Assembly: GCA_963674745.2 (NCBI GenBank)
Contig: CAXXDV010000001.1
Span: 1,504,001-1,568,000 of the forward strand
Direction of reading: 5' to 3'
Source: Desulfosudaceae bacterium
GTDB lineage: Bacteria > Desulfobacterota > Desulfobacteria > Desulfobacterales > Desulfosudaceae
DNA: 64,000 nucleotides
The notes under the pieces are model-generated. The model made no database searches, was not told where the DNA came from, and saw only the letters and a list, made by a program, of their open reading frames with translations. This document shows, piece after piece, positions 1 through 64,000 of the stretch. The stretch's first letter is position 1. The number at the start of each line of letters is the position of its first letter. The position numbers were made by a program, and so were the translations under genes.

Positions 1-421
1 TGTCCGTAATATGTTTCTCAATATTAGGGAGGCTTTTAGAAAAATTTTGAACACCAAGTATAAAAAAGGAGGAAGGTCGTTCTTCAATAGTTTTTCCCGC
101 AAAAGTGTCCGAAAAAGTCAGGTGAATGTTACATAGGAAGCTTGGAATTGTTTCTTTAGTCCAATCCTTAGAAGACGTATAAATTCCAATTTCTTTCAAG
201 TGATCATTTTCCGCTTTCTTAACATATTCATCATATGTATGACTCTTATGTATTTTCCTTCTATATTTTTCCACATCAAATTCATGGTAAGCAATAGCCT
301 CAGTCTTTAATGGCATATCTTTGAAGAGACTCACGGAATCTCTAGCGTACTCAATTACTTTTTTAAAGGGTGCAGCGGTATACCATGCGACACAATAATA
401 TTTTGTATCTGAATATCCCAT
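1..421 (-). CDS. Cassette ORF, hypothetical (partial, runs off window)
   Basis: Manual translation from ATG at 421 (MGYSDTKYYCVAWYTAAPFKK...) stays open to the window edge; lies just after the attC at 432. Confidence 0.75.
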   Translation of the reverse strand, partial: MGYSDTKYYCVAWYTAAPFKKVIEYARDSVSLFKDMPLKTEAIAYHEFDVEKYRRKIHKSHTYDEYVKKAENDHLKEIGIYTSSKDWTKETIPSFLCNIHLTFSDTFAGKTIEERPSSFFILGVQNFSKSLPNIEKHITD

Positions 422-557
422 TACAATTTACACCCAACGTCCACGGTGTGGGGCCGCAAGGGGAGGGAGCCACCCGCAGAAAACTCGTTTTTGAATTATG
501 TGGCAAGAGCCAAAACCGGACGCCCCTTGCGGTCCCTTACCAACGTGTTGTTATATT

Positions 558-1070
558 TTAATAGTGGCCTTCTTCTTTGGCCGTTACAATTCGTATCTCA
601 AACGAGTCATAAAGTTCCTGCGGAAATTCTCTTCTAATCGATACCTTAAAAGGGACTTTTTCTTTTGATGGTAGGACAAAACTGTAATTTTCCTCCTGTT
701 CGGTATCAATTATATTTTTATCCTTGTCAAAGAAAATCATTTCAAAATTTGGTTTTTCCCAATTTAGATCGCTATTATTTTCAATCATTCCTAAAATGAC
801 CACTGTTTGCCCGCATTTGGATTCACCGAACTCCATAGTACAATCCTTTAAAACAATTTCACTTCTTACCGGAGCAAAATCCTGACCAGGGCCAAGTGTA
901 TCAATGAAGAATTGTTGGAATAGAAGGTAAAGAACAAGCAATATCGCTACTGTAAAAAATGGATGCCAAATCACCAGGCTAATTTTATTTTGCCAGTGTT
1001 TACAAAAAGGACATTTTTTAGCCTGAACATCTATTTCACTACAGCATATCAAACATTTTTTCTTATCCAT
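558..1070 (-). CDS. Cassette: zinc-ribbon + TM + FxLYD-like domain protein
   Basis: N-terminal CxxC...CPFC, one TM helix, beta-rich C-terminal domain. Confidence 0.7.
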   Translation of the reverse strand: MDKKKCLICCSEIDVQAKKCPFCKHWQNKISLVIWHPFFTVAILLVLYLLFQQFFIDTLGPGQDFAPVRSEIVLKDCTMEFGESKCGQTVVILGMIENNSDLNWEKPNFEMIFFDKDKNIIDTEQEENYSFVLPSKEKVPFKVSIRREFPQELYDSFEIRIVTAKEEGHY

Positions 1071-1207
1071 TCAGAAATATCCTTCATAAAATATAACGTC
1101 CACCGTCACTTGGGAGCAGGGAAAGGTGACTTTTGCAAAGCCACGTTAACACCGAACCTCGATAATTGAAAAGCAGCCCGCCCCTGCGAGTCAAGTGCAT
1201 GGTGTTG

Positions 1208-1528
1208 TTAGGTTCCGTTTTTATTGATTAATTCATTACAAAACTCGATAGTATCAGTTTTGCCTTTCGATTGCAGCCTCGATAATAAAATTGGGCCTTT
1301 GATGAAACGAAAATATAGAAAAATGGTGGTTGTCACCAATGGCCCCAAGAGTAGCGAAAGCAAAAGAATCTCTTTCCAACTTGTCGTTTTATGAGATTCG
1401 GATGGTAAAAGGGAAAACGTAGCGAAAACCAATATAGCTATAGCGCTAATGGTAAAGCATAAGGTGAGAAACCTACGCCATGTCCATCCAAAGATGATTC
1501 TCGCAAAAAATTTTTCCGATTCTTCCAT
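1208..1528 (-). CDS. Cassette: small membrane protein
   Basis: Fills the cassette; two hydrophobic segments. Confidence 0.75.
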   Translation of the reverse strand: MEESEKFFARIIFGWTWRRFLTLCFTISAIAILVFATFSLLPSESHKTTSWKEILLLSLLLGPLVTTTIFLYFRFIKGPILLSRLQSKGKTDTIEFCNELINKNGT

Positions 1529-1707
1529 TCTGGAACCTAACGTCGGCCGCCAATGGGAGCCAGGGCTTCCACTGACTTGCCTTAAAGGTGGTTACTGTTC
1601 AATTCCCCCCGGTTTTTCAAAACCCGAATGCCCTGGCTATCCTTTGCGCGGCTTGGTTATCTTTAAAATATTATATTTTCGGGCAGCCGCTTCTGGAAGA
1701 ATTTTCT

Positions 1708-1992
1708 CTAAAGTTCATATCGTTCATCACACTCATCATTTAACTCGGAATACCTTTTTCTGAGATTTTCCAAACGGCTTTCCAAATCAATTCTTTCGAC
1801 ACCTTTCAAAGGCGGATCTGAATTGAGCTTATCTTGAATGAGCTCCATTTCTTCATAGGTTGCCCGGGCTTTTTGGCAACTTTCTGGCTCTGGTAAACCA
1901 AAAATAATTTCCGTCATAAAACCACATGATGGAAGAGTCAGCAGAGAAATCATAACCAGGACTTTCAATGCTTTTATCAAGTTGCCCCTCAT
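1708..1992 (-). CDS. Cassette: putative lipoprotein (copy 1)
   Basis: Signal peptide with LPSC; identical to 6740-7024. Confidence 0.75.
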   Translation of the reverse strand: MRGNLIKALKVLVMISLLTLPSCGFMTEIIFGLPEPESCQKARATYEEMELIQDKLNSDPPLKGVERIDLESRLENLRKRYSELNDECDERYEL

Positions 1993-2126
1993 ATATGTTG
2001 AAAGATAACGTCCGCCACCACCGGCGAGCAGGGGATGCGGACTTCTTTAAATGTTAGTTCAACACCACACTATGCAAAAACTAAGGCAGGGCGCCCCTGC
2101 GAGTCTGTGTGAGTGGATTTGTTAGA

Positions 2127-2708
2127 TCATCTCCATATTTGATTCTGAATTAATGTGAATACCCACAGAGGGGTATAACTGACAATGTTCGCAGCTAGGA
2201 TCGTTTTATGAATTTTTTTCGGATCAACCCTTATAAGTACTGAAGAACGCTTGGCAAGAAATTCTTCAACAGAGACACTTAAAGCAAAAGCAATTACAGT
2301 CCAGAAGAGCATAGCACATGTCATAAAGATATACCACGATCCTGGTTGCTTAGCTGGATACATCGCTGGGGGGAAACTCCAATAAAAGTTCCCCATAGCG
2401 GCAAGAGATTGTGGTACATCTATTCCGGAGATAGCAACAAGATAGATTATCCAGTAAATCATAAAGAGCATGACAGGAAAACCAATGAGAGTTGTAACTA
2501 CATTCCATTTGAGGGAATTGATAAATGACTTTTTCCAGCCTATCCGCAGGGTGTATTGGATCACAAGACATTCAAGCAGAATTAATCCTGGAAAATAAAG
2601 AATAATTTCAATCCCAACAGTAGGCGCAATAGGAACACCAACGTTAGCGCATGCTTCTACGGGAAATGCAAACAAAGCAAAAAATATTATGGTCCATTTT
2701 CTTTTCAT
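2127..2708 (-). CDS. Cassette: multi-pass membrane protein
   Basis: Signal peptide plus several TM helices; fills the cassette. Confidence 0.8.
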   Translation of the reverse strand: MKRKWTIIFFALFAFPVEACANVGVPIAPTVGIEIILYFPGLILLECLVIQYTLRIGWKKSFINSLKWNVVTTLIGFPVMLFMIYWIIYLVAISGIDVPQSLAAMGNFYWSFPPAMYPAKQPGSWYIFMTCAMLFWTVIAFALSVSVEEFLAKRSSVLIRVDPKKIHKTILAANIVSYTPLWVFTLIQNQIWR

Positions 2709-2716
2709 GATCTAAC

Positions 2717-2932
2717 GAGTCTGTAGGAAAAGTCTATTTTCGATAAATTTTATCTTTTTTCAGAAAAACACCTTCGTAGAATATATTTTATACTAAAACA
2801 TAAAATCCTTGCAAACCATCTATTTTAGATGGCTTCACAGAGATCATACAAAATCTTATATAACTTTCAGGTTTTCAAAAATTGGCGGCAAAACCCTATG
2901 TTTTACTCAAATTTTACTTTTTCTACAGCCTC
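2717..2932. mobile_element. 216-bp MITE inserted in an attC R' core site
   Basis: 17-bp terminal inverted repeats GAGTCTGTAGGAAAAGT / ACTTTTTCTACAGCCTC (2 mismatches); AAC direct repeats at 2714-2716 and 2933-2935; no ORF. Confidence 0.85.
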
Positions 2933-3070
2933 AACGTCTCCAGCCAGAGGGCGCCAGGGATTCCACTGACTGTCTTAAAGTTGGTGAATGTTAAATCCCC
3001 CCGGTTGTCCAACAAAGCCCGCCCTGGCGGTCCTGCTGGGCTGGATTGTTATGATTTAGGATATTATTTT

Positions 3071-3415
3071 TCAATCCACCCATTCAACTTTTACTTTAGT
3101 TCCTCTAAGACCTTCAAAAAACCCGCCGACTAAGGCCCATGCGGTTTTTTGGTTCCCTTGTCTTGTTTTAACTTTTATCCAAAAAATTCGTTGTCTCCAA
3201 ACAAGTTTAAAAAAAAATGGATTCATTTTTAATCTTGGATATTTGAAGTCTATTAAAGCATATCCATTATTACTTGCCCAGATTTCGAGTATTTTTTTAC
3301 CCTTTTTCGAGTTATAATAATGTTCAAATATAAACAATATAAGGAGAATAGATATCGGAACATTACATAATGATAGTAATATTAAAAGATCATTGTTCAT
3401 ATGCAGAAAAATCAT
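3071..3415 (-). CDS. Cassette: membrane-anchored hypothetical protein
   Basis: Fills the cassette; N-terminal TM; start may be at 3400. Confidence 0.75.
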   Translation of the reverse strand: MIFLHMNNDLLILLSLCNVPISILLILFIFEHYYNSKKGKKILEIWASNNGYALIDFKYPRLKMNPFFFKLVWRQRIFWIKVKTRQGNQKTAWALVGGFFEGLRGTKVKVEWVD

Positions 3416-3544
3416 AACGGCGGCAGCCAGAGGGAGCCAGGGCTTCTTCCGACTGTCTTAAAGATGGTTAAAGTTCAGTTTTCCCAGAATGCTCAGAACC
3501 CGGGTGCCCTGGCTATCCTTTTGCGCTGCCTTGTTCTGCAATCA

Positions 3545-4114
3545 CTAATCCCACCAAAAATGAATCATGTTTTCTTTCAAAACTGGCTGCAGAAGTGGAC
3601 TCGTTCCATCCCACTCGGAAATGTATAAGTCGAGCCCTGCCTGCATCTGAATGTCTGCTGGGAACAGCCTTTCGATCTGGCGGACTTCGCCGTCGGTGAT
3701 CTTTCGCTCGAATTTAAGTTTCAATCCCGCTGGATCAGCGAACGTTACACGACAGGGAATCATGGCTGCAATGGCTTCGGTTTTCTCCGCGACAAGATTA
3801 ATAGTGGCATTTTGATCGTATCCATAGCTCTGGGCGCCATGAGAGCCGACCCGGAATAGGCGTACTACATTGCCTACCTTCGTATCCACAGGCATAGAAT
3901 ATAAACGATGCCCTGTATCTCCATCAAGGAGGCCATAAAACTGGACCTTCTCACTATCGGGTGATCTGGGGGGATCACTGTATATCTCTTCATGAGTGAC
4001 AGGAGCACCTATGGTCCAGCCGGGTGGCAGTGCAGAAGTATTCATCTTATTCGCCTGTTCATGGTTACATCCAAATGCAAGGATGAACAACAATATTGTG
4101 AAAAATATTCTCAT
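3545..4114 (-). CDS. Cassette: lipoprotein with DUF4253-like C-terminus
   Basis: MRIFFTILLFILAFGC lipobox; ends in HFWWD. Start corrected to 4114 because the track start lies inside attC. Confidence 0.7.
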   Translation of the reverse strand: MRIFFTILLFILAFGCNHEQANKMNTSALPPGWTIGAPVTHEEIYSDPPRSPDSEKVQFYGLLDGDTGHRLYSMPVDTKVGNVVRLFRVGSHGAQSYGYDQNATINLVAEKTEAIAAMIPCRVTFADPAGLKLKFERKITDGEVRQIERLFPADIQMQAGLDLYISEWDGTSPLLQPVLKENMIHFWWD

Positions 4115-4254
4115 GATCTCTTGCAGAACGTCCGCCACCACCGGCGAGCAGGGTTTGCGGACTTCGCTAAAGGAAGTTTAACTCTAAATTACGCCAAAAC
4201 TAAGGCGGCCCGCCCCTGCGAGTCCGTGTGAGTGGCGTTGTTATGTGCCTCTAA

Positions 4255-4593
4255 TCATTCGTATTTCTTATATGCACTCCAATGCGTATCACAATTCAAG
4301 CATTTGCTATGGAAAACGCCTAAATATCTCCAACTAAAACCGAATAATTCTCCACAGACAGGACAAGTACTGTATTTACTTGCAAGGCTGGAAATGAACA
4401 GCGCTACAAGATATGGCAAAAAAAATATAGCCATGATTATTCCAAAGTAGAATCCATTGAAAAGGATATCGCTAAATAATGCCACAATAATAAAATACGG
4501 GAATGTGCAACCAGCAAGAATCCAGTTGGTTTTTCTCGCAAGCCTTATTTTTCGTAGTTCCTTTGCAATTTTTCTATTGTCTTCTTCACCCAT
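4255..4593 (-). CDS. Cassette: membrane protein with C-terminal zinc ribbon
   Basis: Two TM segments then CPVC...CLNC; start corrected out of attC. Confidence 0.75.
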   Translation of the reverse strand: MGEEDNRKIAKELRKIRLARKTNWILAGCTFPYFIIVALFSDILFNGFYFGIIMAIFFLPYLVALFISSLASKYSTCPVCGELFGFSWRYLGVFHSKCLNCDTHWSAYKKYE

Positions 4594-4746
4594 TATTCTT
4601 TGGCACATAACGGCGGCCGCCAATGGGAGCCAGGGCTTCCACCGACTTGCCTTAAAGATGGTTTATGTTCGTTTCCCCCGGAATCTCAAAACCTGACTGC
4701 CCTGGCTCTCCTTTGCGCGGCCTGGTTATAAACGAAAATTAATTTT

Positions 4747-5013
4747 TTAAAAAAATAGACATAATAAAATTATTGAAATAAATACGAATAACATACCATA
4801 TTGTATAATAAAAATGTCATCCTTTTTGGGAGCCGAAGCTCGCCTCATTATTATGATCGCAATAAACCCCCAATGAACAAAGACCAAAAGCAAACAAGCT
4901 CGAAATACCTGCCCTCCATCAAGAATCAAACTGGATAGAAATAAAACAAGCAATTGCCATATGATGGCTGAGAAAATTGATTTCTTTAATTCTGGTGAGA
5001 ATATTAACATCAT
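4747..5013 (-). CDS. Cassette: small membrane protein
   Basis: Three hydrophobic segments; fills the cassette. Confidence 0.75.
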   Translation of the reverse strand: MMLIFSPELKKSIFSAIIWQLLVLFLSSLILDGGQVFRACLLLVFVHWGFIAIIIMRRASAPKKDDIFIIQYGMLFVFISIILLCLFF

Positions 5014-5078
5014 TGTTTATGTTTATAACGTCGGAAGCCAGAGGCAGCCAGGGCTTTCTCGGACTGCCTTAATGATGA

Positions 5079-5672
5079 TTAATGTTCATTTCCCCCAGGT
5101 TGCTCAAAATCCGACTGCCCTGGCTGTCCTTTCTGAGCTTCCTGGTTAGATGATTCTATCTTTTTAAAAGTCTCGTCGTATTTACCGAGAAAGCCTATTA
5201 CCTTATCTGGACCTATTATCAATATAGTTCCTATGATAAGTTTTATAATTGGTCCTATGAGATAAGTCCATCTGTGTTCCACGCCCCTGACGTGCACTGG
5301 CACCTCATTAATGGTTTTATAGTATAGACCGATATCTATTGACAGTTGAATAAACTGTGGAATCGCCTGAGAAAAAATAAAAATCCCTAAAACCAATAAT
5401 GCAATTCGTGTCGTTTTTTCAGAGGCAGTTATATGCATGCTGCCTTCCTCAGCCTCGCTAAATTCGATTATAAAGGTACTCATTCTTGGAGCAAAAATAT
5501 AAAGTAACAGGCCGCAGGCAATCAATATGAAAGGGCTTACAAGAAGGTAAGGATATGAGCTTGATGATTCTATGAACATCGAAGTGACATGCGGCAACGA
5601 ACTCAACCCTTGAACCCCAAAAAAGATTCCAAGAAGCCGTAAACATAGTGTAACAAAATTATTCTTTTTCAT
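5079..5672 (-). CDS. Cassette: 4-TM membrane protein whose reading frame runs into its attC
   Basis: Stop codon at 5079 lies inside attC 5023-5151. Confidence 0.8.
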   Translation of the reverse strand: MKKNNFVTLCLRLLGIFFGVQGLSSLPHVTSMFIESSSSYPYLLVSPFILIACGLLLYIFAPRMSTFIIEFSEAEEGSMHITASEKTTRIALLVLGIFIFSQAIPQFIQLSIDIGLYYKTINEVPVHVRGVEHRWTYLIGPIIKLIIGTILIIGPDKVIGFLGKYDETFKKIESSNQEAQKGQPGQSDFEQPGGNEH

Positions 5673-5827
5673 TTGTTTGCTCTTCTATATTCATCTAACG
5701 GCGGCCGCCAATGGGAGCCAGGGCTTCCACTGACTTACCTTAAAGATGGTTATTGTTCGTTTTCCCCCGACTCTTCAAAAACCGACTGCCCTGGATCTCC
5801 TTTGGGCGGCCTTGTTATACCCTAACC

Positions 5828-6151
5828 CTACATCTTCATTACATCTACTAAATCTTGCATCCGTTCTTTGATACTTTCGTCGACTTCGTCTATTGAAATC
5901 ACGCCCCGGACGATTCCAAAGCCTACTGTGATAAACGGATTATTCAAAGTATAATTTTTGTGTAAGAATCTTGCTTTATCATGATGGTATTCGTGAATAA
6001 ATTTATCAAGATCCCAAACAGTGATATCCTTTTTTCGCCATGCATCAAATTTTTCGGCTAATTCTTCCTGACATTTCGCCAAGTCTTTTTCATAGGCTAT
6101 TTCTGTAAGTTCTCTGAGCTGTCTTTTTTGTTTTTTTGTTAATTGTTCCAT
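5828..6151 (-). CDS. Cassette: hypothetical helical protein
   Basis: Start corrected to MEQLTKKQ at 6151; the track extension reads through attC. Confidence 0.8.
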   Translation of the reverse strand: MEQLTKKQKRQLRELTEIAYEKDLAKCQEELAEKFDAWRKKDITVWDLDKFIHEYHHDKARFLHKNYTLNNPFITVGFGIVRGVISIDEVDESIKERMQDLVDVMKM

Positions 6152-6169
6152 AAATTCTATTGGGTATAA

Positions 6170-6572
6170 CGTCTGCAGCCAAAGTAGCCAGGGCTTCCAG
6201 TGACTGACTTTAAGGTGGTTGATGTTCAATTTCCCCCGAATGTTCAAAAGCCGAATGCCCTGGCTATCATTTGGGCTGCTTGGTTAAGTGCCCGCATTAT
6301 TGAGAAAGACTTTAACGACAGCATGGGCAAATAAATTAAAATGATATTTTTCTTTTTACGCCTTGTCCATCATGAACTTATGAAAACGGGTAGGTCTCTT
6401 TTCATCCGGACAAATAAAGGCGCAAAATCAAACAGTCCCGCCAGATCAAAATACAGCTTATCTTTACTGATTGAAAATATCAATCTAGTGACAATTTCCA
6501 TAGTGGCAACGAAGATCATTTTTCGTCAAAATTCTTTTTTTATTTTTTCCCGTACAGATTAAGTGCACTTAA
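6170..6572 (-). mobile_element. ORF-less cassette, family A (copy 1 of 7)
   Basis: 403-bp unit with its own attC and no sense-strand ORF; hairpin core at 6359-6422. Confidence 0.9.
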
Positions 6573-6739
6573 CGTCGGCCGCCAATGGGAGCCAGGGCTT
6601 CCACTGACTTGCCTTAAAGGTGGTTACTGTTCAATTCCCCCCGGTTTTTCAAAACCCGAATGCCCTGGCTATCCTTTGCGCGGCTTGGTTATCTTTAAAA
6701 TATTATATTTTCGGGCAGCCGCTTCTGGAAGAATTTTCT

Positions 6740-7024
6740 CTAAAGTTCATATCGTTCATCACACTCATCATTTAACTCGGAATACCTTTTTCTGAGATTT
6801 TCCAAACGGCTTTCCAAATCAATTCTTTCGACACCTTTCAAAGGCGGATCTGAATTGAGCTTATCTTGAATGAGCTCCATTTCTTCATAGGTTGCCCGGG
6901 CTTTTTGGCAACTTTCTGGCTCTGGTAAACCAAAAATAATTTCCGTCATAAAACCACATGATGGAAGAGTCAGCAGAGAAATCATAACCAGGACTTTCAA
7001 TGCTTTTATCAAGTTGCCCCTCAT
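6740..7024 (-). CDS. Cassette: putative lipoprotein (copy 2)
   Basis: Identical protein to 1708-1992. Confidence 0.75.
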   Translation of the reverse strand: MRGNLIKALKVLVMISLLTLPSCGFMTEIIFGLPEPESCQKARATYEEMELIQDKLNSDPPLKGVERIDLESRLENLRKRYSELNDECDERYEL

Positions 7025-7158
7025 ATATGTTGAAAGATAACGCCCGCCACCACCGGCGAGCAGGGTTTGCGGACTTCTCTAAAGTGAGTTCAACTCCAAA
7101 TTACGCCACAACAAAAGCCGCGCGTCCCTGCGAGTCCGTGTGGGTGGCGTTGTTATCT

Positions 7159-7398
7159 CTAAATGTTATGCTTTTTTTTAACTTCTGAGATTCTATCCCA
7201 AACTGCTTTTGAAACTGAATCTTGGGATACTTGATCGAAAATGTTATTTAGTACCCGTTTTTCATCATCATCAATAATATTATCGGCCATTGCTAATCCA
7301 AGCAGATAATTGATTTCTCCAATATCCAGCGTACCATCATCAGTGAAACATTTAATAGAGTCGAGGGCAATTCTTAAATGACTTTCAAGTGGTGACAT
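7159..7398 (-). CDS. Cassette: small TerB-like protein (copy 1)
   Basis: DDGTLDIGE and AMADNIIDDDE motifs; purine-rich RBS-like tract before ATG 7398. Confidence 0.65.
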   Translation of the reverse strand: MSPLESHLRIALDSIKCFTDDGTLDIGEINYLLGLAMADNIIDDDEKRVLNNIFDQVSQDSVSKAVWDRISEVKKKHNI

Positions 7399-7448
7399 TT
7401 GATTGTACCTTTCTCTCCAAGAGGGTTGTCGGTTAAAGCGCACTTAAT

Positions 7449-7477
7449 ATTATAAGAGAGATAACGTCTGAAGCCAA
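7449..7477 (-). promoter_or_regulatory. Candidate hybrid sigma70 promoter spanning an attC junction
   Basis: TTGGCT (in the neighbouring attC, 7477-7472), 17-bp spacer, TATAAT (in the cassette, 7454-7449); same arrangement at 15573-15601. Confidence 0.5.
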
Positions 7478-7578
7478 TGGCAGCAAGGGTTTCCACTGAC
7501 TTGATTAATGTTGTTTGCTGTTCAATCACCCAGCATGTTCAAAAACCGAGTGCCCTTGCTGTCCTTTGAGCTTCATTG

Positions 7579-8157
7579 TTAGTTTTCTATATCCAATAAT
7601 AGCCACTGGTTTAATTCATCATAACCTTTTACATATGTACGAACATCAATATTTAAGCGATTCCCAAATGCTGCAGTATATTTTTTATAGTCTATTATGC
7701 CAAAAAAGAGGTTGTTTATATTGATAATTACTCCTTGTGGGTAATAAACACACGACCTTCCCAAAACCGCTTTTTGTAGGGGATTATTTTCTTTAAAAAG
7801 TTTCCATTCATTTATCGTAGTGTTTAAATATCTGTTCCACTCAAAATCAAATTCTTCTTTTGTTATCTCTGGGACTTCTTCTGATGGAGCAAACTCTTGA
7901 ATAGGTTGATCGCATATACTTGGATGTGGCAACCAATCGGTTGAAGCCTTGTCATTCCTTTGAGCGGGGTTATCAATAACTGTAAATTTCTGTTCATGTT
8001 TTGTTATTCGGTTTGATGCAATATACTTTTCTCCATCAACGTCTAATTGTCTGAACACTATCAAATCAGTTTGTATATATTGCGCCTCCAGGAAACAAAA
8101 ACCACCTCCCAAAGGGCCTTCTTCATTTGAGTGTTTGAAATAATATGACCTATTCAT
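7579..8157 (-). CDS. Cassette: hypothetical protein
   Basis: 192 aa; stop codon in the R'' box. Confidence 0.8.
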   Translation of the reverse strand: MNRSYYFKHSNEEGPLGGGFCFLEAQYIQTDLIVFRQLDVDGEKYIASNRITKHEQKFTVIDNPAQRNDKASTDWLPHPSICDQPIQEFAPSEEVPEITKEEFDFEWNRYLNTTINEWKLFKENNPLQKAVLGRSCVYYPQGVIININNLFFGIIDYKKYTAAFGNRLNIDVRTYVKGYDELNQWLLLDIEN

Positions 8158-8305
8158 AGGTAACTCCGAAAACTAACGTCTTCAGCCAAAGGGCGCCAGG
8201 GCTTCCCCCGACTGACTTAAAGTTGTTTTATGGTCAATTTTTTTCGGATATTCAAAATCCGAATGCCCTGGCGATCCTCTTGCGCTGAATTGTTCGGTGC
8301 CGATT

Positions 8306-8716
8306 TTAGTTTCCGAAAAACAGCTCTTTTGTCTCATAAAGCTTAGAACTATGTTTCCATCCAGACTCATGAGGTGGATCAGGGAAAGGGGCCTTTGCAT
8401 AACCACAAGATTCCTTGAAATTAAATACAGCATGTGGAACTTGATTGATCAATAAGGCTGCTGCAGAAAAATCCCTCGTCCATATAATTTTAATCATGGA
8501 TGGTTTATCTCGGTCTATTACATCCTTAACATTGTATATATGTAGAGCATCTACGAAAAATTGATCAGGGAGAGAATAATCTCGCGCATAAAAATAGCCT
8601 GTCTCACCATCATCTTCAAAAACAACTCCACGAATCCCATCAGATGTATCCGATTCAAGGACGATTTCTTCCCCGACCACGATTTTTTCTTCTACACCCA
8701 AAAATGGTGGCTTCAT
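8306..8716 (-). CDS. Cassette: DUF2251 family protein
   Basis: VVFEDDGETGYFYA and DALHIYNV motifs. Confidence 0.85.
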   Translation of the reverse strand: MKPPFLGVEEKIVVGEEIVLESDTSDGIRGVVFEDDGETGYFYARDYSLPDQFFVDALHIYNVKDVIDRDKPSMIKIIWTRDFSAAALLINQVPHAVFNFKESCGYAKAPFPDPPHESGWKHSSKLYETKELFFGN

Positions 8717-8876
8717 ATTTTATGCACCGAACGTCGGCAGCCAAAGGGCGACAGGGCTTCCACTGACTTGCCTTAAAGACGGTTAATGTTCATTTTCCCC
8801 CGAATGTTCAAAAGCCGAATGCCCTGGCGATCCTCTTGCGATGCCTTGTTATGTGTTTACGTTTTTTTTCTGTATC

Positions 8877-9227
8877 TTATGTCTCTTTATTCGAGGAATA
8901 GTTTTTAGTAACAATAATATTTATTATCAGCACGATAATTACAAAGACCGTAAAACAAAAATAAATTATAAACAAAGAAACAGAAGCTTTTTCGGAGATA
9001 TCTTGCACTTTCGAAATATCTTTTAAGACCCCAATAATTTTTATGGGGTCTGTTGTGTTATCAATCTCAGAACTTAAATCAGAAACTAAGGAGCTGGTCT
9101 GTGTACTTGGCATCCCCATAAAAACATAATAAAGAACTAATACTGATACAATCAAACCGATAATATTGATACCAGATAGCCAAGATAAATCTTTTCTTTT
9201 TTTCACATACCACCTCCGTACTTTCAT
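8877..9227 (-). CDS. Cassette: 2-TM membrane protein
   Basis: Fills the cassette. Confidence 0.75.
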   Translation of the reverse strand: MKVRRWYVKKRKDLSWLSGINIIGLIVSVLVLYYVFMGMPSTQTSSLVSDLSSEIDNTTDPIKIIGVLKDISKVQDISEKASVSLFIIYFCFTVFVIIVLIINIIVTKNYSSNKET

Positions 9228-9357
9228 ACCTATGTTGACACATAACGTCCGCCACCACCGGCAAGCAGGGTTTGCGGACTTCGCTAAAGTGAGTTCAACA
9301 CCAAACTATGCCAGGACAAAAGCAGCCCGCCCCTGCGAGTCCGTGTGAGTGGCATGG

Positions 9358-9789
9358 TTATGTAACTGAATTCAATTCTTTTTTCTTCCTTCTTGTAAAA
9401 AATCCAAATATCATTCCCGCAAACATTAATATAATTCCAATAATGATAAGGATTCTCGATACAGAAAAACCTGCTATTATAAACCCAAATGCTGCTGTAT
9501 ATAGTAACCACGACGATAACGACCAAACAGCAATCGTATTTTCCTGTTTAGAGTATTTGAGGCCCTGTTTTTCTGAAGTTTCTGGTTCCAATATCTTTTG
9601 TGCCAGATTTGTATCACTTTCACAGACCTTGAGCTTTACACCATGTATAGACTGCATTATAGGATACGCTCCACCACAATCATCTTTCACAATAAGAGAT
9701 TTGATACCTGAAACCTCAAGTTTACCTTTCGCAATTTCTGCTTCCAGATTAGAAGAAAAGGATTTTATAGTGACAAGGTCTTTTTGCAT
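9358..9789 (-). CDS. Cassette: DUF2007-domain membrane protein
   Basis: FSSNLEAEIAKGKLEVSGI motif plus two C-terminal TM segments. Confidence 0.8.
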   Translation of the reverse strand: MQKDLVTIKSFSSNLEAEIAKGKLEVSGIKSLIVKDDCGGAYPIMQSIHGVKLKVCESDTNLAQKILEPETSEKQGLKYSKQENTIAVWSLSSWLLYTAAFGFIIAGFSVSRILIIIGIILMFAGMIFGFFTRRKKKELNSVT

Positions 9790-9945
9790 GTTTCAATCAA
9801 TTTTGCGAGAAGTTACATAACGTCTGAAGCCAATGGCAGCGAGGGCTTCCACTGACTTAATTAAAGATTTGGGTTGTTCAGTTTCCCCCGTATGTTCAAA
9901 ACCCGAGTGCCCTCGGTGTCCACTTGAGCTTCTTGGTTAGGCTTT

Positions 9946-10443
9946 TTAATTAATTTCGTTTGTTACTTTGAAATCAATATCATTGTTTTTAAGAAAAAGT
10001 CTTAAATTGTTGAAGATCTGGACTTTGTCTTTATTGCTCACAAATGGTGCTATCGGTATGTTTAAAATTTTATCTTTTAATGAATATAAAGCTTGAAGCT
10101 CATAGCCTATTGAGCCTTTAGAAAAGTGTAAACCTAAGAATGAATGTATTGGAACTACCTTATTGGTTTTTATCGGCCCGAAATTTTTGAAGATCAACCC
10201 ATCAGAATTTATTTCAATAATTTCTTTAGCGTTTATAAAAAGCAAAATCAAAAATGATGCTACCCCCACAAGACAAGTAAGAAACAGGACAAAAAAATGG
10301 AGATAGGAAAAATCAATAATTAATTTTCTAATACCAAGGCAGGAGCCAAAAAGGAATGTGGAACCAAAAATTATCAAGAAAATAATTATGGGCTTATTTT
10401 TGGGGAAGTCTTTTGGATTTAATTCGAATATTTTATCGTTCAT
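9946..10443 (-). CDS. Cassette: 2-TM protein with soluble C-terminal domain
   Basis: Fills the cassette. Confidence 0.75.
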   Translation of the reverse strand: MNDKIFELNPKDFPKNKPIIIFLIIFGSTFLFGSCLGIRKLIIDFSYLHFFVLFLTCLVGVASFLILLFINAKEIIEINSDGLIFKNFGPIKTNKVVPIHSFLGLHFSKGSIGYELQALYSLKDKILNIPIAPFVSNKDKVQIFNNLRLFLKNNDIDFKVTNEIN

Positions 10444-10573
10444 CCTGAAGCCTAACGTCGGCCACCACCGGCGAGCAGGGATTGCAGACTTTTTTTAAAG
10501 TGCGTTCAACACCAAACTTGGCTAAAGCCAAGGCAGCCCGCCCCTGCGAGTCCGTGTGAGTGGCATTGTTGGG

Positions 10574-11017
10574 TCATTTCCTATTTAATTCACTGCTAAT
10601 GATGTCTTTAATATTCTTCTCATCAAGAAAACATTTATATAAAACGGCACGTATTCTTGATTCATCTTTTTTTGCAACGGCCGCATCAAAATCATCAAGT
10701 AAGCCTAAATTGAATAATCTTTCATTGACAGTCATTCCGTGGATTGAGCGAACAAATAACTCTTTGAACTTATCCCATGCTTGATATGCTTTGGAGTATG
10801 AAGCATTGTCTTTAAGCCAAGAATTTCCGAAGAGCTTTTCCATCGTAGAGATATCATCACCAATAGGTTGCGCTTTCACCAACTTTGAAATAATTATCGC
10901 AGAGTAGGACAGAAACCTTTCATAAATAGGTATGTCTTCAGCATAGTTTGTCTTTCTGGCAAGAGATTCAATTTCTAAAATGAATTCCGCCATCAATGAT
11001 ATTTCTGTTTCATTCAT
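10574..11017 (-). CDS. Cassette: hypothetical protein
   Basis: Contains GMTVNERLF; start corrected to ATG 11017. Confidence 0.8.
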   Translation of the reverse strand: MNETEISLMAEFILEIESLARKTNYAEDIPIYERFLSYSAIIISKLVKAQPIGDDISTMEKLFGNSWLKDNASYSKAYQAWDKFKELFVRSIHGMTVNERLFNLGLLDDFDAAVAKKDESRIRAVLYKCFLDEKNIKDIISSELNRK

Positions 11018-11032
11018 GATTTTGAGACCCAA

Positions 11033-11424
11033 CGTCTGCAGCCAAAGTAGCCAGGGCTTTCTCCGACTGCCTTAAAGATGGTTAATGTTCGATTTTCCCC
11101 GAATTTTCGAACCCGAGTGCCCTGGCTATCATTTGGGCTGCTTGGTTGTGCGAAAATATATTTTATAGTGATTCACAAAAATTTGCAGGGCTTTTCGTTA
11201 CAAAGTTTTGCAAAAAAGTACAGAAACCGTTTTTCATCTTTTCCGGATTGACTGGCGAATTCAAAAAATCCAATTTCTGGCTGATCAGAAACGCATGATC
11301 TGATCGATGCCGGTGGTTCATTCGCAAAGATGAAAAATATATCTTTTTTCCCCTTTGTTTCAAATTCATCCTGCCAAAAATTATCGAGTAGCTCGATTTT
11401 CCAAAAAGCGTTTTATACGCACAA
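11033..11424 (-). mobile_element. ORF-less cassette, family B (copy 1 of 4)
   Basis: 392-bp unit with its own attC; long hairpin at 11230-11337. Confidence 0.88.
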
Positions 11425-11557
11425 CGTCTTCAGCCAATGGGCGCCAGGGCTTCCACTGACCGGCTTAAAGTCGGATAATGTTCAATTCAGCACGGCAGTT
11501 CAAAGCCCGAGTGCCCTGGCGGTCCTTTGCGCTGAATGGTTATAAATCGAAACCTTT

Positions 11558-11881
11558 TTAATATATTTTTTCCTTTTCCCAATTGTTCAGAATTGCATCA
11601 TATCGGTCAGCTTGCTTCTCCCAACGATCCAATATATTCGACATGCGCTCAACATTGATCTTTTGTAATCCTTGTAGCCGAGCGGATTCTTCTAACTGTC
11701 TTTTAGTTTCCAATTGGAGCTCAATGTTTTTTTTGACCTGTTGCTCATACATATCAACCTGGTGTTGATATCCATTTTGTTTCTGGGGCGCTAAATGGGG
11801 GCTATTGAAAATATTGTAAACAATGATTAAGGCAAAGAATAAAATTATCGTCAGACTGACGCCTTTCCAAAAACTATTCAT
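11558..11881 (-). CDS. Cassette: membrane-anchored coiled-coil protein
   Basis: N-terminal TM followed by a Q/E/K-rich helix. Confidence 0.75.
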   Translation of the reverse strand: MNSFWKGVSLTIILFFALIIVYNIFNSPHLAPQKQNGYQHQVDMYEQQVKKNIELQLETKRQLEESARLQGLQKINVERMSNILDRWEKQADRYDAILNNWEKEKIY

Positions 11882-12016
11882 TGGTGTGCCTCATTGATTT
11901 ATAACGTCCGCCACCACCGGCGAGCAGGGTTTGCGGACTTCGCTAAAGTGAGTTTAACTCTAAATTACGCCAGACCAAAAACAGCCCGCCCCTGCGAGTC
12001 CGTGTGGGTGGCGTGG

Positions 12017-12436
12017 TTATACGCCAGATTTATTTTTTTCAACTTTTTCAAGAATGTCTTTGATTAATAAAGGGTCATCTGCCCAGAAAGGTCTTGGAAT
12101 TCTAACGACCGATTTATTTATACCGTCTTTTAGTTTTATGAACAGAAAAGGATTAAAGCTAAATGTTTTTTTTGCATTTGATAATTTAACAGTTCCTCGT
12201 CCTAAAAATGGGTCTATGGCTTCTATTTCGTCATCTACCATAACTGACCCCATGCTTAGCATAGCACTTAAAGCCCCTATGATACCGCATAATAGAGCTA
12301 TTAAACCGATAAATTTTAGAAAGGGTATGTCAAATCCACATTCACAACCAGCATAAATAAAAATAATAATCGAAGAGGATATTGCAGCGGCTAAAGACTG
12401 CTTCCAAACATTCAATTTTATAATATAATTTTTCAT
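12017..12436 (-). CDS. Cassette: membrane protein
   Basis: Fills the cassette. Confidence 0.75.
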   Translation of the reverse strand: MKNYIIKLNVWKQSLAAAISSSIIIFIYAGCECGFDIPFLKFIGLIALLCGIIGALSAMLSMGSVMVDDEIEAIDPFLGRGTVKLSNAKKTFSFNPFLFIKLKDGINKSVVRIPRPFWADDPLLIKDILEKVEKNKSGV

Positions 12437-12570
12437 TTTATTTGTGTAGCGTATAACGTCTTCAGCCAGAGGGCGCCAGGGATTCCACTGACTGACTTAA
12501 AGATGGTTAAAGTTCATTAAGCACGGTTGTTCAAAAAAGCCTGCCCTGGCGATCCTGCTGGGCTGAATTG

Positions 12571-12951
12571 TTAGAATTTCAATAATTTTAGAACCTTATC
12601 TTTAATGGACGCTTTATCTTTGTGCTGTTCTAAAACATCTGGGTGATAAAGTTTTTCTGCATCCTTCGTTCTATAACCATACTTGCGCCCAGCATCCGGA
12701 TTCTCAGTATCAACAATTGTCCCAACATGCCATCCTTCGTATCTTACCGCACAACTAATATGTAAGGTAAGAAAGGTTCCTTTATTTTCGATTTTTCGAA
12801 TAATTACGCTAAATGGATGATGTGTCTCATATAGGATAAATTCATCATCCACATTCAAATCGCCAGATATTACCTGAACGTCGATTTGTGGTTTATGATC
12901 AAAATCCTTTTTTTCTATTGGCCGAGAGGCAATTATTTTGAAAACAGCCAT
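12571..12951 (-). CDS. Cassette: hypothetical protein
   Basis: Fills the cassette. Confidence 0.75.
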   Translation of the reverse strand: MAVFKIIASRPIEKKDFDHKPQIDVQVISGDLNVDDEFILYETHHPFSVIIRKIENKGTFLTLHISCAVRYEGWHVGTIVDTENPDAGRKYGYRTKDAEKLYHPDVLEQHKDKASIKDKVLKLLKF

Positions 12952-13087
12952 AGGTATAATTTTATAATTCTAACGTCCGCCACCACCGGCGAGCAGGGGT
13001 CTGCGGACTTCGCTAAAGTAAAGTTCAACTCCAAATTACGCCAAAGCCAAAACAGCCCGCCCCTGCGAGTCTGTGTGAGTGGCGTGG

Positions 13088-13711
13088 TTAGCCTGCTTTA
13101 TCTATATAATTTAGTAACTCAGACATATTAACATTATAGTTTGTAAAAAACATGTGCCCTTTGCCAGTTCTATCTCTTTTTCTGCATTTTTCTCTATGTG
13201 ACTTGTTAATTGATAATTCATATTTTGTAAAATCATGAATTTTGATACCGATCACGGTAATTCGTGGGCTTGGTCTTATAACAAGTTCAAAATCATTATA
13301 AGGCAATTTAATACCAATTCGATAATCTTCATATCCCTGGCTATCAAATTTGCCAATCACAGGCAGTTCAAATAAATCTTTGAAGCCGAAAACGCCAAAA
13401 AAAAACGATAGTAAAATAAAGAAAATTCCTGGAATGAGTCCAGTAACTCCGTGTATATGAATGATGTATGCGCCACATAGCAGTAGAATCATGCCTAAAA
13501 AAATTACAATTAGGGAGATTTGTTTATTTGATGTCACTTCGATTTTGTCTTTAGTGATGAACCGGGTATTATTTTTTCCCTTTTTCCTATCGGATATTTC
13601 TTTTTTAACAAGCTCAAATCGATCTTTATATTTCTCCCTATCTATATGGAAATAAATATCCTTTAATTCGTCCAAGCCCAATTGGTTAAGATATTCTTGG
13701 TAATCGTTCAT
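13088..13711 (-). CDS. Cassette: membrane protein
   Basis: Two central TM segments; fills the cassette. Confidence 0.75.
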   Translation of the reverse strand: MNDYQEYLNQLGLDELKDIYFHIDREKYKDRFELVKKEISDRKKGKNNTRFITKDKIEVTSNKQISLIVIFLGMILLLCGAYIIHIHGVTGLIPGIFFILLSFFFGVFGFKDLFELPVIGKFDSQGYEDYRIGIKLPYNDFELVIRPSPRITVIGIKIHDFTKYELSINKSHREKCRKRDRTGKGHMFFTNYNVNMSELLNYIDKAG

Positions 13712-13851
13712 CAAGATTTTCTCAGGCTAACGTCCGCCACCACCGGCGAGCAGGGTTTGCAGACTTCGCTAAAGTGAGTTTAACTCCAAATTACGCCAAA
13801 ACCAAAGCCGACCGCCCCTGCGAGTCCGTGTGAGTGGCGTTGTTAGCTGTT

Positions 13852-14355
13852 TCATTGATCAGCTGTAAACAATACATATCGATTATTTTCAGCTGCCCGA
13901 TTATATAATTGTCGAACATTTTGAAACCAATCCCAAGTGTATTCAAAATCCTCGTCTGTTAATTCCATACCGTAGCTTTCAGGGTTTATGCTAAAATATT
14001 TTTTTCTAAATTCGCTTTCTGATATTTCTATTAAAGCCTTATTGATATCTTTAACTTGATCGGGAGATTTTAAACTCATTATATAGTCATCGTCTGTGTA
14101 GAGAAGATCACCAGCAAGAACAACATGATTTAATGGGTAATTACCACCATCCCAAGTTAACTCACCATCGGCAAGAACACGATGCATCGCATCCCAAGCT
14201 TTGTCACTTTCAGCAGCGAATTTCTTGTCATCTTCTAAGTATTGTTCTTCAATTACTTCAGTGACAAACTCAAGTCGATCTTGCTCATCGTCCATTGATA
14301 TAATCGTTTTGACTTCTGATTCATTAAGAGCGAAATGGACACCTAAACATGACAT
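13852..14355 (-). CDS. Cassette: YfbM/DUF1877 family protein
   Basis: DKAWDAMH motif; AGGAG RBS before MSCLG at 14355. Confidence 0.85.
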   Translation of the reverse strand: MSCLGVHFALNESEVKTIISMDDEQDRLEFVTEVIEEQYLEDDKKFAAESDKAWDAMHRVLADGELTWDGGNYPLNHVVLAGDLLYTDDDYIMSLKSPDQVKDINKALIEISESEFRKKYFSINPESYGMELTDEDFEYTWDWFQNVRQLYNRAAENNRYVLFTADQ

Positions 14356-14380
14356 TATAGGTTCTCCTTCCAACAGCTAA

Positions 14381-15164
14381 CGTCTGCAGCCAAAGTAGCC
14401 AGGGCTTTCTCCGACTGCCTTAAAGATGGTTAATGTTCGATTTTCCCCGAATTTTCGAACCCGAGTGCCCTGGCTATCATTTGGGCTGCTTGGTTGTGCG
14501 AAAATATATTTTATAGTGATTCACAAAAATTTGCAGGGCTTTTCGTTACAAAGTTTTGCAAAAAAGTACAGAAACCGTTTTTCATCTTTTCCGGATTGAC
14601 TGGCGAATTCAAAAAATCCAATTTCTGGCTGATCAGAAACGCATGATCTGATCGATGCCGGTGGTTCATTCGCAAAGATGAAAAATATATCTTTTTTCCC
14701 CTTTGTTTCAAATTCATCCTGCCAAAAATTATCGAGTAGCTCGATTTTCCAAAAAGCGTTTTATACGCACAACGTCTGCAGCCAAAGTAGCCAGGGCTTT
14801 CTCCGACTGCCTTAAAGATGGTTAATGTTCAATTTTCCCCGAATTTTCGAACCCGAGTGCCCTGGCTGTCATTTGGGCTGCTTGGTTGTGCGAAAATATA
14901 TTTTATAGTGATTCACAAAAATTTGCAGGGCTTTTCGTTACAAAGTTTTGCAAAAAAGTACAGAAACCGTTTTTCATCTTTTTCGGATTGACTGGCGAAT
15001 TCAAAAAATCCATTTTCCGGCTGATCAGAAACGCATGATCTGATCGATGCCGGTGGTTCATTCGCAAAGATGAAAAATAAATCTTTTTTCCCCTTTGTTT
15101 CAAATTCATCCTGCCAAAAATTATCGAGTAGCTCGATTTTCCAAAAAGCGTTTTATACGCACAA
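14381..15164 (-). mobile_element. Two tandem ORF-less family B cassettes (14381-14772, 14773-15164)
   Basis: Near-identical to 11033-11424 with a few substitutions. Confidence 0.88.
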
Positions 15165-15282
15165 CGCCCGCCACCACCGGCGAGCAGGGTTTGCGGACTT
15201 CTCTAAAGTGAGTTCAACTCCAAATTACGCCACAACAAAAGCCGCGCGTCCCTGCGAGTCCGTGTGGGTGGCGTTGTTATCT

Positions 15283-15522
15283 CTAAATGTTATGCTTTTT
15301 TTTAACTTCTGAGATTCTATCCCAAACTGCTTTTGAAACTGAATCTTGGGATACTTGATCGAAAATGTTATTTAGTACCCGTTTTTCATCATCATCAATA
15401 ATATTATCGGCCATTGCTAATCCAAGCAGATAATTGATTTCTCCAATATCCAGCGTACCATCATCAGTGAAACATTTAATAGAGTCGAGGGCAATTCTTA
15501 AATGACTTTCAAGTGGTGACAT
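15283..15522 (-). CDS. Cassette: small TerB-like protein (copy 2)
   Basis: Identical to 7159-7398. Confidence 0.65.
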   Translation of the reverse strand: MSPLESHLRIALDSIKCFTDDGTLDIGEINYLLGLAMADNIIDDDEKRVLNNIFDQVSQDSVSKAVWDRISEVKKKHNI

Positions 15523-15719
15523 TTGATTGTACCTTTCTCTCCAAGAGGGTTGTCGGTTAAAGCGCACTTAATATTATAAGAGAGATAACGTCTGCAGCCA
15601 AAAGCAGCCAGGGCTTCCACTGCCGTTCTTAAAATTGTTTGCTGTTTAAAAACCACCGAATGTTCAAAAACGCCTTAGCCCTGGATGTCTTCTTGGGCTG
15701 CTTGGTTATACTCCGCCAG

Positions 15720-16025
15720 TCATTTTGAGGTTAACATCAATAGTGTTATAAAAAGCCATATAAAAATAAGGCAGATGCTAAAAGCTCCCCATTTTTTTCT
15801 TTTAAAATCCCGTACGCAAACACCAACAGATCCAATAAAGACGATTACTGATAGTGCTGAAAGCAAATAATGATCATTTTTGTACAATTCTGTAGCGACA
15901 TAGGTTGGAAGACAAATAATTAATAGTAACATCAAAAAACTGAGCGCAATAAAGTGAATGGCTTGATCTAGAAAATCCATTCCTTTGAAAAAGCTCTTAA
16001 TATATTCGAACATTCTTAATTCCAT
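15720..16025 (-). CDS. Cassette: small membrane protein
   Basis: Three hydrophobic segments. Confidence 0.75.
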   Translation of the reverse strand: MELRMFEYIKSFFKGMDFLDQAIHFIALSFLMLLLIICLPTYVATELYKNDHYLLSALSVIVFIGSVGVCVRDFKRKKWGAFSICLIFIWLFITLLMLTSK

Positions 16026-16151
16026 GCGGAGTATAACGTCTTCAGCCAGAGGGCGCCAGGGCTTCCACTGACTTGATTAAAGGTGGTTAATGTCCAGTTC
16101 TCTCAAAAGTTCAAAACCCGAGTGCCCTGGCGATCCTACTGGGCTGAATTG

Positions 16152-16679
16152 TTAGCCTTTTTTATTTTTATAATTGATTACGGTAATCCTATCTGTATCG
16201 GGTAACTCAATCCAGTTTTCATCTGGAAAATCTGGATCTTTCCCAATGCACACATATGGGTGGCTGTTTATTTCGCAAACCTTTTTATAATCTTGAAGAT
16301 CATTTTGGATTTCTTCCCATGTATCGCCAGATGCAATACAATCTATATCACCGGGGAAAGACGTATCCCCCAAAATACTCCAATTTTCGCCTTCTCGATA
16401 ATTATTCTTGGCTCTGCTTAAAAGACTCTCAGAAAAAATTCCACGTATCGGATATGCATTCTTGAATATACTCAAAATATATTTGGAATTTATATTCATT
16501 TCGTTGTTTTCTGCATAGAGTACAAGATTCTTATACCTATCTATAGAATTGATGAAAAAGTCTGGCCCTTTACCAGGGAAATTAACAAAGTGTACATCAA
16601 CAAAAAGCAAATCTTGTTCCTGAAGCCATGTCCTCAAGGTTTCCGTAACAAATTGATCGTTGTAAGAAAAAGGTCCCAT
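16152..16679 (-). CDS. Cassette: hypothetical protein
   Basis: Start corrected to MGPFSYND at 16679. Confidence 0.75.
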   Translation of the reverse strand: MGPFSYNDQFVTETLRTWLQEQDLLFVDVHFVNFPGKGPDFFINSIDRYKNLVLYAENNEMNINSKYILSIFKNAYPIRGIFSESLLSRAKNNYREGENWSILGDTSFPGDIDCIASGDTWEEIQNDLQDYKKVCEINSHPYVCIGKDPDFPDENWIELPDTDRITVINYKNKKG

Positions 16680-16693
16680 GTTTGTAAGGCTAA

Positions 16694-17502
16694 CGTCTGC
16701 AGCCAAAGTAGCCAGGGCTTCCAGTGACTGACTTTAAGGTGGTTGATGTTCAATTTCCCCCGAATGTTCAAAAGCCGAATGCCCTGGCTATCATTTGGGC
16801 TGCTTGGTTAAGTGCCCGCATTATTCAGAAAGACTTAAACGACAGCATGGGCAAATAAAATAAAATGTTATTTTTCTTTTTACGCTTTGTCCATCATGTA
16901 CTTATGAAAACGGGTAGGTCTCTTTTCATCCGGACAAATAAAGGCGCATTATCACTTGGCCGCGCCAGTTCGAAATTACAATTTATCTTTACTGGACAAA
17001 AATATCAACTTGGTGACAATTACCATTTTGGCAACGAATGTCGATTTCAGCCCAAATTCTTTTTTTTATTTTTTTCCCGTACAGAATCAGTGCACTTAAC
17101 GTCTGCAGCCAAAGTAGCCAGGGCTTCCAGTGACTGACTTTAAGGTGGTTGATGTTCAATTTCCCCCGAATGTTCAAAAGCCGAATGCCCTGGCTATCAT
17201 TTGGGCTGCTTGGTTAAGTGCCCGCATTATTGAGAAAGACTTTAACGACAGCATGGGCAAATAAATTAAAATGATATTTTTCTTTTTACGCCTTGTCCAT
17301 CATGAACTTATGAAAACGGGTAGGTCTCTTTTCATCCGGACAAATAAAGGCGCAAAATCAAACAGTCCCGCCAGATCAAAATACAGCTTATCTTTACTGA
17401 TTGAAAATATCAATCTAGTGACAATTTCCATAGTGGCAACGAAGATCATTTTTCGTCAAAATTCTTTTTTTATTTTTTCCCGTACAGATTAAGTGCACTT
17501 AA
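16694..17502 (-). mobile_element. Two tandem ORF-less family A cassettes (variant 16694-17099; canonical 17100-17502)
   Basis: Share attC type and the invariant hairpin core with 6170-6572. Confidence 0.9.
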
Positions 17503-17615
17503 CGTCCGCCACCACCTGCGAGCAGGGAATGCGGTCTTCGCTAAAGTGAGTTTAACACCAAACTACGCCAAAGCCAAAAACAGCCCACCCCTGCGAGTCT
17601 GTGTGAGTGGCGTTG

Positions 17616-17837
17616 TTATACCTTTTCTCTTTTTTTCTTTAAAGTCGCTAATGAATTCACTATTGCTGCTACAAGAAAGACGCCGCTTAGAAACAGCAAT
17701 ATTGGACATGAAATCATGACGAATTTCTCAGCAGGTGAATTGGGTACGACAGAAATGGAGGAAATTACAAGAAAGGGAATAAAACAAAGGAAGAAACCCG
17801 CCCAAAAGGAATGCTGCTTATGTTTCCCTGATTCCAT
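17616..17837 (-). CDS. Cassette: small membrane ORF (second ORF of a two-ORF or degraded cassette)
   Basis: 73 aa, two hydrophobic segments. Confidence 0.5.
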   Translation of the reverse strand: MESGKHKQHSFWAGFFLCFIPFLVISSISVVPNSPAEKFVMISCPILLFLSGVFLVAAIVNSLATLKKKREKV

Positions 17838-17867
17838 ATATTAAACCTTTTCAAATGTATAAAACAT

Positions 17868-18044
17868 TCATCCAAAACAAGATAACATTAAAACAACCCC
17901 ATGACACGCAAAACCACCAATCAGGAATTTAATGGCGCTTGGCCTTTTCTGATCATTTATTTGTTCTAAAAGGACTTCTGCAATTCCAATAAATTCTAAA
18001 ACTATTCCACAGACAGTCAGGATTATAACAAAAGGTATATCCAT
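17868..18044 (-). CDS. Cassette: 58-aa hydrophobic ORF (below track cutoff)
   Basis: Manual translation MDIPFVIILTVCG...LSCFG*; same frame as 17616-17837. Confidence 0.45.
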   Translation of the reverse strand: MDIPFVIILTVCGIVLEFIGIAEVLLEQINDQKRPSAIKFLIGGFACHGVVLMLSCFG

Positions 18045-18180
18045 ATTCTTTTAGGTCGGTATAACGTCTTCAGCCAAAGGGCGCCAGGGCTTCCTCTGAC
18101 TGTCTTAAAGATGGTTAATATTCAGTTTCCCCCAAATGTTCAAAACCCGAGTGCCCTGGCGATCCTTTTGCGCTGAATGG

Positions 18181-18708
18181 TTAACTGTTGACTATATAAT
18201 TTTTAAAAATTTTATGAAAACGTTTATGTAAATCTACCAATTCCGGGTTTTGAATGAACCTTGTAAATTGGATAAATATATATAGGGTGGCAATTATCAG
18301 AATTGGGAAAGCAATATTAACAAGTACCTCTTTATCAAAGACCATACCTATCGCCACACAACACCATGAAATAACCATGACTATTCCAAAAAACCAGTTT
18401 ACCAATTGCTTAGATTTGAACAAATTAAATGGTGGTAAAAGCCTTGAAGTGGCTTTCAAGAAAGATTTATCGCCATTTGGAACTATTTCTCCCGTGACGA
18501 CAATATCGGTTATGTTGCTGTAGATCGTATTTGGCCAAACCAAAAATTTATTTTTGTATATTATGCCTTTAATGCTTGTCTTTGTCATGAACCATGGCAA
18601 AAGAATATGATCGAGAGAAGCGGATAACACACCGAGGGCATGCTTGGCATTGCAGTTAAGCAGCAACTCAGTCTCGAATTTATCTTTGTCCTTTGTACTA
18701 TCGTTCAT
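18181..18708 (-). CDS. Cassette: membrane protein
   Basis: Two C-terminal TM segments; fills the cassette. Confidence 0.75.
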   Translation of the reverse strand: MNDSTKDKDKFETELLLNCNAKHALGVLSASLDHILLPWFMTKTSIKGIIYKNKFLVWPNTIYSNITDIVVTGEIVPNGDKSFLKATSRLLPPFNLFKSKQLVNWFFGIVMVISWCCVAIGMVFDKEVLVNIAFPILIIATLYIFIQFTRFIQNPELVDLHKRFHKIFKNYIVNS

Positions 18709-18726
18709 TACTTTTTATACAGTTAA

Positions 18727-19923
18727 CGGCGGCAGCCAAAGTAGCCAGGGCTTTCTCCGACTGCCTTAAAGATGGTTAATGTTCAATTTCCCCCGAATTT
18801 TCGAACCCGAGTGCCCTGGCTGTCATTTGGGCTGCTTGGTTGTGCGAAAATATATTTTATAGTGATTCACAAAAATTTGCAGGGCTTTTCGTTACAAAGT
18901 TTTGCAAAAAAGTACAGAAACCGTTTTTCATCTTTTCCGGATTGACTGGCGAATTCAAAAAATCCATTTTCCGGCTGATCAGAAACGCATGATCCGATCG
19001 ATGCCGGTGGTTCATTCGCAAAGATGAAAATTATATCTTTTTCCCCTTTGTTTCAAATTCATCCTGCCAAAAATTATCGAGCAGCTCGATTTTCCAAAAA
19101 GTGTTTTATACGCACAACGGCGGCAGCCAAAGCAGCCAGGGCTTCCACTGCCTTTATTAAAGTTGTTTGCTGCTCAATTCCCCCGGCATGTTCAAAAACC
19201 GAATGCCCTGGCTGTCATTTGGGCTGCTTGGTTAAGTGCCCGCATTATTCAGAAAGCCTTTAACGACAGCATGGGCAAATCAATTAAAATGATTTTTTTC
19301 TTTTTACGCCTTGTCCATCATGAACTTATGAAAACGGGTAGGTCTCTTTTCATCCGGACAAATAAAGGCGCAAAATCAAACAGTCCCGCCAGATCAAAAT
19401 ACAGCTTATCTTTACTGATTGAAAATATCAATCTGGTGACAATTTCCATAGTGGCAACGAAGATCATTTTTCGTCAAAATTCTTTTTTTATTTTTTCCCG
19501 TACAGATTAAGTGCACTTAACGTCTGCAGCCAAAGTAGCCAGGGCTTCCAGTGACTGACTTTAAGGTGGTTGATGTTCAATTTCCCCCGAATGTTCAAAA
19601 GCCGAATGCCCTGGCTATCATTTGGGCTGCTTGGTTAAGTGCCCGCATTATTGAGAAAGACTTTAACGACAGCATGGGCAAATAAATTAAAATGATATTT
19701 TTCTTTTTACGCCTTGTCCATCATGAACTTATGAAAACGGGTAGGTCTCTTTTCATCCGGACAAATAAAGGCGCAAAATCAAACAGTCCCGCCAGATCAA
19801 AATACAGCTTATCTTTACTGATTGAAAATATCAATCTGGTGACAATTTCCATAGTGGCAACGAAGATCATTTTTCGTCAAAATTCTTTTTTTATTTTTTC
19901 CCGTACAGATTAAGTGCACTTAA
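18727..19923 (-). mobile_element. Three consecutive ORF-less cassettes: B (18727-19117), A (19118-19520), A (19521-19923)
   Basis: Direct sequence match to families A and B. Confidence 0.9.
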
Positions 19924-20038
19924 CGTCTTCAGCCAATGGGCGCCAGGGCCTTCTCTGACTGATTTAAAGTTGGTTAATATTCAATTCAGCACGGCTGTTC
20001 AAAACCCGAGTGCCCTGGCGGTCCTTTGCGCTGAATGG

Positions 20039-20443
20039 TTATCTTCTTTTTATTTTTTTATTATTTATCGCTTCCCAATTATCCCAGAATTCTTTTCTGT
20101 GTCTCTCATAATCTTCTTCTGTATTATGATAAAGGAACACTTCCTTTAGGTTTATAAAATCACTTTTTGTGAGAAAGTTTGGCAAGATTTTTCGAATATG
20201 TTCTTTTTCAAGCAGGTGTTCATAGAAATGAGTTAAAACAACTGTTCTGATCTCAGCATTGTCAGAATCCTCAAGACACCATTTCGCATAATCAAAAATT
20301 TCATTAAGGCTCTCAAAATCTTTATTCTCGATAAGCATATCCAATTCTATCCAAAGCATTCCAATAGAATCGATTTCATTAGATTGGATCAGTTCCCGTT
20401 GGGATGGAATTTTCTCCAATGCATTTTTTCGCCATTCGTTCAT
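20039..20443 (-). CDS. Cassette: hypothetical helical protein (tandem copy 1)
   Basis: Start corrected to MNEWRKNA; part of a 540-bp tandem duplication. Confidence 0.78.
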   Translation of the reverse strand: MNEWRKNALEKIPSQRELIQSNEIDSIGMLWIELDMLIENKDFESLNEIFDYAKWCLEDSDNAEIRTVVLTHFYEHLLEKEHIRKILPNFLTKSDFINLKEVFLYHNTEEDYERHRKEFWDNWEAINNKKIKRR

Positions 20444-20578
20444 TTTTTCTCGTTGGAAGATAACGTCTTCAGCCAATGGGCGCCAGGGCCTTCTCTGACT
20501 GATTTAAAGTTGGTTAATATTCAATTCAGCACGGCTGTTCAAAACCCGAGTGCCCTGGCGGTCCTTTGCGCTGAATGG

Positions 20579-20983
20579 TTATCTTCTTTTTATTTTTTTA
20601 TTATTTATCGCTTCCCAATTATCCCAGAATTCTTTTCTGTGTCTCTCATAATCTTCTTCTGTATTATGATAAAGGAACACTTCCTTTAGGTTTATAAAAT
20701 CACTTTTTGTGAGAAAGTTTGGCAAGATTTTTCGAATATGTTCTTTTTCAAGCAGGTGTTCATAGAAATGAGTTAAAACAACTGTTCTGATCTCAGCATT
20801 GTCAGAATCCTCAAGACACCATTTCGCATAATCAAAAATTTCATTAAGGCTCTCAAAATCTTTATTCTCGATAAGCATATCCAATTCTATCCAAAGCATT
20901 CCAATAGAATCGATTTCATTAGATTGGATCAGTTCCCGTTGGGATGGAATTTTCTCCAATGCATTTTTTCGCCATTCGTTCAT
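20579..20983 (-). CDS. Cassette: hypothetical helical protein (tandem copy 2)
   Basis: Identical to 20039-20443. Confidence 0.78.
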   Translation of the reverse strand: MNEWRKNALEKIPSQRELIQSNEIDSIGMLWIELDMLIENKDFESLNEIFDYAKWCLEDSDNAEIRTVVLTHFYEHLLEKEHIRKILPNFLTKSDFINLKEVFLYHNTEEDYERHRKEFWDNWEAINNKKIKRR

Positions 20984-21130
20984 TTTTTCTCGTTGGAAGA
21001 TAACGTCCGCCACCACCGGCGAGCAGGGCTTGCGGACTTCGCTAAAGTGAGTTTAACTCCAAAATACGCCAAAGCCAAGGCGGCCCGCCCCTGCGAGTCT
21101 GTGTGGGTGGCGTTGTTATATGCAAAAATA

Positions 21131-21430
21131 TTATTTCTTAAAATCAGTTGCGGCTTCAACGATTTCTTCGTTTGTGCTTTTAAGACCAAACTCAACTAAT
21201 TTTGTAACCAAATCTTGATCAAGGGTTTCGTAAACTTCCAGAAGCCGCCTAAAATGCCATTCGTCGGATAAGTTCAGCGTTTCCGCCGCAACATTTTCGA
21301 TATTTTCAAGAACCCATTTTTTTGGCATTGAGAGAATAATATCTCTCCCCTTCAAAATATTTGGCGTGTACGATGCGTCACATGCCAAGCCAACAGCTTC
21401 TTTCAAATTTTTGATATTTGTATCATTCAT
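21131..21430 (-). CDS. Cassette: hypothetical protein
   Basis: Start corrected to MNDTNIK. Confidence 0.75.
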   Translation of the reverse strand: MNDTNIKNLKEAVGLACDASYTPNILKGRDIILSMPKKWVLENIENVAAETLNLSDEWHFRRLLEVYETLDQDLVTKLVEFGLKSTNEEIVEAATDFKK

Positions 21431-21569
21431 ATTGCATATAACGGCGGCAGCCAAAGGGCGCCAGGGCTCCCACAGACTTGCCTTAAAGACGGTTAATGTT
21501 TATTTCCCCCCGAATGTTCAAAAGCCGAATGCCCTGGCGATCCTCTTGAGCTGCCTTGTTCGGCCATAA

Positions 21570-21953
21570 TTATTTATATTGGAGGAATAAAATAGCTCCT
21601 AACACAGTAATGATTAACGATATGGCAAGAGCGATACTAAGTCCCTTCATTGCCTGGAAAAAATTATTACGACCTGTTTCAGCTACTTCATTCTCAAAAA
21701 CATTACGCAAATGGGGAATTAAATATGCAATGCCATTTATAGCCATAAGCCCCAGAATTTTCCCAAAGATAAAACACGGGAGGATAATCGCGAGCGGCCA
21801 TAAATTATCTGTTTGAAGAAGACCTTTGATACTTGAGTTTTCAATTTTAGCAAGGCAGATCAACATAATATATATTGTCGCGAAGGCAATAAAATATGAA
21901 ATTGGCATTAGCGCCAATCGTAATTTTCTACCTTGTGATGTAAATGGTTGCAT
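21570..21953 (-). CDS. Cassette: 3-TM membrane protein
   Basis: Start corrected to MQPFTSQG. Confidence 0.75.
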   Translation of the reverse strand: MQPFTSQGRKLRLALMPISYFIAFATIYIMLICLAKIENSSIKGLLQTDNLWPLAIILPCFIFGKILGLMAINGIAYLIPHLRNVFENEVAETGRNNFFQAMKGLSIALAISLIITVLGAILFLQYK

Positions 21954-22010
21954 ATTATGTGTCGGCCGAACGTCTGAAGCCAATGGCAGCCAGGGCTACC
22001 ACTGACTTGG

Positions 22011-22532
22011 TTAAAGATTTTGGTTGTTCCACTCCCCCGACTTTTCAAAACCCGAATGCCCTGGCTGTCCACTTGCGCTTCTTTGTTCTGCATCAATAAT
22101 ATAACTTTTGTGTTTAAGGAAGAAGTAAATACAAAAGAGAAGGCAAACACAAAACGTAATTAAAAAATCTTTCCATCCAGTAAATTCCCATGTGTATTTT
22201 GCAACTCCTGGTATTGTATAAATTGCTTCCCATACAATTATTGCCACATATAGAAAAAGACATACCAGTGAAGCCCAGTGTTTATTTCTAAAAAGTCCAA
22301 GTGCTCCAACAATTCCCACAAGCCCCCACAGTGAGAAAAAACCAGTAGAAAGGATCCATCGAATAGTCCAGTCTGTCTTATTGAATGCATCATCCATAAA
22401 TTCCGAGGGCATTGTACCCAAGCTATTTGCGAGGGAGTGTGAATTGATAAGGCAGGGTATGCCATAATACAACAAATATACTGAAAAGATCAGAATCAGA
22501 GTGGCAATGATGTTGTTAATCAATTTTTTCAT
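22011..22532 (-). CDS. Cassette: 4-TM protein reading into its attC (copy 1)
   Basis: Stop codon inside attC 21965-22091; identical to 23039-23560. Confidence 0.78.
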   Translation of the reverse strand: MKKLINNIIATLILIFSVYLLYYGIPCLINSHSLANSLGTMPSEFMDDAFNKTDWTIRWILSTGFFSLWGLVGIVGALGLFRNKHWASLVCLFLYVAIIVWEAIYTIPGVAKYTWEFTGWKDFLITFCVCLLFCIYFFLKHKSYIIDAEQRSASGQPGHSGFEKSGEWNNQNL

Positions 22533-22666
22533 GCAGAACGTCCGCCACCACCGGCGAGCAGGGATTGCGGACTTCGCTAAAGTGAGTTTAACTCCAAATT
22601 ACGCCAGACCAAAAACAGCCCGCCCCTGCGAGTCAGCGTGAGTGGCGTTGTTGTGCAGGTTGTTAA

Positions 22667-22972
22667 TTAATAAAAGCTTAAACCACCGGTTTTAAATGCT
22701 GAAATGATAACTGTAGCCCAAAATATAAATGGACTTAAAATATGAAAAAAAACCAAAAGTATTGCATTTTTCCGTTTTGATGATGAATGGCAGTTTATGA
22801 ATGATTTATAAAATGAAGCAATATTTTTCAAATCACCAAGAAAGGATTTAATCATTCCTAAAGAGCTTATCTTATCTGTACTGTTTGTGTCTATAATTCT
22901 GACAAAATATATGAATGAACCACCAAAAAATATTGTGCAAAAAGCTATGATGATCAGTGATAATAGAGGCAT
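22667..22972 (-). CDS. Cassette: small membrane protein
   Basis: Fills the cassette. Confidence 0.7.
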   Translation of the reverse strand: MPLLSLIIIAFCTIFFGGSFIYFVRIIDTNSTDKISSLGMIKSFLGDLKNIASFYKSFINCHSSSKRKNAILLVFFHILSPFIFWATVIISAFKTGGLSFY

Positions 22973-23038
22973 TTATTCGAATATCCTGTCCTGCACAACG
23001 TCTGAAGCCAATGGCAGCCAGGGCTACCACTGACTTGG

Positions 23039-23560
23039 TTAAAGATTTTGGTTGTTCCACTCCCCCGACTTTTCAAAACCCGAATGCCCTGGCTGTCCAC
23101 TTGCGCTTCTTTGTTCTGCATCAATAATATAACTTTTGTGTTTAAGGAAGAAGTAAATACAAAAGAGAAGGCAAACACAAAACGTAATTAAAAAATCTTT
23201 CCATCCAGTAAATTCCCATGTGTATTTTGCAACTCCTGGTATTGTATAAATTGCTTCCCATACAATTATTGCCACATATAGAAAAAGACATACCAGTGAA
23301 GCCCAGTGTTTATTTCTAAAAAGTCCAAGTGCTCCAACAATTCCCACAAGCCCCCACAGTGAGAAAAAACCAGTAGAAAGGATCCATCGAATAGTCCAGT
23401 CTGTCTTATTGAATGCATCATCCATAAATTCCGAGGGCATTGTACCCAAGCTATTTGCGAGGGAGTGTGAATTGATAAGGCAGGGTATGCCATAATACAA
23501 CAAATATACTGAAAAGATCAGAATCAGAGTGGCAATGATGTTGTTAATCAATTTTTTCAT
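23039..23560 (-). CDS. Cassette: 4-TM protein reading into its attC (copy 2)
   Basis: Identical to 22011-22532. Confidence 0.78.
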   Translation of the reverse strand: MKKLINNIIATLILIFSVYLLYYGIPCLINSHSLANSLGTMPSEFMDDAFNKTDWTIRWILSTGFFSLWGLVGIVGALGLFRNKHWASLVCLFLYVAIIVWEAIYTIPGVAKYTWEFTGWKDFLITFCVCLLFCIYFFLKHKSYIIDAEQRSASGQPGHSGFEKSGEWNNQNL

Positions 23561-23689
23561 GCAGAACGTCCGCCACCACCGGCGAGCAGGGAATGGTGAC
23601 TATTGCAAAGCCACGTTAACACCAGACCACGAAATTTAAAAAGCAGCCCGCCCCTGCGAGTCCGTGTGAGTGGCGTTGTTAGCTCTTTT

Positions 23690-24055
23690 TTAAAATAATT
23701 TTATACTGTATCGGTCTACCAACATTAGAGCACCCAAAAGCGAAATCCCGCCAAATGTTAAATTATAAAGAAACGCCCAGCTAAAATAAACAAGGGCATC
23801 TCTTCTGCTTCGTTTGGTTGTGATATTTAAAACTTCTGCAACTAAAGTAATTGCGAGAACGATTACGAAAAGCAATGCGCCACTCAACAAGATTATTCCG
23901 AGCCACAAAAGAGCGGCTGGGAAACCTGATTTTATCCATGCGATGATGAACGCAATGCCAGAGATCCATCCCACCGATGCAAAACTCCAGATTGCCCCCA
24001 AAATCATTCCTTGATGCAAGCTGATTCTTCGTTCAATTTTCTCTGGAGTATCCAT
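23690..24055 (-). CDS. Cassette: 3-TM membrane protein
   Basis: Fills the cassette. Confidence 0.75.
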   Translation of the reverse strand: MDTPEKIERRISLHQGMILGAIWSFASVGWISGIAFIIAWIKSGFPAALLWLGIILLSGALLFVIVLAITLVAEVLNITTKRSRRDALVYFSWAFLYNLTFGGISLLGALMLVDRYSIKLF

Positions 24056-24181
24056 ATTGTAGAGCTAACGTCCGCCACCACCGGCGAGCAGGGCTTGCGG
24101 ACTTCGCTAAAGTAAAGTTCAACTCCAAATAACGCCAAAGCCAAAACAGCCCGCCCCTGCGAGTCTGTGTGAGTGGCGTTG

Positions 24182-24658
24182 TTATATTTTGCCTGTATTA
24201 ATTTTATCTATAGCACGATCAAATTTGACCACCAATTCATTTAAAGTATCAACTGGACTCTTAGTAAAGGCTTTATCAGTAGGGTATAATGGCGCTACCC
24301 ATTCGCATTCTTTGCAATTTTCGGCTATTGCAATCATTATGGTCAAAGACCCTTTCCAAGATTCAATTATTTCATGCGGGTCACAGTTTGGAAAAACTTG
24401 CATCAATTTTTCCATCATTTTCTTTGTTGGGCTTTGAAGCAAATTTATCACTTCAAGAGAATATTTAATCACATCTTTCGAGGCAGACGTCCTTGGCATT
24501 CCGACACAAATCGAAAAGCGCCAAAACCATTCCGCACATTCTTCTGAAATATCCGTGAAATATTCAGAATAGCTCAACAGGTCAAGTGAAGATGCATATT
24601 CGGGAAGAACGTGCATTTCAAATATGATTAATCTTGGATATTCTTTATATTGCCACAT
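24182..24658 (-). CDS. Cassette: hypothetical protein (copy 1)
   Basis: Identical to 26190-26666. Confidence 0.75.
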   Translation of the reverse strand: MWQYKEYPRLIIFEMHVLPEYASSLDLLSYSEYFTDISEECAEWFWRFSICVGMPRTSASKDVIKYSLEVINLLQSPTKKMMEKLMQVFPNCDPHEIIESWKGSLTIMIAIAENCKECEWVAPLYPTDKAFTKSPVDTLNELVVKFDRAIDKINTGKI

Positions 24659-24803
24659 ATCTTATAAAATATAACGGCGGCAGCCAAAAGCAGCCAGGGC
24701 TTCCACTGCCTTCCTTGAAGTTTTTTACTGTTCAATAATCCCCGGTTGTTCAAAAACGCCTTAGCCCTGGATGTCTTCTTGGGCTGCCTTGTTATAAATC
24801 TAA

Positions 24804-25247
24804 TTATATAATGAAAGGCAGGCAAGCAATTAATAAAAATAATAATATATTGAATGCGAGCACAAAATAAGCATATACAAGTTGCATCCTACCTATATAT
24901 TTATGCTCAGGTGCAATATATTGATTACCACAATTAGGGCAAACTACTAAAGATGGGTTTAATATATTTCCAAAGAATGAAAAAGATTTTTCATTTCTGG
25001 ACAATTTTTCGAAAAAGTTATTGATTGCAAATCTTACATTCGAAAATGTGAAATGTCTATTGTTAGATTTGAACTTAAATGGACCTAAATTTTTAAACGG
25101 ATAGTATCCATATTTTAAGTTCCTTGACACTCTAAATTTTCGATCACATTTTGGACATTTAGTAAATGTCATAAAAGATAAAATACCTAAAATAAATGAT
25201 AAAGAAACGGCGAATATCAAAAAAATCAGAATCAAAAAAGGATCCAT
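24804..25247 (-). CDS. Cassette: membrane protein with split zinc ribbon
   Basis: CPKC...CPNC flanked by TM helices. Confidence 0.72.
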   Translation of the reverse strand: MDPFLILIFLIFAVSLSFILGILSFMTFTKCPKCDRKFRVSRNLKYGYYPFKNLGPFKFKSNNRHFTFSNVRFAINNFFEKLSRNEKSFSFFGNILNPSLVVCPNCGNQYIAPEHKYIGRMQLVYAYFVLAFNILLFLLIACLPFII

Positions 25248-25269
25248 TTCTCATCTCTATGATTTATAA

Positions 25270-26076
25270 CGTCTGCAGCCAAAGTAGCCAGGGCTTCCAG
25301 TGACTGACTTTAAGGTGGTTGATGTTCAATTTCCCCCGAATGTTCAAAAGCCGAATGCCCTGGCTATCATTTGGGCTGCTTGGTTAAGTGCCCGCATTAT
25401 TGAGAAAGACTTTAACGACAGCATGGGCAAATAAATTAAAATGATATTTTTCTTTTTACGCCTTGTCCATCATGAACTTATGAAAACGGGTAGGTCTCTT
25501 TTCATCCGGACAAATAAAGGCGCAAAATCAAACAGTCCCGCCAGATCAAAATACAGCTTATCTTTACTGATTGAAAATATCAATCTGGTGACAATTTCCA
25601 TAGTGGCAACGAAGATCATTTTTCGTCAAAATTCTTTTTTTATTTTTTCCCGTACAGATTAAGTGCACTTAACGTCTGCAGCCAAAGTAGCCAGGGCTTC
25701 CAGTGACTGACTTTAAGGTGGTTGATGTTCAATTTCCCCCGAATGTTCAAAAGCCGAATGCCCTGGCTATCATTTGGGCTGCTTGGTTAAGTGCCCGCAT
25801 TATTCAGAAAGACTTAAACGACAGCATGGGCAAATAAAATAAAATGATATTTTTCTTTTTACGCCTTGTCCATCATGAACTTATGAAAACGGGTAGGTCT
25901 CTTTTCATCCGGACAAATAAAGGCGCATTATCATTTGGCCGCGCCAGTTCGAAATTACAATTTATCTTTACTGGACAAAAATATCAACTTGGTGACAATT
26001 ACCATTTTGGCAACGAATGTCGATTTCAGCCAAAACTCTTTTTTATTTGTTTCCCGTACAGATTCAGTGCACTTAA
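25270..26076 (-). mobile_element. Two tandem ORF-less family A cassettes (25270-25672 canonical; 25673-26076 mosaic variant)
   Basis: Direct match to family A. Confidence 0.9.
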
Positions 26077-26189
26077 CGTCCGCCACCACCGGCGAGCAGG
26101 GCTTGCGGACTTCGCTAAAGTAAAGTTCAACTCCAAATAACGCCAAAGCCAAAACAGCCCGCCCCTGCGAGTCTGTGTGAGTGGCGTTG

Positions 26190-26666
26190 TTATATTTTGC
26201 CTGTATTAATTTTATCTATAGCACGATCAAATTTGACCACCAATTCATTTAAAGTATCAACTGGACTCTTAGTAAAGGCTTTATCAGTAGGGTATAATGG
26301 CGCTACCCATTCGCATTCTTTGCAATTTTCGGCTATTGCAATCATTATGGTCAAAGACCCTTTCCAAGATTCAATTATTTCATGCGGGTCACAGTTTGGA
26401 AAAACTTGCATCAATTTTTCCATCATTTTCTTTGTTGGGCTTTGAAGCAAATTTATCACTTCAAGAGAATATTTAATCACATCTTTCGAGGCAGACGTCC
26501 TTGGCATTCCGACACAAATCGAAAAGCGCCAAAACCATTCCGCACATTCTTCTGAAATATCCGTGAAATATTCAGAATAGCTCAACAGGTCAAGTGAAGA
26601 TGCATATTCGGGAAGAACGTGCATTTCAAATATGATTAATCTTGGATATTCTTTATATTGCCACAT
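26190..26666 (-). CDS. Cassette: hypothetical protein (copy 2)
   Basis: Identical to 24182-24658. Confidence 0.75.
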   Translation of the reverse strand: MWQYKEYPRLIIFEMHVLPEYASSLDLLSYSEYFTDISEECAEWFWRFSICVGMPRTSASKDVIKYSLEVINLLQSPTKKMMEKLMQVFPNCDPHEIIESWKGSLTIMIAIAENCKECEWVAPLYPTDKAFTKSPVDTLNELVVKFDRAIDKINTGKI

Positions 26667-26813
26667 ATCTTATAAAATATAACGTCCGCCACCACCGGCG
26701 AGCAGGGTTTGCGGACTTCGCTAAAGTAAGGTTAACACCAACCTATGCCTAAACCCAAGGCCGACCGCCCCTGCGAGTCCGAGTGGGTGGCGTTGTTATG
26801 TCTTTATATTTTT

Positions 26814-27191
26814 TTATAAGTTCCAAACTTGACCTGTGAGAATTATTAGACCCATTGTGATGTACATTGATATCGGTGGCAATAAAATGAGCCCGATAAC
26901 GCCTTTTAAAATCCGTTTCTTTTCGCTCCAATATGTACAAAAAAATATGGACGGAAGTACTAAATGCCCCATGTGTAAAACGGCTGAACCTACTTGGGTT
27001 ATTTCATTTGATTTCTCCCAGCCCGCTGCTCCGACATAACAGAATATGGATATGGCAATGAAGCTTATAACAATTAAAACCGTTTGCCTTTTGAGTTTGT
27101 CTTTCAATGTATTCCATATCAAAAACTGTACGATTGATATTCCGTAAATCAATAGAAAGTCTATGGCAATTTTAGTTGTAGGATAGATCAT
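26814..27191 (-). CDS. Cassette: 4-TM membrane protein
   Basis: Fills the cassette. Confidence 0.75.
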   Translation of the reverse strand: MIYPTTKIAIDFLLIYGISIVQFLIWNTLKDKLKRQTVLIVISFIAISIFCYVGAAGWEKSNEITQVGSAVLHMGHLVLPSIFFCTYWSEKKRILKGVIGLILLPPISMYITMGLIILTGQVWNL

Positions 27192-27322
27192 TTATTTTGA
27201 GACATAACGTCTTCAGCCAAAGGGCGCCAGGGCTTCCTCCGACTGACTTAAAGAAGGTTTAAGTTCAATTCAGCACGGCTGTTCAAAACCCGAATGCCCT
27301 GGTGGTCCTTTGCGCTGAATGG

Positions 27323-27745
27323 TTAGTTTCCAACTTTTATTTCTTTTATAATTCTCTTTTTGGTTTCAATTAAATGTTTCTTCAAATTAATTGCCCACTC
27401 TTCTTTCTCGGGCTCTAATCTTTTGATGCTTTCATTCAAATGTTGGATTGCATCGCTAAACTCGAAATATCGAAAATCCTTTTTCTCCCTTTCACTGACC
27501 GGGAATAAAGACTTGATTTGCGATAGTGGCATATCGCGATAAACAACAACCTTAATATCATCTTTAGAATTTGGATCGCTACTGCCGTGGTTATTCCATT
27601 GCCACCATTCCATCCCAATTTTTTCGTAAACCATAGATTGTGGGCCAAAATCTTCATAATCGAAAACCCCGTATGGCTTCGTTGAATTCAGGCAGCTCGA
27701 AACACAAAAAAAGCAGAGTATCAAGAGTAGCGTATGAAATTTCAT
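27323..27745 (-). CDS. First cassette of the array: putative lipoprotein
   Basis: Signal peptide with VSSC; stop codon in the R'' box. Confidence 0.78.
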   Translation of the reverse strand: MKFHTLLLILCFFCVSSCLNSTKPYGVFDYEDFGPQSMVYEKIGMEWWQWNNHGSSDPNSKDDIKVVVYRDMPLSQIKSLFPVSEREKKDFRYFEFSDAIQHLNESIKRLEPEKEEWAINLKKHLIETKKRIIKEIKVGN

Positions 27746-27750
27746 AATGA

Positions 27751-27770
27751 AACTAACAATGTTATTAGAT
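27751..27770 (-). other. Putative attI site at the head of the array
   Basis: Minus strand reads TCTAATAACATTGTTAGTT. GTTAGTT matches the first cassette's R'' box but is not preceded by an attC hairpin. The AAC-NNN-GTT spacing is as in attI1. Confidence 0.75.
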
Positions 27771-27871
27771 AGAATTTCTCGATTACATCCCCCTTGAATA
27801 TAATTAGCTATAATTTTTATTAATTACAAGCGAATTGTGATTAGCGCTATTTTTGTATATAAATAATTAGA

Positions 27872-27884
27872 AATCAATAGTTTA
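27872..27884 (+). promoter_or_regulatory. IHF-consensus site upstream of attI
   Basis: AATCAATAGTTTA matches WATCAANNNNTTR exactly; the AT-rich context lowers specificity. Confidence 0.4.
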
Positions 27885-28141
27885 TGTAAAATATTGGTAA
27901 GCCTAAATGGTTTTGCGATTCTTGTTTTCGTGCCATATGGGCTTCTTAGTCGGAATTTCTCGATAAAATTGGTTTTACTTATCAATTTGTTTTCAGGATC
28001 AGGGTGGAACCATGGCTGAATTCGTCAACCATTTGTTTTTAATGTTAATAAATATTAGAAGTCAGGTTCGATATTATGGGGGCCGGATAGTGCCTTTTTT
28101 TCGTTAATCGGGCAGGGATACATTGAAAAGAGGGTGAATCG

Positions 28142-28798
28142 TCAAGGCGAGGCTTCGTGTTGAATCAAAAAGGCATAAGCCAAGAAGCGGCCGTCATGGC
28201 TCAGGCTGATGCTGATGCCGGATTCCTCGCCGTTGATATACACCACGGGAAACAGGCTGTGTTTTTCATGACCGGTGTTGGTGATGGTCACATCATTTTC
28301 TGATAATGACAGGGCTGAAGCGATCTTTCTTCGTGCCGATGCCCGCACCATGCGTGATTGGAATTTTGAGCTTCTGCAGAAATCCGGCTGTGGAAGATCA
28401 TTTATGGTCTCAATGCCGTAGCGGACGGTTTTGGCGGCCGGAGACGTTTGGGCACCAAAGCAGTGAATAAACGCCTGGTTTTGCAAGGCCCTGACATGGA
28501 CCAGGCCAAAAGGTGTTGTAACCCGTCCCCGGATATCTTTTCCGCTTTCCGGGGTATCGAGGCACACGTCGTATCGCCGGGGCGCCGAAGATACGGCCGG
28601 GCAGATTTTGGCGGTAATTTTGTAGGCGGTTTCCTTGGCCGCCCAGAACAACTGCAGCAGGCTGTCCTGTTTATGGGATTTCATGAGGACCTGATGCTCG
28701 CGGGGTGTTAAGACCCGCTGCACAAATTTCCGGTCGTCGCTTTTTCCTTTTACATAAGGAGAGGACATATCAACGATGTCATTGCCCACGTGCATCAA
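28142..28798 (-). CDS. 4'-phosphopantetheinyl transferase (ACPS superfamily)
   Basis: VGNDIVD, WAAKETAYK and ISLSHDG motifs. Confidence 0.9.
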   Translation of the reverse strand: MMHVGNDIVDMSSPYVKGKSDDRKFVQRVLTPREHQVLMKSHKQDSLLQLFWAAKETAYKITAKICPAVSSAPRRYDVCLDTPESGKDIRGRVTTPFGLVHVRALQNQAFIHCFGAQTSPAAKTVRYGIETINDLPQPDFCRSSKFQSRMVRASARRKIASALSLSENDVTITNTGHEKHSLFPVVYINGEESGISISLSHDGRFLAYAFLIQHEASP

Positions 28799-29519
28799 AA
28801 TACGTTTTTTCCATTTCAGCCAGTTTTTCGATGATTTGGCGGGAGTGCGCCCGATGCGCTTTCAGTCCTGACAGGTTGCGGTTTATCGCACACGTCTCTA
28901 CCGCAAATGAAAAAACGTCGTTGGGCACGGGGATATTGCTGTAGGATGCCTGGTGTTCCCCCCGCAGGTAGAGACACATGACCCGGCAGTCCGGGCGGCT
29001 GTCGACCAGCCGGCCCGGACCGTAGGAAAACGTTTCGGTGTTGATCCGGCCTGTCCGGGAACGGGTACCTTCCGGAAAAATCATAATGCTTTCGCCCTGT
29101 TCAAGAAGGTACCCGCATTTGGCAAAACAGGCCTTGATGGATTCCCGCTTGCCCCGGCGCACCACGGGGATGCATTTTAACACAAAGCACAGCAGGGTCA
29201 TGGCCGGGTTGCGCTGAAAATTCCGTTTTTCCGGAAGGTTCCAGGCCAGCAGGTGGTAATCGATCATATACCGCCAGACCGGGAACATGACATAGCTCAG
29301 GATAGCCGAATCGATCAAGGTCAGGTGATTGGCGCAGATGACCCAGGGGCCCTGGTGCGCATTAAAAAGGGCGGCGATCTTCTGTCTGTGTTTTTTCAGT
29401 TGGCTGACCCGGTAACCGGCCATCTTTATCAACAGAACCAGAATCGGCGCGGTCATAAAAATGGCGATTCGTCCTGAAAGATACTGAAGGTGCAGCAGAA
29501 AGAAGTCATGCCGTCTCAT
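28779..29519 (-). CDS. PlsC-like lysophospholipid acyltransferase
   Basis: NHLTLID (HX4D) and FPEGTRS motifs. Confidence 0.9.
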   Translation of the reverse strand: MRRHDFFLLHLQYLSGRIAIFMTAPILVLLIKMAGYRVSQLKKHRQKIAALFNAHQGPWVICANHLTLIDSAILSYVMFPVWRYMIDYHLLAWNLPEKRNFQRNPAMTLLCFVLKCIPVVRRGKRESIKACFAKCGYLLEQGESIMIFPEGTRSRTGRINTETFSYGPGRLVDSRPDCRVMCLYLRGEHQASYSNIPVPNDVFSFAVETCAINRNLSGLKAHRAHSRQIIEKLAEMEKTYFDARGQ

Positions 29520-29782
29520 GCCTGCGCTCCTGCCGGGGCGGTTTTCCGGAGAATAACCCGGACGGCGTCCCCGATGGTTTTGATGGCATCGGCGTCATCA
29601 TCATCGATTTCGATGTCAAAGCAGTCTTCCGCATTGATAATGATATCCACCAGGCGGGCCGAATTGACCTTGAGGTCCTTGATAATGTCTGTTTCCATAG
29701 ACGCTTGCGCCAGCGCGTTTTCGTCTGTAACAAATTCTTCGATAATACCGATCAGTTCATCGTAAATGGCTTGTTCGTTCAT
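29516..29782 (-). CDS. Acyl carrier protein
   Basis: Acidic 88-aa protein with DLKVNSARLVD serine motif; AGGAG RBS before 29782. Confidence 0.88.
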   Translation of the reverse strand: MNEQAIYDELIGIIEEFVTDENALAQASMETDIIKDLKVNSARLVDIIINAEDCFDIEIDDDDADAIKTIGDAVRVILRKTAPAGAQA

Positions 29783-31095
29783 TTTTGGTCTCCTTTGTGG
29801 TTGGTTTGGTAGTGTGATGCCTGTCCTTCCCATTTTTTTAGGATCAGGCAGCCGTTGACGTCTCCGAATCCGAAACTGGCCTTGGCCAGTACCTTTAAAT
29901 CCGGGCAGTCTTTGCGGGTTTGCACGATTTTATCCGAAAAAGGCATGATCTCCGGGTGAAGATCTTCGCAATTGATTGACGGGTGCAGAAACCCGTTGCG
30001 AAGCTGGATGACGGCCGCAACGGTTTCAATCGCGCCGGCGGCGCCCAGGCAGTGGCCGATCAGCGATTTGGTCGAGTTGATATACGGAAAGTCAGCAGGC
30101 CCCCGTTCCAGGGCGTTTGACCAGTTTTGAATTTCGTGGGGATCGGCAAAAGTGGCGGAAAGGTGCCCGTTGATGGCATCGATTTCATCGGGTGAGATGC
30201 CGGCATCAGAAATCGCCTGCCGGATGCAGCGCAGCACGCCGTCGGCATTGGGCGCCGTCATGGAACCGCCGCCCCTCTGCCCGCCGGAGTTGACATGACC
30301 GCCCAGAATCTCGGCGTAAATATCCGCGCCCCGCGCGCGAGCGGTTTCCAGTTCTTCTAAGACCAGGACACCGGCGCCCGAGCCCGGGACGAAACCGCAG
30401 GCGGAAGCGCTCATGGGCCGGGACCCGCGTTCCGGTGCGTCATTGTACTTTCTGGACAGTATCCGCATGGAATCAAATCCGCCCCATGTGTACGGTGACG
30501 GGGCTTCGGCGCCGCCCGCGACCATGCGCCTGGCCCGGCCGTCACGAATTCTGTACATGGCGTCGATAATGGCTTCAGAGCCGGTGTTGCAGGCGGATGA
30601 ATTCGAGGTTACCTGGTTTCCCAGCCCGAGTAATCCGCCGACCCTGGCGCTGATGCCGCTGCTCATCACCTGTTCGACCACCCGGCTGCCGATCCGGCGG
30701 ACCCGGCCCTCGTTGACCAGCGGAATGATCCGTTCGGCAATGGTGTCCATATCGCCGATGCCGCACCCCATGACCGCGCCCGTGTCCCAGTCGGTTTCGG
30801 TGTCGTTTTTGTCAACGGAAAATCCGGCGTTGGTCCAGGCCTCCAGCGCCGCCACCGAGGCGTACCCGATATTGTCGCTGGTGTCTTTTAGCTGTTTCTT
30901 CGGAATATGCTTTTCAAAAATCGTGTCAACGTCCCTGGGAATGCCCGCGATCCGGCAGCCGAAATTAAGATCGGCCAGCCGCGGCACAAACCGGATTCCC
31001 GAACGGCCGTTTGCCAGGGCATCTTCAAATTCGGTTGTATTATTGGCGTTGGGGCAGACAACGCCCATGCCGGTGATGACGACTCTGTGTTTCAT
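29779..31095 (-). CDS. fabF: Beta-ketoacyl-ACP synthase (FabF/FabB type)
   Basis: RVVITGMG; catalytic SSAC, NGH and KSLIGH; SFGFG. Confidence 0.9.
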   Translation of the reverse strand: MKHRVVITGMGVVCPNANNTTEFEDALANGRSGIRFVPRLADLNFGCRIAGIPRDVDTIFEKHIPKKQLKDTSDNIGYASVAALEAWTNAGFSVDKNDTETDWDTGAVMGCGIGDMDTIAERIIPLVNEGRVRRIGSRVVEQVMSSGISARVGGLLGLGNQVTSNSSACNTGSEAIIDAMYRIRDGRARRMVAGGAEAPSPYTWGGFDSMRILSRKYNDAPERGSRPMSASACGFVPGSGAGVLVLEELETARARGADIYAEILGGHVNSGGQRGGGSMTAPNADGVLRCIRQAISDAGISPDEIDAINGHLSATFADPHEIQNWSNALERGPADFPYINSTKSLIGHCLGAAGAIETVAAVIQLRNGFLHPSINCEDLHPEIMPFSDKIVQTRKDCPDLKVLAKASFGFGDVNGCLILKKWEGQASHYQTNHKGDQK

Positions 31096-31562
31096 CAGTG
31101 CTTTACCCCCGTTCCGGTCAGCACCCCATGACAGACGGTCAGGCCGTCTTCACGGACAATGCTGGTTTTTGATTTTATGTTTCCCCGGCGAAAATATAAT
31201 TTTTTCCCCTTGATGATCACCCGCTGGCCCGGTTTTACCGGATGAAGAAATTCCACCCGGTCAATAAACACGAAAAGCGGTGTCAGCGTGTTGAGCGGTT
31301 TTTCTTCGGGCAGGTCTATTAAAAGCTGGTAAATCCCCAGGGCGGTGACACCGGCCTGGGCCATTGTCTCGACCAGGATGACGCCCGGCGTTATCGGGTT
31401 CCCCGGAAAATGGCCTTTGTAAAAAAAGGCCTTTTCGTCAAACCGGTATGACGACGTAACCGATTGTTCGTCTATGCCGAGGATGTCGTCGATAAATCGA
31501 AAAGGGGCCTGCTGCGGGATCGCCTCAAGCACCCGGTCAATCATTTTCCGGTCAGCCGCCAT
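31095..31562 (-). CDS. fabZ: 3-hydroxyacyl-ACP dehydratase (FabZ family)
   Basis: PFRFID and GHFPGNPITPGVILVETMAQ motifs. Confidence 0.9.
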   Translation of the reverse strand: MAADRKMIDRVLEAIPQQAPFRFIDDILGIDEQSVTSSYRFDEKAFFYKGHFPGNPITPGVILVETMAQAGVTALGIYQLLIDLPEEKPLNTLTPLFVFIDRVEFLHPVKPGQRVIIKGKKLYFRRGNIKSKTSIVREDGLTVCHGVLTGTGVKH

Positions 31563-32310
31563 AGTTGCCTCCGTTTACATGAATGACCGTGCCGTTGATG
31601 TAGCTTCCCTGTGACGCCAGAAAGGCCACGACCTCGGCCACCTCTTCGGGAAGCCCCATTCTTTGCAGGGGGACATCCCTGATCATTCTGTTTTTGATGT
31701 CTTCGGGCAGGTCCCGGGTCATGTCCGTATCGATGAAGCCCGGCGCCACGGAATTGACCAGAATGTTCCGGCCGGAAAACTCTTTGGCCAGTGATTTGGT
31801 CATGGCATCAAGCGCGCCTTTTTCCATGGTATAGGCAACCTGGCCCGGGTTTCCCATATGACCGGTGATGCTGGAAATGTTGATGATTCTGCCCCCGGAC
31901 TGCCGGAGCATGAACAGCCGCAATATTTTTTTGGTCAGATACCAGGCGCCTCTCATGACGGACCGCTGGGTGTCGAACTCATCGATGGTCATGCCCAGGA
32001 TGGTGTTGTTGATGGTAATGCCGGCGTTGTTGACCAGCACATCCACCCGGCCGGTTGTTTGCTTGATCTGTTTGACCATGTGTTCGACGTCGTCGATGTC
32101 GGACATGTCGGCCTGCAGAATAAAACCGTTTCCATCCAGCTCCGATAACAGGGTCTGCGCTTTTTTTGCATCACCCCGGCAATTAATGCCGACCATAAAT
32201 CCCTTTTGGGCTAACGCTTTGCAGCAGGCGGCACCGATGCCTTTCGATCCGCCGGTGACGATGGCAACGGGTGTCCGGCCGGTGGTTTTTGAGCCGTCAT
32301 GTGGTTTCAT
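31552..32310 (-). CDS. fabG: 3-oxoacyl-ACP reductase
   Basis: TGGSKGIG, NNAG, YxxxK and PGFIDTDMT motifs. Confidence 0.88.
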   Translation of the reverse strand: MKPHDGSKTTGRTPVAIVTGGSKGIGAACCKALAQKGFMVGINCRGDAKKAQTLLSELDGNGFILQADMSDIDDVEHMVKQIKQTTGRVDVLVNNAGITINNTILGMTIDEFDTQRSVMRGAWYLTKKILRLFMLRQSGGRIINISSITGHMGNPGQVAYTMEKGALDAMTKSLAKEFSGRNILVNSVAPGFIDTDMTRDLPEDIKNRMIRDVPLQRMGLPEEVAEVVAFLASQGSYINGTVIHVNGGNYGG

Positions 32311-32357
32311 AGTGATACTGTCCTGGTAATGGCGTTAAACAAATGCGTCCCGGCCGG

Positions 32358-33296
32358 TCAGCTGATTTTCTCTCCGCCGTCAACACGGATAATCGTGCCG
32401 TTGATCCAGGCCGACTCCTCGGCGCAAAGCAGGCAGACGACATTGGCCACATCTTCGGGCACGGTCAGGCGGCCGAACGGGTTTCTCAGGCGGGCCCTGG
32501 CCGAGATGTGCCGGCTGCCCGGGATTGCCCGCAGGGCGGCCGTGTCCGTCACGCCGGCCTGAATGACATTGGAGCGGATCCCATAGGGCGCGAACTCGAC
32601 CGCCATGGACCGGGAGACGGCTTCTAGAACAGCCTTGGCCGCGGAAACCGCCGCGTACCCTCTCCAGGCAACACTGTTCCCTTCGCTGGTGAGGCTTAAG
32701 ACGCGGGCATCATCGGCAAACAGCCGCCGCCGGTGCAGGTCCTGGACCCACTCCACAATATTCGAGCCCATGGCATGTGTCGTCCCGGCAAAGTCATCGA
32801 TGCCCAGAAACAGCTGGTCGTTGTATTCAGGCGGGGCGGCCAGCGTGCAAAGGGCGTCGGCGCCATTGTCAAAAAGCGACTGTACGGCATTGCTGACGTC
32901 CTCCCCGGGTACGGATATCTTTTCGGCCAACTGCTCCGCGGCTGTTTTTGAATCCGTCGGCGCTTTGCAGGGCGCCAGTAGCTTCAAGTTCCCCAGGGCA
33001 ATGGAATGCAGCACCAGCCGGACTTTACCGGTCCAGCCGAGTGCTTTCTCAAGGCCGTCAAGCACCCCGGTTCTGCCCCGGGCGGAAATCGCATCGGTAT
33101 TGAACGTGACGACCTCGACCCCGTCAGAACGAAGCGCTTCAAACAAAGGGGTAATGCGGGACATGGCGCCTTTTCTGTCTCGGTGAACAATGCACAGGTT
33201 CATGCCGTGCCTGGCGAGCTTTTGGGCGCTGGCCAGGCCGAAACCGCTGGAACCGCCGATGATGACGGCCCAGTGTTGTGAATTAAATGTAAACAT
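32358..33296 (-). CDS. Enoyl-ACP reductase-like SDR (FabL/FabI type)
   Basis: GGSSGFG; Yx6K (YAAVSAAK) catalytic spacing. Confidence 0.75.
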   Translation of the reverse strand: MFTFNSQHWAVIIGGSSGFGLASAQKLARHGMNLCIVHRDRKGAMSRITPLFEALRSDGVEVVTFNTDAISARGRTGVLDGLEKALGWTGKVRLVLHSIALGNLKLLAPCKAPTDSKTAAEQLAEKISVPGEDVSNAVQSLFDNGADALCTLAAPPEYNDQLFLGIDDFAGTTHAMGSNIVEWVQDLHRRRLFADDARVLSLTSEGNSVAWRGYAAVSAAKAVLEAVSRSMAVEFAPYGIRSNVIQAGVTDTAALRAIPGSRHISARARLRNPFGRLTVPEDVANVVCLLCAEESAWINGTIIRVDGGEKIS

Positions 33297-33332
33297 AATG
33301 TTTTCCCGTTTCTGATGGCCCTGATTGGATTA

Positions 33333-34280
33333 TCATTGAACCCTTAAGGTGCGATCGGCCGCCGCCAGGGTCGTGATTGATTTGCATTCCACGTCAATAG
33401 ATCTGAAAAACTGTTTTAACGGTCGATGGGGACCGATTTCATAGATGATATCCGCCTGCTCGGAAAGCCGATCCATGTTTTGCCGCCATTGAACGGTGCC
33501 GCTGATCTGGGAGACAAGGTTGTCAATCACCGCCTTGACATCGTCCGGATGAAACCCGCCGGTATAGTTTGATGTCACCTGCTGCGCACTGGCGGAATCA
33601 ATGGCCCCCTGGGCCGATACCAGGACGGCCCTGAAGTCTTCCTCGATGTCGGCCATAAACCGGCTGTGAAAAGGAGCCGACACGTTCAAGGCAACAAAAC
33701 GGACGGATTGCGGATCTGTAACCGAGGCCGCGATAATCTGCCGGGCCTGATCCAGGGCGTCGAAACGGCCGCTGATAATCACCTGGCTGTTTGAATTGAT
33801 ATTGGCCACATCAACGGCAAGGTTCGCAATCGCCTGGCCGATATGTTCCGGCACCAGGTCTTCGCCGATCACGGCCAGCATGCCCCCGGTTTTTTCGGGA
33901 AAAGACTGTTGCATCAGCCGTCCCCTGTCCCGTACCGATGTCAAGGCTTGGGGAAACGGCATGGCGCCGGCCGCGGCCAGGGCCGCGTATTCACCGACGC
34001 TGTGCCCCCCGAAAATATCGGCCGCAAATCCGTATGCCTCCTGGAGACCCCGAAGCATGGCCATTTCTGTCGTAAAGATGCAGGGCTGGGCGTATTCGGT
34101 TAGATCAATCCGGTCGTTTTCACAAAAACACATATTGGCCACATCCCAGCCCAGCACATCGGACGCTTCTTCATAAACGTCACGGCTGGCGGGTATGTTG
34201 CTGAAAAAATCTTTACCCATTCCCGTTCGTTGTGTGCCCTGGCCGGGAAAAACCACGGCCGATTTTTTGCCGGATTGCAT
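33333..34280 (-). CDS. fabD: Malonyl-CoA:ACP transacylase
   Basis: FPGQG, GHSVGE and SAPFHS motifs. Confidence 0.93.
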   Translation of the reverse strand: MQSGKKSAVVFPGQGTQRTGMGKDFFSNIPASRDVYEEASDVLGWDVANMCFCENDRIDLTEYAQPCIFTTEMAMLRGLQEAYGFAADIFGGHSVGEYAALAAAGAMPFPQALTSVRDRGRLMQQSFPEKTGGMLAVIGEDLVPEHIGQAIANLAVDVANINSNSQVIISGRFDALDQARQIIAASVTDPQSVRFVALNVSAPFHSRFMADIEEDFRAVLVSAQGAIDSASAQQVTSNYTGGFHPDDVKAVIDNLVSQISGTVQWRQNMDRLSEQADIIYEIGPHRPLKQFFRSIDVECKSITTLAAADRTLRVQ

Positions 34281-34344
34281 AGCAGGCTCCTTTTCTCCGG
34301 TTAAACATGCAGGTACAGTTATTGCTTTTTGGGTTGTTTGTGAT

Positions 34345-34360
34345 TACAAAAGGCGTGCCA
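34345..34360 (-). promoter_or_regulatory. Sigma54 (-24/-12) promoter of the fab operon
   Basis: TGGCACGCCTTTTGTA, ~65 bp upstream of fabD; divergent activator gene adjacent. Confidence 0.75.
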
Positions 34361-34664
34361 GGTTCGGGGTTTTAGGCTAACTGTTTAAAATTGTTTGATA
34401 TTCAGGATTAAAAAAAGCGATTGAATTTTCTGCTGGAAAAACAATCATCATAAAATGTACATTGGCTGTGCACGGCATGCACTTTATCCCGAATACGTCA
34501 TGCGGTTTTCGACGGCATTGAACACGCAGCAAAGAACGGGGCTTTTTTATGGACCCGGGGTTACGGTAATGCGGTTATCGGGTGGCGCCTTGCAACGATG
34601 CATGTGTGATGGGGGGGGAATCAACTCGTGAGCTATCCGGACGACAAATCGATGGGGATCGACC

Positions 34665-36158
34665 ATGCCACAGGAAACGAAGATTCTGACAGATGAAGAG
34701 CGGGACTTTTTTTCGCTCATAAAAGACGCGACGCTGACCAACCCGTTCAGTGCCAGGCGGGACGAGCTTGACCGGGAAATTTCCGGTACAGCTCCCGCCG
34801 GCGGGCCTTCGCGGTATCTTGAAAAGGCGGTTGTCGCGGTGAAAGAACGGATCGGGGCTCTGGATAAAACCGGCCGCGGCAACATCAGTCTGTTTTCAGG
34901 AAAAGACAGGCAACTGGTCGAAAGACTGTTTGCCTTTGATTTTTTTTACAGCTTCAGAAAGCAGTTTGATCAGCTGATTCTGGATCAGATCGATGCCGGC
35001 GACAGGGTTATTAAATTGCCTTTCGCCAATGCCGCTAAAGCCACACTCCAGAAAAGAGGGTTTGACGAAGAAAGTATCAAAGGCATCATTGAAGAATCCT
35101 ATCAGTTCAGGCGGGCTTTCTTTTTCATTAACCGGAATCTGGTCGGCAAAAGCGCTGTAATGCAGAGACTCAGGGGGGATATATGGAACAATATTTTTAC
35201 CCACAATTTTGAATTATACAAAACGTATCTGCGGGATCGCATGGAGGACTTTTCCACCATCATTCTGGGGGAAACGGGTGCGGGTAAAGGGGCTGTGGCC
35301 GCCGCCATCGGTAATTCAGGCTACATACCGTTTGATATGCGGAAAAACCGTTTTACCGAAAGCTTTACCCGTTTTTTCATATCCATTAATCTGTCCCAGT
35401 TTCCCGAGTCTATTATCGAGTCCGAACTGTTCGGTCATAAAAAGGGGGCATTTACCGGCGCCATTGACGATTACAGCGGTATTTTTTCACAGTGCGGTCT
35501 TCATGGCTCTATTCTTCTTGATGAAATAGGTGAGATGTCATTGCCCATGCAGATAAAATTGTTGCAGGTCCTTCAGGAAAGAATCTATTACCCGGTCGGC
35601 AGCCGCAAAAAAGAACGGTTTTACGGAAGGGTCATTGCCGCCACCAACGGTTCCATTGATAAGCTCCGTCATGAGGGTGTTTTCAGAGACGACTTCTATT
35701 ATCGGTTATGTTCGGACGTGATTTACGTGCCGTCGCTGCGGGAGCGCCTGGAGCAGGACGCTGACGAACTCGATAATCTTATCACGGTTATTGTGAAGCG
35801 AACGGTGGGCCGAAACGCGCCTGAATTTGTCAAAATGGTTCAGGACGTGATCAACCATCAGCTGGGCCGGCATTACACCTGGCCCGGTAATGTCCGTGAG
35901 CTTGAGCAGTGCGTCCGCCGGGTCCTGCTGAAAAAAGATTACACCGGCGACAACAAGTTTTTATGTAACGACCTTAAAGCCGAACTGTCAGAAGGCCTGG
36001 AGAGCGGCACGATTCCTGCCAACCGGCTTATCGTGGGTTACTGTAAGCTTCTTTATGAACGATTCGGAACCTATGAAGAGGTGGCCAAAAGAACAAAGCT
36101 TGATCGACGGACGGTGACCAAGTATATTAAGGAATGGGACACGGAAAAGGATGATTGA
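34665..36158 (+). CDS. Sigma54-dependent enhancer-binding protein (no receiver domain)
   Basis: GETGAGK, ESELFGHKKGAFTGA, WPGNVREL and a C-terminal HTH. Confidence 0.93.
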   Translation: MPQETKILTDEERDFFSLIKDATLTNPFSARRDELDREISGTAPAGGPSRYLEKAVVAVKERIGALDKTGRGNISLFSGKDRQLVERLFAFDFFYSFRKQFDQLILDQIDAGDRVIKLPFANAAKATLQKRGFDEESIKGIIEESYQFRRAFFFINRNLVGKSAVMQRLRGDIWNNIFTHNFELYKTYLRDRMEDFSTIILGETGAGKGAVAAAIGNSGYIPFDMRKNRFTESFTRFFISINLSQFPESIIESELFGHKKGAFTGAIDDYSGIFSQCGLHGSILLDEIGEMSLPMQIKLLQVLQERIYYPVGSRKKERFYGRVIAATNGSIDKLRHEGVFRDDFYYRLCSDVIYVPSLRERLEQDADELDNLITVIVKRTVGRNAPEFVKMVQDVINHQLGRHYTWPGNVRELEQCVRRVLLKKDYTGDNKFLCNDLKAELSEGLESGTIPANRLIVGYCKLLYERFGTYEEVAKRTKLDRRTVTKYIKEWDTEKDD

Positions 36159-36279
36159 ACCGGAACCCCGAAAAAATGATGGTCCTTGTTGCCAATATTG
36201 CCAATAATAAGGCATTGTGTTATATTAAGAAATAAGACTGCCTGTCATAACAGCTTCATCATGATCAAAGAGGTATCCT

Positions 36280-37146
36280 ATGAGCGGATGGGAGGCCAGA
36301 AAGCTTCAACTGCCCAACCACAATTTCGAGACGGTCGCCATCAAATTCGATGACGGCCGAGCGGGCTTATGCTATCACGGCAGTGCGATCTGGAATGATC
36401 AGGGCGGCGGATGGGAAAGCTTTATTGCCGACGACTGGAACACGGTCTGGAAAGATGGCAAGTCCTGCCAGTTCAAAGATCTTCCACCGGATATGCGTAT
36501 CGCCTGTCCGGTCTGTGGCGCAAAGATCCATCCTGATGACATGGAATGCGGCCAGTGCGGCATTATTTTCGACAAGATGAAGGATGCGCCTGAAGAGCCC
36601 GAACAAAAGGAAGATCATACGGAAGAAAAAAAGGAGACGCGCCGTTCCAAGGCTGTGGATTTCAGTTTGGCCGGCGTGGTTTTGATCATTGCCGGTGTTC
36701 TTCTTTACAACGTGTTTAAACCCGATCCGCCTCAGTCCGCCCCGGCACGGCCGACAACGGCACAGGAACAGGCGGCCGGCAGCGATCAGGGGCAGCCGTC
36801 AGGTTCGGACGCGTATGATTACTCCCAGGCGGAACAGGATTATTCCGCAGATTATGACGAGTCTTCCGATACCGGGGGAGAAGACCTGGAACCAATCACG
36901 GTTGAAGAGATAGACTATTACAGTCACATTGATCTCGACAACACGGAAACCGCCCACCAGCAGTTGATGGAGGCAACGCAGGAACTCAACCAGGAGGCCC
37001 AACAGGTAAGAGCGGCCCTTGTGGCGGCCGGCACGCCTGAAGAAAAGCGTCAGGCAGCGCTGGACAAAATTCGATATGAGCAGAAATCAGTACAGTTGAG
37101 CCAGATGATAAAAGCGTTTAACGCCATGAACGCCGACGAGCAGTAG
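36280..37146 (+). CDS. Zinc-ribbon, single-TM hypothetical protein
   Basis: CPVC...CGQC, one TM, acidic C-terminus; GAGG RBS. Confidence 0.75.
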   Translation: MSGWEARKLQLPNHNFETVAIKFDDGRAGLCYHGSAIWNDQGGGWESFIADDWNTVWKDGKSCQFKDLPPDMRIACPVCGAKIHPDDMECGQCGIIFDKMKDAPEEPEQKEDHTEEKKETRRSKAVDFSLAGVVLIIAGVLLYNVFKPDPPQSAPARPTTAQEQAAGSDQGQPSGSDAYDYSQAEQDYSADYDESSDTGGEDLEPITVEEIDYYSHIDLDNTETAHQQLMEATQELNQEAQQVRAALVAAGTPEEKRQAALDKIRYEQKSVQLSQMIKAFNAMNADEQ

Positions 37147-37161
37147 GTCTTTTCCGACCGG

Positions 37162-39636
37162 CTACATGCCTTTTTTGAAAAACTGTTCATCCTTTATGAC
37201 CGCTCCCGGTTTGGGCGTATGTTCGGTGGGAACGGTACCTTCCTTGAAGCATTCAAAAAAGGTTTCCCTGGACTCGGCAATGGGCAACAGTCCGGTTTCA
37301 GCATCAATCTTGGAAAAAACCACCCCCTCCGGCACACTGAACGACTGGACCGGTTTGTTCTCCAGGATGCCCTGCATGAAGGCCAGCCAGATCGGGCTGG
37401 CGGCACTGGCCCCCGTTTCCGAGGCGCCCAGGGTTTTTTCTTTATCAAAGCCGACCCAGACGGCCGTTACGTAATCCGGCGTGTATCCCACAAACCAGGC
37501 GTCATTGAGGTTGTCGGTCGTGCCGGTTTTGCCTGCCACAGGCCTTTTAAGCGCCCGAACGCGCCGGCCGGTACCCTGCTCAACCACGCCCTGAAGAAGG
37601 TGGGTCATAATAAAGGCCGTATCTTTTTCAATTACGGGTACCGGATCCGGTGTGTTCTGTTCCAGAATCTGTCCCTCACGGTCGACTATTTTTGTTATAA
37701 AAACAGGCGTTACACGTTCACCCAGATTGGCGAACACGGAATAGGCGGTAATCAGTTCTATGGGCGACATGCCGGAAGAGCCAAGAGCGATGGACAGGTT
37801 GCGGCTCAACGGGGACGTGATGCCCAGTTTTTCGGCATAGGAAATCACATAATCCACGCCGATGTCCCGGAGAATTTTAATGGTCGGGATGTTGTGTGAC
37901 TTGATCAAGGCCTTGCGAAATAAGGTGGGGCCGAAAAATCGTTCCTCATAGTTGTGTGGTTTCCATGTGAAATCATGCGCCTTGTCTTCAAAGACAATGG
38001 CCGAGTCCACAATCATGCTGGCCGGTGTATAACCTTTGTCCAGAGCTGCGGCATAAATAATGGGTTTAAAGGCCGAACCCGGCTGACGTCTGGCTTGAAT
38101 GGCACGGTTGAACTGGCTTTTTGAATAATCCCGGCCGCCTACCATGGCTTGAACCAGCCCTGTTTTCACTTCCATGCAGACAAGGGCCGATTCCACGTCC
38201 GGTGTCTGTTCCAGGGAAATATCATATTCAATGACACTTTCTTCGACGAAAGGGGCCGTTTGGGCCGGTTCCTGGTCGTTGGGTTCGGCTTCACCGGGTT
38301 CCCCGCTGAGGGCTTCCGCTTCTATCGGCGCAATAACGTCTTCCGGGGGCGGCAGTATCCCGTTTATTTTGACCAGAATGACATTTCCCACAGCCAGTGC
38401 CTGTGAAGGCTTTGTAATCCGGGCATAGGGCCGGTACCAGGCCACTTCAGGGTTCGGTTTTCGTGCCCAGGTCATATCTGAAAGCGGTATGCGGCCGCGC
38501 CCCCCGGCAAATCGGACCAGAACAGTTTCTTCGGCATCGTTGACATCGACCACTACGCCTTTAACGATACTGTCGGTTACCGTTTCCGGTCCGCTTGAAA
38601 TTTCCTGGTCATCTAAAGCGGTCAGTCGGGCCAGGTAAGGTTCGATTTCCTGTATATTCAGATGCTCAAGGGGCCCCCGGTAGCCCTGGCGTTTGTCCAG
38701 TGCCCGCAAGCCTTCGTCTATTTTTTCCCGGGCGATTTCCTGCTTTTCGACATTTACCGCCGTGTATATCTTCAGCCCCTGGTTATAAAGCATATCCTGG
38801 CCGTATCGCTCCATGACATACTGCCGGGCATACTCTGAATACCATGGCGTTGTTTCCCGAAACCAGCTTTTGACCGGTTTAATGTCCAGCTGTGTGTTCC
38901 GTGCCGCTTCAGCTTCCCACTGCGTAACGTGCCCTCTGTCAACCATTTGATCTAAAACATATAACTGTCTCTTTCGGGCCCTGGCCGGGAAGCGGAAGGG
39001 GGAGTAGCGGCTGGGCGCCTGGGGCAATCCCGCCATCAGGGCGCATTCCGCCAGGTTCAGCCGGTCGACGGTTTTTCCGAAGTAATTCTGGGCCGCCGCC
39101 TGGACCCCGTATGCGCCGTGCCCCAGATATATCTGGTTAAGATACAGAAACAGGATATCTTCTTTTGAAAACCGCCGTTCAATGCGGTAGGAGAGAATCG
39201 CTTCCCTGATTTTTCGGGTATACGTCCTTTCCGAAGAAAGAAAGAACGATTTGGCCACCTGCTGGGTAATGGTGCTGCCGCCCTGAACGATTTCTCCAGC
39301 CGTCATGTTTTTGACAAAGGCGCGGACAACGCTGATGATATCGATTCCCGTGTGTTGAAAAAAACGGGCATCTTCGGCGTCGACAAAGGCGTAAATCAAC
39401 TGTTCGGGAATTTCCGGCAAAGGCAGAACGATTCGGCGGTACTTGTAAAATTCGGCTATTTTTTCTCCGTTGTCAGAAAAAACCGTGGTGATCACCGGCG
39501 GATGGTAGTCCCGGAGAGAAGAAATTTCAGGCAGGTCTTTGCTGATTTGATAATAAAAGGTACCGGCGGCGATCATCGCCAGGACAATGAGGATGGCCAG
39601 CAGTAAGCCCGACCATTTCACGAATTTTAAAAACAT
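37162..39636 (-). CDS. mrcA: Penicillin-binding protein 1A
   Basis: EDARF and GGSTITQQ (transglycosylase); SAFK, SHN and KTG (transpeptidase). Confidence 0.93.
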   Translation of the reverse strand: MFLKFVKWSGLLLAILIVLAMIAAGTFYYQISKDLPEISSLRDYHPPVITTVFSDNGEKIAEFYKYRRIVLPLPEIPEQLIYAFVDAEDARFFQHTGIDIISVVRAFVKNMTAGEIVQGGSTITQQVAKSFFLSSERTYTRKIREAILSYRIERRFSKEDILFLYLNQIYLGHGAYGVQAAAQNYFGKTVDRLNLAECALMAGLPQAPSRYSPFRFPARARKRQLYVLDQMVDRGHVTQWEAEAARNTQLDIKPVKSWFRETTPWYSEYARQYVMERYGQDMLYNQGLKIYTAVNVEKQEIAREKIDEGLRALDKRQGYRGPLEHLNIQEIEPYLARLTALDDQEISSGPETVTDSIVKGVVVDVNDAEETVLVRFAGGRGRIPLSDMTWARKPNPEVAWYRPYARITKPSQALAVGNVILVKINGILPPPEDVIAPIEAEALSGEPGEAEPNDQEPAQTAPFVEESVIEYDISLEQTPDVESALVCMEVKTGLVQAMVGGRDYSKSQFNRAIQARRQPGSAFKPIIYAAALDKGYTPASMIVDSAIVFEDKAHDFTWKPHNYEERFFGPTLFRKALIKSHNIPTIKILRDIGVDYVISYAEKLGITSPLSRNLSIALGSSGMSPIELITAYSVFANLGERVTPVFITKIVDREGQILEQNTPDPVPVIEKDTAFIMTHLLQGVVEQGTGRRVRALKRPVAGKTGTTDNLNDAWFVGYTPDYVTAVWVGFDKEKTLGASETGASAASPIWLAFMQGILENKPVQSFSVPEGVVFSKIDAETGLLPIAESRETFFECFKEGTVPTEHTPKPGAVIKDEQFFKKGM

Positions 39637-39672
39637 ATAAACTCCAAATGCTTGCCGTGCTGCAGGGGCAAA

Positions 39673-40083
39673 TCATCCGTCTTGGTTATGGTTGATCCTT
39701 TTATCCCGTCGCTTCTGCTCCAGGCACTCACGGAAGGACTTTTTGATAAATCGAGAAGGGAATTGCGGATGTGCCAGATAATCCCGGGTAGAAACCTGGA
39801 AATTCTCCAGCATCTGGTTAAAAAGAGTTTCTTTTTCCTGCTCATCAATAAAAAGCCGTTCTCTCTTCTGTTCAAAAGTGATTTGTCCGCCCAGGACCTG
39901 TTTGACGGATAACAGATCACCGGTTTTTTCATCTTCCAGAGCGTCGTCATCCGCTACCGGCACGAGAGCGCAGACCTTCAGTGTCACCACCCAGCGGTCT
40001 CCGATCTGCTTTCTGGAGGCGTCATAAAGGCGCAACGTTACACCGTTTTCAAGTGTTTCTTCTGTAATCAGGGTTTGTTCCAT
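39673..40083 (-). CDS. Conserved hypothetical protein
   Basis: 136-aa ORF co-oriented upstream of PBP1A. Confidence 0.7.
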   Translation of the reverse strand: MEQTLITEETLENGVTLRLYDASRKQIGDRWVVTLKVCALVPVADDDALEDEKTGDLLSVKQVLGGQITFEQKRERLFIDEQEKETLFNQMLENFQVSTRDYLAHPQFPSRFIKKSFRECLEQKRRDKRINHNQDG

Positions 40084-40220
40084 TTTTTATCCGGATGAGT
40101 ATAAACGTAAAACGTATTCAAATCAAAACATTTATTATTTGATGACCCGGTATAAGAAAGCCAGGTTTCTTCCGGACATTTTTAAATAACGAAAAATACC
40201 TCTATCGGTTACCAAATCAA

Positions 40221-40393
40221 AGGCCGGCATTTTTTTTTGTGCGGCATTGATCGTTTCCGGGGAAAAATTCAGCCAGCGGCTTCGCGTATAGAAATGCTCG
40301 CTGTTTGAGGGCGAAAGCCCGAGTTCGAGGATTTTAGCGAAGGCGCTGGCTGAATCCCGGAATCGATCAGGCGCTCAAAAAAAATGCCGGCCT
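40221..40393. repeat. ~170-bp imperfect palindrome (REP/MITE-like)
   Basis: AGGCCGGCATTTTTTTT...AAAAAAAATGCCGGCCT ends; nested ATTCAGCCAGCG/CGCTGGCTGAAT stem; GGGCGAAAGCCC apex. Confidence 0.75.
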
Positions 40394-43300
40394 AAAACAA
40401 TTCCATTTGAACCGGCCCCTTACGGGACGTTTTCCCTTTTCCCAGGTCGGCGGATGCCAGAAGTCGGGTTTCGATGTCTTCGACAAAAGGGGAAATTCGG
40501 CGCTGCTCTGTTTTGCCATAAATGCGCCGCCGTTTGGCGTGGGTAAAAAACAGCTGCTCCCGGGCCCGTGTCATGGCCACGTAAAGCAGGCGGCGCTCTT
40601 CATCGATATCAACGGTATTTTTTTGCGAACGCTTTAAAGGCAGATAGCCATCCTCACAGCCGGCCACAAAAACGATGGGGAATTCCAGCCCCTTGGCGGC
40701 ATGGATGGTCATCAGCCGCACTCTGTCGGCCCGGGGAAGATGGGCGTCTGCATCTGATGCCAGAGAAATGCCGGCCAGAAACGAAACCGGCGCCAGCCCG
40801 CTTTCTCGCGCGGATTGGATCAGCAGGTCGCAGGTTTCCCGGGTTTTCTGCTTGCTGTCGATGACCGATTGAATGTCTGACCGTGTGTCAAGTATATACC
40901 GCAACTGCTCGTCCGTTTTCATTTGCTGTGCCTTATCCCGCATTTCCAGAAGCCTTTCGGCCAGCGTGGCCAGCCGGGCCTGAACCGCGTTGCCGACGCC
41001 GTCGGCAGGAAAACGAATCAATGATGACAGCATTTTATTGATGGTTAATCCATGCTTTATGTTCCAGGCTTCCAGCGCTTCAACGGTACGGGTTGACTGA
41101 CGTATTCCGCCGCCGGACAGGACCCGTTTAAAATCCATCATACTGCCGCAGTCGTTAAGCAGACGCAGCAGGGAAATCAGTTCCGCGATACCGGCCGCTG
41201 CAAACATTTTTTCCCGGCTGACCAGGTGACAGGGGATGCCGGCGGCGCCCAGGACATCGGCGAACACGGTTGCCTGGGTGCGTGTCCGGAAAAGAACGGC
41301 CATGTCGGAAAAAGCATAAGCCTTTTCCGGATCTTCATACCCGGCTTTGCCGAAATCCACGGAAAAGAACCCCAGTCCACCCACAAGGGACTCAATGGTT
41401 TTTCCCACAAACGTGGCTTCCGCTTTGTCGGAGGCCAGTCCGGCCACGGTTATGGCCGGCTGACCGGAAATGCCCGAGTAAACCCTTACCCGCTGAGCAT
41501 TTTCCGGTTGACGGCTGATGACATTGTAAGAGGCCGACAGAATCGTTTCCGTGGACCGGTAATTTTTATCCAGGCAAATGGCGGCGGCACCCGGATAGTC
41601 CCGTTTAAAATTATTGAAAAAAGCCGTGTCCGAACCACGGAAGCCGTAGATCGCCTGATCCGGATCGCCGATAACGCAGATGTTGCCGTCGGGCGGTGCC
41701 AGTGCCCGGATCAGCCGGTACTGGCCGTAGTTGATGTCCTGGTATTCATCAATAAATACAAATGGATACTGCTGGTGACAATCGCGCTGGAAAACCTCGT
41801 CCGTTTCAAGACGGTCAACGACACGTTCGATCAGATCTTCATAATCCAACAGTCCATAGCTTTTCAATAAATCCTGGTAGGCCTGGTAGACGGCTGCCAG
41901 GACCGATGGCGGCATGTCGCCGGTAATTTTTTCCAGGTCATCTGCCGGACCCAGCAGCAGCTGTTTGGCCCGGCAAATCATCTCGGCAAAGCGGGCCGGC
42001 TGTTTCTCTGCGGCCGGGTCGGCAAGATCCGCCCGTCGGACGGCGTCGGATATGATTTGCCGCTGGTCTGTCTCATCGATAATCACCGGCACGGTTTCGG
42101 TGAACGTTTTCAGGAGGCTGAAACAGAACGCATGAAAAGTGGACACCCGCGGGCAGGTGCCGGTCAAGCCCGTCATCTCCAACAGGCGCTGAGACATTTC
42201 GTCTGCGGCCCGGTTGGTAAAGGTGATGGCCAGGATGTTGTCGGGGTCGATTTTTTTTTTCGTGATCAGGCGGGCAATGCGGCAGGTAAGGGTATGTGTT
42301 TTACCCGAGCCCGGTCCGGCAATAATGATAAGCGGTCCGGTTCCGTAATTGACGGCTTGACGTTGCCGGCCGTTCAGTTTACTGAAGAGCTCTTGCGGTT
42401 GGACGGTTGTCGGGGGGCCGTCCGGAATACCCGGTAATGACGGCTGGCTGGCCGGCTTCGGCGGCGGCATCACCGCCGTTTTTGCGCAGGTGTCACCACC
42501 GGCTGTTTCAGCAGGGGGGTCGGAAAACAGGCTGATGTCACCTTTGAGACGGTCGATTTCTCGGGGTTTAAACACCTTGACCCGGCCGTATTCTCCATCA
42601 AATCCGGGTGTCAGCTGGATGTTTCCCCTGCGGATCCGGTCAATGGCGATATCCAGCAGCAACTGGCCGCTTTTTTTGATGTCTTCGACGGGTGTATCGT
42701 AAAGCACCTCGAATTCCGGGCCGACTTTTTCCAGTACAGTGTTATAGGCCGCCGTCACTTTTTTGGATTTGGGGCCTACGCCCAGAATTTCCGACAACAC
42801 TTCTTCTAAAGGAACAAGGCTGTAAAAAGGATGATGCCGGTCCGGTTTTTCGTCCGGGCCGCGATCGGCCAGTTCTTCGACCCGGTACAATACGCCCAGG
42901 GTCAAGGGCTTGCCGCATACCGGGCAGTTGCCGTCATGCTGCCGGGTAATATCGGGTGAAAACGAAATGCCGCAGGCGCGGTGGCCGTCAAAATGATACT
43001 TGCCTTCCTCGGGAAAAAACTCATAAGTACCCAGGTATTGTTCGGGATCCCCGGTTTTCAGGGCCTGCCGCATGTCGGAATAAGAAAGCCCGGTGTTAAA
43101 GAGGCAGGCCTCACGGCCCAGCTTGGAAGGGGAATGGGCGTCGGAATTGGAGACCAGGGTCAGGCCGTCGATGTTCGATACCCGCCAGTTCATGGGCGGG
43201 TCGGACGACAGCCCGGTTTCCACGGCAAAGATATGCGGCGTAAGATCTTCAAAGCATTCTTTTATGTCGTCAAAACCGGATTTTGAGCCGAACAGCGAAA

Positions 43301-43808
43301 ACCAGGGCGTCCAGATGTGGGCGGGGATCAGGTATGCTTCCGGCGTTGTTTCCAGTGCGATTTCAAGCAGGTTTCGAGCGTCCAGCCCCAGGATCGGCCG
43401 CCCGTCCGATTTGATGTTGCCGATGGCATCCAGCCGGGCGTTAAAACGCGCCGCCGAATCCAGGTCCGGCATCAATACCAGGTTGTGATTTTTGCGGGTC
43501 CGATCGTTTTTTTTATATATATTGCTGATTTCCGTGGACAGTACGAACCGAACCGGCCGGCGGCAGGAAGGGGGCACCGCCTGATCACAGGCGGTCGCGA
43601 TCTCCGGATTTAATTTAAAAAAGCCTTCTTCAGCCGGCACCAGTTTTTCCCGCAGTTCGGCAAACCAGGCCGGATGGGTATAATCACCCGTGGCCACCAC
43701 GGTGATGCCCTTTAACTGGGAAAAAATATAGAGATGTTCCAGATCCAGGTTTTTGGCCGTAGCCCGGGAGTATTTGGAGTGGACGTGTAAGTCGGCAATA
43801 TATCGCAT
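40392..43808 (-). CDS. Endonuclease Q-like PHP domain fused to a UvrD/PcrA helicase
   Basis: ADLHVHSKYS, AHIWTPW and NSDAHS in the N-terminal part; AGPGSGKT, DEYQD, TIHAAKGLEF and EERRLLYVAMTRA in the C-terminal part. Confidence 0.92.
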   Translation of the reverse strand: MRYIADLHVHSKYSRATAKNLDLEHLYIFSQLKGITVVATGDYTHPAWFAELREKLVPAEEGFFKLNPEIATACDQAVPPSCRRPVRFVLSTEISNIYKKNDRTRKNHNLVLMPDLDSAARFNARLDAIGNIKSDGRPILGLDARNLLEIALETTPEAYLIPAHIWTPWFSLFGSKSGFDDIKECFEDLTPHIFAVETGLSSDPPMNWRVSNIDGLTLVSNSDAHSPSKLGREACLFNTGLSYSDMRQALKTGDPEQYLGTYEFFPEEGKYHFDGHRACGISFSPDITRQHDGNCPVCGKPLTLGVLYRVEELADRGPDEKPDRHHPFYSLVPLEEVLSEILGVGPKSKKVTAAYNTVLEKVGPEFEVLYDTPVEDIKKSGQLLLDIAIDRIRRGNIQLTPGFDGEYGRVKVFKPREIDRLKGDISLFSDPPAETAGGDTCAKTAVMPPPKPASQPSLPGIPDGPPTTVQPQELFSKLNGRQRQAVNYGTGPLIIIAGPGSGKTHTLTCRIARLITKKKIDPDNILAITFTNRAADEMSQRLLEMTGLTGTCPRVSTFHAFCFSLLKTFTETVPVIIDETDQRQIISDAVRRADLADPAAEKQPARFAEMICRAKQLLLGPADDLEKITGDMPPSVLAAVYQAYQDLLKSYGLLDYEDLIERVVDRLETDEVFQRDCHQQYPFVFIDEYQDINYGQYRLIRALAPPDGNICVIGDPDQAIYGFRGSDTAFFNNFKRDYPGAAAICLDKNYRSTETILSASYNVISRQPENAQRVRVYSGISGQPAITVAGLASDKAEATFVGKTIESLVGGLGFFSVDFGKAGYEDPEKAYAFSDMAVLFRTRTQATVFADVLGAAGIPCHLVSREKMFAAAGIAELISLLRLLNDCGSMMDFKRVLSGGGIRQSTRTVEALEAWNIKHGLTINKMLSSLIRFPADGVGNAVQARLATLAERLLEMRDKAQQMKTDEQLRYILDTRSDIQSVIDSKQKTRETCDLLIQSARESGLAPVSFLAGISLASDADAHLPRADRVRLMTIHAAKGLEFPIVFVAGCEDGYLPLKRSQKNTVDIDEERRLLYVAMTRAREQLFFTHAKRRRIYGKTEQRRISPFVEDIETRLLASADLGKGKTSRKGPVQMELF

Positions 43809-43811
43809 TTT

Positions 43812-44057
43812 TTAAGGGTGTTCTCGAATCTTTACTTTTTCTTTTGTCTCTGTAATCAGCAAACTCATGATCTCGAGGGGAACATCTGTTCCAAATGTTT
43901 CAACAAAATACTGACCGTTGGCGTTCCAGAAAAAGACGCTGGCGACCCGTTGGCTCCGGCCGTTTGATTCTTCATACAGCTCAAAACCACTGTACTCGTC
44001 TTTTTTGTCATCAATAAATTTTGACGTGTATCGAAGATTTCCCCAACTAAGATCCAT
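43812..44057 (-). CDS. Small hypothetical protein
   Basis: 81 aa, GGAG RBS, co-oriented with neighbours. Confidence 0.6.
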   Translation of the reverse strand: MDLSWGNLRYTSKFIDDKKDEYSGFELYEESNGRSQRVASVFFWNANGQYFVETFGTDVPLEIMSLLITETKEKVKIREHP

Positions 44058-44075
44058 ACTACTCCAATGCTGTGT

Positions 44076-44642
44076 TTAGAAATGGCTGTTGCCTGAGGTT
44101 GCCGCTTCCATGGCTATCATTTTCTGCTTTATTTCGCAACCCGAACCAAAGCCGCCGAGGGAGCCATCCGCGCGGATGACCCGATGGCAGGGAACAATCA
44201 CCGGAAACGGGTTTTTATTCAGTGCATTGCCCGCGAACCGGGCGCCCCGGGGAAAACCGGCCTTTTCCGCCACTTCACCATAGGCACGTGTTTCACCATA
44301 GGGAATATGGCGCACAACTTCAAGGACGGCCCGCTCCTTCGGTGTCAGCGGCTCCCAGGACAGCCAGGCTTCCGGAACGGTTTCCGGTTTTTGTCCGTTA
44401 AAAAAAGCCGTAAGAATCATTTTTATCTGAAGGGCCGAGGGATGATGCGCTTCTTCCCGGCCAACCGGGTCCGGCATAAGATTCCGCCGGCCGGTCCCCG
44501 GCAGGGTGATACGGCAAACGGCAAACGGTTCCGGCCTGTAAACCAGGCGGCATTGTCCCCAGGCCGTCTTAAACCATAAGCGGCGCAAGTCCCTGCCGGT
44601 CGGGAAAGCGTGACGTCTGGTTTCAGGCCGGATCATTGTCAA
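44076..44642 (-). CDS. ogt: O6-methylguanine-DNA methyltransferase
   Basis: IPYGET and PCHRV active site. Confidence 0.92.
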   Translation of the reverse strand: MTMIRPETRRHAFPTGRDLRRLWFKTAWGQCRLVYRPEPFAVCRITLPGTGRRNLMPDPVGREEAHHPSALQIKMILTAFFNGQKPETVPEAWLSWEPLTPKERAVLEVVRHIPYGETRAYGEVAEKAGFPRGARFAGNALNKNPFPVIVPCHRVIRADGSLGGFGSGCEIKQKMIAMEAATSGNSHF

Positions 44643-45900
44643 ATCCGCAGTTCAGGTTTCCCTGGTCATCAAAAGCCATTTCAGACCAGTCTCCGGCCAT
44701 GGTAAGCGCGGGGTTGTCGCCCATGTCAGGCTCAAACGCCCTTGAAACCATCATTGTTTCAAGGTGGCGGGTGTCTTCAATGCGGATGATGCGGGCGTTT
44801 TCCGGTGACGCCAGCCCGCAGCTTCGGGCCGCGGCCAGGACGGCCTCCCGGTCGGAATCAAAAGCCATGGGAATGGCCGCCTTTTCCGGCGATATGGCTG
44901 CCAGGGCGTTGATGCGTGTTTTTTCCCGATCAATGGCGTGCACCAGTCGCGTGGTCGTAAAATCCGCCAGGCCGATGCCGTTGGCGTTGCCGTCGCTGGC
45001 CGGAGAAAGATGCCTGACAAAGATCCGTTTAACATGCGGAGCTGTAAAAAAATCGCCGGTAATATCCCGGTGTCGGCCGGTGACATTGGAGTCCATACCG
45101 ATCCCACTGATATCTTTGCCGATTTTATCAACTACCAGGATGTCCACCCCGTCAAAAGGAATGCGGGCCATTTTCCGGTAAGTTTCTTTTAAAAGGGTTT
45201 TTTCTGTTTCGATTAACCCGGTGGCCGAGACGGCTTCAACCCGGTCGATTTGGCCGTGCCCGTCTTCTAAGATGGCCAGTCCGCCGGCGATACGACAGGC
45301 GCTGATCATAAATTCCGCTGCCCGGCGGATGATGTCAAATGATTCGGTAACGGCAAATCGATGGATTTCGGAAGCGCCGTCCGCTTTGCCCAATCCCACC
45401 ACCAGCATTTTTGCCAGGCCGCTCTCGATGTCGCCGACGAATTTGGTGTGAGGTTTTACCCGGTTGACGGGAAAAATGTAATCAGCCGCCAGGGCTTCTC
45501 GCGCCACAAAAACATTCATGCCGCAGTCCAACCGGCCGACAGCTTCAGTGGCCATATCTGATCGGACAGGCACACCCATGGTTTCGGCGGTGATGCCCAG
45601 GCCGGCCAGTATTCTCTCCTGTCCTTCCGGGGTCGCGCCGCCATGACTGCCCATGGCGGGTACGATAAACGGGCGGCAGCCGAGTTTTTTAAAAAAGGCG
45701 ATGCAGGCGGCGGTAACGCCATCAATGCCGTCAATGCCGCGACTGCCCACGGCCACCGCTATGGCGGCCCCTTTTTTCAGCTTGTGGCTGTCCGGGCAGG
45801 CGTCAAGGGCACCGGCAACAGCACCTTCGATATCCGTCAACGAAGAAGTGTAAAGGTGCTGCTTTACACGGATCATTTGCGGGAAAAGGGTATTATTCAT
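44623..45900 (-). CDS. LarA-like (lactate racemase domain) protein
   Basis: GSRGI, PAMGSHGG, NRVKPHT and GKDISG motifs. Confidence 0.75.
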   Translation of the reverse strand: MNNTLFPQMIRVKQHLYTSSLTDIEGAVAGALDACPDSHKLKKGAAIAVAVGSRGIDGIDGVTAACIAFFKKLGCRPFIVPAMGSHGGATPEGQERILAGLGITAETMGVPVRSDMATEAVGRLDCGMNVFVAREALAADYIFPVNRVKPHTKFVGDIESGLAKMLVVGLGKADGASEIHRFAVTESFDIIRRAAEFMISACRIAGGLAILEDGHGQIDRVEAVSATGLIETEKTLLKETYRKMARIPFDGVDILVVDKIGKDISGIGMDSNVTGRHRDITGDFFTAPHVKRIFVRHLSPASDGNANGIGLADFTTTRLVHAIDREKTRINALAAISPEKAAIPMAFDSDREAVLAAARSCGLASPENARIIRIEDTRHLETMMVSRAFEPDMGDNPALTMAGDWSEMAFDDQGNLNCGFDNDPA

Positions 45901-45918
45901 AGGCCTGAAAATAAAAAT

Positions 45919-45948
45919 CCCGGCTTTTACCTTTTGATAAAAGCCGGG
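45919..45948. terminator. Intrinsic terminator-like hairpin after ferredoxin
   Basis: CCCGGCTTTTA...TAAAAGCCGGG followed by a T-rich tract on the minus strand. Confidence 0.7.
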
Positions 45949-45987
45949 AAAGAGAAAATACCATAGTAAAAATGGTAAGAGCCGATA

Positions 45988-46176
45988 CTAAACCTCTTCT
46001 ACGGTAATGGCGTCCTGCTCGCAAACTTCGACACAGGTCTCACAGCCGAGGCACTCTTCCATATTCACCGGCACAGATTTTTCGTCCTGAATCTCGAATA
46101 CCTCGACAGGGCAGTTATCAACACAATCTTCGCAACCGGTGCATTTACTTTCGTCAACTGTTACATTCCAAGCCAT
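45988..46176 (-). CDS. 2x[4Fe-4S] ferredoxin
   Basis: CxxCxxCxxxCP and CxxCxxCxxxC; AGGAGG RBS. Confidence 0.95.
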   Translation of the reverse strand: MAWNVTVDESKCTGCEDCVDNCPVEVFEIQDEKSVPVNMEECLGCETCVEVCEQDAITVEEV

Positions 46177-46322
46177 CTTCCAACCTCCTTTTAGTTGAAT
46201 AATTTATATGTTGGTCAACTTTGATATTATTTTATCAATATCCTCAAAGCACAAAAGTGTAGAAATTTTCTATATCACCATAAAAATCAATGTCAAGAGA
46301 ATATCATTGTTCATAAAAATAT

Positions 46323-47300
46323 TTATGCCGGAAACACGGTGGCAACAATGGTTGAGGCGGCCCCGTTTTCTCTTATGTCACTGTTTTCAAAAAGCTTATC
46401 GGAAAGACGGCTTAAAAATAAACGGGGCGGGACCGCCGCCAGATGGATGATCGTCAATACAGGGCCTGTCGGATCGGCCGCTAACGCCGGCGGCAGGTCT
46501 TTTTCCGTTACAGGGCTTTTGTTATGGGTCAGATTTTCCATAAAATCAGACAGGTTGCTTTTCCACTGTGCGCCGGCCGTGTGTCCACGTAAAACAGGGA
46601 TGTTGATCCGGATAACGGATGCGTCTTCAAAACGGTCTGAAACAGCCGCCATCACCGCATTGCCGGATGTGACGTAAACGGCGGAAAACCGGACGTCTTC
46701 GGCGGCCAGCCGTGACCAGGCCGTCAGTCGTTCAGTTGTCATCAGTTCACCGGCCTCGTCAAGTGCGCTGCCGTCCGCTGTGGCGGGTTCTTTTCTTTCG
46801 TCGTCTTCGTCGTTTCCTTGCAGGGCTGCCAGCATGGACAGTTTTTTCGCGTCCTGGGCGGAAAGCGATTCATCGATTTCCGTTTGGACGCGATCAAAAT
46901 TTTCCGTCATACGCAGAAAGACTCTTGCTGCCATAAGCATATCCGCCGGTTCGTCGGGTGCTCCGGACACCGGATGCACGATATCCTGCCTCAAGTAAGA
47001 TATGGTGCTTTCGTCAAAAAACGGTATGCCGCTGCCGGGTGATTTGAAAAAGGAAATATCGGTCCCCATGTTGGCCTGGCGCCACTGACGATAATTGTCA
47101 AGAATCAGGTCCACGGCATGACCGCTGTCCGGTATGGGGTTGCACAGGGTTATCTGCCCGGATGACAGCAAATCCGGGTCGAACGACTCGCGCGCGGAAT
47201 CCGTCGGGATGTAGACGCGGATTTGATTAAAGCAGGACAACAGTATTTTCGCGGTTTTCGTGTCCAGGTACGTGAAAGGAAAAACAACCGGTTCTATCAT
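46323..47300 (-). CDS. Hypothetical protein
   Basis: Start corrected to MIEPVVFPFT after a GAGG RBS. Confidence 0.75.
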   Translation of the reverse strand: MIEPVVFPFTYLDTKTAKILLSCFNQIRVYIPTDSARESFDPDLLSSGQITLCNPIPDSGHAVDLILDNYRQWRQANMGTDISFFKSPGSGIPFFDESTISYLRQDIVHPVSGAPDEPADMLMAARVFLRMTENFDRVQTEIDESLSAQDAKKLSMLAALQGNDEDDERKEPATADGSALDEAGELMTTERLTAWSRLAAEDVRFSAVYVTSGNAVMAAVSDRFEDASVIRINIPVLRGHTAGAQWKSNLSDFMENLTHNKSPVTEKDLPPALAADPTGPVLTIIHLAAVPPRLFLSRLSDKLFENSDIRENGAASTIVATVFPA

Positions 47301-47310
47301 GTATGCCTCT

Positions 47311-49617
47311 TTATTTGGTGTCGACGACCGTAACCCCCAGCGCCAGCAGCTGCTCACGCAATTGATCCGCCAGCGCCCAGTTTTTTTCTTTTCGGGCCTG
47401 ATCCCTTTGCTGCATTAATTTCCGGACTTGCGTCGAGTCGGTGGCGGCCGGTTTTGAAAAATCAAAAATATTTAAAACCGCATCGATCTGTAAAAAAGCG
47501 TCCAGAATTTTGGCGGCGGCCGCCTCATTCAGGGCGCCTTTTGTCAAAAAGGCGTTTATCTGCTTGATGTTTTTGAAAATGCTGGCCAGGGCCGCGGAGA
47601 CGTTCAGGTCATCGTCCATGGCATCAATAACGCCCTGGCGGATATCATACAGGATCTGGTCGATCTCCTGCGAAGTGGCCAGGTCTTGTTCAGATGTTCC
47701 ATCGATTTTTTTGTCGGCGATGGCGGACAGCGAACGGAAGCAGTTGTCCAGGCGGGTCAGGGCGCGTCCGGCCATGGCCACGCTTTCTTCAGAGTAGGCC
47801 AAAGGTTTTCGATAGTGGGTGGCAATAAACCAGTAGCGCAGCTGACGACCGCTGACACCGGCCGAAAGCGCGTCTTCGATGGTTAATCCGGCCGGTTTCC
47901 AGTGTTCGGTATCATCGGCCGAAAATACAGCTTCGCAATGAATCCAGTACTTTGCCTGTGGCTTTCCGGTCAGGGCCCGGGATATGGCCTGCTCATTTTC
48001 GTGATGCGGAAAGACCAGGTTGATGCTCCCGGTATGAATGTCAAACTGGTCACCCAGGTGCTTGCGGGACATGGCGGCACACTGAAGGTGCAGTGAGGGG
48101 CGGGTATTTCCCCATTTCGTTTGAATATAGTGACCTTTTTTCAGGTCCCCCAGCCGGGCCCGTTTTAAAAGGGTAAAATCCCGGGGGTTGTCCTTTTCGT
48201 ATTCATCAAGGTCAACGGTGGCGCCCAGCCGGATTTTATCGGCATCCACCCGCGAGAGCTGTCCGTAATCCGGCAGGCTGGAAATGTCAAAATAAATCGA
48301 GCGCAGTTTTTCATAGGCCACGCCTTTGTTGACCAGTGTTTCCGCGATATCCAGCATCTCCGCGAATTCTTCGCTCGGCAGGGGGTACTTATCAGCCGGT
48401 TCGACACCCAGGGTGTCCAGGTCGTGCTTGATATGATCAACATATGTCCGGGTGAAATCCGCCAGGCTCTGATCGGCCTTTTCAGCGCCTTCAATGGTGG
48501 CATCGTCAAAATCGGTAATATTGACAATATGTTTGACGTTATATCCCCTGAAGGTGAGATAGCGGGACAGCACATCCGCGAAAACCATCCGGCGGCAATG
48601 GCCCAGGCTCATGCGGCTGTTGGCCGTGGGGCCGCAGGAATACATCTGCACCCGACCCGGGTTGAGCGGCACAAAGTCCTCTTTCTGCCGGGAGATGGTA
48701 TTGTAAAGCCGGATATCAACCGGCTCCCGGGTGGTAAACAGGGTGGTGCTCAGATAACGCTCCCCGCTGTCCGGAAAAAGGGTCACCACCGTTCCGGATT
48801 CCATGCTCATGGCTTGCCGGCAGGCCTCGGCCATGGCTGCGCCACTGCTCATACCCACGAACAGGCCTTCTTCGGCGGCCAGCCGCCGGGCCATTTCAAA
48901 GGCGTCTTCATCATCGATGTTGGGCTTTTCATCCAGCCGTTTCCGTTCATATATTTCGGGGCGGTAAGACTCCTTCATATTCTTCAGCCCCTGGATCTTA
49001 TGCCCCAGGTAGGGCTCAACCCCCACAATACGGATGTCCGGATTCAGCTCTTTCAAACGTCGGGACAGACCCATGGCGGTTCCGCTGGTGCCCAGGGTGA
49101 CCACCAGCGCGTCCAGTTGCCCTCCGGTCTGCTGCCAGATTTCTTCAGCCGTACCGTAATAGTGCGCTTTCCAGTTGGCGTCATTGTTGAACTGGTCGGT
49201 GGCAAAATATTTGTCCGGGTTTTCTCTTACCAGCCGGTAGACTTCTTCGATGGCACCGTCTGTTCCCCTGTGGCCGGGTGTCAGCAGGATTTCCGCGCCA
49301 CGGCCCTGTAAAATCCGTTTTCGCTCTTCACTGGCGTTTTCCGACATGGCCAGGCAAAGCCGGTATCCTTTTATGGAGCAGACCATGGCCAGGCCGATGC
49401 CGGTATTGCCGCTGGTGGCCTCGATGACGACTTTATCTTTGGTCAGCTCACCGGACTTCTCCCCTTCGGCGATCATAAACGCTGCTGCGCGGTCTTTGAT
49501 CGAACCGCCGGGGTTCATGTATTCCAGCTTGGCCAGGATTTTTACGCCGGGATTGGGGCATAAATGCCGTATTTCAATCAGGGGCGTATTCCCGATAAAG
49601 TCCAGCAAGGTGGGCAT
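47311..49617 (-). CDS. Cysteine synthase (CysM/K) fused to a cysteinyl-tRNA synthetase-like domain
   Basis: N-terminal NPGGSIKDR, ATSGNTG and DSGERYLS; C-terminal LYNT...YSCGPT, NITD, DIHTG..LVFPHHENE, DDDLN and ADQLR. Confidence 0.92.
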   Translation of the reverse strand: MPTLLDFIGNTPLIEIRHLCPNPGVKILAKLEYMNPGGSIKDRAAAFMIAEGEKSGELTKDKVVIEATSGNTGIGLAMVCSIKGYRLCLAMSENASEERKRILQGRGAEILLTPGHRGTDGAIEEVYRLVRENPDKYFATDQFNNDANWKAHYYGTAEEIWQQTGGQLDALVVTLGTSGTAMGLSRRLKELNPDIRIVGVEPYLGHKIQGLKNMKESYRPEIYERKRLDEKPNIDDEDAFEMARRLAAEEGLFVGMSSGAAMAEACRQAMSMESGTVVTLFPDSGERYLSTTLFTTREPVDIRLYNTISRQKEDFVPLNPGRVQMYSCGPTANSRMSLGHCRRMVFADVLSRYLTFRGYNVKHIVNITDFDDATIEGAEKADQSLADFTRTYVDHIKHDLDTLGVEPADKYPLPSEEFAEMLDIAETLVNKGVAYEKLRSIYFDISSLPDYGQLSRVDADKIRLGATVDLDEYEKDNPRDFTLLKRARLGDLKKGHYIQTKWGNTRPSLHLQCAAMSRKHLGDQFDIHTGSINLVFPHHENEQAISRALTGKPQAKYWIHCEAVFSADDTEHWKPAGLTIEDALSAGVSGRQLRYWFIATHYRKPLAYSEESVAMAGRALTRLDNCFRSLSAIADKKIDGTSEQDLATSQEIDQILYDIRQGVIDAMDDDLNVSAALASIFKNIKQINAFLTKGALNEAAAAKILDAFLQIDAVLNIFDFSKPAATDSTQVRKLMQQRDQARKEKNWALADQLREQLLALGVTVVDTK

Positions 49618-49852
49618 GGTTTTCCTTTTTTTGTTCTTCTGCTTGTTTATTGAAAAACTGTCGTTCCTTAATCCATTTAAACTAAAGGGTCCAAGGGGTC
49701 AAGGATTCCAGGGTTCAAGGGCTTGTTTTTTTTGCCCTTAAAAAACATTTCTGACTTTAATTCAAAAGGGTTGAAAGTTCATCAATTAAAATAAGTATTA
49801 TTTTCTCACCTGGCCTCTGGACCATTTCGGAAAGGCACGGGGCGGTGACCCA

Positions 49853-49913
49853 TGTAGGGGCACCCCCCTGTGGGTGCCCTTTTATAGGGCGGCCACAGGG
49901 GGCCGCCCCTACA
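49853..49913. repeat. GTAG-type REP doublet
   Basis: GTAGGGGCACCC...GGGTGCCCT and AGGGCGGCC...GGCCGCCCCTAC in inverted orientation. Confidence 0.8.
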
Positions 49914-49918
49914 ACACC

Positions 49919-50563
49919 TTAACGGCTCAACATCTCAACCTTTTTAGCAAAACCTTCCAGCAACTCATGTCTGACCTCGTCTTCACTTCCGGCCGCGTCG
50001 ATGATTAAAAACCGCTCCGGTTCCCGTTGAGCGATTTTTCGGTATCCTTTTCGTACCCGGTTATGAAAATCCAGCTTCTCGGATTCAAAGCGGTGGTCGG
50101 CGCTGCCTTCTTCGTTTCGTTTGATGCGTTCCCAGGCCCGGGCCAGTCCGGTTTCCGGGGGCAGGTCAAAAAGGATGGTGATGTCCGGTTTTACGTCGCC
50201 GGTCGCGACCCGGTTGAGCAGGGCGATCAACTCCCTGTCCAGCCCCCGGGCAAACCCCTGGTAGGCCTCGGTGGCATCGCAGAACCGGTCACAGATAACA
50301 GCTTTTGCTTCAGCCAGGGCCGGTAAAATAACGGTCTGGACATGCTGGGCCCGATCGGCCGCGTAAAGAAACATTTCGGCTTCCGGCGTGATGTCCTTGT
50401 TGGCGGGGTCAAGCAGCACGGACCGGATTTTTTCTCCGGTCGGTGTTCCCCCCGGTTCCCGGGTGACGAGACAATCATATCCCCGGTTTTCCAGAAAGCG
50501 AACCAGATGGGGAAGCTGGGTCGTTTTGCCCGCGCCTTCGGTTCCCTCCAGGGTGATGAACAT
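49919..50563 (-). CDS. tmk: Thymidylate kinase
   Basis: FITLEGTEGAGKT, TREPGG and DRF motifs. Confidence 0.95.
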   Translation of the reverse strand: MFITLEGTEGAGKTTQLPHLVRFLENRGYDCLVTREPGGTPTGEKIRSVLLDPANKDITPEAEMFLYAADRAQHVQTVILPALAEAKAVICDRFCDATEAYQGFARGLDRELIALLNRVATGDVKPDITILFDLPPETGLARAWERIKRNEEGSADHRFESEKLDFHNRVRKGYRKIAQREPERFLIIDAAGSEDEVRHELLEGFAKKVEMLSR

Positions 50564-50642
50564 CGTCAACTCTTTAATTTAATGTGGTTTTTTATTGACA
50601 TGCACATGCCACATTGTGGTATGGTAAGCATGTTTTCTAAAT

Positions 50643-51098
50643 ATGACACTGTCAGGGGGAAACCTCAAGAATTTTCTGGAGACAATCGTGACCGGACAAG
50701 AGTTTGCGACATTGCGCAAACAGTTTGATAAAACACAGAAAGAGATGGCCCAGTTGCTGGGTGTTTCCATCAAGGCGGTTCACAGTTATGAACAGGGCTG
50801 GCGTTCGGTTCCGGATCATGTGGAAAAGCAGTTGCTGTTGTTGACGGTCAGTCTCAGTCCGGGCCGGGCCGGTCAAAAGGACTGCTGGGTCGTCAACAAG
50901 TGTCCGACCCGGGTCAGGCGCCGGTGTCCGGCCTGGCAATTTAACCGGGGTTCCCTGTGCTGGTTGATCAACGGGACGATATGCAACGGCAGGGTGCATA
51001 AAACCTGGAAGGAAAAGATCCGGATGTGCCGCTCGTGTCCTGTCTTGACCACACTGCTGGAGGACGCCCCGAACGTAAAGCTGTTGAATATTAAATAA
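50643..51098 (+). CDS. XRE-family HTH regulator with Cys-rich (two-CW type) C-terminal domain
   Basis: TQKEMAQLLGVS..YEQG; CW...C...CPAW...CW...C...CRSC. Confidence 0.8.
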   Translation: MTLSGGNLKNFLETIVTGQEFATLRKQFDKTQKEMAQLLGVSIKAVHSYEQGWRSVPDHVEKQLLLLTVSLSPGRAGQKDCWVVNKCPTRVRRRCPAWQFNRGSLCWLINGTICNGRVHKTWKEKIRMCRSCPVLTTLLEDAPNVKLLNIK

Positions 51099-51143
51099 GA
51101 GGAACTCGTAAAAAGTCATAATTGGGCTTTTTATGAAGCCATC
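51099..51143. repeat. Short degenerate inverted repeat (mini-MITE-like)
   Basis: GAGGAACTCGTAAAAAGTC...GGCTTTTTATGAAGCCATC. Confidence 0.5.
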
Positions 51144-51161
51144 AAAAAAGGAGCGGGTCAA

Positions 51162-52421
51162 ATGAACGATACATCCCGTCCGGCCTTTCATACCCGGGTG
51201 GTACATCACACCCCGCCGGAAGACCGGTGGCAGGGCGCCACGTTGCCGCCCATTTTTCAGAACGCGGCCTTTGCCCACAAGACAGCGGAAAATCTGAGCC
51301 AGACCTTTGCCGGCCAAACCGGCGACCCGGTTTATTCCCGGCTGACCAACCCGACCAACCAGGCCCTGGAGAAAGTTCTGGCCGACCTGGAAGGCGGGGC
51401 CGGCGCCATTGTTATGGCTTCGGGAATGGCCGCGGTGACCAATACCTGCATGGCCCTGCTGCGGACCGGCGATGAATTCCTGGCCGGGACCTCTTTGTTC
51501 ATGTCGACCTATCAGCTGTTTACCGGTGTGTTTAAAAAATACGGCATCACGGCCAAACCGTTGGATACCCTTGACCCGGCCGGACTGAAGACGGCCGCGA
51601 ATGACAAAACCCGGTTTGTATACCTGGAAACCATCGGCAATCCGGCCCTGGATGTCCCTGATATCCGGGCCATGGCCGACGCGGCCCATACTTTCGGCCT
51701 GCCCCTGGTGGTGGACAATACCCTGGCCTCGCCGTTTTTGTGTCGACCCCTTGAACTGGGGGCGGATGTGGTGGTTTATTCCACCACCAAGTATTTGTGC
51801 GGCCACGGGGCAGCCGTCGGCGGTGCCGTGGTTGACGGCGGCACCTTTGACTGGAACAAAGAGCGCTTTACCGATTTCGCGCCCTTTGTGGAAAGAAAAG
51901 GACCTCTGGCCCTGCTCGACAGGATCTGGCGGGAGCATCACATCAACTTCGGCACCACCCAGGCCCCTCTCCACGCCTACCTGACCCTGATCGGTATCGA
52001 CACCCTGGCCCTCCGCATGGAACGCCACCTGTCCAATGCCATGGCCGTTGCCCGGTTTCTGGAAAAACGGCCCGAGGTGGCCTGGGTGAATTATCCCGGC
52101 CTTGACGATCACCCCTGCCACGAGACAGCCAACCGCCAGTTCGGCGGTCTGGGCTTCGGCGGCCTGCTGACGTTCGGTCTCAAAGACCAGGCCGCCTGCT
52201 TTGATTTTATCAACCACCTGAAGCTGATCCGGCACCTGGCCAACCTGGGGGATTGCCGGACCCTGATCATTCACCCGTTTTCAACCCAGTACGTGTCGTT
52301 TGACGACGCCGTTCGAAAACGGATGGCCATCGGGCCGGAAATGCTGCGACTGTCGGTCGGTATCGAGGCGGTCGATGATATTTGTGCCGATATCGGACAG
52401 GCCCTGGAGAATGCCGGATGA
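51162..52421 (+). CDS. metY: O-acetylhomoserine sulfhydrylase
   Basis: [23 protein letters not shown] (PLP lysine) and ANLGD; in an operon with metX and metW. Confidence 0.85.
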
Positions 52422-53578
52422 GCGAATATATCGAACACGACAGAAACGGCCGCTCGGTTGGACTGGTGGAAAAACAGTATTTCACCTTTGCCGGCCCGCC
52501 GGATGAAATGGGGCTTGAAAGCGGCGCCGGCCTGGGGCCGGTTACCCTGGCCTATGAAACCTATGGCGCGCTTAACGCCGATAAAAGCAACGCCGTACTG
52601 GTGGCCCATGCCCTGACCGGGGATTCCCATGCCGCGGGTTATTTCAACGAAAGTGACGCCAAGCCCGGCTGGTGGGACATTATGATCGGGCCGGGCAAGG
52701 GCATCGATACCGACAGGTATTTTGTCATCTGTTCCAACGTCGTCGGCGGCTGCATGGGTTCCACCGGCCCATCGTCCATCAATCCGGCCACGGACAGGCC
52801 TTATGCCGGTAATTTTCCGGTTATTACCATCGGCGACATGGTCAAGGCCCAGAAAGCCCTGGTCGACCATTTGGGTATCGAGCAACTGCTGTCGGTGGTG
52901 GGCGGCTCCATGGGCGGCATGCAGGTGCTGGAATGGAGCATGCAATATCCGGAAATGGTGGTTTCGGCCATTCCTCTGGCCACCACGACCCGTCACTCGG
53001 CCCTGGCCATTGCCTTTAACGAGGTGGCCCGGCAGGCCATCATGGCCGATCCGAACTGGAACCGGGGTGACTATTACAATGGTCAGAAGCCGGACATGGG
53101 CCTGGCCGTGGCCCGCATGATCGGCCATATTACCTATCTGTCGGACGAGGCCATGCGCCAGAAATTCGGAAGGCGGCTACAGGAAAAAACAGCCGTTTCT
53201 TTCGGCTTTGATGCCGACTTTCAGGTGGAAAGCTACCTTCGCTACCAGGGGGCCCGTTTCGTGGAGCGGTTTGACGCCAATTCCTTTCTTTACATCACCC
53301 GGGCCGCCGATTATTTTGACCTGGAAGACCAGCACGGCGGCGGCTTGGCCGTGGCGGCTTTTGAAAAAACCCGGGCCCGTTTTCTGGTGATCTCCTTTAC
53401 GTCGGACTGGCTCTATCCCACTTACCAGTCCAGGGCCATGGTGACCGCCATGAAAAAGAACGGTCTGGACGTCAGTTTCTGTGAAATAGAGGCCGAATGG
53501 GGCCATGACGCTTTTCTGGTCCCCAACCCGCGCTTGAGCGCACTGATAAGAGGTTTTCTGGACAGTGTATCCATCTGA
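52418..53578 (+). CDS. metX: Homoserine O-acetyltransferase
   Basis: HALTGD, GGSMGG, FDAN and GHDAF motifs; ATGA overlap with metY. Confidence 0.93.
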
Positions 53579-53612
53579 CGATAATACCAATACCACCGAT
53601 TTCAAATCAAAG

Positions 53613-54218
53613 ATGCGTTTTGATTTGTCCATCATCGCCTCCTGGATCGAGCCGGGATCCCGGATCCTGGGCCTGGGCTGCGGCGAAGGAGAGCTGCTCC
53701 ATTTTTTAAAAACCAGAAAGCAGGTAAGGGAGACGGGCATCGAAATCGTCGAATCCCGCGTGGCCCGGTGCATTGAAAAAGGGCTGTGCGTGCTTCAGGG
53801 GGATATCAACCGGGAAGTGGAAGATTATCCGGACAATGCCTTTGATTACGTTATTCTGAGCCAGACCCTTCAGCAGGTGTATGACCCGCAACAGTTGATT
53901 AAATCGATGCTGCGGGTGGGAAGAAAAGCCGTGGTCAGTTTTCCCAATTTCGGTCACTGGCGAATACGGACCCAATTGCTGTTCTCGGGGCGCTCTCCGA
54001 TTACCGAGCAACTTCCCTATCAGTGGTATGATTCGCCCAATATCCGGGTACTGAGCATCCGGGATTTTCGCATCTTCGCCCGGGCCATGGGCATGCGCAT
54101 TGTCAGGGAGGTCGCCACTTCACCGGGGCGAACCGCCGACACGGGAACCATTGTCCGGTTGGCGCCCAACCTGATGGCCACCTACGGCATTTTTCTGCTT
54201 GAAAAAGACCGCCCCTGA
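53613..54218 (+). CDS. metW: Methionine biosynthesis protein MetW
   Basis: LGCGEG, LSQTLQQ, SFPNFGHW and WYDSPNIR motifs. Confidence 0.92.
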   Translation: MRFDLSIIASWIEPGSRILGLGCGEGELLHFLKTRKQVRETGIEIVESRVARCIEKGLCVLQGDINREVEDYPDNAFDYVILSQTLQQVYDPQQLIKSMLRVGRKAVVSFPNFGHWRIRTQLLFSGRSPITEQLPYQWYDSPNIRVLSIRDFRIFARAMGMRIVREVATSPGRTADTGTIVRLAPNLMATYGIFLLEKDRP

Positions 54219-54291
54219 CCCCTTCCAAGGCGTTAAAAGGAGCAATCCCTCGTGGAAGCCCTGCCGCCGTTAACCAGCCCTCGAAAAATAC

Positions 54292-54325
54292 TTGAAAAGG
54301 GTTTTGGTATGACATATTATCATAC
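54292..54325 (+). promoter_or_regulatory. TA promoter with palindromic operator
   Basis: TTGAAA-17-TATTAT, overlapped by GTATGA-N7-TCATAC. Confidence 0.7.
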
Positions 54326-54340
54326 TCGGAGGTGATAAAA

Positions 54341-54583
54341 ATGGCAGCATCAAAGATTGCAATTACAATGGATGACAAGACGTTAAAACGGCTTGATTCT
54401 CTCGTGAAGTCCAAATTTTTTCCAAATCGCAGCAATGCGATTCAGCAAGCAGTTACTGAAAAACTGAATCGAATTGACAAAAGCCGTCTTGCCCATGAGT
54501 GCGCCAAACTTGACCCGGAATTCGAACAATCTCTAGCTGAGGAAGGATTCTCATCGGAGCTGGAAGAATGGCCAGAATATTAA
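54341..54583 (+). CDS. Ribbon-helix-helix (CopG-type) antitoxin
   Basis: KIAITMD...[10 protein letters not shown]; overlaps the toxin gene. Confidence 0.88.
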
Positions 54584-54906
54584 GGGGAGACATCCACTGG
54601 GCAGATTTAAATCCAGTTATTGGAAGTGAACAGGGCGGTTTACGCCCGGTTCTTATTTTAAGCCACAATGTGTTTAATGAGAGATCCGGAACGGTCATTG
54701 CCGTTGCAATTACCAGCCAGCCGCAAAAAGCTGGCTACCCATTGACCTTGGAGCTTGAAACATCGGGGCTCCCAAAAAAATCCTGGGTAAAAATCAGTCA
54801 AATTCGAGTTCTTTCCAAAAAGCGAATTGGGAAAAAGATTACAAAAGCATCTGATGAAGAACTGGCGCTCATTATAGATGGTTTAAATGAAATAATTGGT
54901 GGTTAA
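54568..54906 (+). CDS. mazF: MazF/PemK endoribonuclease toxin
   Basis: [27 protein letters not shown] motif. Confidence 0.93.
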
Positions 54907-54958
54907 CCAGTCACTGTTGCGGGCTTGCTTCACTCGCCGCAAAGTTCCGCCGTTATAC
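54901..54958 (+). repeat. Short (58-bp) attC site
   Basis: GGTTAAC...ACT(G)TTGCGG/CCGCAAAGT stem...GTTATAC; the R'' box complements GTTAACC at 54269. Confidence 0.75.
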
Positions 54959-54978
54959 GAAAAAAAACAAGACGGTTT

Positions 54979-55488
54979 ATGACGACGATTAAATCAATCA
55001 TTTTCATAATTCTATTGCCGGGCGCTGTGATGTTTTATGTCCCCTATTATTTAATATCTTTAAAATTTGAGTTGTTCTTCCCGGATACTGGCGCTTTCAG
55101 GTTCACGGGTTTAATACCGATTTCGACAGGAACGGCTATTGCCCTCTGGTGCGTTTGGGATTTTATAAATACCGGGAAAGGCACGCCTGCCCCGATTGAC
55201 CCGCCTAAATATCTTGTGGTTAAAGGCCTTTATCGTTTAACACGGAATCCGATGTATGTTGGCGTTTTATTCGTCTTGTTCGGCGAAGCGCTGCTTTTTG
55301 AATCGACGGCATTAATCATTTATTCATTTCTTGTGTGGCTCCTGTTTTATTCCTTTGTGATGTTATATGAAGAACCGACCTTAAAAGGTAAATTCGGGGA
55401 CGCTTATTTACAGTATATTGACGCTGTGCCGAGATGGTTGCCTGACATTCATTTGTTTATGAAAACGTTGAACAGAAAAAACCAGTAA
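54979..55488 (+). CDS. Isoprenylcysteine carboxyl methyltransferase-family membrane protein
   Basis: GKGTPAP, LVVKGLYRLTRNPMY and EEPTL..FG motifs. Confidence 0.85.
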   Translation: MTTIKSIIFIILLPGAVMFYVPYYLISLKFELFFPDTGAFRFTGLIPISTGTAIALWCVWDFINTGKGTPAPIDPPKYLVVKGLYRLTRNPMYVGVLFVLFGEALLFESTALIIYSFLVWLLFYSFVMLYEEPTLKGKFGDAYLQYIDAVPRWLPDIHLFMKTLNRKNQ

Positions 55489-55703
55489 AATTGTATAAAA
55501 AAACGTTCGACTTAAAAGGGGGGCAAGTGAAACGGATCGTCTTGTTTTTGATTTTGTTTGCTATTTTCCATCAAAAAGCAACGGATCCTTGGCCCGCTCG
55601 GCTATCTCCTCAAAGGGGCCTGGTGGACGGTTGAAAAACTGTTTGTGATTCAGGAATAAGGAGTCGAACAATTCTCTCACCTGATCGGTTCCGAGGAAAA
55701 AAA

Positions 55704-56480
55704 TTGATCCGGAGGAGTTTGCCCAACCTTTTTGCTTTCGGGGTCGGGCTGGGCCTGGCTTATTTTTTGGAATGGGAGACCACGGACCTGGTCTGGAGCC
55801 TGTGGCTGTGCAGCCTGGTATTGGGATACCTTACAATCCTGTCGGCGATCGCCGGCGGTGCTTATATCGGGCTGTGTGTGATCGGGCATGAGGATTTCGA
55901 TCAGAAATATCGTATGCCGGCCATTTTTGCCGGAATCGGGATCGGCTTGTTTTTTCTGGGGTTCTTCTCGCTTCACTTCTGCGGTTTTCATGCCGGACAT
56001 TCGGTTTTCCTCAGACAGTTTTTTCCTGTTCCCGGTATGCCGGACGATGGGTTCGGCGCCGCATTCATGAATCCGCCGCTTCTGTGGATGCTGGTGTTCA
56101 GGCACCTGGTGATACCCTATGGCGTTTTCCTTGTTCCGGCGCTTATTGTGGAAAGAAAACATGTGTTCAAGCCGTTGATCAAGGCGGTTGGCACTGTGCG
56201 CAATGGTTTAAGCGCAGACCGCATGGTGGACGGGTTTAAAAACCTGAAGAAGAAAGGCAAAAACAATGCGCTTTTAAGTGATGCAATGGGCCGACCCTAC
56301 CTTAATGTTGTGCGCATGCACCTGCTGATATTCTTTTTCGCTTTTTGCCATTTCTTGAAGATCGATTCTTTTGTCGTTTATGCCGTTGTTTATGCCGTCT
56401 ATTTCTTCCCCTGGAACGAAATAAGGAACATCAAGAAGGAACGAAGCCGGGCACATGAAGGACTCGAACAGAGTTTGTAA
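55704..56480 (+). CDS. Multi-pass membrane protein (DUF6498-like)
   Basis: FFSLHFCGFHAGH and PYLNVVRMH motifs. Confidence 0.65.
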   Translation: MIRRSLPNLFAFGVGLGLAYFLEWETTDLVWSLWLCSLVLGYLTILSAIAGGAYIGLCVIGHEDFDQKYRMPAIFAGIGIGLFFLGFFSLHFCGFHAGHSVFLRQFFPVPGMPDDGFGAAFMNPPLLWMLVFRHLVIPYGVFLVPALIVERKHVFKPLIKAVGTVRNGLSADRMVDGFKNLKKKGKNNALLSDAMGRPYLNVVRMHLLIFFFAFCHFLKIDSFVVYAVVYAVYFFPWNEIRNIKKERSRAHEGLEQSL

Positions 56481-56506
56481 TCGGTTTTTTTTGTATGTAA
56501 ATTACT

Positions 56507-57478
56507 TCATTTGTCTTTTTTATTGCCGATATAGAAGAATCGCTCCATGGGCCGGTGGAACGGGGTCCAGGTCTGTCCGGGTTCCTGCTGGGACATAAAG
56601 GCGCTTACGCCGACGATCTTGGCGTCGATTTCATCGATGTGATTCAACACCAGGGCTTCCAGTGTCTTGGGCGGTTCCGGAGACCCGAACTCCCGGTTGC
56701 CGTGATGGCTGGCGACCAGGTGCTTGAGTTGAAGCGCGGTTTCTTCGGGAAAAAACGCGCCCAGCTGTTCGAGCTTTTCTTCGATCATCAGAATGCCGCA
56801 GACAATATGGTTCAGCAGCCGGCCCTCGTCGGTGTAATCGATGGTCAGGGCGTAGCTGAATTCACGGGTTTTGCCGATATCATGAAGCATGGCTCCGGCC
56901 ACCAGCAGGTCCTGGTCCAGAACGCCGTCATAGCACTGGCAGACTTTCAATGCCAGCTCCACCACCGAAAGGGTGTGCTCGATCAGACCGCCCATGTAAG
57001 CGTGGTGCATCAGCTTGGCGGCCGGTGCCCGTTTGAATTGCTCTTCTACAAATTTTTTGTCGTCCCAGAAAAGCTTCAGCAACGTTTTTATCTGGCCGGA
57101 AGCCATCTTGTTGGTGATCTGGCGCAGACGGCTGAACATGGCGTCCACGTCTTTGTCGGTGGCCGGCAGAAAGTCGGCCGGGTCGATGCCGGTCGGCTCA
57201 ACGGCGGTCAGGTCCTTGACGGTCAGCTGCAGGGAGCTCTGGTATTCGGAAATATCGCCGCTCACGGCCACGCAATTGCCGGCCACGGCCGCGGTGCTGA
57301 TCCGGTCGACATTGTCCCAGGCCACGGCCGGGACACTGCCGGTCCGGTCGGTCAGGACCAGCCTCAAAAAACTGGCGCCGTCCTTTTTTTTGGCCGTGAT
57401 CAGCGAGGAAATGGCGAACACTTCCTTTTCGATTCTGTCCCCTTTGGTCAGGTCAGCTATAAATTTTTTTTTGGTCAT
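56507..57478 (-). CDS. yhaM: YhaM-like 3'-5' exoribonuclease (OB + HD domains)
   Basis: N-terminal OB fold; HHAYMGGLIEH, LHDIGK and SHHG motifs. Confidence 0.88.
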   Translation of the reverse strand: MTKKKFIADLTKGDRIEKEVFAISSLITAKKKDGASFLRLVLTDRTGSVPAVAWDNVDRISTAAVAGNCVAVSGDISEYQSSLQLTVKDLTAVEPTGIDPADFLPATDKDVDAMFSRLRQITNKMASGQIKTLLKLFWDDKKFVEEQFKRAPAAKLMHHAYMGGLIEHTLSVVELALKVCQCYDGVLDQDLLVAGAMLHDIGKTREFSYALTIDYTDEGRLLNHIVCGILMIEEKLEQLGAFFPEETALQLKHLVASHHGNREFGSPEPPKTLEALVLNHIDEIDAKIVGVSAFMSQQEPGQTWTPFHRPMERFFYIGNKKDK

Positions 57479-57479
57479 C

Positions 57480-58250
57480 TCATTTCCGCAGTTTAATCTT
57501 CAGGTCAAGCTTGTTTAATTTTTTGATCATGTCGTCATCGGTCATATCACACCTTAAGGGGGAAACCGAAATATACCCTCTGCTCAGCGCCTCCCGGTCG
57601 GTACCACTGTTCTTCTTTACCTCGGGCGTACTGTAACCATACCAGTAATAGGCGCCGCCCCTGGGATCCCGGCGTTTTTCCACCCAGTCGCCCGGAAAGG
57701 CCATGTCCTGCCGGGTGACTTTGACGCCCTTGAATTCTTCTAAGGGGAGGTCAGGCATGTTTACGTTGATGAGCGTTTTATAGGAGAATCCAAGTGCGGT
57801 CATATTGTCCAGCAGCCGACCGGTGACAATCGCGGCGCTGTCAAAATGAGCCGGCGGTCTGCCGGCCATGGAAACCGCCATGGCGGGAATGCCGTTGATG
57901 CAGGCTTCCCTGGCGGCAGCCACGGTTCCGGAATAAAAGATGTTCACCCCGTCGTTTACCCCGGCATTAATGCCGGAAATCACCATATCCGGTCTGGTGT
58001 CCAGTAGTTTCAGCAGGGCCAGTTTGACACAGTCGGCCGGCGTGCCGAACACGGCATATCCCCGGCCGCTTCCGTCAAGGGCGACTTTTCTGGCACGCAA
58101 CGGTTCGTGCAGGGAAATGCTGTGACCGGTGGCGCTCTGTTCCATGGCCGGGGCGACCACCGTTACCGCATGTTTTTCCGACAACACCCTGTAGAGGGCT
58201 GCCAGACCGTCGGCATCCACCCCGTCATCATTGGTCAGGACAATATTCAT
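57480..58250 (-). CDS. surE: 5'/3'-nucleotidase SurE
   Basis: LTNDDG, GTPADC, SGIN and YSGTV motifs. Confidence 0.95.
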   Translation of the reverse strand: MNIVLTNDDGVDADGLAALYRVLSEKHAVTVVAPAMEQSATGHSISLHEPLRARKVALDGSGRGYAVFGTPADCVKLALLKLLDTRPDMVISGINAGVNDGVNIFYSGTVAAAREACINGIPAMAVSMAGRPPAHFDSAAIVTGRLLDNMTALGFSYKTLINVNMPDLPLEEFKGVKVTRQDMAFPGDWVEKRRDPRGGAYYWYGYSTPEVKKNSGTDREALSRGYISVSPLRCDMTDDDMIKKLNKLDLKIKLRK

Positions 58251-58262
58251 ATCAAACCGCTG

Positions 58263-59717
58263 TCATCCGACTTGCTCCGGGGGCTTCCAGCCGCCGAATA
58301 TTTTTTCGATGATTTCTGCCACGGCCAGGGTGAGATGATCATTCCAGCGGGCGGCGATGATCTGCACGCTGACGGGCAGACCGCCTTCGTTGTAGTAAAC
58401 GGGCATGACCGTTGAAGGAAAGCCCATCACGTTGATCAGGCCTGAATACCCGATGCCCAGCAGGTCGGCCCAGGCATAGCCGTGTTTGGGCGCCGGCGTG
58501 GAAAATATCGGGCAGATCAGGACCCCGTTGTCCCCCAGCCGCTCCTCGATCCGTTGACGAAGGTCATCGGCCAGGGCGAGGATTTTTTTGTTCCGTCCGG
58601 AAAACAGCTGCCCGGGTTTTTCAGCCAGGGAAACCGCCAGTCCCGGCAGGGTAATTTTGCCGCGCCGCAATATAAAGTTAAGGGTTTCATCCACCAGGGA
58701 TATGGCTTCGCCGTCACCCATGATATCGACGAAGGGATGCGGATTCTGGCTCATTCCGGCCTGCCAGATTTCCAGGGACCGGTTGACGCCTTTAGGCCGC
58801 CAGTATTCCACGGGCAGCCCCTGGGCGTGGAGGGCGCCGGCGCACATGTCTACCCCACGCCGGACATCGGCATTAACCCGGGCCATGCCGTTGGATTCAA
58901 AATAAAAAATTTTCAGATCTTTCTTTTTTACGCTCCTGGGAGACGTAAACCCCCGGTCTTCGACAATCGGATCTTTACCGTCCGGCCCCTGAATCAGTTT
59001 TAACAGGGGTGCCAGGTCGGCCACCCGCCGGGCCATGGGGCCATAGGTGTTGTATCTCGCGATGGGTCCCTTTGCTTCCGGCCAGTGACCGTAACCGGGC
59101 ACGCGGCCGCCGGTGGGCTTGTGGCCGGGAATGCCGTTAAAGGCCGATGGAAAACGGATGGAGCCGCCCACGTCGCTGCCTATGCCGAAGGGAGAAGCAC
59201 CCGAGGCGACAATGGCGCCTTCGCCTCCGGAAGAACCGCCCACGCCCCGGGAAAGGTCATAAGGGTTTTTGGAACGGCCGTAAACGTAGTTATAGCTTTC
59301 GATCCACATGGCCGCTTCGGGAACGTTGGTTTTGCCCATGATGATGGCCCCGGATTTTTTAACCCGCTCAACCACGGTGGCGTCAAAATCCGGAATCGTA
59401 TGGCGGCGTTTCCACAAACCGCCCGCCCAGGGAAGCCCGGCCATGGCATAGGTGTCCTTCATGGTGCAGGGTACACCGAAAAACGGGGGAAGTTTCGGTT
59501 TTTTTTTCTCCGCCAGAAGCGCCTCGGCTTTTTTCGCCTCCTCCCTGGCTTCGTCAAACCGGGGGACACACACGGCGTTGATTTTCGGGTTCACCGCTTC
59601 CATTCTGGCCAGGTGAACATCCATGACTTCTACCGGAGAAATCTCCTTTTTTTTGATTTTGTCCGCAATGGCCGTAGCCGACATGGTCAAGAGTTCGTTC
59701 ATCTTTTCCCTCATCAT
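58263..59717 (-). CDS. Amidase-signature enzyme (fatty-acid amide hydrolase-like)
   Basis: GGSSGGEGA and GSDVGGSIR motifs. Confidence 0.9.
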   Translation of the reverse strand: MMREKMNELLTMSATAIADKIKKKEISPVEVMDVHLARMEAVNPKINAVCVPRFDEAREEAKKAEALLAEKKKPKLPPFFGVPCTMKDTYAMAGLPWAGGLWKRRHTIPDFDATVVERVKKSGAIIMGKTNVPEAAMWIESYNYVYGRSKNPYDLSRGVGGSSGGEGAIVASGASPFGIGSDVGGSIRFPSAFNGIPGHKPTGGRVPGYGHWPEAKGPIARYNTYGPMARRVADLAPLLKLIQGPDGKDPIVEDRGFTSPRSVKKKDLKIFYFESNGMARVNADVRRGVDMCAGALHAQGLPVEYWRPKGVNRSLEIWQAGMSQNPHPFVDIMGDGEAISLVDETLNFILRRGKITLPGLAVSLAEKPGQLFSGRNKKILALADDLRQRIEERLGDNGVLICPIFSTPAPKHGYAWADLLGIGYSGLINVMGFPSTVMPVYYNEGGLPVSVQIIAARWNDHLTLAVAEIIEKIFGGWKPPEQVG

Positions 59718-59878
59718 GACAGCTTAAAAAGCGCATTAATCCGGGCCTTTTTACGCGGTCATTTCACCATACAGTTATTAATTAAAACGATTAAAAAGTA
59801 TTCTTACCAGATAAATGAAACAAGTTCAATGCGGCTGTGGTTTGTTGCTTCCAAACGGGCACCTCACGTCTGACCCGA

Positions 59879-60280
59879 TTAATCTGGTAAGGAAATCGGA
59901 CAGATAACCAGCCAGGCGCCGAAGGCCACGCACCAGATGTTGATGGCCGCCATACTGATCAGTTCGTCCAGCCCCAGGCCGTAGATGCCGTTCTGGAGGT
60001 TGAACGAGATGTCGATCACGCCCAGAAACAAAAGACCGCCGGCATTGACCAGGGACAGGGTCCGGCCGGCGGGCCGGCCGCGCAGCACCAGTATGCCGGC
60101 GGCGATCAACCCCAGGGCCAGCAGGCCGTCCGGGGGCGGAAAGGAGTGCTCGAAGGTCAGGTAGCAGGCCGGGGCGTTTTCCGGTACCAGGTTAAAAGAG
60201 AAAAAAGCGATCCAGAACAGAATAATGCCCGCGCCGGTCAATATCATCAGCCAGGCCCGGACAAGGTTAAGTTTTTGCAT
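59879..60280 (-). CDS. Small membrane protein
   Basis: Four hydrophobic segments; GGAGG RBS. Confidence 0.75.
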   Translation of the reverse strand: MQKLNLVRAWLMILTGAGIILFWIAFFSFNLVPENAPACYLTFEHSFPPPDGLLALGLIAAGILVLRGRPAGRTLSLVNAGGLLFLGVIDISFNLQNGIYGLGLDELISMAAINIWCVAFGAWLVICPISLPD

Positions 60281-60361
60281 GATTAAGCCTCCCTCAAGAT
60301 TTGCGCGCCTTGATCTTTAACTTTTTACTTTGCCGCCTGAAATATAATATTTTCGAGATTG

Positions 60362-61189
60362 TCAGCGTTTGGTGGTCTTGTTAATACCGGCGATGGTCCG
60401 GTTCATGACCCATTCCACCACGCCGGGCACCAGCCGTTTGGCCAGTACCGACAGGCGGGCGTCAAAACCCGGAATGATCAGAAACTGTTTTTTCGCCATG
60501 CCCTTCATCAGGGCCAGGGCCACGGTTTCAGGTGCTATGGTTTTGGCGTTGGCCGAAATGGCCCTGGTCTCGGCCGGTTTGGTCACATTTTCCGCTTCCA
60601 GGCCGGGTGTGTCCGTGTCCGGCGGGCACAACACGGACACGGTTATGCCTTTTGGTTTCAATTCCGCCCGCAGAGCTTCTGAAAACCCGATCACGGCGAA
60701 TTTCGACGCACTGTAGTCGGTGTATCCGAAAACACCGATCAAGCCGGCCACCGAGGATACGTTGACGATGTAGCCCCCCGGCTGCAAATGGGGCAGGGCC
60801 GCGGCCACTGCATGCCGGGTCCCGAAAAGATTGAGTTTCATGGTGGTTTCAAACTGGCCGGCACTGATGTTCTCAAAGTAATTCGGCCGGGCCTGACCGG
60901 CACTGTTGATGAGAATGTCCGGCGGGCCGAATTCGGCGGCGGCTTTGGCAAATACGGCTTCGGTTGCAACCGGATCGGTGACGTCCAGGGATTGCCAGGC
61001 GGTTTTCGATCCGGCCTTTCCCGCTTTTTTAATTCTGTCGGTCGCCTGTTTCAGGCGGTCTTCATTCCTGGCCAGGATCATCACATTCGCGCCCGACGCG
61101 GCCACCTGCCCGGCCACGCCCAGACCGATGCCGCTTGAACCACCGGTAATGTAAACGTTTTTTCCGTCAAAAAGAGCAGAATAGTTCAT
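60362..61189 (-). CDS. SDR oxidoreductase, 3-ketodihydrosphingosine reductase-like
   Basis: TGGSSGIG, YSASK and PPDTDTPG..EN.TKP.ET motifs. Confidence 0.8.
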   Translation of the reverse strand: MNYSALFDGKNVYITGGSSGIGLGVAGQVAASGANVMILARNEDRLKQATDRIKKAGKAGSKTAWQSLDVTDPVATEAVFAKAAAEFGPPDILINSAGQARPNYFENISAGQFETTMKLNLFGTRHAVAAALPHLQPGGYIVNVSSVAGLIGVFGYTDYSASKFAVIGFSEALRAELKPKGITVSVLCPPDTDTPGLEAENVTKPAETRAISANAKTIAPETVALALMKGMAKKQFLIIPGFDARLSVLAKRLVPGVVEWVMNRTIAGINKTTKR

Positions 61190-61200
61190 CTTCAAACCTT

Positions 61201-62208
61201 TTATTTGCTTTTCAGCGTTTTAACATCCAGCGTCTTCAGCCAGTCCATGGTTCTTCGCATGCCCTCGGCATAGGCAACCGGCGGCCGCCAGTCCAGTTCC
61301 CGTGCGGCTTTATCAATGGAAAACCGCAGCCGGGAGCCCAGGTTTTTTACCGTATAGGTCGTCAGCAGCGGCCGGGATGTCCGCCGCGTCAGTTTCCAGA
61401 GCACTTCCATGACCACGGCCGCGGCATAAGCGGCCGCATATGGAATATGCAGCCGTGGCGGAGAAACGCCCAGGGCTTCGGCGATAACGGTGCAGAAGGC
61501 CTGCAGGGTGGTGGGCTCACCGTCATGCACCAGGTATCCGTTGCCCACGGCCCGGTCATCTTCGGCAATGCGTGTCATCAGGTCCACCAGGTTGTCGATG
61601 TAGGTCGGCCAGACCAGAACGTCGCGGCGCCAGAACATCATTTCTTTATTAAGAATGGCATCGGCCAGCGACGGGACGAAGGTCAGGTCCCCGGGGCCGA
61701 ACACCCAGCAGGGATAAACCATGGTGACCGGCAGTCCCTGTTTCCGATGATATTCCCAGGCGATTTCTTCGGCCTTCAGTTTAAAATCCGGATACGGTTC
61801 ATGCCAGGGCTTCAAAGGGCTTTCTTCGGTCAGTACAACGGATTCATCCAGGCCGAACACGTCGTTGGTGCTTATTTTTACCAGCCGCCTGACCCCGGCC
61901 GACAAGGCCGCCCGGCAGACGTTCTCGGTGCCGTCCACGGTCACTTCGGCAAACAGTTTTTTCGGCGCCCAGTCGGTGACCACGGCGGCACAATGAAAAA
62001 CAATGTCCGCTCCGGTCATGCCCCTGGCGACGGCGTCTGGGTCGCGGATATCGCCTTCAATAACCTCAACACCCTCCTGGCGCAGTGCTTCAGCTCCCGG
62101 ATCGCCGGTCAGCACCAGTGCCCGGACCCTGTTTCCCGCCGCCAGGTTCTTTTGCACCAGGTGATGGCCGATAAATCCGGTGGCACCGGTGATATAGATG
62201 GTCTTCAT
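61201..62208 (-). CDS. NAD-dependent epimerase/dehydratase (3-beta-HSD-like)
   Basis: TGATGFIG, FHCAA and YxxxK motifs. Confidence 0.88.
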   Translation of the reverse strand: MKTIYITGATGFIGHHLVQKNLAAGNRVRALVLTGDPGAEALRQEGVEVIEGDIRDPDAVARGMTGADIVFHCAAVVTDWAPKKLFAEVTVDGTENVCRAALSAGVRRLVKISTNDVFGLDESVVLTEESPLKPWHEPYPDFKLKAEEIAWEYHRKQGLPVTMVYPCWVFGPGDLTFVPSLADAILNKEMMFWRRDVLVWPTYIDNLVDLMTRIAEDDRAVGNGYLVHDGEPTTLQAFCTVIAEALGVSPPRLHIPYAAAYAAAVVMEVLWKLTRRTSRPLLTTYTVKNLGSRLRFSIDKAARELDWRPPVAYAEGMRRTMDWLKTLDVKTLKSK

Positions 62209-62240
62209 GGGTTACCCCGCGTTGTATTTAATGAAGCCGT

Positions 62241-62483
62241 TTATGACTCCTCTTCTCCGACGGGCTCATATGAGGTCGTCAGGTATTTTTTGCCATGACT
62301 CTCAACAAAATAAACCGGCTTTTCATTCCGCAGCATGTCAGACAGAAACACCGCGTTTTCCGGCGGCGGAAACCAGCTGATGTTCTTCTTTTTCCCCTTT
62401 TCTTTGTAATTGATGACAAACCAGGGGCGCTCCTCTTTCAGGTCGTATCTGAGAATGTACGTGTCCACCATGTATGCGGCCAT
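62241..62483 (-). CDS. Small hypothetical protein
   Basis: 80 aa with AAGGA RBS. Confidence 0.65.
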   Translation of the reverse strand: MAAYMVDTYILRYDLKEERPWFVINYKEKGKKKNISWFPPPENAVFLSDMLRNEKPVYFVESHGKKYLTTSYEPVGEEES

Positions 62484-62609
62484 AGCGATTTCCTTTCATG
62501 ATTAAAGGTACTCTTTGTTGTTGGCCTACCGGCCGGTTTCCCCCTCAAACAAACGCTGGAACTTACCGCTTTCAATATGATTTAAAAGCGTCATCCGCTT
62601 ATTCCTTTT

Positions 62610-62954
62610 TCAGCATGTCAGATGAAAGCACCCGGCCACACGCGCGCCCTGTTCATGTGCGGCATTGAATGTCTCGATCGCCCGGGCGGTCGGGACGATT
62701 TCCATCTCAATTCCCATGTTTCGCAATTCATCCTGCAGATCGGCCGCCGGTTTCATCCGGCCGGAATCACCCGTCCCCACAACCAGCAGGTCCGGCGCGG
62801 CGTCCACAACTGCCTGGATATCGGCCATGGTCAACCGGTGCCCGCTTTTCCGCCACCAGGGGTGAATGATCGATCCGTCCGGCAGGATGATGACGTCCTT
62901 GCCGTAATGCCGGTCGTCGATGGTTATGGATCCGAACGTGTAATTTTGAATCAC
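62610..62954 (-). CDS. Mth938-like (DUF498) protein
   Basis: FGSITID, LVVGTG and FHLTC motifs. Confidence 0.85.
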   Translation of the reverse strand: MIQNYTFGSITIDDRHYGKDVIILPDGSIIHPWWRKSGHRLTMADIQAVVDAAPDLLVVGTGDSGRMKPAADLQDELRNMGIEMEIVPTARAIETFNAAHEQGARVAGCFHLTC

Positions 62955-63493
62955 GCTGCTTCCCGTCTTAAAACAAAAAAGAACGGTTTACGCATTCCTT
63001 TAAAATCCATTACACCCAGCACCGTGTTTTCATCCACTTTCCGGAACACGTCGTTGATGGGCAGGTTGTCATAAATCATGGTTGCGCTCGACTTTCCACG
63101 GTAATCCGTCAGGCGCAGGCGGGCCCGTGAACGCCGGGTCACAAACAGGGGCATGATGAGCTGGAAGACGCGTCCGAAGAACCGGGAGTTGATAAACGGG
63201 AAAAATTTCAGCAGGCCGAGGCCCGGCATGACCAGTGTCGGGTTGAGGCTTTTTCTGCCCTTGCTCAAAGTTGAAAACACCAGGGGGTGAACATCCTCCG
63301 GGCCTTCAAACCGCTTGCCGTGCCAGTGAAAAGTCTCCAGCACGCCATCCATGGGATGGTCGGTAAGAAAACCCGACCCCTGCCAGGCGCCGAGCATAAA
63401 ATCGGTGTTGACGGGATCAAGGCTGTCGAAAATCGCCAGTGCTTCTTCGGTACTTGTCTTTCCGGCCTCAAGCGCGGTTGTAAACGAAATCAA
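62951..63493 (-). CDS. GXWXG / DUF4334 protein
   Basis: GAWQG, WHGKRF and MIYDNLPINDVFRKVD motifs. Confidence 0.85.
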   Translation of the reverse strand: MISFTTALEAGKTSTEEALAIFDSLDPVNTDFMLGAWQGSGFLTDHPMDGVLETFHWHGKRFEGPEDVHPLVFSTLSKGRKSLNPTLVMPGLGLLKFFPFINSRFFGRVFQLIMPLFVTRRSRARLRLTDYRGKSSATMIYDNLPINDVFRKVDENTVLGVMDFKGMRKPFFFVLRREAA

Positions 63494-63873
63494 ATTGTCT
63501 CTCCTGAGGTTGAATGTTTAACCAGTCGGTCATATACAAATTTTACAATTTCGGGATCCATGTCCCGGCTTTTTTCATAAAACAGGTTTGCAATTCTGTC
63601 TTTTTCAAAAATACCATCCGCCAGCAATATCGGAATACCTTTTGGGCTCAAAGTACCATCTTTTTCACCATCATCGACTTCATGATGATGATAACCGCTT
63701 TTTTCCCACCATGTCAGGGCATGGGGATTTTCCGGTTTATCATAACATAATTGAAAACCGATGATGCGGTCATTTTCGTCAAACCATACCGTCAGGTCAA
63801 TCTCATGATCAAAAAACCATCGCCGCTTCGGTTCGTTCTCGTAGCTTTTAACCTTTTCTATTTCGTATAGCAT
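63490..63873 (-). CDS. Hypothetical protein directly downstream of the second attI-like site
   Basis: 127 aa; more AT-rich than its neighbours. Confidence 0.75.
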   Translation of the reverse strand: MLYEIEKVKSYENEPKRRWFFDHEIDLTVWFDENDRIIGFQLCYDKPENPHALTWWEKSGYHHHEVDDGEKDGTLSPKGIPILLADGIFEKDRIANLFYEKSRDMDPEIVKFVYDRLVKHSTSGETI

Positions 63874-63902
63874 GGTTCATCCCTGAAAGCATTTAACTTG
63901 TT

Positions 63903-63988
63903 CGTTAACTATGTTATCAGACGGAATTCTACGGTGCACTCCCCATTCGTATGATTACCCATACCGTTCTTTAATTACAAGCGATTTG
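63903..63988 (-). other. Second attI-like module homologous to 27751-27837
   Basis: TAACTATGTTATCAGA...TTAATTACAAGCGATTTG versus TAACAATGTTATTAGA...TTAATTACAAGCGAATTG; 59/84 identities in my manual alignment. Confidence 0.65.
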
Positions 63989-64000
63989 CACCAAAATCAA

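What the first reader, a model, noticed from the sequence alone, without database searches (positions are those of the whole stretch)
11033..19117. ORF-less cassette family B: four copies with a ~108-nt nested hairpin
Seen: copies at 11033, 14381, 14773 and 18727. A perfect 12-bp outer stem TTTTTCATCTTT/AAAGATGAAAAA (11230-11241 with 11326-11337) encloses GCGAAT/ATTCGC and GATCAGA/TCTGATC stems, and there is a separate ATCGAG-TAG-CTCGAT palindrome. The 68-aa TTG-start ORF is frameshifted in the 18727 copy while the stems persist. ATGAAAA/TTTTCAT pairing also occurs in family A. Inference: a second structured RNA or ssDNA element.
Basis: partly seen in the sequence, partly recalled or inferred. 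Interest (0 to 1): 0.72.

Follow-up and report, generated by a model that had tools for sequence, protein, structure and literature searches.

The report
Amplified gene-less integron cassette (family B)
This repeated 392-base unit is a mobile integron cassette with no working conventional gene, copied eight times around one bacterial genome; its hairpin is real but shows no sign of being a selected RNA structure, so it is an ordinary though unusually amplified member of a known class.

Summary
The unit is a canonical integron cassette, window 11033-11424: a 119-nt attC plus a 273-nt cargo, with its sense on the minus strand. It lies in an integrase-less array of 86 cassettes.

The genome holds 8 copies in 5 arrays, and their flanks diverge exactly at the AA|C crossover. 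B (8 copies) and family A (24 copies) are the shortest and most amplified of 159 cassette families.

I found no support for a structured RNA. Fold z is -1.1 to -2.5, no better than ordinary cassettes. There were 0 compensatory pairs, no Rfam hit and no homologue elsewhere.

The 68-aa ORF starts with ATG on the minus strand. Its codon usage is non-coding, and it is broken in 2 of 8 copies. A second sense frame of 79 codons has gene-like codon usage but no start codon and no homologue. That suggests a decayed gene, or less likely a -1 frameshift gene.

Best reading: a gene-less cassette spread by IntI recombination and slippage, probably carrying a sense-strand promoter, as shown for Vibrio and Treponema gene-less cassettes.

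Earlier notes of this scan report amplified gene-less cassettes in other genomes. None resembles B in sequence.

The parts
11033..11424 (-). Family B cassette, copy 1 (392 nt; sense strand is the window minus strand)
   Evidence: Boundaries from 8-copy alignment: flanks diverge at AA|C on both sides; first 6 nt of the sense strand TTGTGC are complementary to R'' GCACAA(C) (I10).
14381..14772 (-). Family B cassette, copy 2 (100% identical to copy 1)
14773..15164 (-). Family B cassette, copy 3, in tandem with copy 2 (98%)
18727..19117 (-). Family B cassette, copy 4 (97%; 1-nt deletion in the A-run, TAA in the 68-aa frame)
11033..11151 (-). attC recombination site of copy 1 (R'' GCACAAC at 11151..11145; crossover G at 11033)
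   Evidence: matches my nhmmer attC model; ssDNA fold z -3.13 / -2.96, 0 of 200 shuffles as good on either strand; inverted repeats I4, I8
11152..11424 (-). 273-nt cargo of copy 1
11230..11337 (.). Nested inverted repeat: outer 11230-11241/11326-11337, middle 11255-11260/11320-11325, inner 11283-11289/11299-11305
11383..11397 (-). Palindrome ATCGAGCTACTCGAT followed by AATTTTTGG on the sense strand (weak terminator-like hairpin, -5.5 kcal/mol)
   Evidence: present in all 8 copies, loop base changed in the 18727 copy
11336..11363 (-). Sigma-70-like site on the sense strand: TTGAAA (11363..11358), 16 nt, TATATT (11341..11336), 10 of 12
   Evidence: kept at 10/12 or better in 6 of 8 copies; consensus match only, activity untested
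11163..11369 (-). 68-aa ATG ORF (sense frame 1), judged not coding
11176..11412 (-). 79-codon stop-free sense frame 0 (P0003) with gene-like codon usage but no ATG/GTG/TTG start; TAA at 11415..11413 closes it upstream, TGA at 11175..11173 ends it
11343..11349 (-). A AAA AAG heptamer in the ATG frame; a -1 shift here enters frame 0; the outer stem starts 5 nt downstream
   Evidence: read; intact in 6 of 8 copies; function untested

Best explanation
Family B is a non-autonomous integron cassette. It consists of a 119-nt attC site plus a 273-nt cargo that no longer holds a conventional gene.

Shown:
- It has canonical cassette ends.
- It sits co-oriented with its neighbours in cassette arrays.
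- It occurs 8 times in 5 arrays of one genome that encodes three intact-looking integron integrases.
- Its upstream and downstream neighbours differ from copy to copy.

Inferred:
- The copies arose by IntI-mediated excision and re-insertion with replicative resolution, which duplicates a cassette. Local slippage between near-identical attC sites would add the tandem pairs. Both processes are favoured by the cassette's short length.
- The cargo is most simply the remains of a small gene in sense frame 0 of about 80 codons that lost its start.
- The nested inverted repeat is a by-product of a sequence very rich in A/T runs, not a selected RNA or DNA structure.
- The effect on the cell, if any, is most likely in cis. 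A sigma-70-like promoter on the sense strand (window 11363..11336) would restart transcription into the attC and the next cassette, as shown experimentally for gene-less cassettes of Vibrio and Treponema integrons.

My odds: it is a mobile gene-less cassette, 0.9. It has sense-strand promoter activity, about 0.5. The hairpin is a selected structure, about 0.1.
For: Cassette identity:
- Eight copies at 97-100% identity. Similarity stops exactly at AA|C on both sides.
- The cassette's first bases are complementary to R'' (I10).
- The attC folds better than all 200 shuffles on both strands.
- My attC model finds 236 sites in 13 clusters, 87 of them in this array.
- Three matches to the integron-integrase model exceed its cut-off with no internal stops. 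Arrays lie divergent from them.
- The 8 copies have 7 different upstream and 7 different downstream neighbours.

No conventional gene:
- The 68-aa ORF scores 0.002 per codon. All 120 real 68-codon windows score higher, and 78 of 92 spurious antisense ORFs score at least as high.
- It is broken in 2 of 8 copies, once by TAA at codon 11 and once by a frameshift plus that TAA.
- No homologue was found (none; 2 hits, both internally repetitive proteins).

Amplification pattern:
- Of 223 cassettes in 159 families, A has 24 copies and B has 8. No ORF-bearing family has more than 4.
- The 32 shortest cassettes are all A or B.
- Gene-less cassettes sit next to each other 7 times, against 3.16 expected (p 0.014).
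- B's attC is not unusually stable. Similar attCs (about 75-87% identical) sit on ORF-bearing cassettes that have 1, 2 or 4 copies.
- Literature (passages read): replicative resolution explains cassette duplication (PMC3458562). Shorter cassettes excise more often in some settings, and small cassettes between similar attCs undergo integrase-independent slippage (PMC5371416).

Promoter:
- A 10/12 sense-strand site is kept in 6 of 8 B copies and 19 of 24 A copies, with no antisense site in B.
- Only 13 of 141 ORF-bearing families carry such a site, 0.14 per kb.
- Most of 29 Vibrio gene-less cassettes have sense promoter activity (PMC11014356; abstract, introduction, sections 18 and 23, discussion read).

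Ex-gene:
- Frame 0 is open for 79 codons with codon score 0.166. The mean for real ORFs is 0.163, and 11 of 314 non-coding open segments reach 0.166.
- Stop triplets per sense frame are 2, 1 and 8.
Against: - Promoter activity is only a consensus match. Such matches are common in this AT-rich DNA: 47 in 12 kb against 33.9 +/- 5.3 in shuffles. PMC11014356 section 23 reports that in-silico prediction did not track measured activity.
- The host is no enteric. Its 16S is 80.6% identical to E. coli and it carries dsrA, so the consensus may transfer poorly.
- One copy (14773) has the key A of the -10 changed. Another (18727) has a 15-nt spacer.
- Tandem copies are not what a promoter role predicts.
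- The decayed-gene idea has no homologue behind it.
- The protein-atlas recognition score is low, 1571 against a 2300 mark. The fold is poor, pLDDT 55.7.
- Substitutions among copies favour frame 1 if anything. Frame 1 shows 5 synonymous, 5 non-synonymous and 1 nonsense. Frame 0 shows 2, 10 and 1.
- Two sense frames open for 79 codons or more occurred in 0 of 2000 shuffles. Neither a non-coding nor a single-frame model fully explains this.
- No expression data exist for this organism.
Confidence: 0.5

Rival explanations
1. An inert, self-spreading cassette. The cargo is a dead gene with no regulatory effect. The copy number reflects only the ease with which a very short cassette between near-identical attC sites is excised, re-inserted and duplicated by slippage.
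For: - B and A are the two shortest and the two most amplified families.
- Gene-less cassettes cluster in tandem (p 0.014).
- Variable sites are equally dense in the attC (8 in 119 nt) and the cargo (13 in 273 nt, plus one deletion).
- No constraint is detectable on any frame or stem.
- Effects of cassette length and attC similarity on excision and slippage were measured in E. coli (PMC5371416, passages read).
Against: - Both amplified gene-less families carry a sense-strand 10/12 promoter-like site, which only 13 of 141 ORF families have.
- Five other families without a long ORF are single-copy, so lacking a gene is not enough for amplification.
- B's attC is not more stable than average.
Confidence: 0.25
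2. One reading: the 108-nt nested hairpin is a functional structured RNA (a small RNA or cis-acting leader) or a single-stranded DNA element.
For: - The perfect 12-bp stem is reached by only 15 of 1000 shuffles.
- The hairpin's z is -2.50 as RNA and -2.55 as DNA on the plus strand. Given the cassette orientation, I take the plus strand to be the bottom strand of the attC.
- The one substitution in the inner stem gives G.U on the sense strand.
- An ORF-less cassette encoding a trans-acting small RNA is known in Xanthomonas (cited in PMC8876359 and PMC6557892, passages read).
Against: - Whole-cargo z is -1.06 and -1.58. The sense-strand hairpin z is -1.67.
- 5 of 6 ordinary cassettes have a better best window.
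- There are 0 compensatory pairs, and the terminal pair is broken in 3 of 6 distinct sequences.
- An alternative local pairing competes for the same arm (I3; seen in the fold).
- No Rfam match.
- No structural homologue in 150 genomes of the order. The two hits, at E 0.013 and 0.099 per genome, are what chance gives.
- No promoter-plus-terminator layout of a small RNA gene on either strand.
- The predicted sense promoter's -10 overlaps the 5' arm, so RNA started there would lack most of the outer stem.
Confidence: 0.1
3. A recoded small gene. Translation starts at the ATG (11369) and slips -1 on A AAA AAG (11349..11343) into the gene-like frame 0. The hairpin starts 5 nt downstream and acts as the frameshift stimulator. 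Alternatively, length changes of the A-run switch between two open frames.
For: - The heptamer is in phase with the ATG, and a -1 shift leads into frame 0.
- Frame 0 has codon score 0.135 after the run, against 0.020 for frame 1.
- Both sense frames stay open to within 25 nt of the attC, which 0 of 2000 shuffles match.
- The spacer of 5 nt and a stem of 18 pairs on a contiguous 5' arm fit what I recall of dnaX and IS3-type signals. That comparison is from memory and was not tested.
Against: - Frame 0 is also gene-like upstream of the ATG (0.240 over 23 codons). That fits a lost start better than a slip.
- A one-base loss in an in-frame A7 run would create this heptamer automatically.
- Frame 0 changes among copies are 2 synonymous, 10 non-synonymous and 1 nonsense, the nonsense shared by 2 copies.
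- The heptamer is altered in 2 of 8 copies.
- No homologue of the frame-0 product. Poor fold.
- No ribosome-binding site at a proper distance from the ATG (GGCAGG abuts it).
Confidence: 0.08
4. The 68-aa ATG ORF on the sense strand is a real small protein gene.
For: - It is in cassette orientation and ends 11 nt before the attC.
- It is intact in 6 of 8 copies.
- 5 of 11 substitutions are synonymous.
Against: - Its codon score is lower than all 120 real windows.
- TAA or a frameshift occurs in 2 of 8 copies.
- No homologue among 5.8 billion clustered proteins or 1.84 billion representatives beyond two repeat artefacts.
- No Pfam match.
- It covers only 75% of the cargo, against about 90% in typical cassettes here.
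Confidence: 0.04

Closest known systems
Gene-less 'promoter cassettes' of Vibrionaceae sedentary chromosomal integrons (Blanco et al. 2024, PMC11014356)
   Same: A cassette with canonical attC, no ORF above 210 bp, no protein homologue, embedded in a long array far from Pc, with a sense-strand promoter-like site. That paper also reports gene-less cassettes that look like degenerated genes.
   Different: - B is shorter: 392 bp with a 273-nt cargo, against 491-666 bp there.
- The host is a dsrA-carrying non-enteric bacterium.
- B is present in 8 copies across 5 arrays.
- Promoter activity is untested here.
- No sequence similarity was sought or found with the Vibrio cassettes.
ORF-less cassettes with promoter activity from oral Treponema integrons (Tansirichaiya et al. 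2019, PMC6557892)
   Same: ORF-less cassettes that carry sigma-70-like promoters.
   Different: Treponema integrons are atypical, with the integrase co-oriented with the cassettes (per PMC11014356 discussion). Promoters were also reported on the antisense strand there (PMC8876359 passage). B has no antisense 10/12 site.
sRNA-Xcc1, a trans-acting small RNA encoded by an ORF-less integron cassette of Xanthomonas campestris (Chen et al. 2011, seen only as cited in PMC8876359 and PMC6557892)
   Same: Non-coding cargo of an integron cassette.
   Different: - No Rfam family of any kind matches B, even at E up to 10.
- B has no small-RNA gene layout and no expression evidence.
Duplicated cassettes of large chromosomal integrons explained by replicative resolution (Loot et al. 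2012, PMC3458562; Loot et al. 2017, PMC5371416)
   Same: Identical cassettes at several array positions. Short length and similar flanking attCs favour excision and slippage.
   Different: Here the amplification is concentrated on two gene-less families (24 and 8 copies, against 4 at most for ORF cassettes). In the passages I read, those papers do not describe this.
dnaX / IS3-type -1 programmed frameshift signals (recalled, not checked in any call)
   Same: An A AAA AAG heptamer in frame, a short spacer, then a stem.
   Different: - No evidence of a frameshift product.
- The stem encloses 84 nt.
- The heptamer is explicable as a scar of a one-base deletion.

Membership tests
Integron gene cassette | attC site with inverse core sites (R'' RYYYAAC and R' GTTRRRY) able to fold as an imperfect hairpin | tested here: met
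   R'' is GCACAAC (one departure from RYYYAAC). R' is G|TTGGGT on the sense strand. Paired arms are I4 and I8. ssDNA fold z is -3.13 / -2.96, with 0 of 200 shuffles as good. It matches my attC profile.
Integron gene cassette | The unit moves as a whole: identical copies in different contexts with similarity ending at the G|TT crossover | tested here: met
   8 copies. Flanks diverge at AA|C (the plus-strand view of G|TT) on both sides. There are 7 distinct upstream and 7 distinct downstream neighbours.
Integron gene cassette | Lies in an array of co-oriented cassettes; an integron integrase is available | tested here: met
   The array has 86 cassettes, all with attC on one strand. Three IntI matches exceed the TIGR02249 cut-off elsewhere in the genome. 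This array itself has no adjacent integrase, so it is an attC cluster lacking an integrase.
Gene-less (promoter) cassettes as defined by Blanco et al. 2024 | No ORF longer than 210 bp and no conserved small protein | tested here: met
   The longest start-to-stop ORF is 68 aa. No homologue for either long frame.
Gene-less (promoter) cassettes as defined by Blanco et al. 2024 | Measured promoter activity, mostly on the sense strand | not testable with these tools
   Only a 10/12 consensus match on the sense strand. No RNA run is listed for this organism.
Structured non-coding RNA | Folding energy clearly below shuffled controls | tested here: inconclusive
   z is -1.06 to -2.53 depending on strand, copy and window, and -0.96 in the 18727 copy. 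5 of 6 ordinary cassettes have a better best window.
Structured non-coding RNA | Base pairs kept through compensatory changes in homologues | tested here: not met
   0 of 25 pairs show a change on both sides. One pair goes to G.U, and the terminal pair is broken in 3 of 6 distinct rows. The copies are 97-100% alike, so power is low. No diverged homologue was found.
Any Rfam family (including integron-borne small RNAs, if held) | Covariance-model match | tested here: not met
   0 matches at gathering score in the whole window. The best hit in 10900-11600 has E 0.93, far below its gathering score.
Protein-coding cassette | ORF with start codon, host-like codon usage, filling the cargo, kept intact among copies | tested here: not met
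   Frame 1 has a start but non-coding codon usage, and is broken in 2 of 8 copies. Frame 0 has gene-like codon usage but no ATG/GTG/TTG, and has TAA in 2 of 8 copies and a frameshift in another.
Miniature inverted-repeat transposable element | Copies of the inverted-repeat unit on their own, outside cassettes, with target-site duplications | tested here: not met
   The covariance model of the hairpin finds only the 8 cassette copies in the genome. No direct repeat flanks 11230-11337.

The most novel reading that the evidence does not exclude
The nested hairpin is the stimulator of a programmed -1 ribosomal frameshift. The ATG frame meets A AAA AAG, with the hairpin 5 nt downstream, and a -1 slip enters the only frame with gene-like codon usage. 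On this reading B would be a recoded small gene, or a two-frame gene, carried and amplified as an integron cassette. This would also explain why two overlapping sense frames stay open across the cargo, which none of 2000 shuffles reproduce.
Probability: 0.08. Interest if true: 0.6.

Novelty: new member of a known kind. Interest (0 to 1): 0.3.

Why it matters
Gene-less cassettes are a recognised but little-studied part of integrons. Experimental work so far covers Vibrio and oral Treponema.

Here, in a distant dsrA-carrying host with about 236 attC sites and three integrases, the two most amplified cassette families are the two shortest, and neither holds a conventional gene. Together they make up 32 of 223 cassettes.

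If their sense-strand promoters are real, long arrays outside Vibrio are also kept transcribed by internal promoter cassettes. If they are inert, they are a clean example of cassettes spreading as parasites of the integron's own recombination machinery.

For annotation, the lesson is that a striking hairpin in an AT-rich repeated cassette is not enough to call a structured RNA.

Tried and rejected
- RNA evidence: no RNA holder is listed for this stretch. Only two runs of one sample hold it, kept as contigs.
- Laying those contigs showed unitigs that break or cross-join at attC sites, with sides of 21-33 nt. This says nothing about excision or expression. No indel was reported in the A-run, but the runs may be the assembly's own source.
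- Homologue hunts for the cargo all failed:
  - 40 relatives.
  - 400 genomes of the order with the whole cassette, where only the attC part (query 1-124) matched, in 12 other genomes.
  - 400 genomes with the cargo alone, giving only 20-59 nt chance hits at E of 0.001 or worse per genome.
  - Exact 22-mer scans, two of metagenome contigs and two of species genomes, using three different probes, all 0.
  - Plasmid and phage collections, no match.
  - Covariance model in 150 genomes, chance-level hits only.
- Protein-level hunts:
  - 68-aa ORF.
  - Frame-0 product.
  - 400 genomes in six frames: 2 weak hits with internal stops, not reproduced by tblastn and not in cassettes.
- Six-frame peptides of B against its own genome gave only 3 noise hits.
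- Family A and B cargos share nothing beyond the attC, which is 86% identical over 118 nt.
- The fold of the frame-0 product was uninformative (pLDDT 55.7).
- Arrays of relatives fetched for comparison were short fragments of 1-4 attCs, with no amplified short cassettes visible.
- An extra arm masking the attC, as earlier notes describe for Gemmata cassettes, was looked for and not seen.
- A role for attC stability in the copy number was rejected.
- Earlier findings of this scan hold nothing on this place and no look-alike sequence.

Full report
**Observation.** The repeat finder gives four 300-nt copies at 11031, 14379, 14771 and 18725, at 100, 100, 98 and 97% identity. The perfect 12-bp inverted repeat 11230-11241 / 11326-11337 is reported as I1. 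The inner GCGAAT/ATTCGC and GATCAGA/TCTGATC stems and the ATCGAG-TAG-CTCGAT palindrome are in the sequence as described.

Corrections:
- The 68-aa ORF is ATG-initiated and lies on the minus strand, 11369..11163.
- The genome holds eight copies, not four.
- In the 18727 copy the stems are eroded, not intact.

**What the unit is.** Window 1 to about 28000 is 37-41% G+C, against about 50% for the genome. It is tiled by about 120-nt imperfect palindromes that begin AAC and end GTT on the plus strand. All substantial ORFs between them are on the minus strand.

A profile built from 12 of these sites finds 236 in the genome, in 13 clusters. Eighty-seven of them form one run at C1:1480922-1531324 that includes the window. 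Three loci elsewhere match the integron-integrase model above its cut-off, with no internal stops. Arrays lie next to them in divergent orientation. The window's array has no integrase at its end; the first host genes are acyl-carrier and ketosynthase genes. So it is an integrase-less cluster of attC sites.

In the eight-copy alignment, similarity starts and stops exactly at AA|C, the plus-strand image of the G|TT crossover. The first bases of the cassette's sense strand (TTGTGC) are complementary to its own R'' box (I10). Family B is therefore a complete cassette, window 11033-11424: attC 11033-11151, cargo 11152-11424, sense on the minus strand. Its attC folds better than all 200 shuffles on either strand.

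**Genome-wide picture.** Cutting the arrays at the crossovers gives 223 cassettes in 159 families.
- Family A has 24 copies of about 405 bp. Family B has 8 copies of 391-392 bp.
- No family with an ORF over 70 aa has more than 4 copies. The distribution is 125 single, 22 double, 3 triple and 2 quadruple.
- The 32 shortest cassettes are all A or B.
- B copies have 7 different upstream and 7 different downstream neighbours. One downstream neighbour (family 24) is shared by two integrons.
- In the 86-cassette array, gene-less cassettes are adjacent 7 times against 3.16 expected (p 0.014).
- B's attC is not unusually stable: -17.7 kcal/mol against a mean of -20.4 for other cassettes. Similar attCs (about 75-87% identical) sit on ORF-bearing cassettes with 1, 2 or 4 copies.

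**Is the hairpin a selected structure?**
- The whole cargo folds at z -1.06 (sense) and -1.58 (antisense).
- The 108-nt stretch chosen around the perfect repeat gives z -1.67 (sense) and -2.50 (antisense) as RNA. As DNA it gives -1.82 and -2.55. In the 18727 copy it gives -0.96.
- To allow for having picked the best window, I scanned 108-nt windows on both strands. B's best z was -2.75 and A's was -3.0. Six ORF-bearing cassettes averaged -3.74, and five of the six were better than B. The sample is small and used 30 shuffles per window.
- A perfect repeat of 12 bp or more arises in 15 of 1000 shuffles, and in 2 of 148 cassette families. The cargo has the highest density of A/T runs of 5 or more among all 159 families.
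- On the eight copies (six distinct), none of 25 pairs shows a compensatory change, one shows A-U to G-U, and the terminal pair is broken in three.
- A local alternative pairing competes for one arm (I3).
- No Rfam family matches.
- A covariance model of the hairpin finds only the eight copies at home, and chance-level hits in 150 genomes of the order.

**Is it coding?**

*The 68-aa ORF (sense frame 1).*
- It scores 0.002 per codon on a log-odds model trained on 120 cassette ORFs of this genome. All 120 real 68-codon windows score higher (mean 0.163). 78 of 92 spurious antisense ORFs score as high or higher.
- It carries TAA at codon 11 in two copies, and a one-base deletion in one of these.
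- It has no homologue. The word-index search found none. The full phmmer search gave two hits that are internally repetitive proteins matched in three stretches.

*Sense frame 0 was unexpected.*
- It is in phase with the first base of the cassette and is stop-free for 79 codons (11412..11176).
- It scores 0.166, the mean of real genes. 11 of 314 non-coding open segments reach this.
- The score is 0.240 before the A-run and 0.135 after it.
- Stop triplets fall 2, 1 and 8 in the three sense frames. The whole-frame profile looks like that of ORF-bearing cassettes.
- Yet frame 0 has no ATG, GTG or TTG start. It is closed by TAA at codon 4 after an initial TTG.
- It has no homologue by four searches (the two weak hits were checked and dismissed). 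It folds poorly.
- Among copies it shows 2 synonymous, 10 non-synonymous and 1 nonsense change. Frame 1 shows 5, 5 and 1.

Two sense frames open for 79 codons or more occurred in none of 2000 shuffles. In real ORFs here, an off-frame this open is uncommon: 14 of 120 have a +1 run of 58 codons or more.

The simplest account is a small gene that lost its start and is drifting. This echoes the degenerated-gene cassettes noted in the discussion of PMC11014356. The second open frame remains unexplained.

**A bolder reading.** The ATG frame runs into A AAA AAG (11349..11343). A -1 slip there enters frame 0, and the outer stem starts five bases further on. This is the layout I recall for dnaX and IS3-type frameshift sites; I did not check that recollection.

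Against it:
- Frame 0 is gene-like even upstream of the ATG.
- A single-base loss from an in-frame A7 run would create the heptamer by itself.
- The heptamer is altered in 2 of 8 copies.
- There is no sign of purifying selection.

I give it 0.08.

**How it most likely works.**

*Shown:* B is a mobile cassette that has been placed at many array positions in a genome with three integrases.

*Inferred from the literature:* Integron recombination uses one folded strand and is resolved by replication. An excised cassette can therefore re-insert into the sister molecule that kept the original, which duplicates it (PMC3458562, discussion passage). In E. coli assays, shorter cassettes excised more often when the attC bottom strands were on the lagging-strand template and one site folded poorly. 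Small cassettes between similar attCs were also lost without integrase, by slippage (PMC5371416, passages). This fits amplification of the two shortest families and their tandem pairs.

*For a cellular effect,* the best lead is a sense-strand sigma-70-like site: TTGAAA, 16 nt, TATATT, at 11363..11336 (10 of 12).
- Using the same rule genome-wide, only 13 of 141 ORF-bearing families have a 10/12 sense site (0.14 per kb). Both A (19 of 24 copies) and B (6 of 8) do, and B has no antisense site.
- Most of 29 Vibrio gene-less cassettes had sense promoter activity. The same paper shows that in-silico prediction did not track measured activity (PMC11014356, abstract and section 23).
- The host is far from E. 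coli (16S 80.6%; dsrA present; no SusD).
- RNA started at this site would lack most of the outer stem's 5' arm.

I therefore put promoter activity at about 0.5, and an inert, self-spreading cassette at about 0.25.

**Comparison with known kinds.** B meets every tested criterion of an integron cassette, and the sequence criteria of a gene-less cassette as defined in PMC11014356. The defining functional criterion, measured promoter activity, cannot be tested here. It fails the tests for an Rfam family, for a covarying RNA, for a conventional protein gene and for a free-standing miniature transposon.

It is a new member of a known kind. The points of interest are its amplification, its host, and the odd pair of open frames.

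Earlier notes of this scan describe amplified gene-less cassettes in other genomes. None is similar in sequence to B.

Noticed in passing
window 16689-17500, 19113-19920 and elsewhere; genome-wide: Family A is a 403-407 bp cassette with no ORF above 49 aa on the sense strand and stops in all frames (6/6/5). It is the most amplified cassette, with 24 copies in 6 arrays. Its attC is 86-89% identical to B's in 22 of 24 copies, but its cargo is unrelated. 19 of 24 copies carry a sense-strand 10/12 promoter-like site about 50 nt upstream of the attC.
   Followed up: partly
whole genome (G000): A very large integron complement for one genome: 236 attC-like sites in 13 clusters. Three integrases have arrays of 15-23 cassettes each, and integrase-less arrays hold 86, 44 and 21 cassettes.
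   Followed up: partly
G000 C1:2275721 (family 98) and C1:2287536 (family 107): Two cassettes scored as lacking a long ORF have sense frame 0 (in phase with the first cassette base) free of stops across the whole cargo of 507 and 710 nt, with gene-like codon scores. They appear to hold genes without an ATG/GTG/TTG start inside the cassette.
   Followed up: no
G000 C1 around 1.2-1.55 Mb (the window's array at 1.48-1.53 Mb): The cumulative GC skew of contig C1 reaches its minimum at about 1.5 Mb. So the 50-kb cassette array sits in or next to the skew switch that usually marks the replication origin. C3 has the opposite switch at about 1.35 Mb.
   Followed up: no
G000 C3:37259-37650 and C3:2344161-2344552: In two different integrons, B is followed by the same 109-aa cassette (family 24). 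The two-cassette block has either moved together or been exchanged by homologous recombination.
   Followed up: no
window 11283-11309: Three GATC sites and an ATCGAT palindrome are packed into 27 nt at the centre of the inner hairpin. The ATCGAG-N3-CTCGAT palindrome is centred about 61 nt upstream of the start predicted from the promoter-like site. Both motifs are almost confined to B in this genome: 8 of 9 and 7 of 8 occurrences.
   Followed up: partly
window 13852-14373 (-): The cassette next to B copy 2 encodes a DUF1877 protein (E 1.7e-32). Most other cassette proteins tested had no Pfam match.
   Followed up: no

Follow-up and report, generated by a model that had tools for sequence, protein, structure and literature searches.

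The window, by which we mean the whole stretch of 64,000 nucleotides analysed here (C1:1504001-1568000 of a 5.55 Mb genome in 3 contigs, G000), falls into two parts of different composition. Positions 1-27330 have 36-43% GC and carry dense, short minus-strand genes with repeats of ~130 nt between them, and rightwards of 28000 the DNA has 47-62% GC and holds ordinary chromosomal genes. When the repeats were aligned on the gene strand, they had the anatomy of attC sites, with inverted repeats enclosed between an R'' box that ends in TAAC and an R' box that starts with GTTA. This left part (1-27330, minus strand) belongs to a cassette array, array B, that extends in full over C1:1480921-1531325 with 87 attC sites, all of them on the minus strand and co-oriented with the cassette genes. 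The stretch flagged in the earlier note lies at the exact border between array and chromosome, upstream of the first cassette gene (27323-27745, minus strand). This gene has 36% GC and encodes 140 aa with a signal-peptide-like N-terminus, but matched no Pfam family and had no second copy in the genome. The attC site of the first cassette occupies 27197-27330 (minus strand), and its R'' box GAAACTAAC (27330->27322) contains the stop codon of the gene.

On the chromosomal side, a 4'-phosphopantetheinyl transferase gene (28142-28798, minus strand; Pfam PF01648, E 1.6e-9) opens a fatty-acid/polyketide-type cluster in which an acyltransferase, a ketoacyl synthase, FabA and reductases follow. The transferase gene is a flanking core gene and lies outside the integron. 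The same cluster was present at 75% identity in the congener G002, with no array or module beside it and with the left flank of array B not adjacent there; the array was either inserted here or lost in that congener.

The DNA between the first cassette and the transferase gene was recognised by blastn, in which 27755-28111 had a homologue (81-85%) in the segment running from attI to intI in an intact integron located 585 kb away on the same contig. Further copies of the module were detected within the genome at C3:1820862-1821009 (88%), C1:2116859-2117000 (87%) and C1:906363-906437 (76%). The 87% copy lies directly upstream of an integron integrase gene (C1:2117116-2118447) with an open frame of 443 aa and no internal stops, which scored 415.7 bits against a TIGR02249 cut-off of 265 and matched PF00589 and PF13495, with two SAM-like N-terminal stretches. 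As this copy adjoins a genuine, intact IntI, the module is the attI side of a real integron. The 443-aa protein also carries a repeated C-terminal tail.

The array head was resolved into its parts. At the junction with attI, the R' half-site of the first cassette, GTTAGTTTC, occupies 27749-27757 on the minus strand, as read from the sequence and from the attC alignment. The attI core follows at 27755-27839; these 85 bp begin with the inverted repeat TAACA/TGTTA, end at TTAATTACAAGCGAATTG, hold four ATTA(G/C) motifs and were recognisable by profile alignment in 10 copies from three genomes. The core is identical at 82 of 85 positions to that beside the intact IntI at C1:2117116, and the first attC site of the array is 430 nt from the attI crossover. 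Next comes a remnant of 172 bp (27840-28011) of the region between attI and intI, including the ribosome-binding region of intI. The last element is a 5' stub of intI itself (28012-28107, plus strand), translated as 31 codons followed by TAA, which aligned by tblastn to residues 1-36 of the 443-aa IntI with 44% identity over 36 residues; it had no Pfam match, as expected for 31 aa. The blastn end points place the breakpoint at 28111-28141, where the homology to the intact integron ends and beyond which lies the 3' end of the core transferase gene, so positioned that unrelated chromosomal DNA would have replaced the remainder of the integrase gene. None of the 31 TIGR02249 matches of the genome lies at the window locus, which lacks the adjacent integrase gene of a complete integron.

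These junctions could in principle have been created during assembly, by mis-joining of repeated attI and attC sequences to the transferase region, and the near-identical 85-bp cores of heads B, D and H, together with the repeat-rich nature of the arrays, are what such an artefact would exploit. Nevertheless, among public contigs aligned to 23000-31000, a short-read contig from run X1 spans 27809-31000 with 0 differences, across the junction of stub and core gene, and a second contig covers 27225-27783, across the junction of cassette and attI, although X1 may be the source sample and hence not independent. Moreover, the stub sequence is unique, with 62-69% identity to the other copies, which makes a mis-join very improbable.

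A candidate Pc promoter directed towards the cassettes was located within the attI core at 27800-27829 (minus strand), formed by TTGTAA, a 17-nt spacer and TAATTAT, with a predicted start near 27793. A similar promoter-like element, TTGTAA-17 nt-TAATCAT, is present at 63951-63980 (minus strand) in the second copy of the module described below. The pattern TTGTAA-N17-TAATYAT was thus found on the minus strand at both places, as had been proposed, and nowhere else in the window; no match appeared in any of 100 shuffled sequences, a result that is not independent, as the pattern was derived from these same two sites. Both hexamers and the 17-nt spacing were kept in 10/10 aligned copies, and the sequence of the spacer varied. 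A generic sigma-70 scan omits the element because it agrees with the consensus at 8/12 positions, against a threshold of 9/12.

An IHF-type site had been proposed at 27872. A match to the IHF-type consensus WATCAANNNNTTR is present at 27872-27884, and the copies most alike (heads B, D and H) all three retain it, but by itself it does not stand above chance, since the window contains 4 matches against 4.5 expected. The head also contains an exact 12-nt direct repeat, GAATTTCTCGAT, with one unit inside the attI core (27772-27783) and the other just upstream of the intI ribosome-binding region (27953-27964). In a diverged lineage, represented by head A and by a copy from genome G001, both positions read GC(T/C)TGAT, so that they partly co-vary; judged from sequence, this repeat could be a shared protein-binding site.

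The second copy at 63907-63996

The earlier note had aligned the array head by hand to a second site in the window and had counted 59/84 identities. This count was exact: an alignment of 27751-27840 with 63902-63992 gave 59 identical columns over 27754-27837, including an exact block of 14 nt, TTAATTACAAGCGA. Both copies are on the same strand, and each lies just upstream of a minus-strand AT-rich gene, the first cassette gene at 27323-27745 with 36% GC and a gene at 63490-63873 with 40% GC, against 53-59% GC in neighbouring genes.

Taken pairwise, the similarity between 27754-27837 and 63906-63988 could be thought a chance likeness of two AT-rich promoter regions, as the identity is only 70% and genome-wide blastn gave E 0.009 with the window copy as query (0.002 with the intI-linked copy). 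An nhmmer profile was built from 9 other copies, 4 of this genome and 5 from two congeners, leaving the second site out. The profile recovered it with E 1.2e-9 (40.1 bits), as the only non-seed match below E 0.01 among the 14 matches listed at E<=10. In addition, this site shares the AAC start of the other copies in both the profile and the pairwise alignment, is oriented as they are, and lies in front of a gene of 40% GC in surroundings of 54-59% GC. A chance likeness is therefore vanishingly improbable and the second site, hereafter site 2, is a real homologue of the window head, as its recovery by a profile that excluded it demonstrates. Weak partial matches to the promoter half only of the attI profile were also found away from arrays, at C3:2703782-2703830, C1:1181833-1181893 and C3:1560021-1560065 (E 0.013-0.084).

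The claim that site 2 is a capture platform had to be abandoned. It heads no array: in the surrounding 30 kb no attC match was better than E 0.58 by nhmmer with all filters off, and none was found within 36 kb. On the integrase side no trace of intI was detected in 2.5 kb, and there is no room for the gene, because a 727-aa gene ends 118 nt to the right. The 127-aa gene behind site 2 (63490-63873, minus strand) had no Pfam family and no paralogue in the genome, and its TGA overlaps the TTG start of a core DUF4334/GXWXG gene (62951-63493). In the congener G002 the orthologue of this DUF4334 gene begins at the corresponding position but has another gene upstream of it and lacks the AT-rich unit of ~510 bp. 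The 92 nt that follow the 127-aa gene were considered as an attC remnant, a possibility that was rejected because they match the sequence coding for the N-terminus of this orthologue in G002.

Site 2 is thus an older, isolated and diverged relic of the same attI type, composed of an attI core, a candidate promoter and one AT-rich gene. It is the last remnant of an integron head that became fused before core genes, rather than a platform at the head of an array, and now probably serves only as a promoter, for the 127-aa gene and for the core genes whose translation is coupled to that of this gene. Class 1/2 resistance cassettes offer a partial parallel, as there too an attI-derived fragment is found on a single gene away from any integrase; those cassettes, however, have a second recombination site and demonstrated excision, whereas site 2 has neither a second site nor a sign of mobility.

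Integron heads across the genome

Among the 31 tyrosine-recombinase matches of the genome, three intact integron integrases exceeded the TIGR02249 cut-off of 265, so the single integrase supposed in the earlier note gave way to three, each with its own attI type. Two of the three (C1:2117116-2118447 and C3:27899-29209) have 420-443 aa and an N-terminal extension of ~95 residues, absent from the third, that resembles an additional SAM-like domain (two PF13495 stretches; PF02899 at 2-56).

The attC sites were surveyed with an nhmmer profile of those of the window, iterated twice, which yielded 150, then 212 and then 237 sites. These 237 sites form nine arrays and a few singletons, array B being the largest with its 87 sites over 50 kb. 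When the DNA that separates each intact intI from the first cassette of its array was used as query, 12 attI-type heads of three attI types were found, 3 with an intact intI and 9 orphan. The attI type of the window comprises the intact head D and the orphans A, B (the window head), H and site 2. The second type comprises the intact head F and two orphans, head C and a relic at C1:942898, and the third comprises the intact head I and three orphans: G, which retains a broken intI fragment with stops, E, and a small head at C1:958607. The proposed existence of several copies uncoupled from the integrase was consequently borne out by heads A, B, H and site 2, to which the other attI types add five orphans. 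The note had asked whether such copies head arrays and adjoin intI. In 10/12 heads an attC site lies 280-901 nt away on the expected side and strand, an intact intI is present in 3/12, and the exceptions that have no attC within 36 kb are the relic at C1:942898-943034 and the very site 2 that the note had named.

Two of the attI copies have notable surroundings. At C1:941912-943034, the stranded attI relic adjoins on its cassette side a gene pair that, from the translations, is PIN-domain-like and ribbon-helix-helix-like. At C1:1736837-1737080, a small array contains the attI region of the C3 integron in a copy of 96% identity, flanked left and right by co-oriented attC sites and lacking any remnant of an integrase; this looks like two abutting arrays or an attI carried within an array.

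Outside this genome the module has a narrow distribution. At E<=0.01 it was detected in 5/41 genomes searched, this one included, with strong matches elsewhere in two congeners only, in 0/10 genomes from other genera of the same family, and as short matches of 23-48 nt in two genomes from other families. A search of genome contigs with the intact IntI found only distant integrases, whose best segments did not exceed 55% identity. The congener G002 (99% complete) has 3 intI genes over the cut-off and 4 strong copies of the module, one of which adjoins intI. No intI stub was detectable beside the other three (best E 0.16), one of which is 400 nt from an attC site and two of which are at contig ends.

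The existence of several copies without intI, and the fact that three copies in congeners stop almost exactly where intI begins, a few bases away at most, might be taken to mean that attI and promoter were propagated as a module independently of intI, in a purpose-built distributed integron with one integrase. In such a case, the orphans of this genome would not be expected to keep the full intergenic region together with intI stubs of 24, 31-36 and 95 codons, nor would there be three integrases with three attI types; furthermore, the alignments show neither terminal repeats nor a transposase at the edges of the module. This explanation is accordingly quite improbable. The stub lengths vary from one head to another (31 codons in the window, aligning to 36 residues; 24 in head H; 95 in head A), and these three different end points argue for independent deletions. 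As the orphans carry the full intergenic region plus 5' stubs of differing ends, their uncoupling from the integrase is the result of decay.

The segments of the head have not diverged at the same pace. Among the paralogues B, D and H the attI core is 94-96% identical, the intergenic region 80-84% and the intI stub region 62-69%, compared to 78%, 66% and 68%, respectively, between the intact orthologues of G000 and G002. Between the orphans B and H, the core is identical at 81/85 positions and the rest at 189/244 (Fisher p 1e-4). The stub diverged faster than the intergenic DNA only in the comparisons that involve orphans, which suggests that the attI core remained constrained over a substantial period in which the stubs were already drifting as pseudogenes, although this timing depends on assumed rate ratios and on short segments. 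Alternatively, the gradient could have built up before the truncations, in complete copies, or promoter function alone could account for it.

Recombination point and shared cassettes

In all copies the homology starts at an AAC (plus strand; 27755-27757 in the window), which is GTT on the gene strand, and the cassette side of this AAC is unrelated between all 10 copies aligned. The crossover G|TT lies between 27757 and 27756. The R' of the first cassette (27757->27749) is an exact reverse complement (9/9) of its own R'' (27330->27322), as expected from an attI x attC insertion of a circular cassette opened at G|TT.

Several cassettes were found to be common to different arrays, at 98.5-100% identity, far above the identity between the heads. 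One of them, of 403-406 bp, is present 7 times in the window beside attC sites (repeat families D2 and D18), at 6168-6570, 16692-17097, 17098-17500, 19116-19518, 19519-19921, 25268-25670 and 25671-26073. The attI of the orphan head A and the different attI of the intact integron F on C3 are both followed, from the same base onwards, by this 403-bp cassette, and no array B copy of it lies next to an attI. As the first cassette of head A, it has 99.3-99.8% full-length identity (1-3 differences) to six of the array B copies. Likewise, the cassette of rank 73 in array B and the first cassette of the intact integron I agree at 100% over 532 bp. On the array strand the 403-406-bp cassette has no evident gene; the only ORFs that it contains (73-98 aa) are on the opposite strand and belong to no Pfam family.

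Exact duplications were also observed within array B, where 24066-24365 is 100% identical to 26074-26373, 21969-22268 to 22997-23296, 19921-20220 to 20461-20760, 7039-7338 to 15163-15462, and 1535-1834 to 6567-6866. The duplicated cassettes include a 158-aa gene, at 24182-24658 and 26190-26666. These identical duplicates point to recent reshuffling in an array that has no integrase of its own.

The orphan heads may be dead relics, conserved through recent duplication or through use of the promoter, from whose arrays cassettes leave by attC x attC excision and into whose attI none enter. In line with this, array B opens with a cassette that occurs nowhere else in the genome, hence there is no sign of a recent insertion at the window attI; 2/12 heads are without any attC; and the promoter-like hexamers contained in the conserved 85 bp could explain the constraint on it. 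However, the most conserved part reaches beyond the hexamers to include the crossover-proximal 45 bp downstream of the -10 element, and the almost unaltered first cassette of head A sits beside an attI that is only 76% identical to those of other heads and a stub only 45% identical in protein. Copying of this cassette by homologous recombination would need matching flanks, which are absent at head A, so that site-specific insertion at the orphan attI is the simpler reading. On balance, we regard it as rather unlikely that the orphan heads are dead. The capture of a cassette at an orphan attI after the loss of intI would nonetheless be supported only indirectly, by the first cassette of head A and by the conservation of the attI core, and the insertion at head A may predate the loss of its intI; for the orphan platforms as a group the chances that they still capture cassettes appear roughly even.

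Origin and possible use of the orphan head

Taken together, these data agree with the earlier note in identifying the flagged stretch as an attI that contains a candidate promoter and stands where the cassette array begins. With high confidence, we interpret 27755-28107 as what is left of a sedentary chromosomal integron at its head after deletion of the integrase gene, and the array as a CALIN that retains its attI. An ancestral genome would have held at least 12 integron heads of three attI types, nine of which would have lost their integrase. At the window locus, the retained promoter would transcribe the first cassettes, and the attI core may stay a substrate for the integrase of the intact paralogue acting in trans. 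An orphan array of this kind would both donate cassettes and still be able to receive them.

The notion of a distributed integron, put forward in the earlier note, therefore survives in a modified form. Platforms are indeed numerous and integrases few, but what these platforms represent is complete integrons that have lost their integrase genes, the product of decay and not of design. That the surviving integrases use the orphan heads in trans is plausible but unproven. A truly distributed integron would go further: the three integrases would serve twelve docking sites in trans, selection would keep attI and promoter while purging surplus, costly integrases, and the orphan arrays would capture and donate cassettes. 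We hold this possibility tentatively, as somewhat less probable than its negation.

Among known systems, the large sedentary chromosomal integrons of Vibrio have an attIA, a Pc promoter and uniform attC sites of the VCR type, with a functional intIA beside attIA and one integron per genome. Array B resembles them in its very large size, its homogeneous, species-specific attC family, its repeated cassettes and the promoter at the platform end. In contrast, the Vibrio platform keeps its functional intIA, and the window head has no intact intI.

Clusters of attC sites lacking an integron-integrase were named CALINs by Cury et al. (2016, PMC4889954), and array B falls in this class, with many attC sites and no integrase gene nearby. 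That paper proposes that CALINs may originate by loss of intI from one of the several integrons of a genome, and that their cassettes may be excised by an integrase encoded elsewhere (PMC4889954). Pseudogenes of intI were found there near only 15/279 CALINs, in a search that required >50% coverage of a C-terminal or PF00589 profile, and a search for attI was described as impossible outside classes 1-3, the sequence being unknown for most integrons (PMC4889954). A search of that design is blind to N-terminal stubs. Compared to the CALINs as presented there, the window array differs in keeping a recognisable attI, the promoter region and a 5' intI stub, and in having a cognate intact paralogue in the same genome.

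Chromosomal integrons of Xanthomonas, in the account of the work of Gillings and colleagues given in PMC12444791, have an intI disabled by frameshifts, stops or large deletions, while the attI region and the array persist. As here, these are sedentary integrons with a decayed intI and a retained attI region, but that account concerns one ancestral locus downstream of ilvD (PMC12444791). In this genome the 12 heads are scattered over unrelated loci and fall into three attI types, and a single type can be represented by intact and decayed copies side by side. Word searches of the open-access literature returned no description of a conserved attI at the heads of integrase-less arrays, or of insertion there, which does not imply absence from print.

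Integrase-less cassette arrays are common in bacteria, and their origin and activity are mostly unexplained. The window locus illustrates one clear route to a CALIN, in which the integrase gene was lost save for its 5' stub and the docking site and candidate promoter survived, more conserved than their surroundings. Standard pipelines would miss both the attI and the stub, because they seek C-terminal integrase remnants and because attI is known only for classes 1-3. With three integrases, three attI types and nine orphan heads, this genome is a natural test bed for insertion at orphan attI sites and for the specificity of each integrase for its own attI. If the genome does work as a truly distributed integron, many CALINs elsewhere would be live platforms with an unrecognised attI, and not debris.
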